Source: a virus (lineage: Duplodnaviria; Caudoviricetes). Taken from it: a stretch of DNA of 37,428 bases. Positions 1 through 37,428 of this stretch are shown here, piece after piece. Position 1 is the first letter of the stretch; the number at the start of each line of letters is the position of its first letter. The position numbers and the translations under genes were made by a program. The stretch spans positions 1-37,428 of IMG/VR virus record IMGVR_UViG_3300045825_000120. The stretch is one strand, 5' to 3'. Below the pieces are notes generated by a model. It searched no databases. It was not told the origin of the DNA and saw nothing but the letters and a program-made list of their open reading frames with translations.

Positions 1-253
1 TCAATAAGTTTGTTGGATTAGTGTTAAATCCAGCCGTTGACCATGACGGAACAAACGTAGTTGCGTCCATTCGGTGCTTGGTAAAGTTTTGCGCCGTATA
101 GGTGAAACTTTCCTCATCAAATATCATATCAGAACCAGTCCGCATGCGGAAATCATCATCTACCTCAGGCGATAATAGATAGGGCGAACCAGTTGCTAAG
201 CCTGCATCATTCTCTGAGAAGTTACGAACGCCACCAATATACGCTGGTGTGTT
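1..253. repeat. Terminal direct repeat, left copy (circular overlap)
   Basis: 1-253 equals 37176-37428 except T127 vs A37302. Confidence 0.97.
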
Positions 254-337
254 AGATAGTGCAACTTTGATGTTATTGGCTGCATCAACTTCTGCTACGT
301 TGCCAGATGTATTACCTTCAATTCTAAAGCCTGCCAT
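1..337 (-). CDS. 5' part of a ~505-aa virion fibre/lectin-like protein spanning the circular junction
   Basis: ATG at 337 after AAAAGGAAA RBS; reads MAGFRIEGNTSGNVAEV...DDDFRMRTGSD, in frame with ORF 35995..37320 (64 extra aa). Confidence 0.85.
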   Translation of the reverse strand, partial: MAGFRIEGNTSGNVAEVDAANNIKVALSNTPAYIGGVRNFSENDAGLATGSPYLLSPEVDDDFRMRTGSDMIFDEESFTYTAQNFTKHRMDATTFVPSWSTAGFNTNPTNLL

Positions 338-349
338 GATATTTCCTTT

Positions 350-643
350 TTAATCTGTCCAGACGAATCGCGCCTGAACCGTACCTGTTAATCGTTGTGT
401 CGTCGCTGCCTGTGCCGTGAAACCCGTACCCGCTGAAATAGCTGTACAACTCAAAGCTAAGTCTAAAGGCAAGATAGCATGTTCATACGTGTTATGGGTT
501 GCTGTGCTATCTGTTCCCATCATGTAAATCTCTACCTTTGAGCCTGAACCGATAGACGCTTGTCCCGTTACCGCAGTGGTAACGATGTTTGTCCCAGGTG
601 CTGCCCCAAAGTTGAAAGTTACAGTACCTTGACCAGTTGCCAT
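350..643 (-). CDS. Small Thr/Gly-rich beta-type virion protein
   Basis: 97-aa ORF coupled to neighbours in the head module. Confidence 0.7.
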   Translation of the reverse strand: MATGQGTVTFNFGAAPGTNIVTTAVTGQASIGSGSKVEIYMMGTDSTATHNTYEHAILPLDLALSCTAISAGTGFTAQAATTQRLTGTVQARFVWTD

Positions 644-1071
644 TACAGTCCTGAGCTAGCGTTTAACACGTCATGGGTGAAACTAGACACCGCTACAGTG
701 CCAGCGATAATGATTTGACCGCCTGTTAAGCCTGATAAATTCAAGTTAGCGCCAGATGCACCGACGCTACCATCCATAACGACAGTCGTGCCGTTCGATT
801 GAACAGCCCTAAACCATGTCGGCGTCCCCGTAGCATTTGCGCTTGAATCGGATGTAATCGCATTGAATGTAAGTAAACCGACAGTAGCCGCGGGTGCTGC
901 TGTTGCATTGAATGTCAATTCAGCCAGTAACACTTGTGTAGATACTGCGGTATCAGCCGTAGCGGGTTGTGTGCCATCATAGATACGCAAAAATCCGCTA
1001 TTTAGACGGGTTGCTAGGTTGTCAGCTTGCCCGTTGACCGTGGCATTTGCCAATTGTGTATTAAGTGCCAT
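643..1071 (-). CDS. Virion structural protein (head decoration/fibre-associated)
   Basis: 142 aa; LRIYDGTQPATAD...LLAELT...TWFR...DGSVG pattern typical of small phage structural proteins; directly after portal. Confidence 0.65.
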   Translation of the reverse strand: MALNTQLANATVNGQADNLATRLNSGFLRIYDGTQPATADTAVSTQVLLAELTFNATAAPAATVGLLTFNAITSDSSANATGTPTWFRAVQSNGTTVVMDGSVGASGANLNLSGLTGGQIIIAGTVAVSSFTHDVLNASSGL

Positions 1072-3358
1072 TGTTTACCCCTGCATGTTGAATACCTACC
1101 GCTCGACCGTTAGCGTCTCTTACCACCACTTTGGGTGCGGTCATTGCCTGCATCATTTGCATCATCATTTGTTGCATGTTTGACTCTTTCATGTCTTCTT
1201 TTTCCGTCTCTTCTATGATTTGTTCAGGTGATTTAATGCCAGCGATTTGTAGTTTCACTGTAGCGTCTAGTTCAGCCTTCCAACGTGCCAAATCTCTATC
1301 AGCTTGTTTGCTGTACTCTTCCATCTGCATACGCTGTTGTTCTTTTTGCGCTTCGAGTTGTGCCTGAAATTGACTATCACGCGCTTGCATCTCTTGCTTG
1401 TTACGTTCTACTTCCATATCGCGCTGCATTTCGCGTTGGTGTTGTTGGTCTTGTACTTGCGCTTCAATCTGTTTTAGCTGCATTTCCTGTTGTGCTTTGA
1501 ATTGGTTTGACTGCGCTGTTCCTTGCTGCTTCATTTGTTCAACTTGCAGCAACGGATTAGGCGGTGGCGGGACTGGAGGCTTACCTCGTGGGTCTTTCAA
1601 GAAATTCTGCACGTCTTTAAAGCCTGCCGCTTCTACAATCTTTGTCTGAGTGTGGTAGATGTTCTCAGGTGTAGTCAATCCCATACCCATCAAAGCCATT
1701 TGATTTTGAGCTATCATTTGCAGTGCTTGAATCTTTTGGTTAGCGTCACCTGTACCAAGTCCGACATTCACGGTCATGTCATATTGGTCACGCCATTCGT
1801 TCGGGTCATATTCCACGAACTCATCACGCAAACGGAAAGCTAGCTTTTCCATGCCGCCATCGGTTAGCAACTTCAACACACCCAAAAACACGGGTTTTAA
1901 CAATATCTCAGCAATGATACGGGCGATTAGTTCTATGCGTTGCTGTGCCGCACTTTGGTCTAATGCTCTACCAGTAGCCGTGTTGTTGAATGAATCAGGG
2001 TTAAGCCCTTGGCTAGTTTTTGAAACACCTGTACGCTCTTCTCGCATGCCTTGGATGTAGTCCAGCATTGGCATAGCGCCACCAGCAGCGAATGGGGTGA
2101 CTAGAGGTTGTACTGCACCTTCACGGGTTTGACGTACAGCACCGCCTGGGCGCATATTCAAAAAGTCATCAATATTTACATAAGGCGAACCTTGAGAATC
2201 AGTGAGGATTGTGTGGCGTGGGCTGTTTGTCAGATAGAGGTTGTTAAGCGTCTGGCGCAACATCTCTGTATGCAGCTTCTGCAAGTCACCCACTAAGTCG
2301 TCTACGCTTAGGCCATCCCAACGATGTGTATTAAGTACGGGCGAGAATGTCGCAAAGGGTACGTGACTACAAATCTCAGTCTTGAGAATCTTAGCATCTA
2401 AGCGATAGACACAGTTTAGTTCCGCAATACCATCGCCATCGATGTCTGCAAGCACGTACTCAATACGCAGATAGCCCTCAGCGAGTGAATCATCATCGGT
2501 ATCGTTATCACCAATACCTTCTAAGTAGTGCCCCGATTGATTCTCTACATTAGTCAGCCGTTCACTTTGGTTTGTAATGTCTGAGGCTCGCAGTTCGTCA
2601 GCTGTAACATCATCAAAACCCATTTGCTTTAGGTCTGACAGTGTGACTTTCATTAACCTAGCTGTGTAAGGACAATCGGCTAATAGTGGTGATGTCCATT
2701 CTCTATCAATCAACAAATCTGCAGGGTTGAAAGCTTCGACCTTGATAATTGTCTTTTCTTCTACCTTTTTGAACCTGCCTGTGTACCCGATTAACGGCGC
2801 ACCCGTCATGGGGTCAATAGCGGGTTGGCCTGTTTGCGGGTCAATTATTGGGGCTTCATTAGCCTCTACAATCTCGCTTCCGTCCTGAGTAAGCATAGCC
2901 AGCATCTCAGGTGTTGCACCCTTAAACGGTACAGAACTAACAACTTCGCTAGTCTCTTTTCGCCACATTACCGCACAGTTCCGCAGTGTTAGCGCGTCTT
3001 TGATAGCAGTGTAGAGGATTAGGAATCCGTTATTTTGCTTGTAGAAAACATAGTTACATGCATCTGTAGCCTGTTCAGCCCCCTTGATGTCATTAGCTGT
3101 TGTTGGCTCGAATGATACGGCTTTATCGGTAGAGGTGAATGTTTTTAACAGTGATGGTAGCAACCATTCAACCGTGTCTTGCACGTCAGAGGTGATGACG
3201 CTTGACCAGCCTTCCTCTTCATTTCCATAGGGTTGTCGGTGATAGGCTCGCATAGCCAGTTCACGGTCTGCGCCTAACGTGCCATGAATGTAATGAGTCG
3301 CAGAGTCTTCCTTGCGACGCAATAGCTCTAGTAACTCGTTTTCATCCATTTTAGCCAT
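1061..3358 (-). CDS. Portal protein (P22-like, Gln-rich coiled-coil C-terminus)
   Basis: 765 aa after TerL; EERTGVS..SQG, TATG, DMTVNVGLG motifs; Q/E-rich tail. Confidence 0.9.
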   Translation of the reverse strand: MAKMDENELLELLRRKEDSATHYIHGTLGADRELAMRAYHRQPYGNEEEGWSSVITSDVQDTVEWLLPSLLKTFTSTDKAVSFEPTTANDIKGAEQATDACNYVFYKQNNGFLILYTAIKDALTLRNCAVMWRKETSEVVSSVPFKGATPEMLAMLTQDGSEIVEANEAPIIDPQTGQPAIDPMTGAPLIGYTGRFKKVEEKTIIKVEAFNPADLLIDREWTSPLLADCPYTARLMKVTLSDLKQMGFDDVTADELRASDITNQSERLTNVENQSGHYLEGIGDNDTDDDSLAEGYLRIEYVLADIDGDGIAELNCVYRLDAKILKTEICSHVPFATFSPVLNTHRWDGLSVDDLVGDLQKLHTEMLRQTLNNLYLTNSPRHTILTDSQGSPYVNIDDFLNMRPGGAVRQTREGAVQPLVTPFAAGGAMPMLDYIQGMREERTGVSKTSQGLNPDSFNNTATGRALDQSAAQQRIELIARIIAEILLKPVFLGVLKLLTDGGMEKLAFRLRDEFVEYDPNEWRDQYDMTVNVGLGTGDANQKIQALQMIAQNQMALMGMGLTTPENIYHTQTKIVEAAGFKDVQNFLKDPRGKPPVPPPPNPLLQVEQMKQQGTAQSNQFKAQQEMQLKQIEAQVQDQQHQREMQRDMEVERNKQEMQARDSQFQAQLEAQKEQQRMQMEEYSKQADRDLARWKAELDATVKLQIAGIKSPEQIIEETEKEDMKESNMQQMMMQMMQAMTAPKVVVRDANGRAVGIQHAGVNNGT

Positions 3359-3364
3359 GTACAG

Positions 3365-3376
3365 CGTTTCCCAACG
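3365..3376 (-). promoter_or_regulatory. GNRA tetraloop hairpin CGTT-GGGA-AACG in portal leader
   Basis: Inverted repeat 6 nt before portal ATG; similar hairpin at 34630-34641. Confidence 0.5.
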
Positions 3377-3397
3377 TTTTTGTAGCCTAATTATAAC

Positions 3398-4693
3398 TTA
3401 TGCCAAATACTTAGTGTTGTATTTTAAAGGTTTGTTGCCAAGCGCACTATTGCTGATTTGTTCAACAACTAAAGCTAAGTACCTGAAAGCATCAGCCCCG
3501 TGGCTGAACTCATCGTGTAGCGGTTGTGTTGCTTGCCCTGTCCTACTGTTAATGTTCCACCTGTACCTCTTGAGGCATTCTATCAAACGCTCGGTTCTAT
3601 CTTTGTTAAAGTAGATACGTGGAAACACTTCTCGCGCTCGGTCAATTCCCGTTGTGACTTCCATGTTCGGTACGCCGTTAGGGTCAACTGTCCAGCCTAG
3701 GTTTTCCATCACTTGTCGGTCATCAATGCCAGTTTGGTGTTTTTTGTGGAAACCGTCATGAGGCAACCATACTACACCCCAGTTCATAGGCTGACCATCT
3801 AACCTTAGCTGCTTTAGTTCCGCACTATAGTCAGCCAAGGTTCGTTGATTACCCTCTATATAGTGAATAATCCTAATCTCTGAGCTAACCTTTTGCGCTA
3901 GTATGATGGTCATACTGTCAGCCATGCCTAAATCGAATATTAAGTGCGTCTTTAGGTTGCCATCGTGCGGAACATTGCAGATTCTGCCCAATTGGATAGA
4001 TTGGCTCATTGCATCAAAGTAAATAGCACCCTCTACTGCGGGTTTACATTGACCACCCCAGATATGCGCGTAGTCCTCTGGTTTCATGGTATTTTCAGCG
4101 TGTTGACGCTCTTTTTCTAGTACCTCAGGAAACCAAGGGTTATCAGGATAGTTTAATTCCACGCTAATCGTATCAGGTGCAGGGCGTATTACCGCCATTT
4201 GATGCGCCTCATCTGTATCTAACTCAGGGTTATAGGTTGCCCAAATCTCTGAGTCCTTAGCTCGAATAGTAGGAATTAGGATTTTCCATGACCTCGCGCT
4301 GATTGTGTGCGCTTCCTCACACCAAACTCGTGTACAACCTTCGAAACTCTTAATTGAGTCAGCCGTCTGGTCTGATAAGCCGCTAAAGTAAAAGGCACTA
4401 CCATTTATCCCTCTTATTTCATTCTGCAACACCTCAAAGAACCCGCTAAGCCCTAATGTAGCTATTTGGTCTGTCAATAGTTGGTGAACGGATTGTTTAA
4501 TGGACTTTTGAATCTCACGTGTACAAAGTATCCTATGAGGCGACTGAAACGCCAGAATAATCAAAGCCCTAGCAACCGACCAGCTTTTAGAACTTCCACG
4601 CCCACCCCTTACAAATAGGTAACGCTTAGGCGCAAACAATGCTGCCGCCAGCTTAGGCGGGAACTCTACGTTAAGCACGTCCTGCGATAACAT
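3398..4693 (-). CDS. terL: Terminase large subunit (PBSX/Terminase_3-like)
   Basis: Walker A GGRGSSKS, Walker B VWCEEA, TYNP coupling motif, FDLG and HGADAFRY nuclease motifs. Confidence 0.95.
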   Translation of the reverse strand: MLSQDVLNVEFPPKLAAALFAPKRYLFVRGGRGSSKSWSVARALIILAFQSPHRILCTREIQKSIKQSVHQLLTDQIATLGLSGFFEVLQNEIRGINGSAFYFSGLSDQTADSIKSFEGCTRVWCEEAHTISARSWKILIPTIRAKDSEIWATYNPELDTDEAHQMAVIRPAPDTISVELNYPDNPWFPEVLEKERQHAENTMKPEDYAHIWGGQCKPAVEGAIYFDAMSQSIQLGRICNVPHDGNLKTHLIFDLGMADSMTIILAQKVSSEIRIIHYIEGNQRTLADYSAELKQLRLDGQPMNWGVVWLPHDGFHKKHQTGIDDRQVMENLGWTVDPNGVPNMEVTTGIDRAREVFPRIYFNKDRTERLIECLKRYRWNINSRTGQATQPLHDEFSHGADAFRYLALVVEQISNSALGNKPLKYNTKYLA

Positions 4694-5066
4694 TGATTAC
4701 CCTCGGGAAACTGACATCTAAATCCATCTTAGTCGGTTCAACTACCCCGCTTGCTTTTCCCCTAGCGACTTCTGCGCTTATAGCGGCGCTGTATTGCTTT
4801 TCCTTAGCTGCCATATTGCGAAGCTTTAAAAGGTCTTCTAGGTGCGTTTTAAGCGTGATTTGAGCTATTTCGGCTACTGGCTTGCGTAGTTCTGCTATCC
4901 TACCCGCAACCTCCCCGTCAGACATCAGTTCTGAAGCCCTTTTGTGTACAGTAGCTGCTTTAGTGCCTTCCCCTACATTAAATGCTGAACGGTAAGCATC
5001 TGACTGGCTTACGCCTGTGACGATAGCCTGTGCAAAAGCTTCTTGCTTAGGGGTTAGTGTACTCAT
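4671..5066 (-). CDS. terS: Terminase small subunit
   Basis: LTPKQEAFAQ...SDAYRSAF HTH-type N-terminus; directly upstream of TerL. Confidence 0.85.
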   Translation of the reverse strand: MSTLTPKQEAFAQAIVTGVSQSDAYRSAFNVGEGTKAATVHKRASELMSDGEVAGRIAELRKPVAEIAQITLKTHLEDLLKLRNMAAKEKQYSAAISAEVARGKASGVVEPTKMDLDVSFPRVINVIAGRA

Positions 5067-6331
5067 ACCACCTCACTAACTGCTTTGGTACTATCAGCCT
5101 CGACCTCTGCGAATGTTGCACCTGTAGCTGCGTGTGTTGCTTGTTTACCAGTGAACTCCTGCCAGCGGCGAACAATCACATCCACATACTTGGGGTCAAG
5201 CTCCATTAGTCTAGAGTAACGCCCTGATTTTTCACACGCAATAAGTGTAGAACCTCCACCCCCAAACAAGTCAAGCACTACGTCTTGCCCTTTTGTATTG
5301 TTTAATACCTGATACTCAATAAGCTCTACAGGCTTCATTGTTGGATGAAGCCCATTTCTTGATGGACGGTCGAACTCTAGAATAGTTGTCTGCTTACGGT
5401 CTGTTGACCATAAATGTGCTGCGCCATCCTTCCACCCATACAAACAAGGCTCATGCTTCCAGTGATAGTCTTGACGACCCATAACAAGTGTTTGTTTTTT
5501 CCAAATTAAACACTGGCGAACTGTCCAGCCAGTGTCTTTGCATGCGCCACGGAAGTTGTAACCCTCTGAATCAGCATGCCATATATAAAACACAGCACCT
5601 GACTTCATAACAGCATCTGCAGCCACAAAAGCATCCATCAGAAATTGACGGAAATTGTCGTCACTCATACTGTCGTTTTGTATGGTTAGCGCGTCTTTTG
5701 TCTTTCCAGTGTATGCAACGTTATAAGGCGGGTCAGTAACCAATTGGTCAACCAACCCTCCATCCATCAGCGTTTCAACCGAATCAATACTCGTCGAATC
5801 ACCACACATTAACCTATGCTTACCAAGCAGCCAAACGTCACCAATCTTGCTTATTGGGTCAGGCCGTACATCTGGCACAGCGTCCTCGTCGGTCAATCCT
5901 TCGGGAATAACATCTGGCGACATTGCTTCTATCTCATCCAGTGTGAAGCCTGTCAACTCCAAATCAAAGCCAGCATCTTTCAGGTCGGCAAACTCTAATT
6001 TTAGTAATTCACTATCCCACCCTGCATTCAGTGCTAGTTTGTTATCAGCTATCACATAGGCTCGTTTTTGCGTCTCTGTGAGGTAATCTAGCATGATGCA
6101 TGGCACAGACTCAAGTTTCAATTTACGCGCTGCAAGCACCCTACCATGACCTGCAATAATGCCACCTTCAGCATCTATCAATATAGGGTTAGTAAATCCA
6201 AACTCTTTAATGCTTGCTGCAATTTGCGCCACTTGAGCATCATCATGGGTTCGACTATTTTTAACATAAGGGATTAAATCCTCTATTGCTAAATATTCGA
6301 TAGTTGATTCTTGTTTACTTGTTAGGCTCAT
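5063..6331 (-). CDS. ParB/Srx-domain fused N6-adenine/N4-cytosine DNA methyltransferase (beta class)
   Basis: N-term SIKEFGFTNPILID..IIAGHGR..IADNKL; TDPPY catalytic motif before HPTMKP and DLFGGGGST SAM motif. Confidence 0.92.
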   Translation of the reverse strand: MSLTSKQESTIEYLAIEDLIPYVKNSRTHDDAQVAQIAASIKEFGFTNPILIDAEGGIIAGHGRVLAARKLKLESVPCIMLDYLTETQKRAYVIADNKLALNAGWDSELLKLEFADLKDAGFDLELTGFTLDEIEAMSPDVIPEGLTDEDAVPDVRPDPISKIGDVWLLGKHRLMCGDSTSIDSVETLMDGGLVDQLVTDPPYNVAYTGKTKDALTIQNDSMSDDNFRQFLMDAFVAADAVMKSGAVFYIWHADSEGYNFRGACKDTGWTVRQCLIWKKQTLVMGRQDYHWKHEPCLYGWKDGAAHLWSTDRKQTTILEFDRPSRNGLHPTMKPVELIEYQVLNNTKGQDVVLDLFGGGGSTLIACEKSGRYSRLMELDPKYVDVIVRRWQEFTGKQATHAATGATFAEVEADSTKAVSEVV

Positions 6332-6555
6332 TTAACACTAACCCCCATCATTATCAGCTCGCAAGCATTAACGATTTTTAACTCATAGGCTAATTGCGCG
6401 GCTTGCTGCTTTTTAGTTAGTGACTCCCATTCGTTATCAGTCATAACGGGTAAGTCTAAGAAGCTATTTGATGGATATATTTGCACTGGTGTTGCGCCAA
6501 TAGCAGTCCCTTTGTTTGGCATATCACCAAAACTACCTATTACTGATTTATTCAT
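6328..6555 (-). CDS. Hypothetical protein
   Basis: 75-aa ORF with ATGA overlaps. Confidence 0.6.
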   Translation of the reverse strand: MNKSVIGSFGDMPNKGTAIGATPVQIYPSNSFLDLPVMTDNEWESLTKKQQAAQLAYELKIVNACELIMMGVSVK

Positions 6556-6728
6556 TGAGTTCCCTTGGGAGTGTTCGTAAGCATCATTTTAACATGATTA
6601 AACAATGGTTCTACCCTATTTTTCTCAGCTATATACGCCCAATAATGCTCATTATGGATGTATCCATTGCAAGCATGTAACGGTACACCGTACTCATTAA
6701 CCCCATCTTTTTCGACGTGTTGTTTCAT
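6552..6728 (-). CDS. Hypothetical protein, 58 aa (not in ORF track)
   Basis: MKQHVEKDGVNEYG...PKGTQ; ATGA overlaps at both ends. Confidence 0.6.
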   Translation of the reverse strand: MKQHVEKDGVNEYGVPLHACNGYIHNEHYWAYIAEKNRVEPLFNHVKMMLTNTPKGTQ

Positions 6729-7141
6729 TTTTCCGTCTTTACGTGATTAGGCATGGCGTTACAAATAGACATATATTCACGCGCACTCACACCATTAGCC
6801 ACCGTCTCGAATGTGGCTATCATTTCCCGCAAAGCCTCAGCACTTACAGCATCAAGTCTAAATGGCTTCCCATCATCTGTCCTTGTGTATGCCTTCGCCA
6901 GTGCTCCAACTGAGTTTTCAATCAATCCACCATCATCAATATGGCCTAACTCTTTTGCCGACATGAAAAAGCTATACAAGGTAGCTAAATCAATCCGTGA
7001 CCGTTCCTCACTTACCCCTCTTAAGACATCATCAAGGGCTGAATTAAATGCTGTTGTACGTGTTTTAATCCTAGGCCATGCTATAGGAATCTTCGTACTA
7101 GCTGCCTTCAAATCCTTACGGGTAAATAACGGCTTATTCAT
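6725..7141 (-). CDS. Hypothetical protein
   Basis: 138-aa ORF coupled to neighbours. Confidence 0.7.
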   Translation of the reverse strand: MNKPLFTRKDLKAASTKIPIAWPRIKTRTTAFNSALDDVLRGVSEERSRIDLATLYSFFMSAKELGHIDDGGLIENSVGALAKAYTRTDDGKPFRLDAVSAEALREMIATFETVANGVSAREYMSICNAMPNHVKTEK

Positions 7142-7833
7142 ATCATAGCCTTAGCGAATGGATTAGCCCCTACCCATCGTGTCATTAGTACATTTGTTGG
7201 CATTGTCTCTACCATCTCTTTTGCTTCGCGTTTTAGCCTAGCTTTTTCCCTAGCTTTTGCGTTTATCTCATCGCGTTTCAGCCAGTATCGTGCTATTTGT
7301 TTAGCTCTTAATAGCTCTCGATTTCTTTCTTTGTAACTTTTATCAATTAGTGCACCTTTTTCCTTGTACTTCTCCCTGTATCGTTTAGCTCTTTGCGCTT
7401 CTAAAAATTTACTACTTGGGCGTGTTGCATCTATTCCATAACCTTTGTCAAATATCGGATAAATTGTATTTGAGCCAGTTTCGTAACCTGTGATGTGGAT
7501 TAGCTTATGCTCGCGTAGTAGCTTCAAAGCCCTCCAGATTGAGTCTTTATGCATACCCATCTTTTCCTTTAGCCCCAATTGGCTAACTGGCATCATCCGA
7601 TAAATAACCGTAGCTGTTGGGCTTTTCCTGATACGTGGCGATACTTCCTCTACAACTGTTATGCGCCACTTCTTTTTAAGGCGATAACAATAGTTTTCAA
7701 TTAAGGGTTGTGCGCAAACGAACTGATTTACTGTCAAATCTAATGATGTACATATTTGTTTAGTCTCTATACCGTCATGGCTTTTAATTAGGTCTATTAT
7801 TCTTTTTGCGTTGATTTCGTATGCGTATTTCAT
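7138..7833 (-). CDS. Putative winged-HTH DNA-binding protein with basic C-terminal helix
   Basis: KEKMGMHKDSIWRALKLLREHKLIHI HTH-like segment; K/R-rich tail. Confidence 0.55.
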   Translation of the reverse strand: MKYAYEINAKRIIDLIKSHDGIETKQICTSLDLTVNQFVCAQPLIENYCYRLKKKWRITVVEEVSPRIRKSPTATVIYRMMPVSQLGLKEKMGMHKDSIWRALKLLREHKLIHITGYETGSNTIYPIFDKGYGIDATRPSSKFLEAQRAKRYREKYKEKGALIDKSYKERNRELLRAKQIARYWLKRDEINAKAREKARLKREAKEMVETMPTNVLMTRWVGANPFAKAMI

Positions 7834-8024
7834 GATTTTTCTAGCCTCATACCTTCATTAACTGATGCTATAAAGCTATCTAATTCAGTTCCTATTCGTG
7901 CTTTCTCCAATTCCTCCAACCTTTCGGCGGCTTCAGTCATTACATTACCTTGATTGATATAGCCACCAGCATTTATGAATGTAGCTTGTAGCTTTAGGGT
8001 TTCGATTAGTTCTTGCGTTGTCAT
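7830..8024 (-). CDS. Hypothetical protein
   Basis: 64 aa; EAAERLEELE pattern common in small phage ORFs. Confidence 0.65.
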   Translation of the reverse strand: MTTQELIETLKLQATFINAGGYINQGNVMTEAAERLEELEKARIGTELDSFIASVNEGMRLEKS

Positions 8025-8227
8025 GTGTTAGCTCTTGTTGTATCAGGATATTCAAGAACTTTCAGCACTGTTAAATCGCTTCCAGCCGTGGCGTAGTGCC
8101 CCGCTAGTGTGATAGCCTTCATTTCAGATTCTGGTGTTAAATTAGCGCGTTTAACCGTCTCTAATAGTAGGATAGCTAGTAGCTTTTCTTTTGATGTGTA
8201 CATAATTCTCCTGTTGTTGCTTAGCAT
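8021..8227 (-). CDS. Hypothetical protein (likely start at MYTSKEK)
   Basis: ORF with CAGGAG RBS before internal ATG. Confidence 0.6.
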   Translation of the reverse strand: MLSNNRRIMYTSKEKLLAILLLETVKRANLTPESEMKAITLAGHYATAGSDLTVLKVLEYPDTTRANT

Positions 8228-8247
8228 TATTGCTGGGGTATGATGTA

Positions 8248-8290
8248 ATTATCTATAGATTTTTTAAGATTTATATTAGGGGAAACCCTA
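8248..8290 (-). promoter_or_regulatory. TAGGG-N4-CCCTA site + 23 bp + GATAAT (-10)
   Basis: Palindrome 8277-8290; -10 hexamer at 8253-8248. Confidence 0.75.
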
Positions 8291-8866
8291 GGTTTTCAGG
8301 TTTTTTAGCTTATTTTTGTAGATTTTTTCAATCTCACGCAAATCGTCCTTAGAGTAATGGTGCAATTTATGGTCACCCTCTAAAGCCTCGACGCGCTCTA
8401 AACCGATTCTTTTAACCAATCCAATTCTGTAATTCGCAGCATTTCCCGAAAGTTGGTTATTACAGTGTTTACATTGTGCATGTGCGTTATCTTCATTAAA
8501 TCTTAAATTCACCCTAGCGCCTACACTTAGCCAGTGACCACAATCGCATACGCCACCAGTAGCCCCGCTATCCCATTTAATAGGACTGTCGCAGCTTATG
8601 CATGGCTTCCCGTAGTCTCGCGCCCGAATGTAGGCATTGAAGGCTATCTGCGTAGCTTTGGTTAGTACGGGTTTTGTCTCGGTAAAAACTTTGAGTTTTG
8701 CTTTAGTCTCTTTTTCCTCTACTTTTTTGCGCTTAGCTTTGTTTATTTCAACTACAGCCATGAAACACCCAAATAAATCACAAATTTTTTGATTTACTCG
8801 CTCTTTTTTAAATGTAGTTTTACAAATAGCGCACTTGTAAGTTTTTGTCAGACTAATGGCTCGCAC
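8288..8866 (-). CDS. ninG: NinG/Rap-family recombination endonuclease
   Basis: CAIC...FNAYIRARD.GKPCISC...DCGHWLSVGA...NAHAQCKHCNNQLSGN..YRIGL. Confidence 0.9.
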   Translation of the reverse strand: MRAISLTKTYKCAICKTTFKKERVNQKICDLFGCFMAVVEINKAKRKKVEEKETKAKLKVFTETKPVLTKATQIAFNAYIRARDYGKPCISCDSPIKWDSGATGGVCDCGHWLSVGARVNLRFNEDNAHAQCKHCNNQLSGNAANYRIGLVKRIGLERVEALEGDHKLHHYSKDDLREIEKIYKNKLKNLKT

Positions 8867-9032
8867 TTAGCCGCTCCTTGACTAATTCAATTACAGCCGT
8901 CGTTGCTGCTTGTCTATCATCTTTATTTGCATAATGATACGTACCCAAAGCAGCCATAACGTTAATTTTCGATATCACTTCATCGTGAATTTTATCCACT
9001 AGCTCGGACTCTTTGCGTGTAAATTCATTCAT
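8853..9032 (-). CDS. Hypothetical protein, 59 aa (not in ORF track)
   Basis: MNEFTRKESELVDK...LSASH; ATGA overlap with upstream gene; fills the gap. Confidence 0.6.
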   Translation of the reverse strand: MNEFTRKESELVDKIHDEVISKINVMAALGTYHYANKDDRQAATTAVIELVKERLSASH

Positions 9033-9361
9033 CTGTGTGTCCTATCTATTTGACGGTTGTTTGCGCTTTCAGTTCTCCAAATCTCTATCTTAGCTTCTGC
9101 CGCTGTTAACTGCCACTTTAGCGTCTCTTCCGACTCTACAGCAACCCGTAAACCGCTTAGCAATGCTATGTAATCAGGGTGTGCGTAAGCGTATATCTCT
9201 TTTGCAGCCGATGTCTTTTCGTCGCTTTCAGCCATCAATAGGGCTTTTTTTGACTTGCGGAACTGTTCAAGGTAAATCCGTTCGCTTTTGGCTTTTGCGT
9301 ACTTAGGCGCATTATCACGAATGAACTCAGCCGCTTTGGTTGGTAGTGGAATATCACTCAT
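9029..9361 (-). CDS. Helical phage protein (possible recombination mediator)
   Basis: 110 aa; YAKAKSERIYLEQFRKS...AYAHPDY...IEIWRT; next to ninG. Confidence 0.6.
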   Translation of the reverse strand: MSDIPLPTKAAEFIRDNAPKYAKAKSERIYLEQFRKSKKALLMAESDEKTSAAKEIYAYAHPDYIALLSGLRVAVESEETLKWQLTAAEAKIEIWRTESANNRQIDRTHR

Positions 9362-9536
9362 TTTTCGTTTCTAGGCTTTTTAGGCGCAATACTTCCGCTA
9401 GTACCAACTCTTTTAGGTTTTTCAGTCCGTGAGGGTCTAAACGCTGGAAGTCTTGTATCGCCCAGTTTGCGTAAGTCTTGTCCAGTTTTGCTGTTTGAAT
9501 TATCGAGTTCACAAACTTTGCTTGGTATGGGGTCAT
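9354..9536 (-). CDS. Hypothetical protein
   Basis: 60 aa; more protein-like than the overlapping 9358..9540 frame. Confidence 0.5.
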   Translation of the reverse strand: MTPYQAKFVNSIIQTAKLDKTYANWAIQDFQRLDPHGLKNLKELVLAEVLRLKSLETKNE

Positions 9537-9539
9537 TCA

Positions 9540-9779
9540 TTATTCGTTCCAGTATCGTTTTTTATATTCTGCAAGCATTGCATCAGCGTAATCAAAAGAA
9601 CTTTCTGCCGTCAATTTGCAAAACCCATCCCAATCGTCCCGAAGCATTGCGTCTTGCTCATAATCAAGTTTTACACTCAATATACCCATCAACGCATTTC
9701 CAGCAAACTGCCTTAACGCCTCCAATTCACCATGTTTTTTATAATTTTTTATCATTTCTTCACTATTTGATTGACTCAT
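9540..9779 (-). CDS. Hypothetical phage protein
   Basis: RQFAGNALMG...SFDYADAMLAE pattern; GGAG RBS. Confidence 0.7.
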   Translation of the reverse strand: MSQSNSEEMIKNYKKHGELEALRQFAGNALMGILSVKLDYEQDAMLRDDWDGFCKLTAESSFDYADAMLAEYKKRYWNE

Positions 9780-9802
9780 TTAATTCTCCAGTTAAAGTTG
9801 AA

Positions 9803-9845
9803 ATTTTGCCTATTATTTTATGAATGTATATTAGGGTTTACCCTA
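9803..9845 (-). promoter_or_regulatory. TAGGG-N4-CCCTA site + 23 bp + CAAAAT (-10)
   Basis: Palindrome 9832-9845; -10 hexamer at 9808-9803. Confidence 0.7.
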
Positions 9846-10545
9846 GATTCCCTATTAAAGTTTTAAATGCTTTTGCTGCAACTTCCGGGTCTTGACCATT
9901 GCCGATAGCTTTAAGTCTGTGTGACCCAAAGGCCACCCCATTAAGTGTTCTGTCCAAGCCGGGTTTATCTTTCCCCCTGCGTGTGTGGCAAGTGATGGTG
10001 TTTTCCGGGTATATTCTGCCGGGTATGCCCCCTCCTTTGCATTGTGTGCTGTAGGGGTAGGCAAGTATGAATAACCTCTCTCGTACATGCTCACCTCCGA
10101 CTGAGGCAGACGAAAACACTCCCCATCTACAGTCATACCCCATCGAGGCAAGGTCACAGATAACTTGGTCAAGCCCTCGAACAATAAGGGCTGGACTGTT
10201 TTCAATGAATGCGAATTTCGGCAGTATTTCCCAAATAATTCTCTTGAATTCTTTCCATAATCCTGATTTATTTCCGTTAATTCCAGCCCCTTTCCCTGCT
10301 GTGCTAATGTCTTGACATGGAAAGCCTCCAGCCACAACGTCAACAACTCCACACCAAGGCTTACCGTCAAAGGTTCGCACGTCATCCCAAATCGGGAAAA
10401 GCGGGAAACATCCATCGTTTTGTCGTGCAACAAGCACGGCCTGTGCGTATGGTTCAAATTCAACGGCGCAGACTGTTCTGTGTCCAAGCAATTGCCCTCC
10501 GAGAATGCCTCCACCAGCGCCCGCGAATAAATGAAGCTCATTCAT
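9838..10545 (-). CDS. C5-cytosine DNA methyltransferase, catalytic (alpha-like) chain
   Basis: Motif I LFAGAGG, IV GFPCQD, VI ENS, VIII RER, X AIGNG; motif IX not evident. Confidence 0.92.
   Translation of the reverse strand: MNELHLFAGAGGGILGGQLLGHRTVCAVEFEPYAQAVLVARQNDGCFPLFPIWDDVRTFDGKPWCGVVDVVAGGFPCQDISTAGKGAGINGNKSGLWKEFKRIIWEILPKFAFIENSPALIVRGLDQVICDLASMGYDCRWGVFSSASVGGEHVRERLFILAYPYSTQCKGGGIPGRIYPENTITCHTRRGKDKPGLDRTLNGVAFGSHRLKAIGNGQDPEVAAKAFKTLIGNLG
9855..10541 (-). CDS. Alternative-frame partner (beta-like) chain of the C5 methyltransferase
   Basis: 228 stop-free codons nested in another frame; LPTPTA and INPAWTEHLMGWP (motif-IX-like). Confidence 0.7.
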   Translation of the reverse strand: MSFIYSRALVEAFSEGNCLDTEQSAPLNLNHTHRPCLLHDKTMDVSRFSRFGMTCEPLTVSLGVELLTLWLEAFHVKTLAQQGKGLELTEINQDYGKNSRELFGKYCRNSHSLKTVQPLLFEGLTKLSVTLPRWGMTVDGECFRLPQSEVSMYERGYSYLPTPTAHNAKEGAYPAEYTRKTPSLATHAGGKINPAWTEHLMGWPLGHTDLKLSAMVKTRKLQQKHLKL

Positions 10546-10574
10546 TTCCTACCTTTTTATGTTTCATGCTTTAA

Positions 10575-10617
10575 ATTTTATATATTATTTTTTATTTTTA
10601 TATTAGGGAAAACTCTA
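10575..10617 (-). promoter_or_regulatory. TAGGG-N4-CTCTA site + 23 bp + TAAAAT (-10)
   Basis: Site 10604-10617; -10 hexamer at 10580-10575. Confidence 0.7.
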
Positions 10618-10620
10618 GGT

Positions 10621-10812
10621 TTACTCTATTTCATTGTCAACAAAATAAAACCCACGCCAAGCCCCATTGTGATGTATTAGCCCTTGCATTCTTGCGTTGT
10701 CCAAAGTCTTGCGAACTTGCTTAATAGGCCATCCAGTTATCACTTGAATGTCGGTTACGCATAAACCGCCGTGGCGTAGCAGTTTGATTAGGGTTTGAGT
10801 TTTGTTTGTCAT
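10621..10812 (-). CDS. Small winged-HTH protein
   Basis: LIKLLRHGGLCVTDIQVITGWPIKQVRKTLDNARMQGLI; apparently leaderless. Confidence 0.65.
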   Translation of the reverse strand: MTNKTQTLIKLLRHGGLCVTDIQVITGWPIKQVRKTLDNARMQGLIHHNGAWRGFYFVDNEIE

Positions 10813-10818
10813 GTAAAA

Positions 10819-10861
10819 ATTTTAGCGCGGCTTTTTTTATTTGCACTAGGGATAAACCCTA
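10819..10861 (-). promoter_or_regulatory. TAGGG-N5-CCCTA site + 22 bp + TAAAAT, leaderless start
   Basis: Site 10847-10861; -10 at 10824-10819; ATG 6 nt downstream. Confidence 0.65.
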
Positions 10862-11271
10862 TGTTTGGACGCTTTAACCCTTAATACATAAATACCTAAG
10901 AGATATAAACCTACTTAACTTCTATTAACTCCAAGGGGCTTCGAGCATACCTAGCCTTTCCTCAATAAAGAAGAAAAGCCTTCAGTCAGTTATCCAGTGG
11001 GGAACATTGACACCCGACAGCCATACGGTTCATAGGTGCTATCTTCGCCGCCTATCTGTGTGCTATTTCAGAACCTTTCCCACCAGTAGCACTTCTCAAC
11101 TAAAACCGCTGTTGACGCTGCTAAGCCCGCCCAGTTCTAATCTAGTCTTTGAGAGTAACTTAAACGCAAAAAAGCCCTTAAAGTTTCTACTCTCCTGCTG
11201 GCACAGTACCTATTTAAAGGTTTGAAAGTAGAGGCTTTAAGGGCTTCTGTTGTCGTTGTGCCAGCAAAGAC
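10862..11271 (-). ncRNA. Candidate structured non-coding RNA / replication-origin region
   Basis: No minus-strand ORF of 60 aa or more; about 8 helices, several needing G-U pairs that form only on the minus strand; upstream sigma70-like promoter. Confidence 0.55.
11168..11246 (-). terminator. Long stem-loop followed by U-tract (terminator/attenuator)
   Basis: AAGCCCTTAAAG..TCTACTTTC pairs with GAGAGTAGA..CTTTAAGGGCTT, then TTTT. Confidence 0.7.
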
Positions 11272-11277
11272 ATAACG

Positions 11278-11307
11278 ACTATAACACACTATTTATCAAC
11301 TGTGCAA
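11278..11307 (-). promoter_or_regulatory. Sigma70-like promoter TTGCAC-N18-TATAGT (extended -10)
   Basis: Read directly from sequence; predicted +1 near 11271, at the start of the first hairpin. Confidence 0.6.
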
Positions 11308-11688
11308 GTTTTTTATCCTTTGCGTTGCTTCACGCACTTTAGCCATCATTTCTGCGCTAGGAGGTGTCCAAGTAGCCTCATGCTTTTTAATCGCCACCAG
11401 CGCGGGATTAAGCACTACTACGGGCGCTTCTGGTATATCACAACCATCCCAACGTTGTTGATTCAAGTAAGTAATAGGCATAGGGATAAAAGCACCTCTA
11501 TCCTTTAGCCAATCAGGTGTTGTTTTCAGCCAAGCAATGTGCTTCAAAATAGTTTCAAGTTGGTTATCATATCCAAACTTAGCCCACTTTGCAGCACACA
11601 TTGATTTAGCAGCTTTTCGTTGGTAGCCGCCTACGGTGTTAGAAGGCCATGCAGCCCAAAATAGGTCAAAGTTATTCAGAGTCTGCAT
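11296..11688 (-). CDS. Replication initiator-like protein, C-terminal domain only
   Basis: FDLFWAAWP...RKAAKSMCAAKWAK...FIPMPITYLNQQRWD resembles the C-terminal module of phage replisome organisers; no N-terminal HTH. Confidence 0.65.
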   Translation of the reverse strand: MQTLNNFDLFWAAWPSNTVGGYQRKAAKSMCAAKWAKFGYDNQLETILKHIAWLKTTPDWLKDRGAFIPMPITYLNQQRWDGCDIPEAPVVVLNPALVAIKKHEATWTPPSAEMMAKVREATQRIKNLHS

Positions 11689-11896
11689 TTAGGTTATCCT
11701 CATTCATTTTATCTATATCTTGGATTTCCTGTATAAATTCATTTATGTTTTCTTGAAATTTAATCAGTTGTTCGATTGTTAACAGTACCAGCATAGGCTC
11801 ATTAAATGTTTCATGCTGTTTAATGCATAAATATCCGCCTTCTGACACGTAAATTTCTGTTTTTTGAGCTTCTTTCATTCTTAAAATCACTTTCAT
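11672..11896 (-). CDS. Hypothetical protein
   Basis: 74 aa; CAGGAG RBS. Confidence 0.65.
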   Translation of the reverse strand: MKVILRMKEAQKTEIYVSEGGYLCIKQHETFNEPMLVLLTIEQLIKFQENINEFIQEIQDIDKMNEDNLNADSE

Positions 11897-11916
11897 ATCT
11901 CCTGTTTAGGGTTAAC

Positions 11917-12117
11917 TTATTTTTTGCTAGGCTTTATACGATAGATTTTGAACGAACCGCTTACGTGCCACTTGTCCTCAATGTCATAGCCTAATTTTCG
12001 AAGTTCTCCTACTCGTGTTGATAGCTTCATCGTGCCAGCTTGTTCTAGGGCTTCAAGGCCGCTTATCCAGCGTTTGAGGGCTTTGAGAATGCGGGAGCGT
12101 TGTGTTTGTTGTTTCAT
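11917..12117 (-). CDS. Winged-HTH protein (HTH_39-like)
   Basis: QRSRILKAL...ISGLEAL...KLSTRVGELRKLGYDI. Confidence 0.75.
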   Translation of the reverse strand: MKQQTQRSRILKALKRWISGLEALEQAGTMKLSTRVGELRKLGYDIEDKWHVSGSFKIYRIKPSKK

Positions 12118-12141
12118 GTTTAATCCTAGTTGAAAAATTAA

Positions 12142-12184
12142 ATTATCTCAGTCTAAATCAATAAATCTATTAGGATAAACCCTT
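12142..12184 (-). promoter_or_regulatory. Degenerate TAGGA-N4-CCCTT site + 23 bp + GATAAT
   Basis: Site 12171-12184; -10 hexamer at 12147-12142. Confidence 0.6.
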
Positions 12185-12371
12185 AGATTTTGCAATGTTT
12201 GATAACATTTGTTTTATCTGACTCATCTTTGCTTGCTATGTGTATTTGATTCTTAGAATCAGCCAAAACAATCTTTTCGCGCTGTGCTTTGGGTGCATTG
12301 GATAGTTGAATGGTTCGCCAGTCGGGGGTTAGCTTGATTTGAGCTGCATAAGTTTTCGAGAATGGGTTCAT
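12183..12371 (-). CDS. Hypothetical protein
   Basis: 62 aa; ATGA-coupled to upstream ORF. Confidence 0.55.
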   Translation of the reverse strand: MNPFSKTYAAQIKLTPDWRTIQLSNAPKAQREKIVLADSKNQIHIASKDESDKTNVIKHCKI

Positions 12372-12532
12372 TTTTTATCTTTCATTTGTTCATGTTTTTT
12401 ATCAATCCAACGTGTAAACCATGCGGTTTTAACTACGCCAGCGCCTCCGTAGTATTGAAATAATTCACGCAGCTTTACCCATGTTTCAGGGGCTAGGCGT
12501 ATCGTGCCTGTGATTGTTTTGGGTTTGTTCAT
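12368..12532 (-). CDS. 54-aa putative ribbon-helix-helix regulator (not in ORF track)
   Basis: MNKPKTITGTIRLAPETWVKLRELFQYYGG...; strand-helix pattern; first gene of the leftward arm; leaderless. Confidence 0.55.
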   Translation of the reverse strand: MNKPKTITGTIRLAPETWVKLRELFQYYGGAGVVKTAWFTRWIDKKHEQMKDKK

Positions 12533-12539
12533 GTGCTAT

Positions 12540-12568
12540 ACTGTAACACACAAAACAAGCCTTATCAA
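12540..12568 (-). promoter_or_regulatory. Leftward sigma70 promoter TTGATA-N17-TACAGT
   Basis: ATG at 12532 lies 7 nt after the -10. Confidence 0.65.
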
Positions 12569-12579
12569 TAAATTTATAC

Positions 12580-12593
12580 TAGGGAAAGCCCTA
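12580..12593. promoter_or_regulatory. TAGGG-AAAG-CCCTA site between divergent promoters
   Basis: Perfect half-sites. Confidence 0.7.
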
Positions 12594-12614
12594 ATAAAAT
12601 AAATTACAAAATAG

Positions 12615-12642
12615 TTGAAGCGTATCACAATAGGCATATAAT
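12615..12642 (+). promoter_or_regulatory. Rightward sigma70 promoter TTGAAG-N16-TATAAT
   Basis: Consensus -10, followed by leader hairpin GCC..GC..GC..GGC and CAGGAG RBS. Confidence 0.6.
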
Positions 12643-12689
12643 TCATACATGCCAAGCAATAACGCAAGGCGATAACAGGAGATTAGACA

Positions 12690-13064
12690 ATGAGCGATTA
12701 CGACAACCTACGCGAAGACGACTACGAACGCAAGCTAGAAGCATCTAACGAAGCCAGAGACGCTTCAATCGAGTTTTACCGTGAGAACTGGCTTACAGCT
12801 GTGACGGTTTCTCCTGAGAAGTCACATGGTAACTTTCCAGATGTGAGCGAATACGTTGGCAAAAACTTTGACCTAAAGCGAGTTTATCGCCCCGCTAATT
12901 CTGTTGATGTATTTTGTGAAGAGCTAAACAACAATGATTTTATGGCTCGAGCTGCAAAGATATTGATTAGCCTGCAAGGGTGTGGAAGCAATAGGATTGA
13001 CCAACTATTTGACGACATGGCAGAAAGCTATGCTGAAAATCAATACGAACAATCACAGGAGTAA
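12690..13064 (+). CDS. Acidic early hypothetical protein
   Basis: 124 aa; strong RBS. Confidence 0.75.
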   Translation: MSDYDNLREDDYERKLEASNEARDASIEFYRENWLTAVTVSPEKSHGNFPDVSEYVGKNFDLKRVYRPANSVDVFCEELNNNDFMARAAKILISLQGCGSNRIDQLFDDMAESYAENQYEQSQE

Positions 13065-13067
13065 ATT

Positions 13068-13322
13068 ATGCGAGCACCAATAGGAAGTACCCTAGCCCTC
13101 GGGTTAATCTCAGTTATTATGCTAATCGGGCTTGAAAAAGCCCATGATAGCGAACTAGCAGAAGTCCATAAAGACGGCGTGGCAGTAGGCTACAAGTTGG
13201 GTCAAGCTGATTTAACCGAGAAAATGACTAAACGAGTGACATCTGAAAAGTGTATGTCGTTTTGGTTTTCTGATAACCCTACGAGAGTAGGTGAAGCAAT
13301 TAAAAAGGTGAAACTGCAATGA
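13068..13322 (+). CDS. Membrane-anchored hypothetical protein
   Basis: N-terminal hydrophobic helix; CAGGAG RBS. Confidence 0.7.
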   Translation: MRAPIGSTLALGLISVIMLIGLEKAHDSELAEVHKDGVAVGYKLGQADLTEKMTKRVTSEKCMSFWFSDNPTRVGEAIKKVKLQ

Positions 13323-13747
13323 AAGAATTTAATCATCAGGATATTTGGCGCTTACATGGAACTGATTTTTTGGTGACCGTAGTACGCACAACAGTTGATG
13401 TATCACCTGAATACAACTTTGACAACTTAGGTTCAAATCGATGGGCAGTTTATGCCTACATCTATCCGAAGCATACATGTTTCGCAGGATTTGATGATTC
13501 TGGAATGTTTCAAGATGCTGCAAGGGCTTTGCACTTTCATGGTGGGCCGTCATTTTTACAGTTTCACTTTGACAAAGCTGGCAAAAAACAGAGTGTTCAA
13601 GTAGGCGCGGATTACAACCACTTGTATGACGAGGAATATTCATATTACGCAACCAAAGATGATGCATTTCGAGTGTTTGACGATGCTGTGCAGTTGTATG
13701 CATACCTGCAAAAAATGCAGGAAATAGCGAAGGATTTAATCAAATGA
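13319..13747 (+). CDS. Phage protein with HGG...G.D..H motif
   Basis: FHGGPSF...VGADYNHLYD. Confidence 0.7.
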   Translation: MKEFNHQDIWRLHGTDFLVTVVRTTVDVSPEYNFDNLGSNRWAVYAYIYPKHTCFAGFDDSGMFQDAARALHFHGGPSFLQFHFDKAGKKQSVQVGADYNHLYDEEYSYYATKDDAFRVFDDAVQLYAYLQKMQEIAKDLIK

Positions 13748-13932
13748 ACTGCTGTAACTCTTTTGGACAATGTACTCAGGGCTTTAACTGTCCAGCCCAT
13801 GCACAAAAATATGATGAAAAAGACGATGCACCGCCACTTGGCTATTGTCATGACTTTTTAGCTATGCTTGCAATATGGGTTCTTGGTATCGTGCTTGGAA
13901 TTGTCGGAACTATTTTGTTTTTACTAGGGTAA
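13744..13932 (+). CDS. Cys-rich small membrane protein
   Basis: MNCCNSFGQCTQGFNCP plus C-terminal TM helix. Confidence 0.65.
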   Translation: MNCCNSFGQCTQGFNCPAHAQKYDEKDDAPPLGYCHDFLAMLAIWVLGIVLGIVGTILFLLG

Positions 13933-13967
13933 TCCCTAATATGAATTTATTTTTTTAAGCGGATAAT
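13925..13967 (+). promoter_or_regulatory. TAGGG-N4-CCCTA site + 23 bp + GATAAT
   Basis: Site 13925-13938; -10 hexamer at 13962-13967. Confidence 0.75.
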
Positions 13968-13988
13968 TTTAGATTTACAGGGGAATAT

Positions 13989-14093
13989 ATGATTGATTTT
14001 TTTAAACTTTATAAACTCTATCGAGTAGCCCACGGACGCAAATATGCCTTGCACCGTGCTTATGAAATTACTTTTAAGGGGATTCCATTTTGA
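13989..14093 (+). CDS. 34-aa peptide (not in ORF track)
   Basis: [34 protein letters not shown]; AGGGA RBS; TTGA overlap with erf start. Confidence 0.55.
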   Translation: MIDFFKLYKLYRVAHGRKYALHRAYEITFKGIPF

Positions 14094-14728
14094 ACATTTA
14101 CGAAAAACTAAACTTAGCTAGGGAAATATTCCACAAAACCGAACTAAAGAAAACAGGTTACAACTCGTTTGCAAAGTATTACTATTTTGAACTCGGTGAT
14201 TTTCTAATCCCTGCGCTTAAAATTTTCAAAGAGGTTTCATTGTGCGCGATTGTCTCATTCGATAAAGACATTGCAAAAATGACCATCATTGACATTGAAA
14301 AGCCAGAGTCAACCATCGTACTGACTAGCCCTATGGGTAGCGCCGCACTAAAGGGTTGCCATGAGGTGCAAAACATTGGGGCAGTAGAGACATACCAAAG
14401 ACGCTATTTATGGGTTGCAGCGCTTGAAATCGTGGAGCATGATGCATTGGACGCGACTACTGGCAGTGACAAGCCAAAAGCCCCGATTATCCCAGCAAGT
14501 CCAAAAACCGACGACCTAGGGCTTACCGCTGACCGCTTGGCAATTGTTCAACTGGTAGCGGAAAACATCAAAGAATTGTTTACTAAAAACGATATTGTCG
14601 GGGCTTATGAAGAGCGTATTGGGGTTATTGACGGTGATGAAATCATTGCTTTAAACAATCTTTTAGACTCTAAAACTCGCTCGGCACTCAAAACCCATCA
14701 TCAATCACTTCAACCAAAGAAAGCATAA
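14090..14728 (+). CDS. erf: ERF-family single-strand annealing protein
   Basis: [18 protein letters not shown]...[14 protein letters not shown]...EHDALD. Confidence 0.85.
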
Positions 14729-14730
14729 AA

Positions 14731-15048
14731 ATGAGCAACTATGACCAAACCAACTCAGGTATCCTTTCGCGCAATGACCGCAAAGAAAAAGAGACGCACC
14801 CAGACTTCAAAGGTTCTATCAATGTAGAAGGCCGCGAGTATTGGCTATCAGGATGGGTTAAGACTAAAAAAGACAATTCAGGCAAGTTTTTTAGCCTCTC
14901 AGTCAAAGCAAAAGACGAGCAACCAGCCAAGGCTATACCAATGCCAACAAAGGCGCGTACAGGCGGTTCTAGTGGATTTGAAGATATGGACGATGACGTG
15001 CCCTTCCGTGACCCACTAGCAAACCGAGCTTACAGTTTAGCAATTTAA
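14731..15048 (+). CDS. Single-stranded DNA-binding protein (DUF736-like)
   Basis: [20 protein letters not shown] core; DMDDDVPF acidic motif near the C-terminus; follows erf. Confidence 0.75.
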
Positions 15049-15190
15049 CGAACATGTAATGAAGTCAATCTCCTCCATAATCCCCCGCTAATTATGCAAT
15101 GTTTCCGATGTTTACCCACAAAAGGCAAATCAAAAGCACTGACTTCTACCATCGCGTTCATGGTGCTAAATCGGTTACGAGCGGGTTACT

Positions 15191-15233
15191 TAGGGTTTCC
15201 CCTAGTATCTATTTAAAAAATAGTCTATAAAAT
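15191..15233 (+). promoter_or_regulatory. TAGGG-N4-CCCTA site + 23 bp + TAAAAT
   Basis: Site 15191-15204; -10 hexamer at 15228-15233. Confidence 0.75.
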
Positions 15234-15247
15234 TTTAGTTTTAACCA

Positions 15248-15517
15248 ATGGAGAATGAAATGAAGCGACAAATAGAAAGATGGAAAATTTGCAACCCATC
15301 TGCAATGATTACAGACCAAAGCGAAGCTGCTGCAATTTTTGCAATGGAAGATGCACGGCATGATATTTTAGAATTAAATGATGAAGTTGTGAGATTGAAG
15401 TCTCTTTTGAGAATGGCTGCATACCCACGACGAGGGACAGACGAAGAATCATTGGATATTTTTAACTTTGCTAATGTTGTTCAATCTGTATATACATCAG
15501 AATCACTTGGAGAATGA
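15248..15517 (+). CDS. Hypothetical protein
   Basis: 89-aa ORF; GGAG RBS before internal ATG. Confidence 0.65.
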   Translation: MENEMKRQIERWKICNPSAMITDQSEAAAIFAMEDARHDILELNDEVVRLKSLLRMAAYPRRGTDEESLDIFNFANVVQSVYTSESLGE

Positions 15518-15518
15518 A

Positions 15519-16466
15519 ATGACAGTACCAAAAATTACACAAAATCATTACGAAAAAGCATGGTCAACGTTTTCAACTTCTGTACTCGTACCGTCAGCAG
15601 TTACTATTTGCAACAAAGCCATAGAGATAGCACAAGCAGAGACCGAGCAATCCGAATACATCACAGCAGCACAGGCGCGTAAGTTGGGTGCGGGGAATGC
15701 TAAATACCAATACGACAGGGGTGAATGGAAAGTCTGCGGTAAATGGTGTGTGTACAACGATGGTAGCATGTGGAATTACCGCGCCATCAAGCAAGCACAG
15801 CCTGAACCGCAATATCGGAAAATCGAAGGTGTTGACCATGACCCTCGTTATGAGCCAGTAGACCCACACGCCGCCCTTCGCGCTGAGTATGCCAAGCAAG
15901 TGGCAGAGGGCACGGTTGGGTTTTATTTGTGGGAGTTTATTTGCACAGGTGAATTTGTTAGCTACATAGACTGCATGGACTCACCAAAATTCGCAAATGG
16001 ATTTCAATACCGCTGCACAGACATAAGCTGCTACGTTTCAAAAGACGGTGAGCCAGCTATCAGGATGTTACGCACTGAGGCGCAAGAATTGCAGCGCAGC
16101 TTGGGTGATACGGTTGAGTGGCGTGACCCAAGTGAGTTGAGTCCTTGGGGCAGTCGCATACTTTGCTTTGATGCAATTGGCATCTACACCTACCATACTA
16201 AAGCCACTATCAAACTAAACGGTGAAATGATGAGCCGTGACGCTGCTTGGAGGCTAATTTCTTTAAGTGATAAAGATTTGTTTTACCTTTGGGATGATTC
16301 AGTTGAATGGAATCTTAGTGAGGTTAAAAGCTGTGGTGAATTGAATAAGCACAATTTTCGAGCTTGTGAATACCAACTCCGCCTCAAGCCTGCCAAGGTG
16401 GTGGCGTGGACAGGTAGCCGTGATGATGTGATTGCTTTGCTTAAAGAATTGGAGCTATTGAAATGA
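15519..16466 (+). CDS. Hypothetical protein with about four degenerate aromatic-rich repeats
   Basis: ATG at 15519 after GGAG; repeats end NYRAIK, QYRCTD, TYHTK, EYQLRLKP. Confidence 0.65.
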   Translation: MTVPKITQNHYEKAWSTFSTSVLVPSAVTICNKAIEIAQAETEQSEYITAAQARKLGAGNAKYQYDRGEWKVCGKWCVYNDGSMWNYRAIKQAQPEPQYRKIEGVDHDPRYEPVDPHAALRAEYAKQVAEGTVGFYLWEFICTGEFVSYIDCMDSPKFANGFQYRCTDISCYVSKDGEPAIRMLRTEAQELQRSLGDTVEWRDPSELSPWGSRILCFDAIGIYTYHTKATIKLNGEMMSRDAAWRLISLSDKDLFYLWDDSVEWNLSEVKSCGELNKHNFRACEYQLRLKPAKVVAWTGSRDDVIALLKELELLK

Positions 16467-16801
16467 CACCAACACCCGAACAACTAGCGCAGTTAACGAA
16501 CGATGCAAAACTTGCGTATTTCAATGATGGCACTATTGGGATAAGTCACAAGCCAATTGAAGCGTATGTGTCTGGCTACCTACGCGCCCGTACCGAGCAA
16601 GCCACCGAGATAGCAGCACTCAAAGCTCTTGCGAAGTTTGGAGCAATGGTATTAGGTAGTCGGATACTAATGTTTCAACCGAGTAGCGTTACGTCTCATG
16701 CTTTAAAAGCTGGTGTGCTTGTCAGCGGTAACGGCAACTTGCAAGCAGTTAGCTACGCACCAAACATCGAAGCCACCATTGAACAACTATTGAAGGACTG
16801 A
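16463..16801 (+). CDS. Hypothetical protein
   Basis: 112 aa; ATGA-coupled. Confidence 0.65.
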   Translation: MTPTPEQLAQLTNDAKLAYFNDGTIGISHKPIEAYVSGYLRARTEQATEIAALKALAKFGAMVLGSRILMFQPSSVTSHALKAGVLVSGNGNLQAVSYAPNIEATIEQLLKD

Positions 16802-16802
16802 C

Positions 16803-17228
16803 ATGCCACAAATTTCAAAAGAACAGATTGAGCAAAGCATCAAAAGCCTAGTTGACGTGCTCATGCAATCAAAGGGCTGGTTGCGGGAATATGCCGATGC
16901 GATTATTCGTGATGCGATTGACCGCAAGCATTTGCTAGAGGGTGAGCCAGTAGAAGAATTTAAATTTCCAAACCAGATGTGGCAATGGAAAGCATTGAAA
17001 GACGGTGCAGTGATTTATCAATATGGTGAACACGTACCCGCATTGTTTAAAAAGAGTGCCAAGTTATTACCTACGTCACCAGCCGCATTCATACCCATTA
17101 CAGCTGGTATGGTGACGGATGAGATGATTGACGCGCTTGCAAGACAGTGCCCAACATACAACACGGTAGAAATTGACCGTCAGACAATCGCGGCGTCTGT
17201 AAATATCTACCTAGGAGCAAAGAAATGA
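16803..17228 (+). CDS. Hypothetical protein
   Basis: 141 aa; AAGGA RBS. Confidence 0.65.
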   Translation: MPQISKEQIEQSIKSLVDVLMQSKGWLREYADAIIRDAIDRKHLLEGEPVEEFKFPNQMWQWKALKDGAVIYQYGEHVPALFKKSAKLLPTSPAAFIPITAGMVTDEMIDALARQCPTYNTVEIDRQTIAASVNIYLGAKK

Positions 17229-17530
17229 GAAGCCTGATTTATGAGGTAGCCTTGCTCGCAAGAATCACCGAGCTAGAGGCACAACTGGCAGCGGTAGCGT
17301 GGCAACCGATTTCGACAGCGCCGAAGGATTCGTTTAGTCGCTTATACATGGTGAATGGGCGCTGTGTACAAGGGTTTTTTGATGCTACAGGCATGCTTTG
17401 CGCTCAAACCGATTATCAACCTTGGAGAAAAATGTACGGCAATCCTACCCACTGGATGCCCCTACCCAAGCCACCTATAGTAGGAGCAGCGACAGAGCGG
17501 CTGAAATCGGGAGGGTTAGCCAATGAGTGA
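17225..17530 (+). CDS. DUF551-like protein
   Basis: WQPISTAPKD...PTHWMPLPKPP. Confidence 0.8.
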   Translation: MRSLIYEVALLARITELEAQLAAVAWQPISTAPKDSFSRLYMVNGRCVQGFFDATGMLCAQTDYQPWRKMYGNPTHWMPLPKPPIVGAATERLKSGGLANE

Positions 17531-17732
17531 CCCAAAACATCCCACCAACAGAGCATGGGAGCTATTCGACCCTGAAATCCACCCGCCGCCAAAAGGTAAA
17601 AGCCTGTTGTTAATCAATGAGGGTGGTACGCTAACTATTGGCACTTGGTACGCTGGGGCTTTAGCTTGGGGGTATAAACCGACTATTCCAGCAAGTGTTA
17701 AGGCTAGAATGCAAAGGTCATTATCTAAGTAA
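17523..17732 (+). CDS. Hypothetical protein (DUF551-like)
   Basis: PPPKGKSLLL...GTW...LAWGYKP. Confidence 0.6.
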   Translation: MSDPKHPTNRAWELFDPEIHPPPKGKSLLLINEGGTLTIGTWYAGALAWGYKPTIPASVKARMQRSLSK

Positions 17733-17736
17733 ATAT

Positions 17737-18177
17737 TTATTTAGGCCATGCAGTAGAACAAGCTATTTTGTCGGAAACATGCCCATCAGCTTCAGCCGCG
17801 ATTCGTCTAGCCAATTCTGCACCTGTTGCGAGTATGTTTGTGACGGTATCGGCGTACTGTGCGCAGGAGGATAGGTTTGCTTGGCTTGCGTTTCGTCCTG
17901 TACGTAGACTGTCCCGCAAGCTGTTAGCAGAAGCATTGGCAGCGTTAGCAGCAGCGAGGTTAATTTCAAGTTGTTTGATTTTCGCATTTTCAGCTCCTAG
18001 CTTGCGTTTTTCGTTTTCAGTAGCACGGGTTTCAGATTGTTTTCTTGCCAATCGTTGCGCTTCTGCGTAGCTTTCTATCAACGGTTTTTGATAGTAGTCA
18101 CGAATAGAGTCATTGAACCACCACAACGCAGCCGCGCCGATTAGGGCGATAACCGCATACTCGATTAGCTTACTCAT
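17737..18177 (-). CDS. i-spanin (Rz-like)
   Basis: N-terminal TM, coiled coil, two Cys; last gene of the lysis cluster. Confidence 0.8.
   Translation of the reverse strand: MSKLIEYAVIALIGAAALWWFNDSIRDYYQKPLIESYAEAQRLARKQSETRATENEKRKLGAENAKIKQLEINLAAANAANASANSLRDSLRTGRNASQANLSSCAQYADTVTNILATGAELARRIAAEADGHVSDKIACSTAWPK
17763..17987 (-). CDS. o-spanin (Rz1-like lipoprotein), embedded
   Basis: Lipobox LTAC; Pro-rich; nested in the i-spanin in another frame. Confidence 0.75.
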   Translation of the reverse strand: MRKSNNLKLTSLLLTLPMLLLTACGTVYVQDETQAKQTYPPAHSTPIPSQTYSQQVQNWLDESRLKLMGMFPTK

Positions 18178-18641
18178 TGCGCTGGCGTCGTGGCGAATGG
18201 TGACACTGGAGTAATTGACACCAACCCATTGTTAGCTGTGCCAATGTCAGCCGCGCCTTTTGTGCTGTTGACAATACCCATAACCGCGCCAAGGTAGGCA
18301 TTGTATGCTCCACCAGCCGCGGGGACTAGCACCTTAGCCCATTCAAGCGCCTCATTTACAGGGGCAGCGATAGCAGGGGCAGCGCTTTGGATGGCACTAC
18401 CAGCCGCCGCTTTCATATTGGCAAAGGTCAACATAGCACCCATGCGGCAAACATCGCTCTCACAACCCTTAGCAGCACTGGCAACGGCTAAAGCAATGGT
18501 TTCGTCTGACTTTGCGCGAGCCTGAGCCTCTGCAATGCCTCGCTTAGAAGCTGCTTCATGCGCTGCGGTATAGGCTTGGTTGCCACCACTAGCACAGCCT
18601 TCGAGCATAGCAAAAATTAGCACAATAAATAATACTTTCAT
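18174..18641 (-). CDS. Ala-rich lipoprotein
   Basis: Signal MKVLFIVLIFAMLEGC ending in a lipobox Cys. Confidence 0.7.
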   Translation of the reverse strand: MKVLFIVLIFAMLEGCASGGNQAYTAAHEAASKRGIAEAQARAKSDETIALAVASAAKGCESDVCRMGAMLTFANMKAAAGSAIQSAAPAIAAPVNEALEWAKVLVPAAGGAYNAYLGAVMGIVNSTKGAADIGTANNGLVSITPVSPFATTPAQ

Positions 18642-18940
18642 TGGGGAATCCTTTTTTCAAAGTTGGATAAGTCACGGTCAAATTGCGTCTCAGATTCTTC
18701 GGGTTTTTTGATGTTCCCGAAACTGACTTCGGGGACATTGGCTATCGGTGCTACTTTAATAACTGGCTTTTTAACGCTAGGCTTTACAGGTATTGCTTGT
18801 TCAACTACTACAGGCACTTGCACAATAGGTGCATCTTTTGGTATTTTTATCAGCACATAAACAATCGCTAGTAGTATAGAAATCACGCCTACAGCTAGCC
18901 AGCCGCTAGTGATAAAAGCAAACAATTTACTCTGATACAT
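18638..18940 (-). CDS. Single-TM protein with Pro/Val-rich linker
   Basis: Likely start MYQSK after GGAAGG; TM WLAVGVISILLAIVYVLI. Confidence 0.6.
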   Translation of the reverse strand: MYQSKLFAFITSGWLAVGVISILLAIVYVLIKIPKDAPIVQVPVVVEQAIPVKPSVKKPVIKVAPIANVPEVSFGNIKKPEESETQFDRDLSNFEKRIPQ

Positions 18941-18996
18941 GTTTTCCTTCCAGCTTTGTCGTGTTGGGGCTAAGTATCTCTCTATCTCTAAGTCAA

Positions 18997-19113
18997 TCAC
19001 GGAAACCACCCTTTGACCGTCTTAACGATGTAAATTGCAGGGGTAACTAGCCAGCCTTTAGCGTAAGAATGCATGAATAATGCGCCTAGAACGAAACCAA
19101 TAATGAATGACAT
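18997..19113 (-). CDS. 38-aa membrane peptide (not in ORF track)
   Basis: MSFIIGFVLGALFMHSYAKGWLVTPAIYIVKTVKGWFP; AAGGGG RBS. Confidence 0.55.
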   Translation of the reverse strand: MSFIIGFVLGALFMHSYAKGWLVTPAIYIVKTVKGWFP

Positions 19114-19126
19114 AGTTATTTCCCCT

Positions 19127-19204
19127 TATAATGGGTGCATCTAGTAACCGCTGCAAACGGCTACTAGATACTTCAAACATCGCATCATTGAAAGGATTAG
19201 CGAC
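19127..19204 (+). promoter_or_regulatory. HNH-1 promoter (TATAAT), TGCAA-apex hairpin and RBS leader
   Basis: TATAAT 19127-19132; stem-loop 19139-19169; AAGGATTAGCGAC before ATG. Confidence 0.55.
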
Positions 19205-19717
19205 ATGAGCAAAGAAATTTTAACACATGAATATCTAAAATCAATACTGCATTACAGCATCATTACAGGTCAGTTTTGCTACTTACGGTCAACTGCACAA
19301 TGCGTAAAAATTGGCGCTGTAGCTGGAACTTTATCTACTAACGGCTATAACTATATAAAAATAAACGGGACTCGCTATTCTGCACATCGTCTAGCATGGT
19401 TTTGGGTAACTGGCGAATGGCCTGCAAATCAGATTGACCACACAAATGGGGTTAGAGATGCTAATTGGTGGCTTAATATGCGAGAAGCTACTTGCTCGCA
19501 GAATTGCTGTAACACCAGAAAACATATTGATAATACCAGCGGCTATAAAGGGGTTTTCTGGGAGGAAAGGCGTCAAAGGTGGCGGGCAAGCATCATGCTA
19601 AATAGGAAATCTAAACATCTTGGTTATTATGCGACGCCTGAGCTAGCCTATGCTGCGCGAATTAAAGCTGAAAAATCTATGCACGGAGATTTTTCGCGCG
19701 CTGTAATAAATCAATGA
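19205..19717 (+). CDS. HNH-AP2 homing endonuclease 1
   Basis: AHRLAW...IDHTNGVRDAN...NMRE..SQN plus NTSGYKGV..WRASI..HLGYY AP2 domain; antisense to the lysis operon. Confidence 0.9.
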   Translation: MSKEILTHEYLKSILHYSIITGQFCYLRSTAQCVKIGAVAGTLSTNGYNYIKINGTRYSAHRLAWFWVTGEWPANQIDHTNGVRDANWWLNMREATCSQNCCNTRKHIDNTSGYKGVFWEERRQRWRASIMLNRKSKHLGYYATPELAYAARIKAEKSMHGDFSRAVINQ

Positions 19718-20345
19718 TGATTTTTACCCATTTGGTAAAAGGCGTTTCAGTCAATGTTGGAGGTGTTACAGCTTCAACGGGCTTGGCTTCAAACTTGGAA
19801 AACGCCGCCGCTAGTTTTACATCGTAATTGTTAGAGGCAAAACCCGCCCCGTTGTAGCCCTTAGCAAACGCCGCCCAATCGTGATGTCTTAGCGAAGCAC
19901 CTAGCCCCGTTTTTTGAACGAATGATACAAACGCCATTAAATGCTCGCGTTCGTCTTTATACATAGCCGTGACAAATTCACCGATTGTTCCATGCCCTGC
20001 TAAGACGTGATTAAATCCCATGATTTGAAACTTACCCCAACTTGCGGACATCATCGCTGCTTCACGGTCAAGTTCCATAGCACGCTTAAGCCTAGTTTGT
20101 TCGGCTTGCCATGTTTTACCGTAATAGGTTTTCGTCCATGCGGGAAAACACAAATCAGGATGTGAGCCGCTAAATTTGCCGTTAGTGTATTTGAAAAACT
20201 TATGCCCTTCAAATAGTGTAACGGGCGTGCTATCAGGGTTAAACCCGCCATTTAATGACTCCACCTCAGATACAGCCTTGATAGCTGCGACATCGCAGTT
20301 CAGTGCTTCGGCTGCATTTTGAAAGTCTTGCTCTATGAGTTTCAT
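19677..20345 (-). CDS. Endolysin, N-acetylmuramidase (DUF3380-like)
   Basis: AIKAVSEVES, LFEGHKF, SASWGKFQIMGFNH, FAKGYNG; start MKLIEQ after AGGGA RBS. Confidence 0.9.
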   Translation of the reverse strand: MKLIEQDFQNAAEALNCDVAAIKAVSEVESLNGGFNPDSTPVTLFEGHKFFKYTNGKFSGSHPDLCFPAWTKTYYGKTWQAEQTRLKRAMELDREAAMMSASWGKFQIMGFNHVLAGHGTIGEFVTAMYKDEREHLMAFVSFVQKTGLGASLRHHDWAAFAKGYNGAGFASNNYDVKLAAAFSKFEAKPVEAVTPPTLTETPFTKWVKIIIDLLQRAKNLRA

Positions 20346-20359
20346 AAATTCCCTATTTA

Positions 20360-20440
20360 TGATAAAATATACGCAGTTAGAAGGTGTTGCAAGCACCCCT
20401 AACCACTTCTACAAATCGCATTACCTGAAGGATTAGCGAC
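20360..20440 (+). promoter_or_regulatory. HNH-2 promoter (TG-a-TAAAAT), TGCAA-apex hairpin and RBS leader
   Basis: Extended -10 at 20360-20368; stem-loop 20376-20403; same AAGGATTAGCGAC leader. Confidence 0.55.
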
Positions 20441-20950
20441 ATGAGCGAAAGCATTTTAACACATGAATATTTAAAAGAACACCTTCATTACAGCGTAATT
20501 ACTGGCAAGTTTTATTGGCTAGAATCAGCGTCAAAAAGAATTAAAACCAATGATGTAGCTGGAAATTTAACATGCAAAGACTACCGTAGAATTAGAATAA
20601 ATGGTAGTAATTATTTTGCCCATAGACTAGCATGGTTTTGGGTAACTGGCGAATGGCCTGAAAAGCAGATTGACCATAAAAACAGGATAAGAGACGATAA
20701 CTATTGGCTAAATATTCGGGAAGCTACGCAGTCTCAAAATAATTATAATAAAGGCATTAGCCCAACTAATTCTAGCGGATTTAAAGGCGTTTATTGGTAT
20801 AAGACTTACCAAAAATGGCGAGCTAATATTAGAATAAATGGGAAAAAGAAACATCTAGGCTACTTCGATAGCCCAGAATTAGCACATAAAGCCTACGTAA
20901 AAGCAGGAAAAGAGCATCATGGCGAGTTTTTTTTGGCTAATCCGCTCTAG
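20441..20950 (+). CDS. HNH-AP2 homing endonuclease 2
   Basis: AHRLAWFWVTGEWP..IDHKNRIRDDN..NIRE..SQN; NSSGFKGV..WRANI..HLGYF. Confidence 0.9.
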   Translation: MSESILTHEYLKEHLHYSVITGKFYWLESASKRIKTNDVAGNLTCKDYRRIRINGSNYFAHRLAWFWVTGEWPEKQIDHKNRIRDDNYWLNIREATQSQNNYNKGISPTNSSGFKGVYWYKTYQKWRANIRINGKKKHLGYFDSPELAHKAYVKAGKEHHGEFFLANPL

Positions 20951-21041
20951 GCGCTTCCACTTCGCAAACCGCTTGTATAGCAGCTACATCACAATTTAAA
21001 GCTGTAGCAGCCTCCTCAAAGTCTTTGGTTGTGAGTGTCAT
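20937..21041 (-). pseudogene. Truncated endolysin 5' stub (34 aa)
   Basis: MTLTTKDFEEAATALNCDVAAIQAVCEVEAPRAD* is homologous to the endolysin N-terminus; ATGA-coupled to the holin. Confidence 0.85.
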
Positions 21042-21259
21042 GGCTTAGGCTCTAAGTCTTGTTTGATAAACTTACCTATAACCCCGAATATGGCAATGGT
21101 CATGGTACTGTAAGCCATGATTGAATTAAACCCTTTAGGAAGTGCGTCAATCCATGCCTGAGGTGTAGCAGCGTAAACGCCTTGAATCGCTCCGACTGCT
21201 AACAATGCGCCTGTGCTAAAGTGTCTCCATACTTGAATTGCATTTTCTACAAGTTTCAT
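21038..21259 (-). CDS. Putative holin (2 TM)
   Basis: MKLVENAIQVWRHFS... with two hydrophobic helices; GAAGGA RBS; upstream of endolysin. Confidence 0.65.
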   Translation of the reverse strand: MKLVENAIQVWRHFSTGALLAVGAIQGVYAATPQAWIDALPKGFNSIMAYSTMTIAIFGVIGKFIKQDLEPKP

Positions 21260-21269
21260 AGTTTTTCCT

Positions 21270-21512
21270 TCAAGGTTGGTATCCATGGTTGATTGCCCAT
21301 TCTTTGAATATATAGGCAAGTCCCAGCAATAAAAACCAGACTAAACCCGCGAGTGTTTTTTCGATGACGGCTTGTCGGTATTTGATTGACTGCGCCTCGC
21401 GCTGTATCGCAAGTTTCACCCATCGGTGTTCGTCGTCCGACAATTGCGGCACTTTGTTATTGACAGCTTGAGTGATTTCATAGATGAAATTAGCGCGTTC
21501 GGCTGGCGTCAT
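21270..21512 (-). CDS. Small C-terminal-TM protein (holin/antiholin-like)
   Basis: Helical N-terminus plus TM LAGLVWFLLLGLAYIF. Confidence 0.55.
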   Translation of the reverse strand: MTPAERANFIYEITQAVNNKVPQLSDDEHRWVKLAIQREAQSIKYRQAVIEKTLAGLVWFLLLGLAYIFKEWAINHGYQP

Positions 21513-21524
21513 GAGGATTTTTCC

Positions 21525-22034
21525 CTAGTCTTTAAAAAATAAATCAGTTACATCTATTGCATCAAAGTCATATTCTAACTTCTCGAAAAACTCAGCAGGT
21601 GTTAATTCGTGCGGATTTGCCATATATGAAACGGGTAATGCTTTGGGCGTAGTTTCGTTGCAGAAAAAACGCTCTACGGAATAGTGAAGGTTGCGCAGAA
21701 AATGCAGCTTTGTCCCAGCAGCACCCAGCCAGTCGTAAGGGCAACCATCGAAGGCTTTGAACCATGCCTTGCTTGGCTCGATTGACCACTGCGGCACGTC
21801 TAACGCTATCCAATTACCTTTTGTTAGTGCAATGTCAGCCTTGGTTCTTACGCCGTGGTCACGCGCTGAGCTACTGGCAATGGTGCATAACTTGTAGTTG
21901 TTGCCAGCGTGGACACATTCTGTATGCGTCACGCGCTTAAACTTTCCTGTTTGCATCAATCGCGTGATAAACCAACCTAGACGAACCAGTATGTCATCTT
22001 TTTTGTGGTTACCGATGTAGCCTAGGACTATCAT
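21525..22034 (-). CDS. Permuted papain-like NlpC/P60 (YaeF/YiiX-like) enzyme
   Basis: THTECV (His first), GCPYDWLG, FFCNE (Cys last). Confidence 0.75.
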   Translation of the reverse strand: MIVLGYIGNHKKDDILVRLGWFITRLMQTGKFKRVTHTECVHAGNNYKLCTIASSSARDHGVRTKADIALTKGNWIALDVPQWSIEPSKAWFKAFDGCPYDWLGAAGTKLHFLRNLHYSVERFFCNETTPKALPVSYMANPHELTPAEFFEKLEYDFDAIDVTDLFFKD

Positions 22035-22516
22035 TCACCGTAAGCTGTAGGCCAGCCTGTCAAATAGTTGTATGTGTGAGGCGTTGCACTGGCTCGCATA
22101 GCGGCGTTGTGCATTTCAGCCGCTGTGAAAATAGCAATGTCAGATGCCGCCGCCGTGCCAAAGATTTGACCTGCTAAGGTTTGCGTCATAACGACAAACG
22201 TGCCGTCCATTGTTTTCCAAGGCGTGTTGGCTGGGATATTAGCACCCATCATCACCAAGCCCATTTGCTGGGTTCGGCTGAACGTGTCGGAGTGATACCA
22301 CTTTGTCCCGACTTTGTAGCCGCCAGTTTGTATGCGTCTATCGCGCTCAGCTTTGATTTTTACCCACATATTTTCTGTTGTTGGAATAGGTGCATTTGCT
22401 AGCCTAATTGCATTGGCTTCCTCGTTGGTGATTTGTGTACAACCTTGCGGGAGAAAATACTCAAACTCAGTGGAGTCGATAAAATATAAATTGTCTTGGG
22501 TATCTTTGTAGTGCAT
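22031..22516 (-). CDS. Tail fibre assembly chaperone (DUF4376-like)
   Basis: IKAERDRR...WYHSD..SRTQ...WKTMDGTFV..GWP; follows the fibre gene. Confidence 0.75.
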   Translation of the reverse strand: MHYKDTQDNLYFIDSTEFEYFLPQGCTQITNEEANAIRLANAPIPTTENMWVKIKAERDRRIQTGGYKVGTKWYHSDTFSRTQQMGLVMMGANIPANTPWKTMDGTFVVMTQTLAGQIFGTAAASDIAIFTAAEMHNAAMRASATPHTYNYLTGWPTAYGE

Positions 22517-22527
22517 GGTTTATTCCT

Positions 22528-23493
22528 TTAATTTAATTCTGACCACTTTTGCATGCCAGAGAAAGAACCATTAGCATTCGCAACTGAATACGATTGACCT
22601 GGGGGAACTGTGAAACTAATGGTTGAAATGCCAGATGCTGCTGCAGCTTCGCTACCGTAGGCGATAAGTACGCCGTTAACAGTTGCCGCTATGTATGCAG
22701 TTGCTGCGTTTGCACCAGATACACTAATCAATACTTTTCTTTGTGTTGACGCTGTGTTGTAGTAGGTAGTCGCCAAGGCGCGACTACCCGTTACGACTTG
22801 CCACGATGCCGATTGAAGACCAACTAATGCCTGACCACCCATAGGCTGCACCAGTGTCGGTGTCTGCGCCCATGTACCCGCTGTTGTTTGCGTGCTGCGG
22901 AATAGTCCGACAACACGGTACGCAACACCTGTACGCGCTGTTGTTGAATAGATGGTTGTCGCACTGTCAGCCGCACCCGCGCCACCCTCAGCTACTGTTG
23001 TAATAACGCCTTGCTCATCAAGAACCAAACCGCCAGCGGAATTAGTCCAAGCCAACTCCATCGTGCCAGCGTTGTTGATTGCCAGAATGATGATGTCGCT
23101 TTGCACCGCGCTTGTCGTGCCACCCGTCGAGCCGCTAGAGATTACTGTCGTGATTTGTGAAGCATTAGCAACACCAGACGAAACACCATCCGTTAAAGTG
23201 GTAGAGCGAAAATCTAGAACTGTCGGATTTAGTTTGAGAGTAAGCGCATTGCCTGAAAGCGAATAATCAACGGATTGAAGCTGTTTTACACCGATAACAG
23301 TTCTAGCAGCATCTGCACTAGCCGCTGTTAATAGCGATATACCCGTAGCGGTAGCGGGAGTAGTCAGTGGCAAGTCAGTTTTGAGAACTTGCTTTATCAG
23401 GCGTAAATGGTCATCGCCCTGTGCTTTTGTATCAGTGCCTAGCGGGTTAGTGACCACTAGGTCATTTATGTGTGTTGCTGTTTCTAATGCCAT
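22528..23493 (-). CDS. Tail fibre protein
   Basis: N-terminal MALETATHINDL..NP..D...GDDHLRLIK anchor; C-terminal SFTVPPGQSYSV...WSEL. Confidence 0.8.
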   Translation of the reverse strand: MALETATHINDLVVTNPLGTDTKAQGDDHLRLIKQVLKTDLPLTTPATATGISLLTAASADAARTVIGVKQLQSVDYSLSGNALTLKLNPTVLDFRSTTLTDGVSSGVANASQITTVISSGSTGGTTSAVQSDIIILAINNAGTMELAWTNSAGGLVLDEQGVITTVAEGGAGAADSATTIYSTTARTGVAYRVVGLFRSTQTTAGTWAQTPTLVQPMGGQALVGLQSASWQVVTGSRALATTYYNTASTQRKVLISVSGANAATAYIAATVNGVLIAYGSEAAAASGISTISFTVPPGQSYSVANANGSFSGMQKWSELN

Positions 23494-23516
23494 GTAATAC
23501 CTCTATAATGTTTATT

Positions 23517-23609
23517 ATGGATTATATTGAATTTAAACTTTACAAAGCCTGTATCATTCTTGTCATCATTGCTATTTATGGCTTTTGGCTCGGATTTACT
23601 GGCCGTTAA
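23517..23609 (+). CDS. 30-aa antisense membrane peptide (candidate superinfection exclusion)
   Basis: MDYIEFKLYKACIILVIIAIYGFWLGFTGR; ATG 7 nt after TATAAT (23504-23509). Confidence 0.55.
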   Translation: MDYIEFKLYKACIILVIIAIYGFWLGFTGR

Positions 23610-25221
23610 TAAATGGTGCAGCGAGAGGTAAGGCTCTATAACCTCCTTGTCTAACCATATCGGTTAGTGCGTTAGCGCGTGGAGATTGATTGAGCACAAA
23701 TCGTTTTGACAAATCGCTATTCAACAAAGAATTAGCGCTGCGCCCTAAACCAATGCCACCAAGCAAAGGTAATGCACCCATGCCGCCTGAGCCATAAGAC
23801 AATGCACCAGCACTAGCAGCAACTGCTCTTTGCATAGCCCCATGTTGACCCTCTCTAGGTCTGACAAATTGTGCTGCAATATCGGCTAAATCCTGCATTT
23901 CAGGGTTGTTGATGTTTTTCATGTTAGCCAATCTAGCTACTGAAATTTCACCTTCAGCGCCATTTTTAGCCAAGTTTTGCAGCCCTAGCATGTTACCGTA
24001 TTGCTTGCGAGTTTCAGCAAAAGCTGCCGCTTCTGTTTGCCCTAGCGACCTATCCAAAGCACCCATCAATGAGCCCTTTAACTCTCGTGCATGAAATGCC
24101 TCATTACCAGAGCCACGACCTAAGCGGTCTAAAGTCTTTTTGATGTTATAGGCTGCTTGCCCATCAATCGAGCCACTAGCACCCTTATCCAATATCGTTT
24201 GAATTTGACTACTAATTGGTTTAAGAGCATCTGCGCCAAGTTCATTCTGTGCGGTTTGGTAAATGTCGCCAATCTCAGTAGCAAATTGCTTATCAACTGC
24301 GACAGTATTACTTTTAAGAACAGAGTCAAATTTAGCCCCCAAATCGCCTTCAGCTTTACGCAGTGCCATTGTTACATTCGGCGAATCCTGCCCAAACGTG
24401 CGCGACAATGCTTGGTTTAGTTGCGTGTTCATTTTCTGTTCTGTAGCAGCACGACCACTAAAAGGCACATAGTTTAATGTAGATGCAAGTGCATTCATTG
24501 GTTTGCTATTCGCCAATCTATCAGCTGGAATGTCAACACCGTATGATTTTGCTTTTGTGTAAAGGTTAGCTACTTCAGGCGATATTTCACCACCGCGCAA
24601 AGCACTACCAAGTGCGCGAGAACCAGCGCCTACACCTTGCGCCAATAACGGGAAAGTACCACCGATAGCAGCACCTACACCGATATCATTAGGATTAATC
24701 AAGCCAGCCGAAGCACCACCTACAGCAGCACCAGCACCAGCGCGAGTAAGCGCATCAATACCTCTAGCGCCAAGCCATTTTGCAGACTCAGGCAATAACG
24801 CACCAGTAGACATACCGCCAGAACTTAACGCTGTTGCTAATTGCGGAAAGAAACTAGCGACACCCTTACCAAGTAAACTACCAACGCCACCAGCACCAAG
24901 CAATTCACTGCCTAGCTTACCAGCACCATAACCAAATGATTTAGGGTCAGCCCCAACTAATGACTGCAAGCCAGCGTCCATAGACTGCCTACGTTGTTCA
25001 TTTTCTACGCCAGATTCAAACGGACGTATTAAAGTAGCACCAATAGAACCAGCACCACGAACCAAACCAGCGCCAATGTTAGCTTTTAAGTCGTCATAGC
25101 CGCGAGATATTTCACCAACACGGTCAAACAAAGTTGGTGATTTTGTAGGCTGTAAATCCGCAAACATGCCACCGCCACCGCCGCTAATAGGTTCGTTATT
25201 CAAGTCATCAAACATTCCCAT
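23596..25221 (-). CDS. DNA ejection / internal virion protein
   Basis: 541 aa, Gly/Ala-rich with hydrophobic stretches; precedes the fibre gene. Confidence 0.7.
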   Translation of the reverse strand: MGMFDDLNNEPISGGGGGMFADLQPTKSPTLFDRVGEISRGYDDLKANIGAGLVRGAGSIGATLIRPFESGVENEQRRQSMDAGLQSLVGADPKSFGYGAGKLGSELLGAGGVGSLLGKGVASFFPQLATALSSGGMSTGALLPESAKWLGARGIDALTRAGAGAAVGGASAGLINPNDIGVGAAIGGTFPLLAQGVGAGSRALGSALRGGEISPEVANLYTKAKSYGVDIPADRLANSKPMNALASTLNYVPFSGRAATEQKMNTQLNQALSRTFGQDSPNVTMALRKAEGDLGAKFDSVLKSNTVAVDKQFATEIGDIYQTAQNELGADALKPISSQIQTILDKGASGSIDGQAAYNIKKTLDRLGRGSGNEAFHARELKGSLMGALDRSLGQTEAAAFAETRKQYGNMLGLQNLAKNGAEGEISVARLANMKNINNPEMQDLADIAAQFVRPREGQHGAMQRAVAASAGALSYGSGGMGALPLLGGIGLGRSANSLLNSDLSKRFVLNQSPRANALTDMVRQGGYRALPLAAPFINGQ

Positions 25222-26964
25222 TTAACGACCTCCCAAACTTAAACCCATAGATTGAAGTCTACGTTCTACCTCTGCTTTAGATTGAGGGTTGCGCATGATT
25301 GTGTTTTTTGCATCACGTAAAACATCATCGTTTGATTTGTAGCCATAGTCCTCTAATGCTTTTGGCTTTGGCTTCTCATTGTTTAATGGCTCATTTAAAT
25401 AAGTTCCTGAGCGAATAGCCTTAGCTTTTTCCTCATTAAACTTTATACGGCTTGCAGCTGCTTCTTTAGCTCGCTCCATAATATCCTGACGCTGTGCTGG
25501 GGTTTTGTCTGGAGATGCTTGTATCTCTAACAATATCGTCCTTTCCCCCTCTGTCGGATTAGAGCCAAAAATAGCTTTCATGCTATCTAATGCCTGCCCT
25601 TTTAGCATGTTATCAAGTTTAACTGTTGCATTGGCAGATTTAGACTCAAAAGGTAAGTTGCTAACAAGAGTAGCCCTAGTATTAGCACCATAACCAGAGT
25701 AAGCATCATTATTTAACTTTAATGCTTCATTTAATGTGCTGATAACGGATTTTCCCGCCCTAGCTGAATCATCAGCTTTAAAAAGCTCTTCCATCATTGC
25801 AGGAGCTACATTTTTAGCATTAGCTTCAGCGGTTTTAACCAATGAAGTTTTGTATGCTTCAACTTCAGCCGCTTTACGTCCTTTTTGTTCCTCTGACTGC
25901 AATTGCACCCCAAAGCTAGGTGCGGATTGTGGTGCTGTGTTTGGTGCTAGTGATTGAGGGCGAGCACCGCCTACTCTTGCAAGTTCTCGATTAACACCTG
26001 CCAAGTTTTGCGTAAACATGTCACGCTCTTGAGGCGGTAAATTAGGGTTCTTTAATGCGTCCGTCCATTTGCGAATCTCTGATTCATATACATCAACTTG
26101 ACCTTGTTTTGCGTCAGGTGATAGCCATGATGCATTGTTTTGCACTGGTTGACGTGGCTGCATTGGTGCAGGTTGTTGTCCAGATGGCTGCCCTGTGAAT
26201 GGGTTGCCACCTTGTACAGCTTCAAGTAATTGAGATGTTGTGCCGATAACTGGTTGCCCGCCTGCGAGCGTTTTTTCTTGTAGAGAATATCCAGCCTTAG
26301 CAGCTTCAACCGCCCTAGTCTTATCGCCTTCAAACTTAGCTTGAGACTCAGCATAGCCTGGAGCAAAACCGTACACACCCTGTTGATTAGGCATCATACC
26401 TTCGCCAACTTTAGGCATAAATCGCTCTAAACCATTGTTTCTATCTTTATAAGTTGCGCCTTGTTCTAGCTTTTGCGGGTCATTTGCATATTTGTAAATA
26501 TCTGTTAAATCCAAGCCACCGAGCTTTAATCGTGCAACATCATCAGGCTTTAAGCTTCCTAATATGCTGCCTTGTTGCCTTTGTTGTGGTAATTGTGTTG
26601 GTGTTCCTTCAATTTGACCGCCACCAATTGTAGACATTCCACCCATAGGAAAAGATAATTCACCTACACTAGCATCATTACTTTTAAACTTACCACCACC
26701 AAAAACAGATTCAATCAATGCTTGTTGTCTTGCATCTTTAGTACCTGCTAATTTACGCGCTTCAATTTCAGACTGCAAATTATCCATTTGCGCCTGTTGC
26801 ATAGCTCGCTTCAACTGTGCATCTTTAGCCCCTGCCATCACTTGCGAGTAACCCTTTACACCACTAGCAAAGTCGCCATCAAGCAAGCCACCTGCTAATG
26901 CCATTACAGCGTTGCTTTTTGGGTCTTCCCAACCGTTACCAAAGAAGTCTAATAGTCCTGCCAT
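25222..26964 (-). CDS. DNA ejection / internal virion protein
   Basis: 580 aa; MAGLLD start; helical; GSNPTEGER motif. Confidence 0.7.
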   Translation of the reverse strand: MAGLLDFFGNGWEDPKSNAVMALAGGLLDGDFASGVKGYSQVMAGAKDAQLKRAMQQAQMDNLQSEIEARKLAGTKDARQQALIESVFGGGKFKSNDASVGELSFPMGGMSTIGGGQIEGTPTQLPQQRQQGSILGSLKPDDVARLKLGGLDLTDIYKYANDPQKLEQGATYKDRNNGLERFMPKVGEGMMPNQQGVYGFAPGYAESQAKFEGDKTRAVEAAKAGYSLQEKTLAGGQPVIGTTSQLLEAVQGGNPFTGQPSGQQPAPMQPRQPVQNNASWLSPDAKQGQVDVYESEIRKWTDALKNPNLPPQERDMFTQNLAGVNRELARVGGARPQSLAPNTAPQSAPSFGVQLQSEEQKGRKAAEVEAYKTSLVKTAEANAKNVAPAMMEELFKADDSARAGKSVISTLNEALKLNNDAYSGYGANTRATLVSNLPFESKSANATVKLDNMLKGQALDSMKAIFGSNPTEGERTILLEIQASPDKTPAQRQDIMERAKEAAASRIKFNEEKAKAIRSGTYLNEPLNNEKPKPKALEDYGYKSNDDVLRDAKNTIMRNPQSKAEVERRLQSMGLSLGGR

Positions 26965-26967
26965 GAT

Positions 26968-27660
26968 TTAGCCCAATCCTAGATTATTGCCAAACTGATA
27001 ACCAGCCATAGCGCCACCTAATGCACCCTGCAAACCGCCACCAACTTGTTGCCCTGCACTGCCTGGGTCACCTGATATTGTTGTGGTACTTGTACTACCG
27101 CCGCCGCTGTCTGTTGAACTTGTACCGTTTAAACTAGCGTAAGGGTTGATAAAATTTTGGTAAGTGTTCAATGCGTTGATTGGTGCGTTCATGTAGGATT
27201 GACCTAACTGAGTTTGACCTGCACCGATACCTAGGTTTCCAGTGTTACCAGTTCCGTACAGTTGTGCGCCTAGCGCCATGCCTGACTGGTCTTGTCCCCG
27301 TTGTTGCGTGTAGAAGTTTTGCATTTGACCTTGATTACCAAGATAAAAATTCTGGTCTTGACTTCTATTTTGCGTAAATGAGTTTAAATCATCACGATAG
27401 GCATTGGCATATAAACCCGCAATTGACGTATCTAAACCGACTTGCGCATTACCAGCCGCTACACCTTGAGCAATACCTTGACGCGAGCCGCCATATTGCC
27501 CCGCCATTTGCGCCCCTTGGTTAATCTGAGGCATGATATTCTGATTAAGATTTAAATTGCTCGAAGCCGTTAGCTTGTTTGCAAGATTATCAGTATATGG
27601 ATTTTGCCCAAAGTTGCCAGCACCAACGGGCAAAGCCAAATTGCTTGAGTAATTAGCCAT
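26968..27660 (-). CDS. DNA ejection (pilot-like) protein
   Basis: Q/G/N-rich; QYGGSRQGIAQG; TQQRGQDQ. Confidence 0.7.
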   Translation of the reverse strand: MANYSSNLALPVGAGNFGQNPYTDNLANKLTASSNLNLNQNIMPQINQGAQMAGQYGGSRQGIAQGVAAGNAQVGLDTSIAGLYANAYRDDLNSFTQNRSQDQNFYLGNQGQMQNFYTQQRGQDQSGMALGAQLYGTGNTGNLGIGAGQTQLGQSYMNAPINALNTYQNFINPYASLNGTSSTDSGGGSTSTTTISGDPGSAGQQVGGGLQGALGGAMAGYQFGNNLGLG

Positions 27661-28463
27661 TATTCACCTCCTCCACCATAACCACCGTAACCACCCCATG
27701 CGCCTGACGCGCTGTTGTAACCGTCATAACCACCAAAACCAGCTGTGCTTGTAGTTGGGACGTTCATTGAAGGATTGTAGTTTGGTGTATGTCCACCGCT
27801 AGGGCTACCATAACTTGCGTTATATCCGTGTGGTCTCCACATACCGCCTTCAACGTCCTCAACCCATACGCCACGCGGGTCTACAGCATTGTCGGATGAT
27901 GTTACTGCTGCGGGTTGGTCAAAGAACCCACCGCCTCCACCACCCCCACCGCCACCACCGCCATCGTAAGCAGGCATAGCCGCTGCAATAGGTGCTGCCA
28001 CTGGCATAACGAACGGGCTTGTTACGCTTGAGTTCGCATTAAATTCAGCGGGTTTATAAGTAAGTTGTTGTGGGGAAATACCACCACCGCCTGTAAATGG
28101 GTTGCCAGCAGTACCCCCACCCATTAAGCCCATGCCTAGGTTCTGCATTTGGTCAAAACCCTGTTTAGAAGCGCCTAATTGATTCCACTGGTTATTCATG
28201 CCAGTAATCATTTTATCGTTCAAGCCAGTACGGTTGTTGTTGTACCAATCTGTTGCCGTTGGAACAATACCACCAGCGCCGTAAATAGCCGCTTCCATGC
28301 GAGGATCTATTTTTTGCTGTGTAAATGAACTGCTACCGTGTGAGCTGTTGGTTGTTGATGTTTTAGGTGCAGTGGCTTCGGTCTTACCAACCGTCTTTTC
28401 TTGAGAGCCTAGCAAGCCGCCTAAAAGCGACATTCCTGCGGGTATGAATGATAAAAATGGCAT
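27660..28463 (-). CDS. Gly-rich ejection protein
   Basis: Hydrophobic N-terminus SLLGGLLG; poly-Gly run. Confidence 0.65.
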   Translation of the reverse strand: MPFLSFIPAGMSLLGGLLGSQEKTVGKTEATAPKTSTTNSSHGSSSFTQQKIDPRMEAAIYGAGGIVPTATDWYNNNRTGLNDKMITGMNNQWNQLGASKQGFDQMQNLGMGLMGGGTAGNPFTGGGGISPQQLTYKPAEFNANSSVTSPFVMPVAAPIAAAMPAYDGGGGGGGGGGGGFFDQPAAVTSSDNAVDPRGVWVEDVEGGMWRPHGYNASYGSPSGGHTPNYNPSMNVPTTSTAGFGGYDGYNSASGAWGGYGGYGGGGE

Positions 28464-28466
28464 AAC

Positions 28467-28766
28467 TTACTCCTTATCGTCTCTATCTTGATGGATACAA
28501 AACCATGCTGAATCTTCCAGCGCAGTGATTTGATGTTCTGTATGTTTTTCAACAATAATACAGTCACCAGCATCGTATACTCTCGAACTTTTAGGTGTAT
28601 CAACTCTAACCGAGCCGTAACCTAAAATTGATAAGTGTGAATAATCATGTATATGCTTGGTGATTTTATCACCTTTATTTAAAACATGCCGTTTTGCAGC
28701 TATGTTGTCAGCAAAAAAAAACTCAACTTGAAAGTATTCTTCTATAACTTGCTTGTCTGTAATCAT
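28467..28766 (-). CDS. RmlC-like cupin protein
   Basis: HIHDYSHLSILGYG...AGDCIIVEKHTEHQI. Confidence 0.75.
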   Translation of the reverse strand: MITDKQVIEEYFQVEFFFADNIAAKRHVLNKGDKITKHIHDYSHLSILGYGSVRVDTPKSSRVYDAGDCIIVEKHTEHQITALEDSAWFCIHQDRDDKE

Positions 28767-29830
28767 GGTAGTGTTTGTCCGTTGCGTTCAATTATAGATA
28801 GAAGCCCCTCATTGCCAGGGAATACGACGAAGTTAGAACTTCCAGCACCAGCACCGCGAGAGCCGCCGTCTAGGTAGCGAATTCCGGGAATGCCTTGTTT
28901 TTCTAAAAATGAGCTTGCTAATTCAGGTTTTCCTTGTGTAACAGCGGTATTCCTTTCAAGCGCTCTTAATATATCTTGACCTGTAGCGCCTTGGAAATTT
29001 GCCCCATATCCTGTTTTTAGTGATTGAAGTGCATCATATCCATTGTCATCAATCAAACTTCCAAGTGTTTTTTGAACATCTGGATGCTGCCCACTCAAAG
29101 GCTTATCCCAATCCAGCATCTTTGCAATGTGTTCGTCGGGTAGGTCTACTTTGTAGATTTGTGCTTGGTCTATGATTCTTTGAAGCTTTGCTTCTTCTGC
29201 AGGTATGCTTTTTAATGCGTACTCGTCACCAGCCGCTGCTTTTCTTTTTAAAGACTCTATAAGAGTATTTCTAGAATCAATCCCATCTTGCACCGAACCA
29301 TACTTAGCTCTCGGCATCATAGAGCTTGTATCTAGTCTAACAGGGCCACCATTTATATCTGTTAAGTTTTTTGCATAACTACCAGCCACTTCAGGCGATT
29401 CTGCCAAATACAAGCCATGCCCATAAGCCTGCGCACCTTCACCCGTTCCAATCTTAGAAGCGTCGAACTTGTCAAACTTATGCGGTGAACCATGCCACAC
29501 AACCGCACCTGTTTGCGGATTTAGCGTTCTAGGCGCTGCCATGTTTTCAGCACCTTGTAGCAAACCTTTAGCTATTTGTGCGGCTTTTGCCGCTGCCAGT
29601 ATTGGGGCTAATCCACCAACTGTTTCACCTAGTAAGCCAGCAAACTTGTTCTCAACATCTTTAGTTAGCCCTTTTTGCTTCATCCAGTCAGAGCCACCCA
29701 TAGGCGCGTCACCAACGGGAACACCAGCTTTTCTAAGCCCCCATGAAATCAAATCAACAGGTGCGCTCACATTAGAAGCCGCGCTGTTGCTCATACTTTG
29801 GATAAAATCTAATAATGCATTTTGTGCCAT
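28763..29830 (-). CDS. Protein with ART-PolyVal-like (ADP-ribosyltransferase-fold) domain
   Basis: VWHGSPHKFDKFD..KIGTGEGAQAYGHGLYLAES...GIPGIRYLD...NFVVF; likely start MAQNALL. Confidence 0.7.
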   Translation of the reverse strand: MAQNALLDFIQSMSNSAASNVSAPVDLISWGLRKAGVPVGDAPMGGSDWMKQKGLTKDVENKFAGLLGETVGGLAPILAAAKAAQIAKGLLQGAENMAAPRTLNPQTGAVVWHGSPHKFDKFDASKIGTGEGAQAYGHGLYLAESPEVAGSYAKNLTDINGGPVRLDTSSMMPRAKYGSVQDGIDSRNTLIESLKRKAAAGDEYALKSIPAEEAKLQRIIDQAQIYKVDLPDEHIAKMLDWDKPLSGQHPDVQKTLGSLIDDNGYDALQSLKTGYGANFQGATGQDILRALERNTAVTQGKPELASSFLEKQGIPGIRYLDGGSRGAGAGSSNFVVFPGNEGLLSIIERNGQTLP

Positions 29831-29832
29831 AT

Positions 29833-30096
29833 CTACCCTAGTAAATTCCACGCGCTCGAATGATAGCCATAGTACCCCTTACTTGCACCAAGTACCCCAG
29901 CCGCTGCGAACCTAATCATGCCGTCTCTAGGCTTAGATGGTGCGACTGTAATCATCTCTAAAAATCCGTCAGCATTGTTGTTCAAAGCTGTTTCAATGCC
30001 ATTTAATTCTGTAGCTAAAAATACAACCATAGCAGCGAAGTCAGTAGGTATTAAACCTACCGTGTATCGTTTTGTTGCTCCTGCAGTATTACGCAT
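29833..30096 (-). CDS. Small tail-associated protein
   Basis: 87 aa; PSKPRDGMIRFA...GYYGY..W; follows the nozzle gene. Confidence 0.6.
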   Translation of the reverse strand: MRNTAGATKRYTVGLIPTDFAAMVVFLATELNGIETALNNNADGFLEMITVAPSKPRDGMIRFAAAGVLGASKGYYGYHSSAWNLLG

Positions 30097-30110
30097 GGGT
30101 TAGTTCCATT

Positions 30111-31655
30111 TTACCAATTACCACTTTTTTGTACATCGAAATCATAGGAGTCCAACCGCCAATTAGTAGCCGTACCGCTTGAGAATTTGATAGCAATATA
30201 TCTACCAGTCACCATTGAGTCAATTGACACCGTGGAGTTAACATTAAATTGAACGGCTGTGTTATAGACTGGCTCTGCGTAAGGCGTATCTCCATAACCG
30301 ACTTGCACATTGATATATCCATTATCGCCATAGATTCTAGGCCTTACGCCCCTGATTAGCTTTTGAGACTCAGGTTCACCAAACGATAACCCTTTGCGCT
30401 CAATGTAAGAAGTAATAGCCGTACCAGCGTTTGTATAGCCGTTGTCCAGCATGTAGAGTTTTTGGCTATTACTTGCCATCACAGATAAGGTTCTGTTTAA
30501 TTGTGCGCTTGAACCGTCCCAAGGCGTGTTGTCGCTGTCCCATGTATCGGTATCGCTATCCCATGTTGAATTTGACGAATCATCTACCGCCCCATTATCC
30601 GCATGGTGTACGTTTGGCAAATCACGGAAACTCACTGTTTTATCAATGTAGTTCCAAACCATCGCCCGATTAGGTATCGTACTACCAACTACAGGGTAAC
30701 AGGCTAGAACCTCATTAAACAAGCGATTGACGAACACAAAACATCTATCTGCATAGTCGTTATTGATTTGTGTGAACAAGTCTCTGCGGGTTTGTTTGTC
30801 CAACACCGAAACCGCTGTTTGTCCATCATGAAGTATGCAGTCTGAGTTTGAAAATACAAAATGTTGCCCATTTATTTCAGCAACACAATTACGAGCTAAT
30901 GCACCTTGATTGGATATTATTTTTTGAAACTTGTAGACGAATATGCCGCCCGTATAGTCCATTCGCCATATTGACGACTGTTTGTAAATAATGAATGAAT
31001 CTCGCAAAGCAAAGCCATCAACGATACTATCGTAGCCTTGCGATAAATCATATTCTCCTGCGTCTTTTGTAGCGTCTGTAATATCCCATGTTGTCGGCAC
31101 AGTTCCAGCGTCCGCAGGATGTGACCACTTCACCATATAAGGATATTGCGTAGTCGCTTTTGTGATATTTAACGCGATTAAACTATTTTTATATGTTCGG
31201 ATTGACTTAGCGACATTGTTAGCAGGCCAGTTTGTTAACGCCGTAGCCTTACCAGTCAATAACCACATTTGAGGTGTGTCTACACCGTTGTTTAGTATGG
31301 GAATACCACCCAATACGGTACTTGTCCAATTGTTAGGGATAGCGTTGTAGTCAACATCAACACTCGCTGTTTGTCGAGTAATATTAGTATGAACTGCGCC
31401 ATTGGTTACCGTGTAAAGCTTTGCAGCACCAGCGTATATCCACGTTCTAACACCTGAAACTTCTACAGGTAAAACGTGATAAGGGATAACCGAAGGGCTT
31501 GGATATAAGTCTTTGTACCCTAACACTTGCGAAGCCATGCCATCAATAAACCTAATGTTTGATGCATTAGTCCAAACATTTATAGGTAATTCGTGAGTCG
31601 ATAGGTCACGATTTACACCGTATTGACCAGCAGCGGGGACTTTTACAAAACTCAT
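30111..31655 (-). CDS. Tail nozzle / head-closure beta-propeller protein
   Basis: 514 aa, beta-rich; VKWSHPAD..TW; follows the adaptor. Confidence 0.75.
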   Translation of the reverse strand: MSFVKVPAAGQYGVNRDLSTHELPINVWTNASNIRFIDGMASQVLGYKDLYPSPSVIPYHVLPVEVSGVRTWIYAGAAKLYTVTNGAVHTNITRQTASVDVDYNAIPNNWTSTVLGGIPILNNGVDTPQMWLLTGKATALTNWPANNVAKSIRTYKNSLIALNITKATTQYPYMVKWSHPADAGTVPTTWDITDATKDAGEYDLSQGYDSIVDGFALRDSFIIYKQSSIWRMDYTGGIFVYKFQKIISNQGALARNCVAEINGQHFVFSNSDCILHDGQTAVSVLDKQTRRDLFTQINNDYADRCFVFVNRLFNEVLACYPVVGSTIPNRAMVWNYIDKTVSFRDLPNVHHADNGAVDDSSNSTWDSDTDTWDSDNTPWDGSSAQLNRTLSVMASNSQKLYMLDNGYTNAGTAITSYIERKGLSFGEPESQKLIRGVRPRIYGDNGYINVQVGYGDTPYAEPVYNTAVQFNVNSTVSIDSMVTGRYIAIKFSSGTATNWRLDSYDFDVQKSGNW

Positions 31656-32248
31656 ACTAATGGTTGTTTGATTTTGATTTGTAGCCCACCAGTCATGGGA
31701 TAGATTTTGCGTTTTGAGAGGCTTCTAACCGACTCTACAAGTGATTGAACCATAGGGCTTAGTAATGCCATCAAATCACCATCTCGCGTCCATTTAGCAG
31801 CTTCTAGGCATGTTGCGTAGAGGTACAAGTCCGAAGCATTGAGCGATAGCCAATTTGTAGCCACTGAGTCAGACAATGGCGAAAGGTCAACCAGATAATA
31901 GAGCGTGTAATCAGCGTCAGCAACTACGGGAAAGATTCTCAGCTTATCGTTTTCGCGTGAATAACCTATAGGTGTAGAACCTACGTAGTTATCAGGTCTA
32001 TCAATGTAATCAAGGTTAATCTCTCGCCCATCTTTTGTGTAAGTCAGTCGAGACACCACGCCAAAGTCAGACGGTAAGGTTAGATAGTTGTTAACAGAGG
32101 TTAAAACTACAGACGTTTCCGTTTCGCGTAAATCTAACTCTCGGAACATCATAGACTCAGCTAACCCTATGAACGTAGGCCATGAAGCCGTTAAGTCCGT
32201 CCTATGCATGTAAGACTCAGCGCGGGTTTTTAGCTCTGTGTATGTCAT
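31652..32248 (-). CDS. Head-tail adaptor protein
   Basis: TYTELK...RTDLT..PTFIGLAE...LPSDF...NWL....DLYLY. Confidence 0.8.
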   Translation of the reverse strand: MTYTELKTRAESYMHRTDLTASWPTFIGLAESMMFRELDLRETETSVVLTSVNNYLTLPSDFGVVSRLTYTKDGREINLDYIDRPDNYVGSTPIGYSRENDKLRIFPVVADADYTLYYLVDLSPLSDSVATNWLSLNASDLYLYATCLEAAKWTRDGDLMALLSPMVQSLVESVRSLSKRKIYPMTGGLQIKIKQPLV

Positions 32249-32604
32249 TTTGAGAACCTAGCAGACGGGTTTGTGAAGTGCGGAGCATACGTGATAAATG
32301 CGGGGTTGTTACGTAGCCAATTCATTGTCGCTACGTCTCGCTCGGTGCGGTCTTTAATCGCTAGTAGTTGGTTCATTACCGCTAGTGGCAATTTACCCAC
32401 GACCTTACCCTCGCCCCATCGTTGACCCTCAGTTGCGCGTCTAGCCGCTTCTGCTTCTTTGAGTATAGGTTCAGCGTCAAACGTCAACTGCGTAACAACA
32501 TCGTCGCCGCCAAAGTGAACCTGCTTTCGCACACCATTAGCGTCATAGCCTTCGTCTACTGTAAAATTTTCAATAGGGTTCATAAATTTAGAGGGGCTTT
32601 TCAC
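32245..32604 (-). CDS. Protein downstream of capsid gene (start may be MNPIENF)
   Basis: ORF between capsid and adaptor; WLRNNP motif. Confidence 0.65.
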   Translation of the reverse strand: MKSPSKFMNPIENFTVDEGYDANGVRKQVHFGGDDVVTQLTFDAEPILKEAEAARRATEGQRWGEGKVVGKLPLAVMNQLLAIKDRTERDVATMNWLRNNPAFITYAPHFTNPSARFSK

Positions 32605-32634
32605 CCCATCGGCTCGGCTAGAGCTATTTAGTCA

Positions 32635-33600
32635 TTAAGGAGTCAAATCATCGATTTTCGATTGAGCAGTCGAAGAACGAACTGCCAAGCAAACGTCGAA
32701 TGTCGTAAACTCTTTTTCTGAGTCACCAGTTTTAGCCAATGCTTCGGTTTTGAAACCGTCCAATGTAGCCAACTCAATGTACTCAGTGTTCAACAAGTAA
32801 ACCTCGTTTGCACCTGACATTAAGTAGTGTGGCATTATCGAAATGGCTCCGAAATCGCTAACATATACATCAGCAGCCCCGACTACAGTCCCTTGTGACT
32901 TACCCTTAACCTCAAAGCGGTTTGTCGCAATACCTGTAAAGCCAGAGAAGGTTGCTTTGTGTGATGGTGACATTACTGCCATCTCAACGAATGCACCTGA
33001 GTTGGTGTAGATGTTTTGGCAAGCTGTTTTAAACAATGCCTCTGTGAATGCTCGGTTAGTACCAGCCGTAACACCTGTAGTTGGTGCGCCAGTTGTCCAT
33101 GATGCTGTCGCACCCGCACCGCCATGCAAAGCATTTGAGTACAACTGAACACCCAAGCCACCAGACTTGCCCGCAACCGAAGTAGTATCTGCAACCGCTG
33201 GATTACTAGACACAACCATTTTTTCAACGTCACGCTTCAACTCAAGCATGTTTTTAGCACGCAAGTATTTCAACTCAGCACCGCGTCCAGCTTTTTTGAC
33301 GATGTTAGCGCGACGAGATACGCCGTACACTTTACTAAAGATTTGCAAGTAGTTACCTACTCGGTCTGTAGCTACCTGTGCGGTCATTGTTGCGTCATCA
33401 CCGTCAATCATTGCATTGTCAGCATTAGCTGCACCCAATGCATCACGCTGCCATTCATGAAATGTAGATGTTGCAGTGGTGCGACCAAACGCGCTAGTCA
33501 AAGGCGTTTCGGTTGGTGAAGTGTTAAAGATTTTATCAATCAGGTCTTCTCGGTTACCCTTGAGTGAGCCTTTTTGATATAGATTTGATGGTACTGTCAT
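32635..33600 (-). CDS. Major capsid protein (DUF5309/SU10-like)
   Basis: NREDLIDKI.N.SPTETP...HEWQ.D.L...NYLQIF...ELKRDVE...YVSDFG. Confidence 0.9.
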   Translation of the reverse strand: MTVPSNLYQKGSLKGNREDLIDKIFNTSPTETPLTSAFGRTTATSTFHEWQRDALGAANADNAMIDGDDATMTAQVATDRVGNYLQIFSKVYGVSRRANIVKKAGRGAELKYLRAKNMLELKRDVEKMVVSSNPAVADTTSVAGKSGGLGVQLYSNALHGGAGATASWTTGAPTTGVTAGTNRAFTEALFKTACQNIYTNSGAFVEMAVMSPSHKATFSGFTGIATNRFEVKGKSQGTVVGAADVYVSDFGAISIMPHYLMSGANEVYLLNTEYIELATLDGFKTEALAKTGDSEKEFTTFDVCLAVRSSTAQSKIDDLTP

Positions 33601-33611
33601 GATAGTTTCCT

Positions 33612-34574
33612 TTAATTAAAATAAGCCGCTAAGTCGTTCAGCTTTGCACGACCAGATTTAAATCTAGCCTCTCGCGCTGCGTCAACTTTGTTCGACACTA
33701 ATTGTTTGTTTTGTAACCTAGGTGCATCTTTAGCCTTTTGCGTCACTTCTGGCGCTTTAGCTTTCAATGCTCGATAAGCTACTGCATCAGCCATCATCTT
33801 TACAAGTCGATGGTCTGTTACCGTGGCAAAATCCTTTGGCTCATAACCGTAGTTTTTCATCACGTTTTGGTAGATATTTTCTAGCTTAGGTTTGTCAATA
33901 TTCGCCTTTTCAAGCTCTTGCCAAGTCCTAGCTTTGATTTGTGAGAGTTGATTCTCTTGAGCTTGTTGTCGCTCTTGATTCGCACGTTGTCTCTCAGCTT
34001 GAGTTTGCTGCTCTAGCGTTCCGAGTATTTGTCGAATCTGATTCTGGCGTTGATTCTCAGCTACCCATGTTGCAGGGTCTTGCGCTGCTAATTGCGCCAT
34101 TTCAGCATCACTACGGAAACCCGCCATTTGCGCTATAGCTTGAGTAGCAAATTCAGCTCGCTGCAAATAGTTGTCACGTAATTCGCTGTGCTTTTGTTGA
34201 AAAACCTGTACAGCTTGATTTTCACGGTCTGCCAATGCTTGCGTTTTGCGCGTGTAATCGGCTTGTCGGTGATAACCTTTGACAAGTTCCTCTTCGGTGA
34301 CTTCTAGCTTTTGTTCCGAACCATCGTCACCTTTGATGGTTACTGGAATTTTACGCTCGGTTTTCGGCTTTTCCTCAGCTTCTGCCTCTTCCGATTCCTC
34401 GGCTTCGGCTTCGTCTGACTCTTCCGAATCGGCGTTTTCCTCGGAATCAGTGTCATCTTGGGTTGATTCTTCGGCAGTGCCTTCTTCCTCTGATTCCTCG
34501 ATGGGTTCGTCAGATAAAAAGTTGGCGAGTTCTGCTATACCGTCTGTATCGGGTGCTTGCGCTTGTCCGTCCAT
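33612..34574 (-). CDS. Scaffolding protein
   Basis: Very acidic N-terminus; EELVKGYHRQADYTRKTQALA; coiled coil; precedes capsid. Confidence 0.88.
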   Translation of the reverse strand: MDGQAQAPDTDGIAELANFLSDEPIEESEEEGTAEESTQDDTDSEENADSEESDEAEAEESEEAEAEEKPKTERKIPVTIKGDDGSEQKLEVTEEELVKGYHRQADYTRKTQALADRENQAVQVFQQKHSELRDNYLQRAEFATQAIAQMAGFRSDAEMAQLAAQDPATWVAENQRQNQIRQILGTLEQQTQAERQRANQERQQAQENQLSQIKARTWQELEKANIDKPKLENIYQNVMKNYGYEPKDFATVTDHRLVKMMADAVAYRALKAKAPEVTQKAKDAPRLQNKQLVSNKVDAAREARFKSGRAKLNDLAAYFN

Positions 34575-34629
34575 TAGTATTTTCCTTTGTGGTCATCTTT
34601 CCCCCTTTGACGCTAAGGGAAAGCAGGCG

Positions 34630-34641
34630 CGTCTCTCGACG
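34630..34641 (-). promoter_or_regulatory. GNRA hairpin CGTC-GAGA-GACG in scaffold leader
   Basis: Perfect stem, followed by a second stem CTTTCCCTT...GGGGGAAAG. Confidence 0.55.
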
Positions 34642-34661
34642 TTAGCCAAATGGGTAAGCGT

Positions 34662-34955
34662 CTACCCGATAACTCTGCGCAATAAATTCTTAGGCTCTCG
34701 CGCTTTCTCTAAATCTAACAGATTTTGTGCGAACTTTCCTCGCTCTATCAATCCGTTCAAGTTAGCTTCAAACAATGCCGCTACTTTTGACATTTGAAGC
34801 AACAACCGTTGCCCCTCTGCATCTCTAACGTCACATTGTCGCCAGTTAGCGTTAATCGCTTCGTGCATCTGCTTGATTGACTGTTGATAGGCGGCGTTTT
34901 CCAACACTATTGCAGCGTCTTTGCCTATTCTTGTTTGTTGTTCTAGTTCAGTCAT
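34662..34955 (-). CDS. Small head-module protein
   Basis: 97 aa, helical; just upstream of scaffold. Confidence 0.7.
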   Translation of the reverse strand: MTELEQQTRIGKDAAIVLENAAYQQSIKQMHEAINANWRQCDVRDAEGQRLLLQMSKVAALFEANLNGLIERGKFAQNLLDLEKAREPKNLLRRVIG

Positions 34956-34972
34956 TTCAACTTATGCAAGGA

Positions 34973-35074
34973 TTAGGATTTGCCTTGTTTGCGCTCGCTT
35001 GCTTTTTTAGCAGGTGTTTCACGCTTCTCATGACGTTTTTTGTCAGCGGGTGATTTGTATTTTTCAGTAGCCAT
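34973..35074 (-). CDS. 33-aa basic peptide (not in ORF track)
   Basis: MATEKYKSPADKKRHEKRETPAKKASERKQGKS; AAGGGA RBS. Confidence 0.55.
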   Translation of the reverse strand: MATEKYKSPADKKRHEKRETPAKKASERKQGKS

Positions 35075-35084
35075 TGAATTTCCC

Positions 35085-35990
35085 TTACATTGATAAAAGT
35101 AACAATTCTATGTCGTCCTCATCCTGCTGCAACTCATATAGCATAGATTGTATAGCAATTAGTGCCTCTATGTCATTATTTTTCTGTGCTTGGATAGCGT
35201 CAAACTGTACGTTAAACCGCGCTAAAAGCGTCTCTATTGCTTCCAGCTTTGGGGCTTCAACAATCTCAGGCTTAACAACTTTGAGGGCTTTAATAACCCG
35301 CTTAGCTGCACCACGGCTTGACTTCTTAGCCGTCTCTATTGCTTGTTCCGCTGCTAGATAGCTATCAGCTTCTTGAGCGTTGTTGAATATGAGATATTGT
35401 TTACCACGCTTAACGTAAATCTTTTTGCGCTGTAGTATTACTTCACCACTGTAGGCAGTAGTACCACCCTCAACAACTCCAGCACTAACAACGGTTTGTG
35501 CTTGAGATGTACTAGCAGAACCAGATACACCACCAGCCGCGACGAATGAGCCACTAGAAGTTATTGTTTGCGCTTCACTTGTCGCAGTTGTACCTGTAAC
35601 CGCTTGTGGAGCACTTGAACCGCTAGCCGCTACCGTTTCGCCTTGGCTTGTCGCCGCTGCCCCATTGATTCCTGATACTGAAGATGTTCCAGATGCTGCT
35701 ATTGTTTGCGCTTGGCTTGTTGCAGTTGTTCCTGTTACGCTAGGTGCACTAACGACACCAACTACATCAACAGTTTGTGCCTGCGAGGTTGAATCCGTGC
35801 CAGATACACCACCAGCGGCAGTAAATGAACCAGCCGAAACAACTGTTTGCGCTTGTGAAGCTGCTAGCGTTCCCGATACAGCCGCAACCGTAGTAGTTCC
35901 TGTGATAGCAACCGTTTGAGCTTGAGACGTTACCGCCGTGCCCGTTACACCGCTACCACCGCTACTAGTTAGCGCCAGCAGTAAAGACAT
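35085..35990 (-). CDS. Protein with seven ~23-aa Ser/Thr/Ala repeats and a charged C-terminal domain
   Basis: Unit V(S/T)G....SQAQTV...G repeated seven times. Confidence 0.8.
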   Translation of the reverse strand: MSLLLALTSSGGSGVTGTAVTSQAQTVAITGTTTVAAVSGTLAASQAQTVVSAGSFTAAGGVSGTDSTSQAQTVDVVGVVSAPSVTGTTATSQAQTIAASGTSSVSGINGAAATSQGETVAASGSSAPQAVTGTTATSEAQTITSSGSFVAAGGVSGSASTSQAQTVVSAGVVEGGTTAYSGEVILQRKKIYVKRGKQYLIFNNAQEADSYLAAEQAIETAKKSSRGAAKRVIKALKVVKPEIVEAPKLEAIETLLARFNVQFDAIQAQKNNDIEALIAIQSMLYELQQDEDDIELLLLSM

Positions 35991-35994
35991 TTAC

Positions 35995-37428
35995 TTACTC
36001 CCAGCTTGCGTCAAAGCTAATGGCGTGTTGAATTGTTCCAGTTGTTACAGCCGTACCAATTAAGTTATGACAAACCAGCGCGACAAATTCGCCAGGGTTT
36101 AAATAAATTGGTGTTTGTAAAATGACGTTCGCCGACGGATTGCCCGATGGTAATGTTCCTGCGCCAGATGTAGCCGCATACGCTTGGGCAATAGGCAACT
36201 GAACGCGCCTATATGCTTTGGTTGTTACCGTATCTGCTGCCACACCTGCCAATGACACTGATGTAGAACCATAAGCTAGATAAAAATGCTTTGCAATTGG
36301 CCCACCAGCAAAAACAGTTTGCACCGCAGATGCAATGTTTACAGCATCAATGCGAAGTCGTCTATTTTGTGCGAATGTTGTACCTGTTGCAGTTGGTAAA
36401 GCTGGGCATTGGTAAGCCATCAAAATAGTATCTGTAGCCGCCGCGCCTGTTGGTGTTTCCAGCACAATACCGCTTAAAGAGGTGAGCAAAGCTGTAGTAT
36501 TGGTTGGTGCTGCCGCTGTCGGTCTTGTTATAGAGCCAGTTGTGATTGTTTGGTTGGCTGTTGTCGTTAAAGTTCCAGGCAACAATATAGACTCACCTGC
36601 ACGCGCTGCAAGTACGTTTAGTGTTGTGGAAATGTTTGTACCACCTCGACGAACGCAATAACGTGAAACTATCAGTGCTGCTGCAATAGTCGTTGAGCCT
36701 GAGATATTATGACGGGCGAATGTCTGCAAAGCAGGTGATGCTGTTGGCATACCATAGCCGGGCGGTGTCGCAATTTCAGCCGCTAACCAGATGTTGTCCG
36801 TTACTGGGTCATTCACCCAAAACTCTACAGAACGTGTTGAGTTGTAGATAATGAATTGATAGCGTCTACCATTAACGGGAACCCATGCTGCACCTGTATA
36901 GTCGTTAAATACGCCTGAAATAGCTGTATCAGTTGCTGAGTTGTTTCGGATAACACCGTATGCGCCTGTTGAGTTGAGACGGATATAAACACCATCGAAA
37001 ACATCAAACGGCGTTGTCGTACCCAATAAACCTAACCCAAACTCTAGCGTCTGATTGCTTGGAATTGCAGCACCTGAAGCGTATGATGCTGTTGCTTCCA
37101 TATCAAGGGCAATTGTTTCAGTACCAATCATGGAATAGGTTTTCCATGTTCGCAGTACCGTTGTCGCTGCTGCTGTCAATAAGTTTGTTGGATTAGTGTT
37201 AAATCCAGCCGTTGACCATGACGGAACAAACGTAGTTGCGTCCATTCGGTGCTTGGTAAAGTTTTGCGCCGTATAGGTGAAACTTTCCTCATCAAATATC
37301 AAATCAGAACCAGTCCGCATGCGGAAATCATCATCTACCTCAGGCGATAATAGATAGGGCGAACCAGTTGCTAAGCCTGCATCATTCTCTGAGAAGTTAC
37401 GAACGCCACCAATATACGCTGGTGTGTT
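35995..37428 (-). CDS. 3' part of the ~505-aa virion fibre/lectin-like protein (starts at 337)
   Basis: Thr/Ala-rich beta protein; frame is open through the terminal repeat. Confidence 0.8.
   Translation of the reverse strand, partial: NTPAYIGGVRNFSENDAGLATGSPYLLSPEVDDDFRMRTGSDLIFDEESFTYTAQNFTKHRMDATTFVPSWSTAGFNTNPTNLLTAAATTVLRTWKTYSMIGTETIALDMEATASYASGAAIPSNQTLEFGLGLLGTTTPFDVFDGVYIRLNSTGAYGVIRNNSATDTAISGVFNDYTGAAWVPVNGRRYQFIIYNSTRSVEFWVNDPVTDNIWLAAEIATPPGYGMPTASPALQTFARHNISGSTTIAAALIVSRYCVRRGGTNISTTLNVLAARAGESILLPGTLTTTANQTITTGSITRPTAAAPTNTTALLTSLSGIVLETPTGAAATDTILMAYQCPALPTATGTTFAQNRRLRIDAVNIASAVQTVFAGGPIAKHFYLAYGSTSVSLAGVAADTVTTKAYRRVQLPIAQAYAATSGAGTLPSGNPSANVILQTPIYLNPGEFVALVCHNLIGTAVTTGTIQHAISFDASWE
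37176..37428. repeat. Terminal direct repeat, right copy
   Basis: Matches 1-253 with one mismatch. Confidence 0.97.

Follow-up and report, generated by a model that had tools for sequence, protein, structure and literature searches.

The closest described system to the locus considered here is M.EcoHK31I (E. coli; YGGCCR), in which, according to the accessible text of two papers, activity requires a beta chain that is read from a different frame within alpha and has IX as its only motif (PMC2836561, PMC3404938). In the same portions of text, beta loses affinity when 41-50 N-terminal residues are removed (PMC2836561), and the target-recognition domain, called 'predicted', is assigned to alpha (PMC3404938). 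A second two-chain enzyme, M.AquI (CYCGRG), is described there as holding motifs I-VIII apart from the distal variable region and motif IX (PMC3404938), and the available part of a further paper locates the recognition domain after motif VIII and before motif IX (PMC5944983). The phage family presented below goes unmentioned in the accessible portions of PMC4472890, PMC2884959, PMC9957025, PMC11855218, PMC3711429 and PMC5944983, and no paper on the phage spread of this layout or on its cassettes was found by a search that left out most subscription papers, REBASE notes and bioRxiv supplements.

A copy of HK31I was sought with a primer from the supplement of PMC2836561, which matched 80 of 5426 E. 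coli genomes. The E. coli locus L187 encodes a 309-aa alpha and a 176-aa beta with ends that agree with the printed HK31I primers, and adjoins a NotI-family endonuclease; it is taken here as HK31I or a near-identical allele. A plasmid match (H166), a 379-codon methylase beside an endonuclease, was considered for the same role and set aside.

The window, the whole 37.4-kb stretch of DNA analysed, is a phage contig with an SU10-type portal and capsid, a terminase, DNA ejection proteins, Erf and NinG. On its minus strand a gene in a phage nin-type region, with a Ren-like ORF on one side and NinG on the other, is open in two frames, alpha and beta.

9838..10545, minus strand: alpha ORF, 235 aa, comprising the C5-methyltransferase catalytic domain (motifs I-VIII), a linker and motif X (ORF list, Pfam, phrog_363, structure model)
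9855..10541, minus strand: beta ORF, 228 aa, in the +1 frame and entirely within alpha; likely the second subunit (ORF, phrog_1008, conservation, complex model)
10547..10555, minus strand: AAGGTAGGA, two Shine-Dalgarno-like words, putative in function (sequence)
10413..10415, minus strand: Met43 of beta, a possible alternative start (first ATGs of relatives)
10510..10527, minus strand: motif I of alpha (FAGAGG, residues 7-12; sequence, alignment)
10312..10326, minus strand: motif IV of alpha (GFPCQ, 74-78) with catalytic Cys77; G74-C77 invariant in 53 of 53 aligned
10195..10203, minus strand: motif VI of alpha (ENS, 115-117); E115 and N116 invariant in the alignment
10069..10083, minus strand: motif VIII of alpha (RERLF, 155-159); R157 invariant in the alignment
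9919..10044, minus strand: linker of alpha (168-209), poorly conserved and predicted to be disordered (conservation, profile alignment, model)
9892..9918, minus strand: motif X of alpha (RLKAIGNGQ, 210-218; alignment, profile alignment)

The beta ATG lies 4 nt downstream of the alpha ATG, in ATGAATGA, so that the frames are one base out of step; AAGGT stands 5 nt ahead of the alpha ATG and AGGA 5 nt ahead of the beta ATG, both within AAGGTAGGA. The original prediction, which gave no strand, had proposed two overlapping frames, the second starting 4 nt downstream, open for 228 codons and covering nearly the whole gene. Both frames are indeed present, beta at 9855-10541 within alpha at 9838-10545. 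It had also supposed that gene callers would drop the second frame, and here the picture is mixed: the record of the window contig lists alpha alone, and a single gene is annotated over the match in all three annotated phage records examined, but 1923 of 2048 candidates in the protein collection are beta homologues that have been called elsewhere. These are unnamed or 'hypothetical' among the 120 listed, and PHROG 1008, labelled 'DNA methyltransferase', matches beta. None of seven nearby ORFs scanned in PADLOC gave an endonuclease match, and by its neighbourhood the gene is an orphan methylase without an adjoining cognate endonuclease.

Several other features of the window were recorded. A second orphan methylase, a ParB-N domain fused to an N6/N4 methyltransferase (phrog_498), is found beside the small terminase (5063-6331, minus strand). 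Amid the virion genes, a 362-aa ORF (28763-29851, minus strand) has a weak ART-PolyVal match (E 5.5e-6, below the cut-off) at residues 117-164. Two 60-codon ORFs in different frames (9354-9536 and 9358-9540, minus strand, together spanning 9354-9540) overlap almost completely, with starts 4 nt apart, and an HNH-AP2 endonuclease gene (19205-19717, plus strand) overlaps, on the opposite strand, the end of a muramidase endolysin gene (19677-20396).

Alpha carries an intact set of catalytic motifs. Pfam PF00145 spans its residues 3-170 with 102.5 bits (cut-off 22), and phrog_363 also matches. Its FAGAGG, which we take to be the SAM-binding motif I, is joined by motifs IV (PC), VI (EN, reading ENS rather than ENV), VIII (RxR) and X on a SAM-dependent fold, all features of C5 methyltransferases. 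Motifs VIII and X are only ~50 residues apart. The alpha model (pLDDT 80, falling below 50 at 168-178 and 183-215 in the linker) matches M.HaeIII and M.HhaI over 168 columns only, those of the large domain, with an rmsd of ~2 A. A target-recognition region and motif IX are absent from the alpha chain, the tail of which aligns at motifs VIII and X alone. The motifs and the tail alignment thus confirm the earlier description of a 235-aa frame with motifs I, IV, VI, VIII and X, a near-empty recognition region and no motif IX. The linker itself reads as a by-product of the cassette and motif IX encoded by beta, to which three parts can be assigned.

10122..10154, minus strand: beta 130-140 (TLPRWGMTVDG), a conserved strand predicted to run antiparallel to alpha 139-143 (conservation, complex model, HK31I profile alignment)
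9969..10064, minus strand: beta 160-191, a single 32-aa PTP cassette, candidate target-recognition module (profile alignment, relatives)
9912..9968, minus strand: beta 192-210, a block resembling motif IX (INPAWTEHLMGWPLGHTDL), with predicted packing against motif X of alpha (profile alignments, model)

Beta gave no usable match against Pfam, NCBIfam, PADLOC or PDB sequences. A profile of 56 beta tails, however, aligns with 20 enzymes that have an in-frame motif IX (E 5e-5, probability 67%), placing PTPtA on the 'TL.a' block and NP..Ew.MgwP on motif IX. The end of the second frame, from LPTPTA onward, had been likened to motif IX; this is borne out for INPAWTEHLMGWP (beta 192-204, followed by 24 more residues), whereas LPTPTA (beta 160-165) instead starts the PTP cassette. 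'TL motif' is the name used for the target-recognition word of these enzymes, and the match of the beta cassette to it is weak. Beta thus probably carries more than motif IX, namely a target-recognition-like cassette that is missing from HK31I beta.

The length of the second frame is not fortuitous. When alpha residues were kept and phage codon usage applied, none of 20,000 shuffles reached 228 open +1 codons (mean longest 57), and when the gene's own codons were shuffled one of 20,000 did so. Stops in the +1 frame are possible at 34 sites given the alpha residue pairs; 13.7 are expected (shuffle mean) and none is found in the 228 codons. Among 20 further genes of the phage, the +1 frame stays open for 113 codons at most. 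Both shuffle nulls therefore rule out chance openness. Assembly error is likewise ruled out by matching letters in contigs from two public runs, one of which may be the source: the gene is identical in run X1, possibly the origin of the window, and near-identical contig pieces from run X2 are without differences over the part of the gene that they cover (~9924-10004 being uncovered).

Relatives have the second frame open too. Searching with alpha alone yielded 46 viral loci, of which 37 remained once six duplicates and three incomplete cores (L034 and the frameshifted L026 and L039) had been removed. Each of the 37 keeps the +1 frame free of stops over a minimum of 77 codons ahead of the motif VIII end, whereas stops abound in the +2 frame; the interruption of frame 2 in homologues, named with the original prediction as refuting it, was thus not seen. 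Broken relatives do occur, two with a frameshift in the core (L026, L039) and two others (L031, L032). Among the best 80 of 543 loci from a genome scan by motif IV, which covered 3 of 64 parts of the collection, 56 of the 76 counted have a long open +1 frame, and the remaining 20, which score lower, have it open for at most 53 codons. The hosts of the genome loci include Pseudomonadota, Actinomycetota, Bacillota, Bacteroidota, Planctomycetota, Verrucomicrobiota and other phyla, and cultured phages matching both alpha and beta include Salmonella S9-5, Vibrio, Ralstonia and Pseudomonas phages and mycobacteriophage Che9d. In a census of layouts that combined the alpha-picked viral loci, the genome loci, 56 beta-found loci and the window, with 24 of 183 rows dropped (14 duplicates, nine incomplete, one with a stop), 106 loci share the window layout of motif IX in beta and motif X in alpha. 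On this sequence evidence the layout is that of a large family and not a rarity.

The reading we favour is that two conserved frames give rise to two separately initiated chains of one orphan C5 methyltransferase, in which alpha would catalyse and beta would supply the small DNA-recognising domain. Translation would begin at each of the two ATGs, with ribosomes recruited by the tandem Shine-Dalgarno-like site. Alpha would fold as a SAM-binding large domain from which a floppy linker leads to motif X, and beta would dock through its strand on alpha 139-143 and through motif IX on motif X, bringing the PTP cassette to the position that the target-recognition domain occupies in enzymes of one chain. 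The likely role of such an enzyme would be to protect the phage DNA from host restriction by methylating it. We consider it very likely that the two chains form one enzyme and, if they do, judge it just as probable, by position and selection, that recognition lies in the beta cassette; the full reading needs both and is accordingly somewhat less secure, though still likely. In the window genome GATC occurs once in 37 kb (~107 expected), and GGCC, CCGG, CCWGG and GGWCC are also depleted. This strong avoidance of palindromes fits restriction pressure; the k-mers avoided do not name the methylation target.

Selection switches from alpha to beta after motif VIII. Across 56 non-redundant genes, beta-chosen loci included, conservation is higher in alpha over codons 1-165 but in beta over 166-210, and identity at alpha four-fold sites is 0.34-0.57 over the former and 0.76-0.87 over the latter. 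As this set includes loci chosen by beta, the test was repeated on alpha-chosen loci with cassettes paired by DNA identity. The 26 pairs obtained among 125 cassettes, which share members and are not independent, show 259 silent and 99 replacing codon changes in beta as against 30 and 340 in alpha, with 296 of 436 differences at beta third positions. The core is reversed (alpha 2332 silent and 1576 replacing, beta 531 and 3436; 110 pairs, again not independent). Beta conservation beyond what alpha forces peaks at ~110-140 and 160-225, and the motif IX block is the most conserved part of the chain. The excess is small over beta 11-100 (0.02-0.11, with a null that keeps shared ancestry in) and the +4 start is present in just 25 of 56 relatives, so the true start of beta may be Met43; in 11 of the 56 non-redundant relatives the first beta ATG lies at +127 to +142 nt.

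These patterns bear on the best-surviving alternative, that the enzyme works exactly as published for HK31I, with beta structural (strand and motif IX), recognition in the alpha linker and the cassettes serving as stabilising or neutral repeats. The recognition domain of HK31I was, in the accessible text, published as lying on alpha; the alpha linker is open in all 106 loci of the window layout, as the definition of that class entails, and part of it (187-217) is in contact with beta in the complex model. An open linker is expected regardless, since alpha needs it to reach motif X. Changes in the linker are, however, nearly all replacing (30 silent against 340), it is predicted to be disordered and it aligns to nothing in one-chain enzymes. 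Moreover, alpha stops directly after motif VIII in three loci (L129, L130, L144). We regard this account as unlikely.

Structure prediction of the two chains together, which the original prediction had proposed, supports the binding of alpha to beta. The complex scores 0.87, 0.84 and 0.87 over the runs against 0.00 for the best of three controls, and so passes a mark that 116 of 157 solved pairs and 2 of 215 mismatched ones attain; these counts hold roughly here, since alignments of our own were supplied. The runs share at least 72% of contacts, with partner pLDDT of 60-62. In the model, beta 133-137 lies antiparallel to alpha 139-143 (alpha 141 with beta 135, 139 with 137), and this orientation means that the contact is not a same-codon diagonal. 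Beta 194-208 packs on alpha 210-220, 15 and 37; this IX-X contact may have been carried over by the predictor from solved enzymes of one chain, since the halves of split genes tend to pass. Cassette residues 170-186 fall outside the confident interface of the model, which was built without DNA. Modelled alone, beta folds poorly (pLDDT 54, pTM 0.24).

A slightly less likely alternative still is that alpha is active alone with low specificity, beta being an accessory or regulatory binder or having its own function. It draws on two genome loci (L154, L179) that encode a complete one-chain alpha yet retain a short nested +1 frame, so that supplying motif IX is not what the nested gene does in every case. 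On the other side, the window alpha is without the entire small domain, HK31I alpha is inactive without beta in the published text accessible, and the best conserved part of beta is precisely its motif IX block.

It is improbable that a single chain is made by two programmed frameshifts, from alpha I-VIII by +1 into the cassette and motif IX and then back to X, even though the blocks follow one another along the DNA in the order of a one-chain enzyme. Beta, in all 106 loci with the window layout, has 102-309 open codons ahead of the motif VIII end, more than 100 codons before any useful shift point, with conserved residues there. It has its own ATG and Shine-Dalgarno-like word, the patterns tried gave no homopolymer run of six or more and two weak CTTTG matches only, and HK31I makes two chains. 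Finally, an origin of the second frame by chance, from composition or through faulty assembly can practically be dismissed, for although conservation of the beta N-terminus is partly forced by alpha, the silent-site patterns in beta refute it, as do the shuffle nulls, the open +1 frame of relatives and the matching runs.

The boundary between the two chains slides within the family. Five beta contents are found: the nested strand only; strand and IX, as in HK31I; strand and cassettes; strand, cassettes and IX, as in the 106 loci of the window layout; and strand, cassettes, IX and X. The nested frame of L154 and L179, of ~150-180 codons and with the docking strand, has an SL.(D/E)(I/V)LE..P..Y.LS block that is also present in HK31I beta. 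In eight loci of an actinobacterial and viral group (L135-L137, L147, L158, L042, L044, L045) beta holds the strand and cassettes, with IX in alpha, and in one of them, L136, cassettes occur in both frames. Beta holds both IX and X in nine loci scattered over the tree (eight changes for nine rows), and in four of these (L012, L017, L020, L061) the layout arises from an HNH insertion. Because the tree is a quick version with a midpoint root and weak basal support, we do not infer from it the order in which the layouts arose. When long one-chain proteins with a fused beta C-terminus were sought, 3 of 14 candidates qualified; none of them has a recorded Pfam domain, and they count as weak evidence.

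HNH endonuclease ORFs (PF01844, E 7e-5 and 7e-4) are inserted at motif IX, in the third frame, in L061 (2357-2854) and L017 (2262-2621), and also in L012, L019, L020 and L024. In such loci alpha ends before or at the insertion and beta reads through into motif X. The arrangement resembles, by its description in the accessible part of the paper, the out-of-frame HNH 'ShiLan' insertion (PMC11855218).

The number of PTP cassettes, counted with our own pattern, ranges from none to seven per locus, 14 of 106 loci being without any by that pattern. Alpha length tracks it, with a median of 243 aa for one cassette, 282 for two and 310 for three (rho 0.72, n=106). There are 108 types at 60% identity among 202 cassettes, and cores that are 95-98% identical hold different sets (L005, L010, L011, L012, L016, L017, L018). 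The type found in the window occurs 46 times, whether first, in the middle or last in its set, a count inflated by use of the window cassette peptide as the query. In intact loci the PTP cassettes are mainly in the +1 frame. We tentatively propose that these cassettes (~34 aa) are plug-in recognition modules of an overprinted specificity subunit, arrays of one to seven being multispecific and the cassettes being traded between near-identical cores while the alpha frame serves as an open spacer, and that the sliding chain boundary records the migration of domains between frames. That arrays would give additive multispecificity is, similarly, conceivable but somewhat doubtful.

A layout treated as the curiosity of one enzyme thus persists in phage and prophage genes of many phyla, with same-strand overlaps of at least 0.7 kb. 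As annotation keeps one chain, predicting, cloning or recoding 'short' orphan methylases from the annotated frame loses the second. If the cassettes do set specificity, they would form a natural library of small swappable DNA-recognition modules, and the window copy (one cassette, 0.7 kb) is about the simplest family member in which cassette specificity could be tested.

Compared with known systems, the window gene is closest to HK31I, a parallel that had been drawn from the outset and is upheld by the frame and register of L187 and by the beta profile alignment. In both, alpha encloses the whole of beta, which is read in the +1 frame and in the same register, and alpha carries motifs I-VIII and X with motif IX on beta, the last at modest E-values. 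Two parts of HK31I beta, the S.RW..GM...G..W strand and motif IX, are matched by the beta family profile (E 1.4e-4, probability 53%), the alpha cores are 33% identical over 169 columns, and direct beta-beta BLAST is not significant (E 0.84). With frame and register shared by a distant relative, the architecture is one already published. Window beta 130-140 is the counterpart of HK31I beta ~36-46, the strand alignment spanning HK31I residues ~33-48. The HK31I region whose deletion weakens association therefore appears to be the counterpart of the strand predicted to dock on alpha.

The two also differ. HK31I beta starts at codon 104 of the 309 of alpha, and the window beta starts at the second of 235 codons. 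Motif IX of HK31I beta is a canonical RRMLPSEYERLQGFP; this chain is without a PTP cassette (no match to the cassette profile), and the variable region of its alpha is longer than that of the window and includes a TL word. HK31I adjoins an endonuclease, whereas the window gene is an orphan. Nor is HK31I-type recognition on alpha matched here, where selection and a TL-like match, both read from sequence, point to beta. HK31I beta itself has a PTL word before motif IX, and the published assignment of its recognition domain may for that reason need testing. The window enzyme would thus work like a distantly related HK31I, differing in its recognition site and in the absence of an endonuclease.

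Like M.AquI, it splits the enzyme so that the catalytic motifs I-VIII are on one chain and motif IX is on the other together with the distal variable region, but the small chain of M.AquI also carries motif X, which in the window is on alpha. With the one-chain M.HhaI and M.HaeIII it has the large-domain fold in common; its alpha is without the small domain, which appears to be encoded in the other frame. The multispecific C5 methyltransferases of Bacillus phages are one-chain enzymes with tandem exchangeable target-recognition domains, and relatives of the window gene similarly carry tandem exchangeable modules of 24-55 aa between motifs VIII and IX, the window having one. What is known, therefore, is the two-frame architecture, from one E. 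coli enzyme; what differs here, as far as the sequences indicate, is the near-total overlap, the lack of a cognate endonuclease and the presence of the cassette in beta.

Follow-up and report, generated by a model that had tools for sequence, protein, structure and literature searches.

Initiators of the lambda O type (DUF1376 and HTH_36 types) bind to iterons. In the plasmid ColE1 the rG stretch is located a long way upstream of the dC stretch, giving the two the geometry of a direct repeat; no paper on the exact geometry of the two stretches was found. RNA II opens the ColE1 origin without an encoded initiator (PMC5043065), and pairing of the rG stretch of the RNA with the dC stretch of the template is described as essential for the R-loop (PMC4412123). 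The T4 origins oriF and oriG combine a promoter with an unwinding element and form a persistent hybrid (PMC4412123); no large conserved RNA fold is described for them in the available part of that source, and T4 brings its own replisome. Structured elements of 200-350 nt, namely ARRPOF, GEBRO and PAGEV, are found in plasmid replication regions (PMC5737381), and the pseudoknot-rich ARRPOF is located in a region sufficient for Rep-independent replication (PMC12990946).

The window, i.e. the whole stretch of DNA that was analysed, is a whole virus record of 37,428 bases. Its sole Rfam match is located on the minus strand at 11012-11141 and covers model positions 1-120 of RF02932 (Betaproteobacteria-1) with 89.7 bits against a cut-off of 49.4. 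In Rfam the family is typed as "Gene; sRNA" with no function given, and no paper on it was found by family name or accession; it presumably stems from the same motif survey as ARRPOF, GEBRO and PAGEV. The term "Betaproteobacteria" is absent from the main text of PMC5737381, while a comment on gene context may stand in its supplement. Literature searches on phage origins, non-coding RNA and R-loops returned nothing on such an element. A preliminary description of this region had proposed an RNA-based origin akin to ColE1 RNA II and had named a match to a known, unrelated RNA family as an argument against it; the core does turn out to be a known family, but one without known function. The element is a member of RF02932, and not of the ColE1, ARRPOF or lambda O families. 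It shares P1, P2 and P3 with the RF02932 model, which lacks the 3′ domain and the repeat described below and whose printed consensus shows three nested helices only, and the context found here is that of phage replication modules, as opposed to the generic small RNA of Rfam. By analogy, the element may work like ColE1 RNA II: both would be promoter-driven structured RNAs ahead of an unwinding zone (predicted here), both do without an origin-binding initiator, and RNA-to-template pairing, as proposed here, would be needed for a persistent hybrid in both. By contrast, Rfam revealed no homology to RNA I or RNA II in sequence or structure, the element is ~210 nt long compared to 550, it has a variable 6-9-nt repeat instead of the rG/dC stretch, and control is assigned to a predicted leader terminator instead of RNA I. 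Furthermore, it belongs to phages with an adjacent C-terminal-only initiator gene or their own primase, whereas ColE1 encodes no initiator. ARRPOF, GEBRO and PAGEV, for which there is likewise no Rfam match, are plasmid elements, and the available parts of the sources describe no co-varying direct repeat for them. With lambda O-type modules the locus has in common the C-terminal domain and the slot between the regulatory genes and the nin region, but the N-terminal domain and the iterons are missing, and the structured element fills the neighbouring space.

A PHROG scan covering 59 of the 118 window ORFs of at least 60 aa revealed portal, terminase, capsid, NinG, Erf, SSB and methylases, and detected no helicase, primase or polymerase among these 59. 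On the minus strand the HTH_39 protein is followed by a 74-aa ORF, the 130-aa mini-initiator, the promoter-like site, the leader with its long hairpin and U-tract, the element, the small HTH gene and a methylase; methylase and NinG genes lie downstream of the element (Table 1). The region had been described as devoid of a credible ORF and, indeed, the minus strand has none of at least 60 aa within 10862..11160, while a 72-aa ORF on the plus strand (11007-11225) has no PHROG or Pfam match. A hidden coding frame was rejected, since the conserved words are not in the same frame in L004 as in L006, and the corresponding frame of the window contains a stop. The neighbouring protein had been described as initiator-like but lacking a DNA-binding domain, and it matches only the C-terminal part of its profiles, namely positions 186-248 of 288 (phrog_9474), 177-248 of 383 (phrog_270) and 171-248 of 276 (phrog_9327). 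The mini-initiator family is real, with 46 homologues of 76-133 aa, and 149 proteins of at least 234 aa carry this domain behind a longer N-terminus, which in some of them is DUF1376. The predicted structure of the mini-initiator (model pLDDT 81.7) has no Foldseek match at E 0.001, the sequence has no match in the PDB, and the best fold score (Z 4.5, to SPP1 G39P) is within background, as is everything that the fold searches returned regarding a DnaT/DnaD-like fold. No iterons inside its gene (11296-11688) were seen among the 20 largest repeat families shown.

Table 1. Features of the element and its surroundings, in window coordinates.
Feature	Position	Strand	Basis
Small HTH gene	10621-10812		PHROG/Pfam
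TAGGG-N-CCCTA palindrome	10847..10861	.	Pattern search; 1 of 7 window copies
A+T-rich tail, G-skewed on the RNA strand	10862..10929	-	Composition
3′ domain outside the Rfam model (GTCA/TGAC helix base, variable hairpin 10980-10953, two repeat copies)	10930..11011	-	Conservation and covariation
Repeat copy R2, CCCC-T-TGGA	10930..10938	-	Sequence reading
Repeat copy R1, CCCC-AC-TGGA, weak subtype	10993..11002	-	Sequence reading
P1	11139-11132/11101-11108	-	Covariation
P2	11092-11088/11060-11064	-	Covariation, Rfam consensus
P3	11055-11051/11032-11036	-	Covariation, Rfam consensus
Pseudoknot	11111-11109/11084-11086	-	Covariation
Pseudoknot (helix 5)	11075-11071/11027-11031	-	Covariation
Pseudoknot (helix 6)	11042-11038/11017-11021	-	Covariation
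Long hairpin and U-tract	11165..11248	-	Inverted repeat of 23 nt, 87%; -37.9 kcal/mol
Small leader hairpin	11250..11279	-	Fold
Promoter-like site TGCACA-17-TATAGT, TG before -10	11278..11306	-	Consensus scan only
130-aa mini-initiator, stand-alone C-terminal domain of O-like phage initiators	11296..11688	-	PHROG profiles
66-aa winged-helix protein (HTH_39)	11917..12117	-	Pfam PF14090, E 1.2e-07

A search with a pattern for the core yielded 120 viral loci (RF02932 is rare, with ~140 stretches in the viral collection). Together with the window and five earlier loci these entered an alignment, in which 115 loci had enough flank and 76 remained at no more than 90% identity. Mutual information and pair counts revealed six helices, three of which are pseudoknots, and all three consensus helices of RF02932 (P1, P2 and P3) are kept in the window element. 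In 50 of the 76 non-redundant loci, 84.6% of the cells of the six helices are paired compared to 65.9% after shuffling, and the covariation score is 0.466 compared to 0.154 for shuffled and at most 0.145 for slid controls; covariation among the homologues is strong. The six pairs of helices 5 and 6 that never vary were fixed by the search pattern and hence are uninformative, but the free position of helix 6 is paired in 76 of 76 loci with five pair types (z 24.5), and in Acidovorax phage AP1, found by BLAST independently of the pattern, further positions of helix 6 change in step. Folding of single sequences, by contrast, provides no evidence of structure, because the 299 nt of the region are not predicted to fold more stably than shuffled sequences, whichever strand is taken (minus strand z +0.37, plus strand z +0.42); across 40 loci of the family there is likewise no signal (mean z -0.64 sense, -0.53 antisense).

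The structure is real and in part catalogued, though not as first drawn. All the strings quoted in the preliminary description are present in the sequence. Its helix GTGCTA/TAGCAC (11092-11087 with 11065-11060) is 85% paired, with five of five counted pairs compensatory, and ATAGG/CCTAT (11055-11051 with 11036-11032) is likewise supported by the homologues. The base of the GTCA/TGAC helix covaries (11011G-10985C, z 11.8), and GGCTTTTCTTC/GAGGAAAGGCT holds, in a by-eye reading of the locus listing, as a hairpin position of variable length. For ACTAGA/TTTAGT a helix does exist at this place but the register was wrong, since covariation pairs TAGAACTG at 11139-11132 with 11101-11108. The helix proposed to close the junction (GGCT-G-TCGGGT/GCTCGA-AGCC) is not supported, as 11021-11017 pairs with 11038-11042 instead, in the pairing that has the best support of all, and its downstream segment is a same-sense copy rather than a complement. 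The pseudoknots 11111-11109/11084-11086 and 11075-11071/11027-11031 were absent from the drawing. The minus strand had been preferred on account of G-U pairs, a weak argument considering that the sense strand gives the better fold in only 22 of 40 homologues; the strand itself stands by virtue of the Rfam match and the co-orientation with the neighbouring genes.

Conservation extends ~80 nt beyond the end of the Rfam model, and in this 3′ domain several columns co-vary as identical letters, not as complements. A word of 6-9 nt follows GGCTCC and is found again 45-75 nt further on, after CCACC or TCACC. In the 71 of 76 loci that could be parsed, the two copies of a locus match over 6.8 nt, compared to 4.6 nt between loci and 5.13 nt in the best of 10,000 permutations. 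Moreover, among 121 loci of the main subtype there are 48 non-overlapping close pairs, which differ at 126 positions of copy 1; at 84 of these positions copy 2 has changed along with copy 1, and at 22 it is unchanged. These 121 loci contain 44 different repeat 6-mers, some of which differ between loci with 88-98% identical cores, and among bacterial-genome loci the repeat is present in 41 of the 46 parsed. Target-site duplication is an unlikely source, the two copies residing in conserved but different flanks of one element. No strict complement of the repeat is enriched on the RNA strand at any offset up to 2.5 kb (54 loci), and a single wobble-allowed bin at -1600 (11 vs 5.4) was taken as chance. 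Since no RNA-strand complement recurs, the partner of the repeat would be the template strand (or an antisense RNA). Mismatches between the copies in the viral set (62 of 71 loci, first position excluded) are G-over-A or U-over-C in 32 cases and the reverse in one, an asymmetry that fits wobble pairing of copy 1 to the template of copy 2, but that is confounded by the A-rich linker ahead of copy 2 and does not recur among the bacterial-genome loci (5 vs 3). The repeat of the window itself is weak, with a longest exact shared run of 4 nt that falls below the threshold of the repeat test; similarly weak repeats are seen in L090, L192 and L199. The AT-rich tract was described correctly, 10862-10935 being 69% A+T, with a skew of +0.39. 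In the family the G-skew of the tail averages +0.27 and is positive in 55 of 71 loci, compared to +0.02 upstream of full-length initiators. From its composition, the tail is predicted to serve as the unwinding and hybrid zone.

The RNA had been tied specifically to the mini-initiator. However, RF02932 as its dedicated partner was rejected, as it was present in none of 20 mini-initiator loci by Rfam and in none of 81 by profile. Five other large conserved elements (types B-F) occupy 72 of these 81 loci and none of 80 loci with full-length DUF1376 initiators. In a non-redundant set with 1.5-kb flanks they are present at 46 of 51 C-terminal-only and 0 of 51 full-length loci, an absence that is partly by construction, since the B-F profiles were built from mini-initiator loci, and that refers to a control set not matched for host or habitat. 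A model-free measure was added for this reason: a gap of at least 300 nt is found in 42 of 51 mini-initiator loci compared to 11 of 51 full-length loci (p 7e-9). Among 41 near-complete genomes, chosen for the RNA or the mini-initiator, the 17 with a mini-initiator hold only the short initiator ORF, and the 24 with RF02932 hold four short initiator ORFs and no full-length one of the DUF1376 type. Conversely, 23 genomes with full initiators contain neither RF02932 nor type C, a weak result given the rarity of RF02932. The link is one of class, between large elements and C-terminal-only initiators. RF02932 for its part is mostly found behind primase genes.

Type C (L016:2995-3190, L212-L291) has a conserved core of ~175 nt followed by a TATCCACCCT..AACCTATG hairpin module, accounts for ~240 stretches in the viral collection, and shows compensatory pairs in 30 loci. 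A C-terminal-only initiator accompanies it in 63 of 80 loci, and a full-length one of the same family in none. No Rfam match was obtained for type C at E 1 (L016), nor at E 0.1 for seven loci covering types B, D, E and F and two singletons. Viral structured RNAs have been catalogued (PMC10690425); the type C motif is absent from six supplement files of this catalogue, whereas types B-F may be listed in the remainder. Type E, a 233-nt element (L024, L027, L034, L056, L059, L062, L066, L072, L078, L085), shares with RF02932 the 3′ module GGCTCC-word...TCACC-word, a kinship seen by eye, as the profile of the RF02932 type does not match it; single-base changes in type E loci occur in both repeat copies. 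A perfect TTATCCACA lies between the type E repeats in seven of the eight loci shown. From its consensus we take this to be a DnaA box. Around RF02932 such boxes are not enriched (two perfect ones in 76 loci at +40 to +300), and none was found near the window element. Type B comprises L001, L002, L030 and L049, type D comprises L013 and L079, and type F comprises L055, L065, L077, L081 and L083, while the singletons L025 and L036 occupy the same slot. In several loci RF02932 is likewise preceded by the 60 nt with which type F begins.

Upstream of the element, the claim of its own promoter stands insofar as a promoter-like site exists at 11306-11278, but the scan returned nine sites compared to 5.4 ± 2.4 by chance, so that the site is not above chance. 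The attenuator proposed there has a real counterpart in the long hairpin and U-tract (11248-11165) and in the loop of the small hairpin, 11265-11257, which is exactly complementary over 9 nt to 11205-11197. Although the terminator scan missed it, the long hairpin with its U-tract is predicted to be a terminator gating transcription into the RNA. The 9-nt loop complement links the small and the long hairpin into a candidate leader switch (11197-11279, minus strand), and in the leaders of type C the corresponding words seem to vary in concert.

The general idea of an RNA-based origin gains support because of the covariation and the co-varying direct repeat without an RNA-strand partner, together with the G-skewed tail. 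It gains further support because initiators lacking the N-terminus are nearly always flanked by a large conserved element and because the 41 near-complete genomes contain no full-length DUF1376-type initiator, even though the specific link to the mini-initiator drawn in the preliminary description does not hold. We give a probability of about one half to the reading that the transcript acts in cis to open the origin by an R-loop, as ColE1 RNA II does, and replaces the missing origin-binding domain of the initiator. In keeping with this reading, the cultured Acidovorax phage AP1 has a helicase, a primase and the RNA in this order, with a 7-nt repeat. From the observed anatomy, comprising the fold, the repeat, the lack of an RNA-strand complement, the G-skewed tail, the gene context and the class-level exclusion, we infer the following course. 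Transcription would start at 11306-11278 and continue past the leader terminator whenever pairing of the 9-nt loop permits. The core would fold co-transcriptionally and keep repeat copy 1 near the polymerase, so that copy 1 could pair with the template once copy 2 has been passed ~45-75 nt later, preventing the duplex from closing. A persistent RNA-DNA hybrid might then extend through the purine-rich tail, and either the RNA end would prime synthesis or the displaced strand would take up a helicase. The C-terminal-only protein could recruit the host helicase, while in other phages a phage helicase and primase would load directly. Against an origin stand the location of some copies among late genes, the 29 chromosomal copies that occur solo and the weak repeat of the window. 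More tentative, with odds somewhat below even, is a wider scheme in which at least six unrelated or distantly related "RNA initiators" of 175-350 nt (RF02932 and types B-F) share one slot and replace the origin-binding domain, RF02932 and type E open an R-loop via a programmable 6-9-nt repeat, and a stripped initiator domain or primase loads the fork, in many temperate and small tailed phages of Betaproteobacteria. The pair-wise repeat test is new here, as are the solo copies, the set of interchangeable elements B-F and their exclusion from full-length initiators. If the R-loop reading is true, the orphan family RF02932 would obtain a function, and the start of replication would be explained in complete phage genomes that have only half of an initiator and in which no helicase, primase or polymerase can be recognised. 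The range of ColE1-type RNA priming would also come to include a widespread group of phages whose several RNA folds are exchangeable, and an R-loop RNA that targets itself through a variable address could serve as a programmable origin.

The same exclusion from full-length initiators would be predicted if the element were a protein-binding origin signal, recognised by a split initiator (winged-helix and C-terminal genes) or directly by the primase, with no RNA-DNA hybrid; the repeats would then be binding sites in DNA, single-stranded DNA or RNA, and the fold a scaffold or a signal for single-strand loading. Indeed, DNA binding could be supplied in trans by the 66-aa HTH_39 protein (11917-12117), a further HTH gene lies at 10621-10812, and small winged-helix/HTH genes are also found beside homologues. 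Moreover, a short primase gene that itself follows a helicase gene is the neighbour of the RNA in 31 of the 80 viral RF02932 loci with full flanks, and in 23 of these the stop codon of the primase abuts the RNA. However, a turnover of 44 6-mers in 121 loci, with changes between 88-98% identical cores, is fast for a protein specificity, solo cassettes keep the repeat without such a gene nearby, and none of the 20 largest repeat families is an iteron family inside 11296-11688, so that we regard protein binding as unlikely. The remaining neighbours in the 80 loci are a primase-helicase (five), a helicase (one) and a C-terminal-only initiator match (11, one of them weak); 32 loci have no replication gene by the gene clusters used. 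To these 32 belong late-gene copies, at least L128 (after the terminase) and L149 (before a capsid gene), as well as L090, which has a second C-terminal-only O-like family nearby. The short ORF directly behind RF02932 in L090 (2625-3002) matches only the C-terminal part of phrog_678 and resembles by eye an ORF in the same position in L109 (~2650-3011), whereas that in L089 (2627-2971) has no match.

Its place behind a promoter and a terminator and ahead of the methylase and NinG genes, as well as the copies among late genes, would also suit a transcription-control RNA, that is a put-like antiterminator or a switch that modifies RNA polymerase for downstream read-through. A G/C-then-U tract precedes 20 of 35 non-primase RF02932 loci, compared to one of 18 primase-abutting loci and only four of 74 full-length initiator starts. 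This reading, which we consider quite unlikely, leaves the link to N-terminus-less initiators and the fixed position at the primase stop unexplained, and solo copies have no consistent downstream gene.

In bacterial genomes 56 pattern matches were obtained, 52 of which are true members, 12 of them with a primase and 40 with neither primase nor mini-initiator. Twenty-nine (within L413-L467; Paraburkholderia, Caballeronia, Burkholderia) are solo promoter-plus-RNA cassettes of ~400 nt, in which a conserved -10-like box (TATACA/TATACT), the RNA and the tail are embedded in unrelated flanks with ragged ends; five of the 29 lack copy 2. The cassettes support transcription, yet they are unexplained by the origin model and may represent remnants, decoys or a sign of mobility. 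Together with the compact three-pseudoknot core and the presence of 1-4 copies in each of five Burkholderiaceae genomes, the ragged ends and unrelated flanks could point to a stand-alone catalytic or mobile RNA, a ribozyme or trans-acting module that docks the two repeats in turn, in which case host copies would be selfish or anti-phage decoys. We find this more doubtful again, since the cassettes show no terminal inverted repeats or sharp ends, no internal guide is complementary to the repeat, and no ribozyme family matches. An antisense RNA might also have the two repeats as its paired targets, in the manner of P1 C4 or P4 CI immunity, and the element would then be a regulated leader. This is very improbable, since no RNA-strand complement lies at a recurring position within 2.5 kb and neither C4 nor isrK matches in the window, even if such systems typically contain direct repeats that co-vary and the upstream leader carries a loop-loop complement. 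No small Rep-less plasmid carrying RF02932 was found, the only plasmid match being on a 1.5-Mb Burkholderia plasmid, and 10900-11160 has no plasmid match. In four contigs with several pattern matches all copies lie on the same strand.

Seven TAGGG-N-CCCTA-type palindromes start at 8277, 9832, 10604, 10847, 12580, 13925 and 15191, all within 8277-15205. They span both early arms of the window and are likely to be an operator. Downstream of the element, two minus-strand ORFs, 9838-10545 (235 aa, a C5 methylase) and 9855-10541 (228 aa), overlap fully, and similar same-strand overlaps recur downstream of mini-initiators at other loci. Further away, two HNH endonuclease genes on the opposite (plus) strand, at 19205-19717 and 20441-20950, flank the endolysin gene.

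Follow-up and report, generated by a model that had tools for sequence, protein, structure and literature searches.

Homing elements that supply a replacement end for the gene they invade are known from fungi. The WHO elements of Torulaspora and Lachancea yeasts (PMC7282813; bioRxiv 10.64898/2026.08.13.744650) combine a LAGLIDADG-zinc finger nuclease gene with a new 3' end for the nuclear gene FBA1 and occur in tandem clusters, and allele-specific cutting has been proven for them (PMC7282813). The 2026 preprint treats such gene-end-replacing elements as a third category of homing element, considerably rarer than introns and inteins. In fungal mitochondria, mobile endonuclease ORFs (mORFs) with foreign C-termini have been described for atp6 of Allomyces and for atp6, atp9, cox2 and nad3 of Glomus (PMC3630166, PMC7487136), and GIY genes duplicated along with the atp9 N-terminus are mentioned (PMC7487136). 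Phages carry free-standing HNH homing endonucleases, exemplified by T4 MobA/MobE, Aeh1 mobE in nrdA and the antisense segD (PMC2988022), as well as IPA-HNH genes and HEG islands (PMC10448857). The accessible parts of these last two sources contain no description of a duplicated gene end beside a free-standing phage HNH gene, and the term "phage", searched at word starts, is found in neither WHO paper. A search of titles and abstract openings, with most of the subscription literature outside its reach, returned no description of gene-end replacement in phages or at 5' ends, which is weak evidence.

The locus described here, an endolysin gene in the lysis region of a phage, resembles the WHO elements in that a nuclease gene is joined to a replacement piece of an essential host gene without splicing, in that the displaced native fragment is left in place, putatively as a homology arm, and in that the site lies at active-site codons. 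It differs from them in its nuclease (HNH-AP2), its host gene (a phage endolysin), its antisense orientation and its replacement of a 5' end together with the ribosome-binding site, and in that cutting is a prediction; furthermore, the HNH-AP2 family appears to replace gene ends at many different genes. With the mORFs it shares a native piece that matches relatives, an inserted piece that is diverged mostly at synonymous positions, and an endonuclease ORF between the two copies; the mORFs differ in being organellar, in encoding LAGLIDADG or GIY-YIG nucleases, in replacing C-termini and in having no polycistronic coupling to restore. With the free-standing phage HNH genes it shares a nuclease gene, free of any intron, that lies within or next to an essential gene of the phage, and the HNH plus AP2 architecture, but whereas MobA and Aeh1 mobE split a gene into two working polypeptides, here a foreign start restores the whole gene. 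A host gene is restored by a diverged piece and the native piece is displaced; the cassette works like a WHO element or an mORF and is a member of neither. The principle of gene-end replacement is already known from those fungal systems, which an earlier sequence-only reading of this DNA had missed.

The lysis region and its two HNH genes

The window, which is the whole virus record of 37,428 nt, encodes SU10-type portal, capsid and adaptor proteins and a terminase (Pfam). Its lysis genes lie on the minus strand in the order holin, endolysin, three genes of unknown function and a spanin-like pair. Two plus-strand HNH-AP2 genes, HNH-1 and HNH-2, bracket the endolysin, as nuclease genes flank an essential gene on both sides in a HEG island, and share 57% amino acid identity (Table 1).

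Table 1. Features of the endolysin locus, in window positions
Feature	Position	Strand	Remarks
Holin	21038-21259	-	PHROG 1356 holin, E 5e-10; DUF7940; stop overlaps stub ATG (ATGA)
Stub ORF	20937-21041	-	34 codons; ATG overlaps holin stop (ATGA)
Native endolysin start (stub codons 1-31)	20949-21041	-	Includes catalytic-Glu codon 29 (20955-20957)
Insert, whole	20254-20949		696 bp, boundary +/- 1 codon; HNH-2, leader and replacement start
HNH-2	20441-20950	+	Intact HNH-AP2 endonuclease gene, 169 aa, antisense to lysis genes
Leader	20346-20440		95 nt, between HNH-2 and endolysin ATG
Replacement (foreign) endolysin codons 1-32	20250-20345	-	Catalytic Glu29 at 20259-20261
Native endolysin body, codons 33-203	19737-20249	-	PF11860 N-acetylmuramidase, Pfam E 7e-57; PDB 7q4s, 5nm7, 7rum
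Foreign endolysin C-terminus, codons 204-222	19677-19736	-	Overlaps last 41 nt of HNH-1
HNH-1 with leader	19119-19717 (HNH-1 gene 19205-19717)	+	Sister HNH-AP2 gene

The holin is 77% identical in amino acid sequence to the gene directly preceding the endolysin of L001, one of two close relatives compared below. The three genes between the endolysin and the spanin-like pair (38, 123 and 155 aa) are unannotated and are conserved in both relatives, L001 and L085. The spanin-like pair is nested (17737-18177 and 17763-17987, minus strand), and its inner ORF of 74 aa is lipoprotein-like with a weak PHROG spanin match. Elsewhere, the window encodes two DNA methyltransferases, one of the N6/N4 type with a ParB-like N-terminus (5063-6331) and one of the C5 type (9838-10545), and a virion-region gene (28763-29851, minus strand) whose match to ART-PolyVal (ADP-ribosyltransferase) is weak and does not reach the Pfam cut-off (E 5.5e-6).

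Two starts for one endolysin

The sequence-only reading had described a short endolysin-like stub that overlaps the holin stop, an opposite-strand HNH gene whose stop lies inside that stub, and an intact endolysin further on. All three were found where it placed them, the intact endolysin ATG lying at 20345 (minus strand), 696 nt beyond the stub ATG, and the HNH-2 stop TAG (20948-20950) overlapping stub codons 31-32. The reported likeness of the two starts also held: aligned without gaps they agree at 20/29 residues and 57/87 nucleotides, with different codons used at 13 of the 20 identical residues. When the stub was compared (ungapped, BLOSUM62) with all 74,648 six-frame positions of the window, it scored 171 against itself, 92 against the endolysin start and 24 against the next best position.

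The endolysin matches PF11860 (DUF3380) at 193 bits (Pfam cut-off 22.3) and has the single catalytic Glu. This residue, E29, aligns with Glu101 of AP3gp15 (5nm7), whose change to Ala costs 99.4% of activity (PMC5674055). The insert breaks the gene two codons after E29, in agreement with the proposal that the break falls just past the probable catalytic Glu. The clearly native part of the stub is codons 1-31 only.

The stub is the native start

It had been predicted that relatives without the HNH gene would have a stub-like start fused to the endolysin body. The endolysin relatives compared were the top 80 of 81 viral-contig matches and the top 80 of 291 metagenome-contig matches; L001 and L085 (82-83% aa) are the only close and syntenic ones among these 160 loci. 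Both are HNH-free, and in both the holin stop overlaps a stub-type endolysin start that runs straight into the body, bearing out the prediction together with the coupling to the holin. Against L001, the stub is identical at 77/90 nt (codons 2-31; 86%) and the body at 431/513 (84%), and the replacement start at 51/93 (55%). Against L085, the corresponding values are 66/75 (codons 7-31), 423/513 (82%) and 47/78. The stub does not differ from the body in identity to either relative (Fisher p 0.88 and 0.32), whereas the replacement is less identical than the body (p 5e-9 against L001, p 3e-5 against L085) and shows synonymous differences at 14/19 conserved codons, compared with 51/153 in the body (p 9e-4). 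Divergence changes in sharp steps at both cassette edges.

Empty alleles were also found in the river-metagenome run X4, where one contig joins position 20253 to 20950, skipping the insert in register, and a second joins 20243 to 20945 with five other letters between (net 696). These contigs and the register of stub and replacement define the insert bounds in Table 1. Thus, judged by the divergence of stub, body and replacement from L001 and L085 and by the X4 empty alleles, the stub is the native start of the gene and the functional start is foreign, a call anchored by two full-length close relatives. Occupied (window) and empty alleles (L001, L085 and the X4 contigs) coexist among relatives. 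If the endolysin start had been duplicated locally, on either side of an inserted HNH gene, and had then diverged there, the 20/29 residues kept in both copies would be explained, but the stub should be the diverged one; instead the functional copy is diverged (55-60% nt identity to relatives) and the stub is as similar as the body (86-88%) with no decay, which makes this course of events quite improbable.

A second endolysin N-terminus or an HNH match was present at 0/160 endolysin loci in a scan that flagged the window's own locus as a positive control, with 129 of the 160 HNH-free loci having at least 800 nt upstream; a duplication in HNH-free relatives, which would have spoken against the earlier reading, was therefore not encountered among them. 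A search with a neighbouring gene as query returned only the contig of L001 again and one weak match. A donor of the replacement start was not found among the endolysin relatives, whose nearest N-termini agree at only 54-58/81 nt; the replacement resembles the ordinary 'EVES' N-termini of distant endolysins (L096, L016, L017).

Misassembly is scarcely credible as the source of the layout. The junctions are bridged only by contigs of the Logan run X1, possibly the record's own source sample; on the other hand, these contigs span both junctions without differences, copies that are 66% alike do not cause misjoins, and the same layout occurs in finished phage genomes. In addition, run X2 (Logan), in which no junction is bridged, holds 151 nt of HNH-2 without differences and the HNH-1 sequence exactly.

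HNH-2 and the shared leader

HNH-2 has an HNH_3 domain (E 1.3e-12) and an AP2 domain (E 3.8e-7, below its Pfam cut-off), and belongs to phrog_99 (PHROG, E 7e-69), for which about 3,700 stretches are estimated in IMG/VR. Its family profile matches I-HmuI (1u3e, E 9e-6) and also AP2 structures. Residues D78, H79, N87, N91 and N100 are invariant in 20 aligned sequences; in I-HmuI, D74, H75, N83 and N96 have catalytic roles. HNH-2 is an intact HNH nuclease with a DNA-binding domain that lies outside an intron or intein.

HNH-bearing introns occur in phage lysin genes, and if the insert were a self-splicing intron that carries its endonuclease gene in antisense, with the stub as exon 1, the 5' splice site would lie after codon 31 (CCU), which ends in U as group I 5' exons do. 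This reading is highly improbable: the stretch 18500-22000 has 0 Rfam matches up to E 5, the insert is fully taken by the 510-nt ORF, the 95-nt leader and 32 conserved codons, leaving no room for an intron core, and a complete downstream ORF with its own Shine-Dalgarno (SD) sequence makes splicing needless. The earlier description of a splicing-free cassette is consistent with all of this.

On the minus strand, the leader has an AGGGA, resembling an SD, 4 nt ahead of the endolysin ATG; with it, the cassette brings the diverged ribosome-binding site and N-terminus that the sequence-only reading had credited with restoring the gene. The plus strand has the HNH-2 SD, a hairpin and a promoter-like site with a TG-extended -10 (20341-20368); the -35 box of this site overlaps the ATG of the endolysin. 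The promoter scan found 5 sites against 6.4 expected and is not significant alone; the hairpin is likewise not significant (fold z -1.05), and none of the leader hairpins compared exceeded shuffled sequences in stability (z -1.9 to +0.8). Terminator and promoter counts are at chance level, so that the two terminator-like sites within HNH-2 carry no weight.

The two HNH leaders share the same 17 nt ending at the ATG. A shared 15-nt HNH leader motif was found at 29 loci in viral contigs, none with an HNH or lysis gene match. HNH-2 alone matched two loci in viral contigs at 45-54%, in same-strand context and with no duplication; its closest relative (62% aa) comes without context, and two scans of prokaryote genomes with HNH alignments found nothing. 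In run X4, a 363-nt contig resembles the window over the HNH-2 leader alone (20358-20463, 13 of 106 nt differing) and extends beyond it in both directions, which places a related leader in different surroundings. The 36-kb phage IMGVR_UViG_3300046328_000264 (L274, L276) carries, at different sites, a pair of HNH genes from the same close clade.

HNH-1 and the other end of the endolysin

The sequence-only reading missed that the 3' end of the endolysin, beside HNH-1, is foreign as well. Codons 204-216 are identical to L001 at 15/39 nt and to L085 at 14/39, compared with 34/39 between L001 and L085 (p 1e-9), and HNH-1 is absent from both. Run X3 has a contig that is 95% identical to 19119-19755 (29 of 637 nt differ); the match covers HNH-1 with its leader and reaches 38 nt past the HNH-1 stop, taking in the last ~22 endolysin codons. 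Its flanks are unlike the window on both sides; on inspection by eye, these outer parts resemble a divergent endolysin linker and a homologue of the gene that follows. Protein P0007, encoded on a contig as long as the X3 one, is 94% identical to HNH-1. From the X3 match with its unlike flanks, we conclude that HNH-1 and the foreign endolysin C-terminus travel together between phages. The HNH-1 leader holds the SD of the next lysis-strand gene. In the duplication screen described below, no remnant of an old endolysin 3' end was detected at HNH-1, which appears to have replaced the endolysin 3' end in a similar manner without leaving a remnant.

The cargo of a HEG island (>90% identity between diverged phages) travels along with its nuclease genes. 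In X3, by contrast, identity stops 38 nt past the HNH-1 stop, and HNH-1 is not accompanied by the endolysin body that the two nuclease genes bracket in the window; a second island of this kind was not found. As to lateral spread, HNH-1 recurs at 95% with unlike flanks, and a second genome with the HNH-2 cassette at the endolysin site was seen at 0/160 endolysin loci.

A model for homing without splicing

By analogy with the WHO elements, we propose that the 696-bp cassette probably spreads by homing that needs no splicing; its foreign start is predicted both to maintain endolysin function and to escape cutting by HNH-2. During co-infection, HNH-2, made from its own leader, would nick or cut the empty allele at or near codons 27-36, and repair would copy the donor cassette, using holin and stub as homology arm on one side and the endolysin body on the other. 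The donor's own site would be split by the insert, and the replacement has changes at 7/9 nt of codons 30-32, where it reads Ser-Leu-Asn instead of Ala-Pro-Arg, and at the majority of synonymous positions in the preceding codons; as a result, neither donor copy would rebuild the predicted target site. The stub may be kept because it serves as a homology arm, continually renewed from recipients. The antisense orientation would allow one 95-nt leader to serve both the nuclease and the restarted gene. As a side effect, holin-coupled ribosomes would make a dead peptide of 34 aa and the endolysin would need its own SD, so that its translation would be uncoupled from that of the holin.

Homing is supported by the empty alleles in relatives, the sharp divergence steps at the cassette edges, the insert site beside the catalytic Glu, the intact nuclease motifs, the absence of a duplication from the 160 HNH-free loci, the X3 match of HNH-1 and the recurrence of the design at other HNH-AP2 loci (below); the single occupied HNH-2 allele, the failure to find the replacement's donor and the lack of such a duplication at 93 of 98 related HNH loci count against it. 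The cleavage sites of free-standing T4 nucleases are often hundreds of bases away from the nuclease gene (PMC2988022), and the HNH-2 target may therefore lie elsewhere.

The same layout at other HNH-AP2 loci

The layout could also be the scar of a single recombination event in which DNA of a distant phage, with an HNH gene head-to-head to its endolysin, entered by homologous recombination in the body and illegitimate recombination at codon 31, without homing here and with the nuclease target elsewhere or none. Only one occupied allele was seen, the replacement resembles ordinary N-termini, and any such cassette must first arise through an event of that kind. We nevertheless regard a one-off scar as unlikely, since the break adjoins the catalytic codon and the same geometry recurs at four unrelated genes.

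This recurrence emerged from a screen of 108 HNH loci (106 fetched and the two of the window), of which 98 others remained after eight had been dropped for short flanks or duplicate sequence. The screen, anchored at the HNH stop, looked for a peptide near the stop that is repeated before or at the HNH start within 450 nt; mismatched pairs reached a maximum of 49-51, and HNH-2 of the window scored 96. A duplicated gene end was found at 5/98 other HNH-AP2 loci, representing four events, and none at the remaining 93 of these related loci. The screened loci are those most like HNH-2 and the larger scan covered 11/64 parts, so the rate is not unbiased. In three of the four genes, 87-92 nt separate the end of the leader-side copy from the HNH start although the search extended over 450 nt, a further point against a scar.

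In L248 (1959-2552; score 92), a single locus with the same-strand 5' form, the 5' piece is fused in frame to the HNH gene, whose ORF opens with 18/18 aa (40/54 nt) of the following gene's start. In L245 (1852-2515; score 62), the 3' end of ninB is replaced; the remnant, whose first codon is overlapped by the HNH stop, still overlaps the start of the following gene. The replacement end occurs in 0/68 relatives, and of 57 relatives compared that lack the insert, 55 are closer to the remnant, one to the replacement and one is tied. L277 (1860-2545; score 56) has an antisense HNH gene and an in-register duplication of the last 15 codons of the upstream gene, confirmed by the HNH-free L379, although which copy is native is ambiguous (36/45 versus 33/45 nt); the leader-side copy carries the next gene's ribosome-binding site. 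L242 (1880-2560) and L222 (scores 44 and 43; p 0.003-0.008) represent one event in an Rz-like spanin gene whose 3' end, as in L245, is replaced. Matches at L244, L262 and L199 in an unanchored duplication screen were GC-rich and off-frame, and L278 (score 49), L264, L199 and L291 were rejected for low identity and non-coding frames.

Taken together, these loci lead us to suggest, tentatively and at somewhat less than even confidence, that phrog_99 HNH-AP2 genes may form a widespread class of phage homing genes that repair their targets by swapping either gene end, in either orientation, at about one locus in 20. Two sister elements would then have capped both ends of the endolysin in the window, giving a three-part chimera with active-site codons recoded to escape cutting and translation freed from its link to the holin. 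Should gene-end replacement be routine for phage HNH-AP2 genes, the third category of homing elements would be common and would extend to 5' ends and ribosome-binding sites, and selfish nucleases would have a means of exchanging the ends of essential lysis genes and of altering how operons are coupled. Annotation overlooks the short remnants.

In the spanin case, natural empty and occupied alleles exist in cultured phages, so that the model can be put to a direct test there. Over 1,401 nt, L242 and Salmonella phage SB28 have the same sequence, and the spanin cassette occurs in several phage genera, which again argues against a one-off scar. The comparison covered 8 of 198 matching records together with L242 and L222. 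Among the Salmonella/Escherichia phages in it, 5/5 HNH-carrying sequences, L242 and L222 included, have the replaced spanin end and the remnant, and the natural HNH-free phages (ST44, Akira, Bas78 and KFS-SE2) have the remnant-type end in 4/4 cases. The carriers are the cultured Salmonella phages SB28, seszw, LPSTLL and BUCT_XGG_PSM_3377 (L242, L222, L368, L372, L373), in which the remnant behind the HNH gene is unannotated. The replaced stretch seems long, with identities of 11-18/30 nt per block over ~150 nt upstream. In one mutant clone, the HNH gene is gone and both spanin copies are kept.
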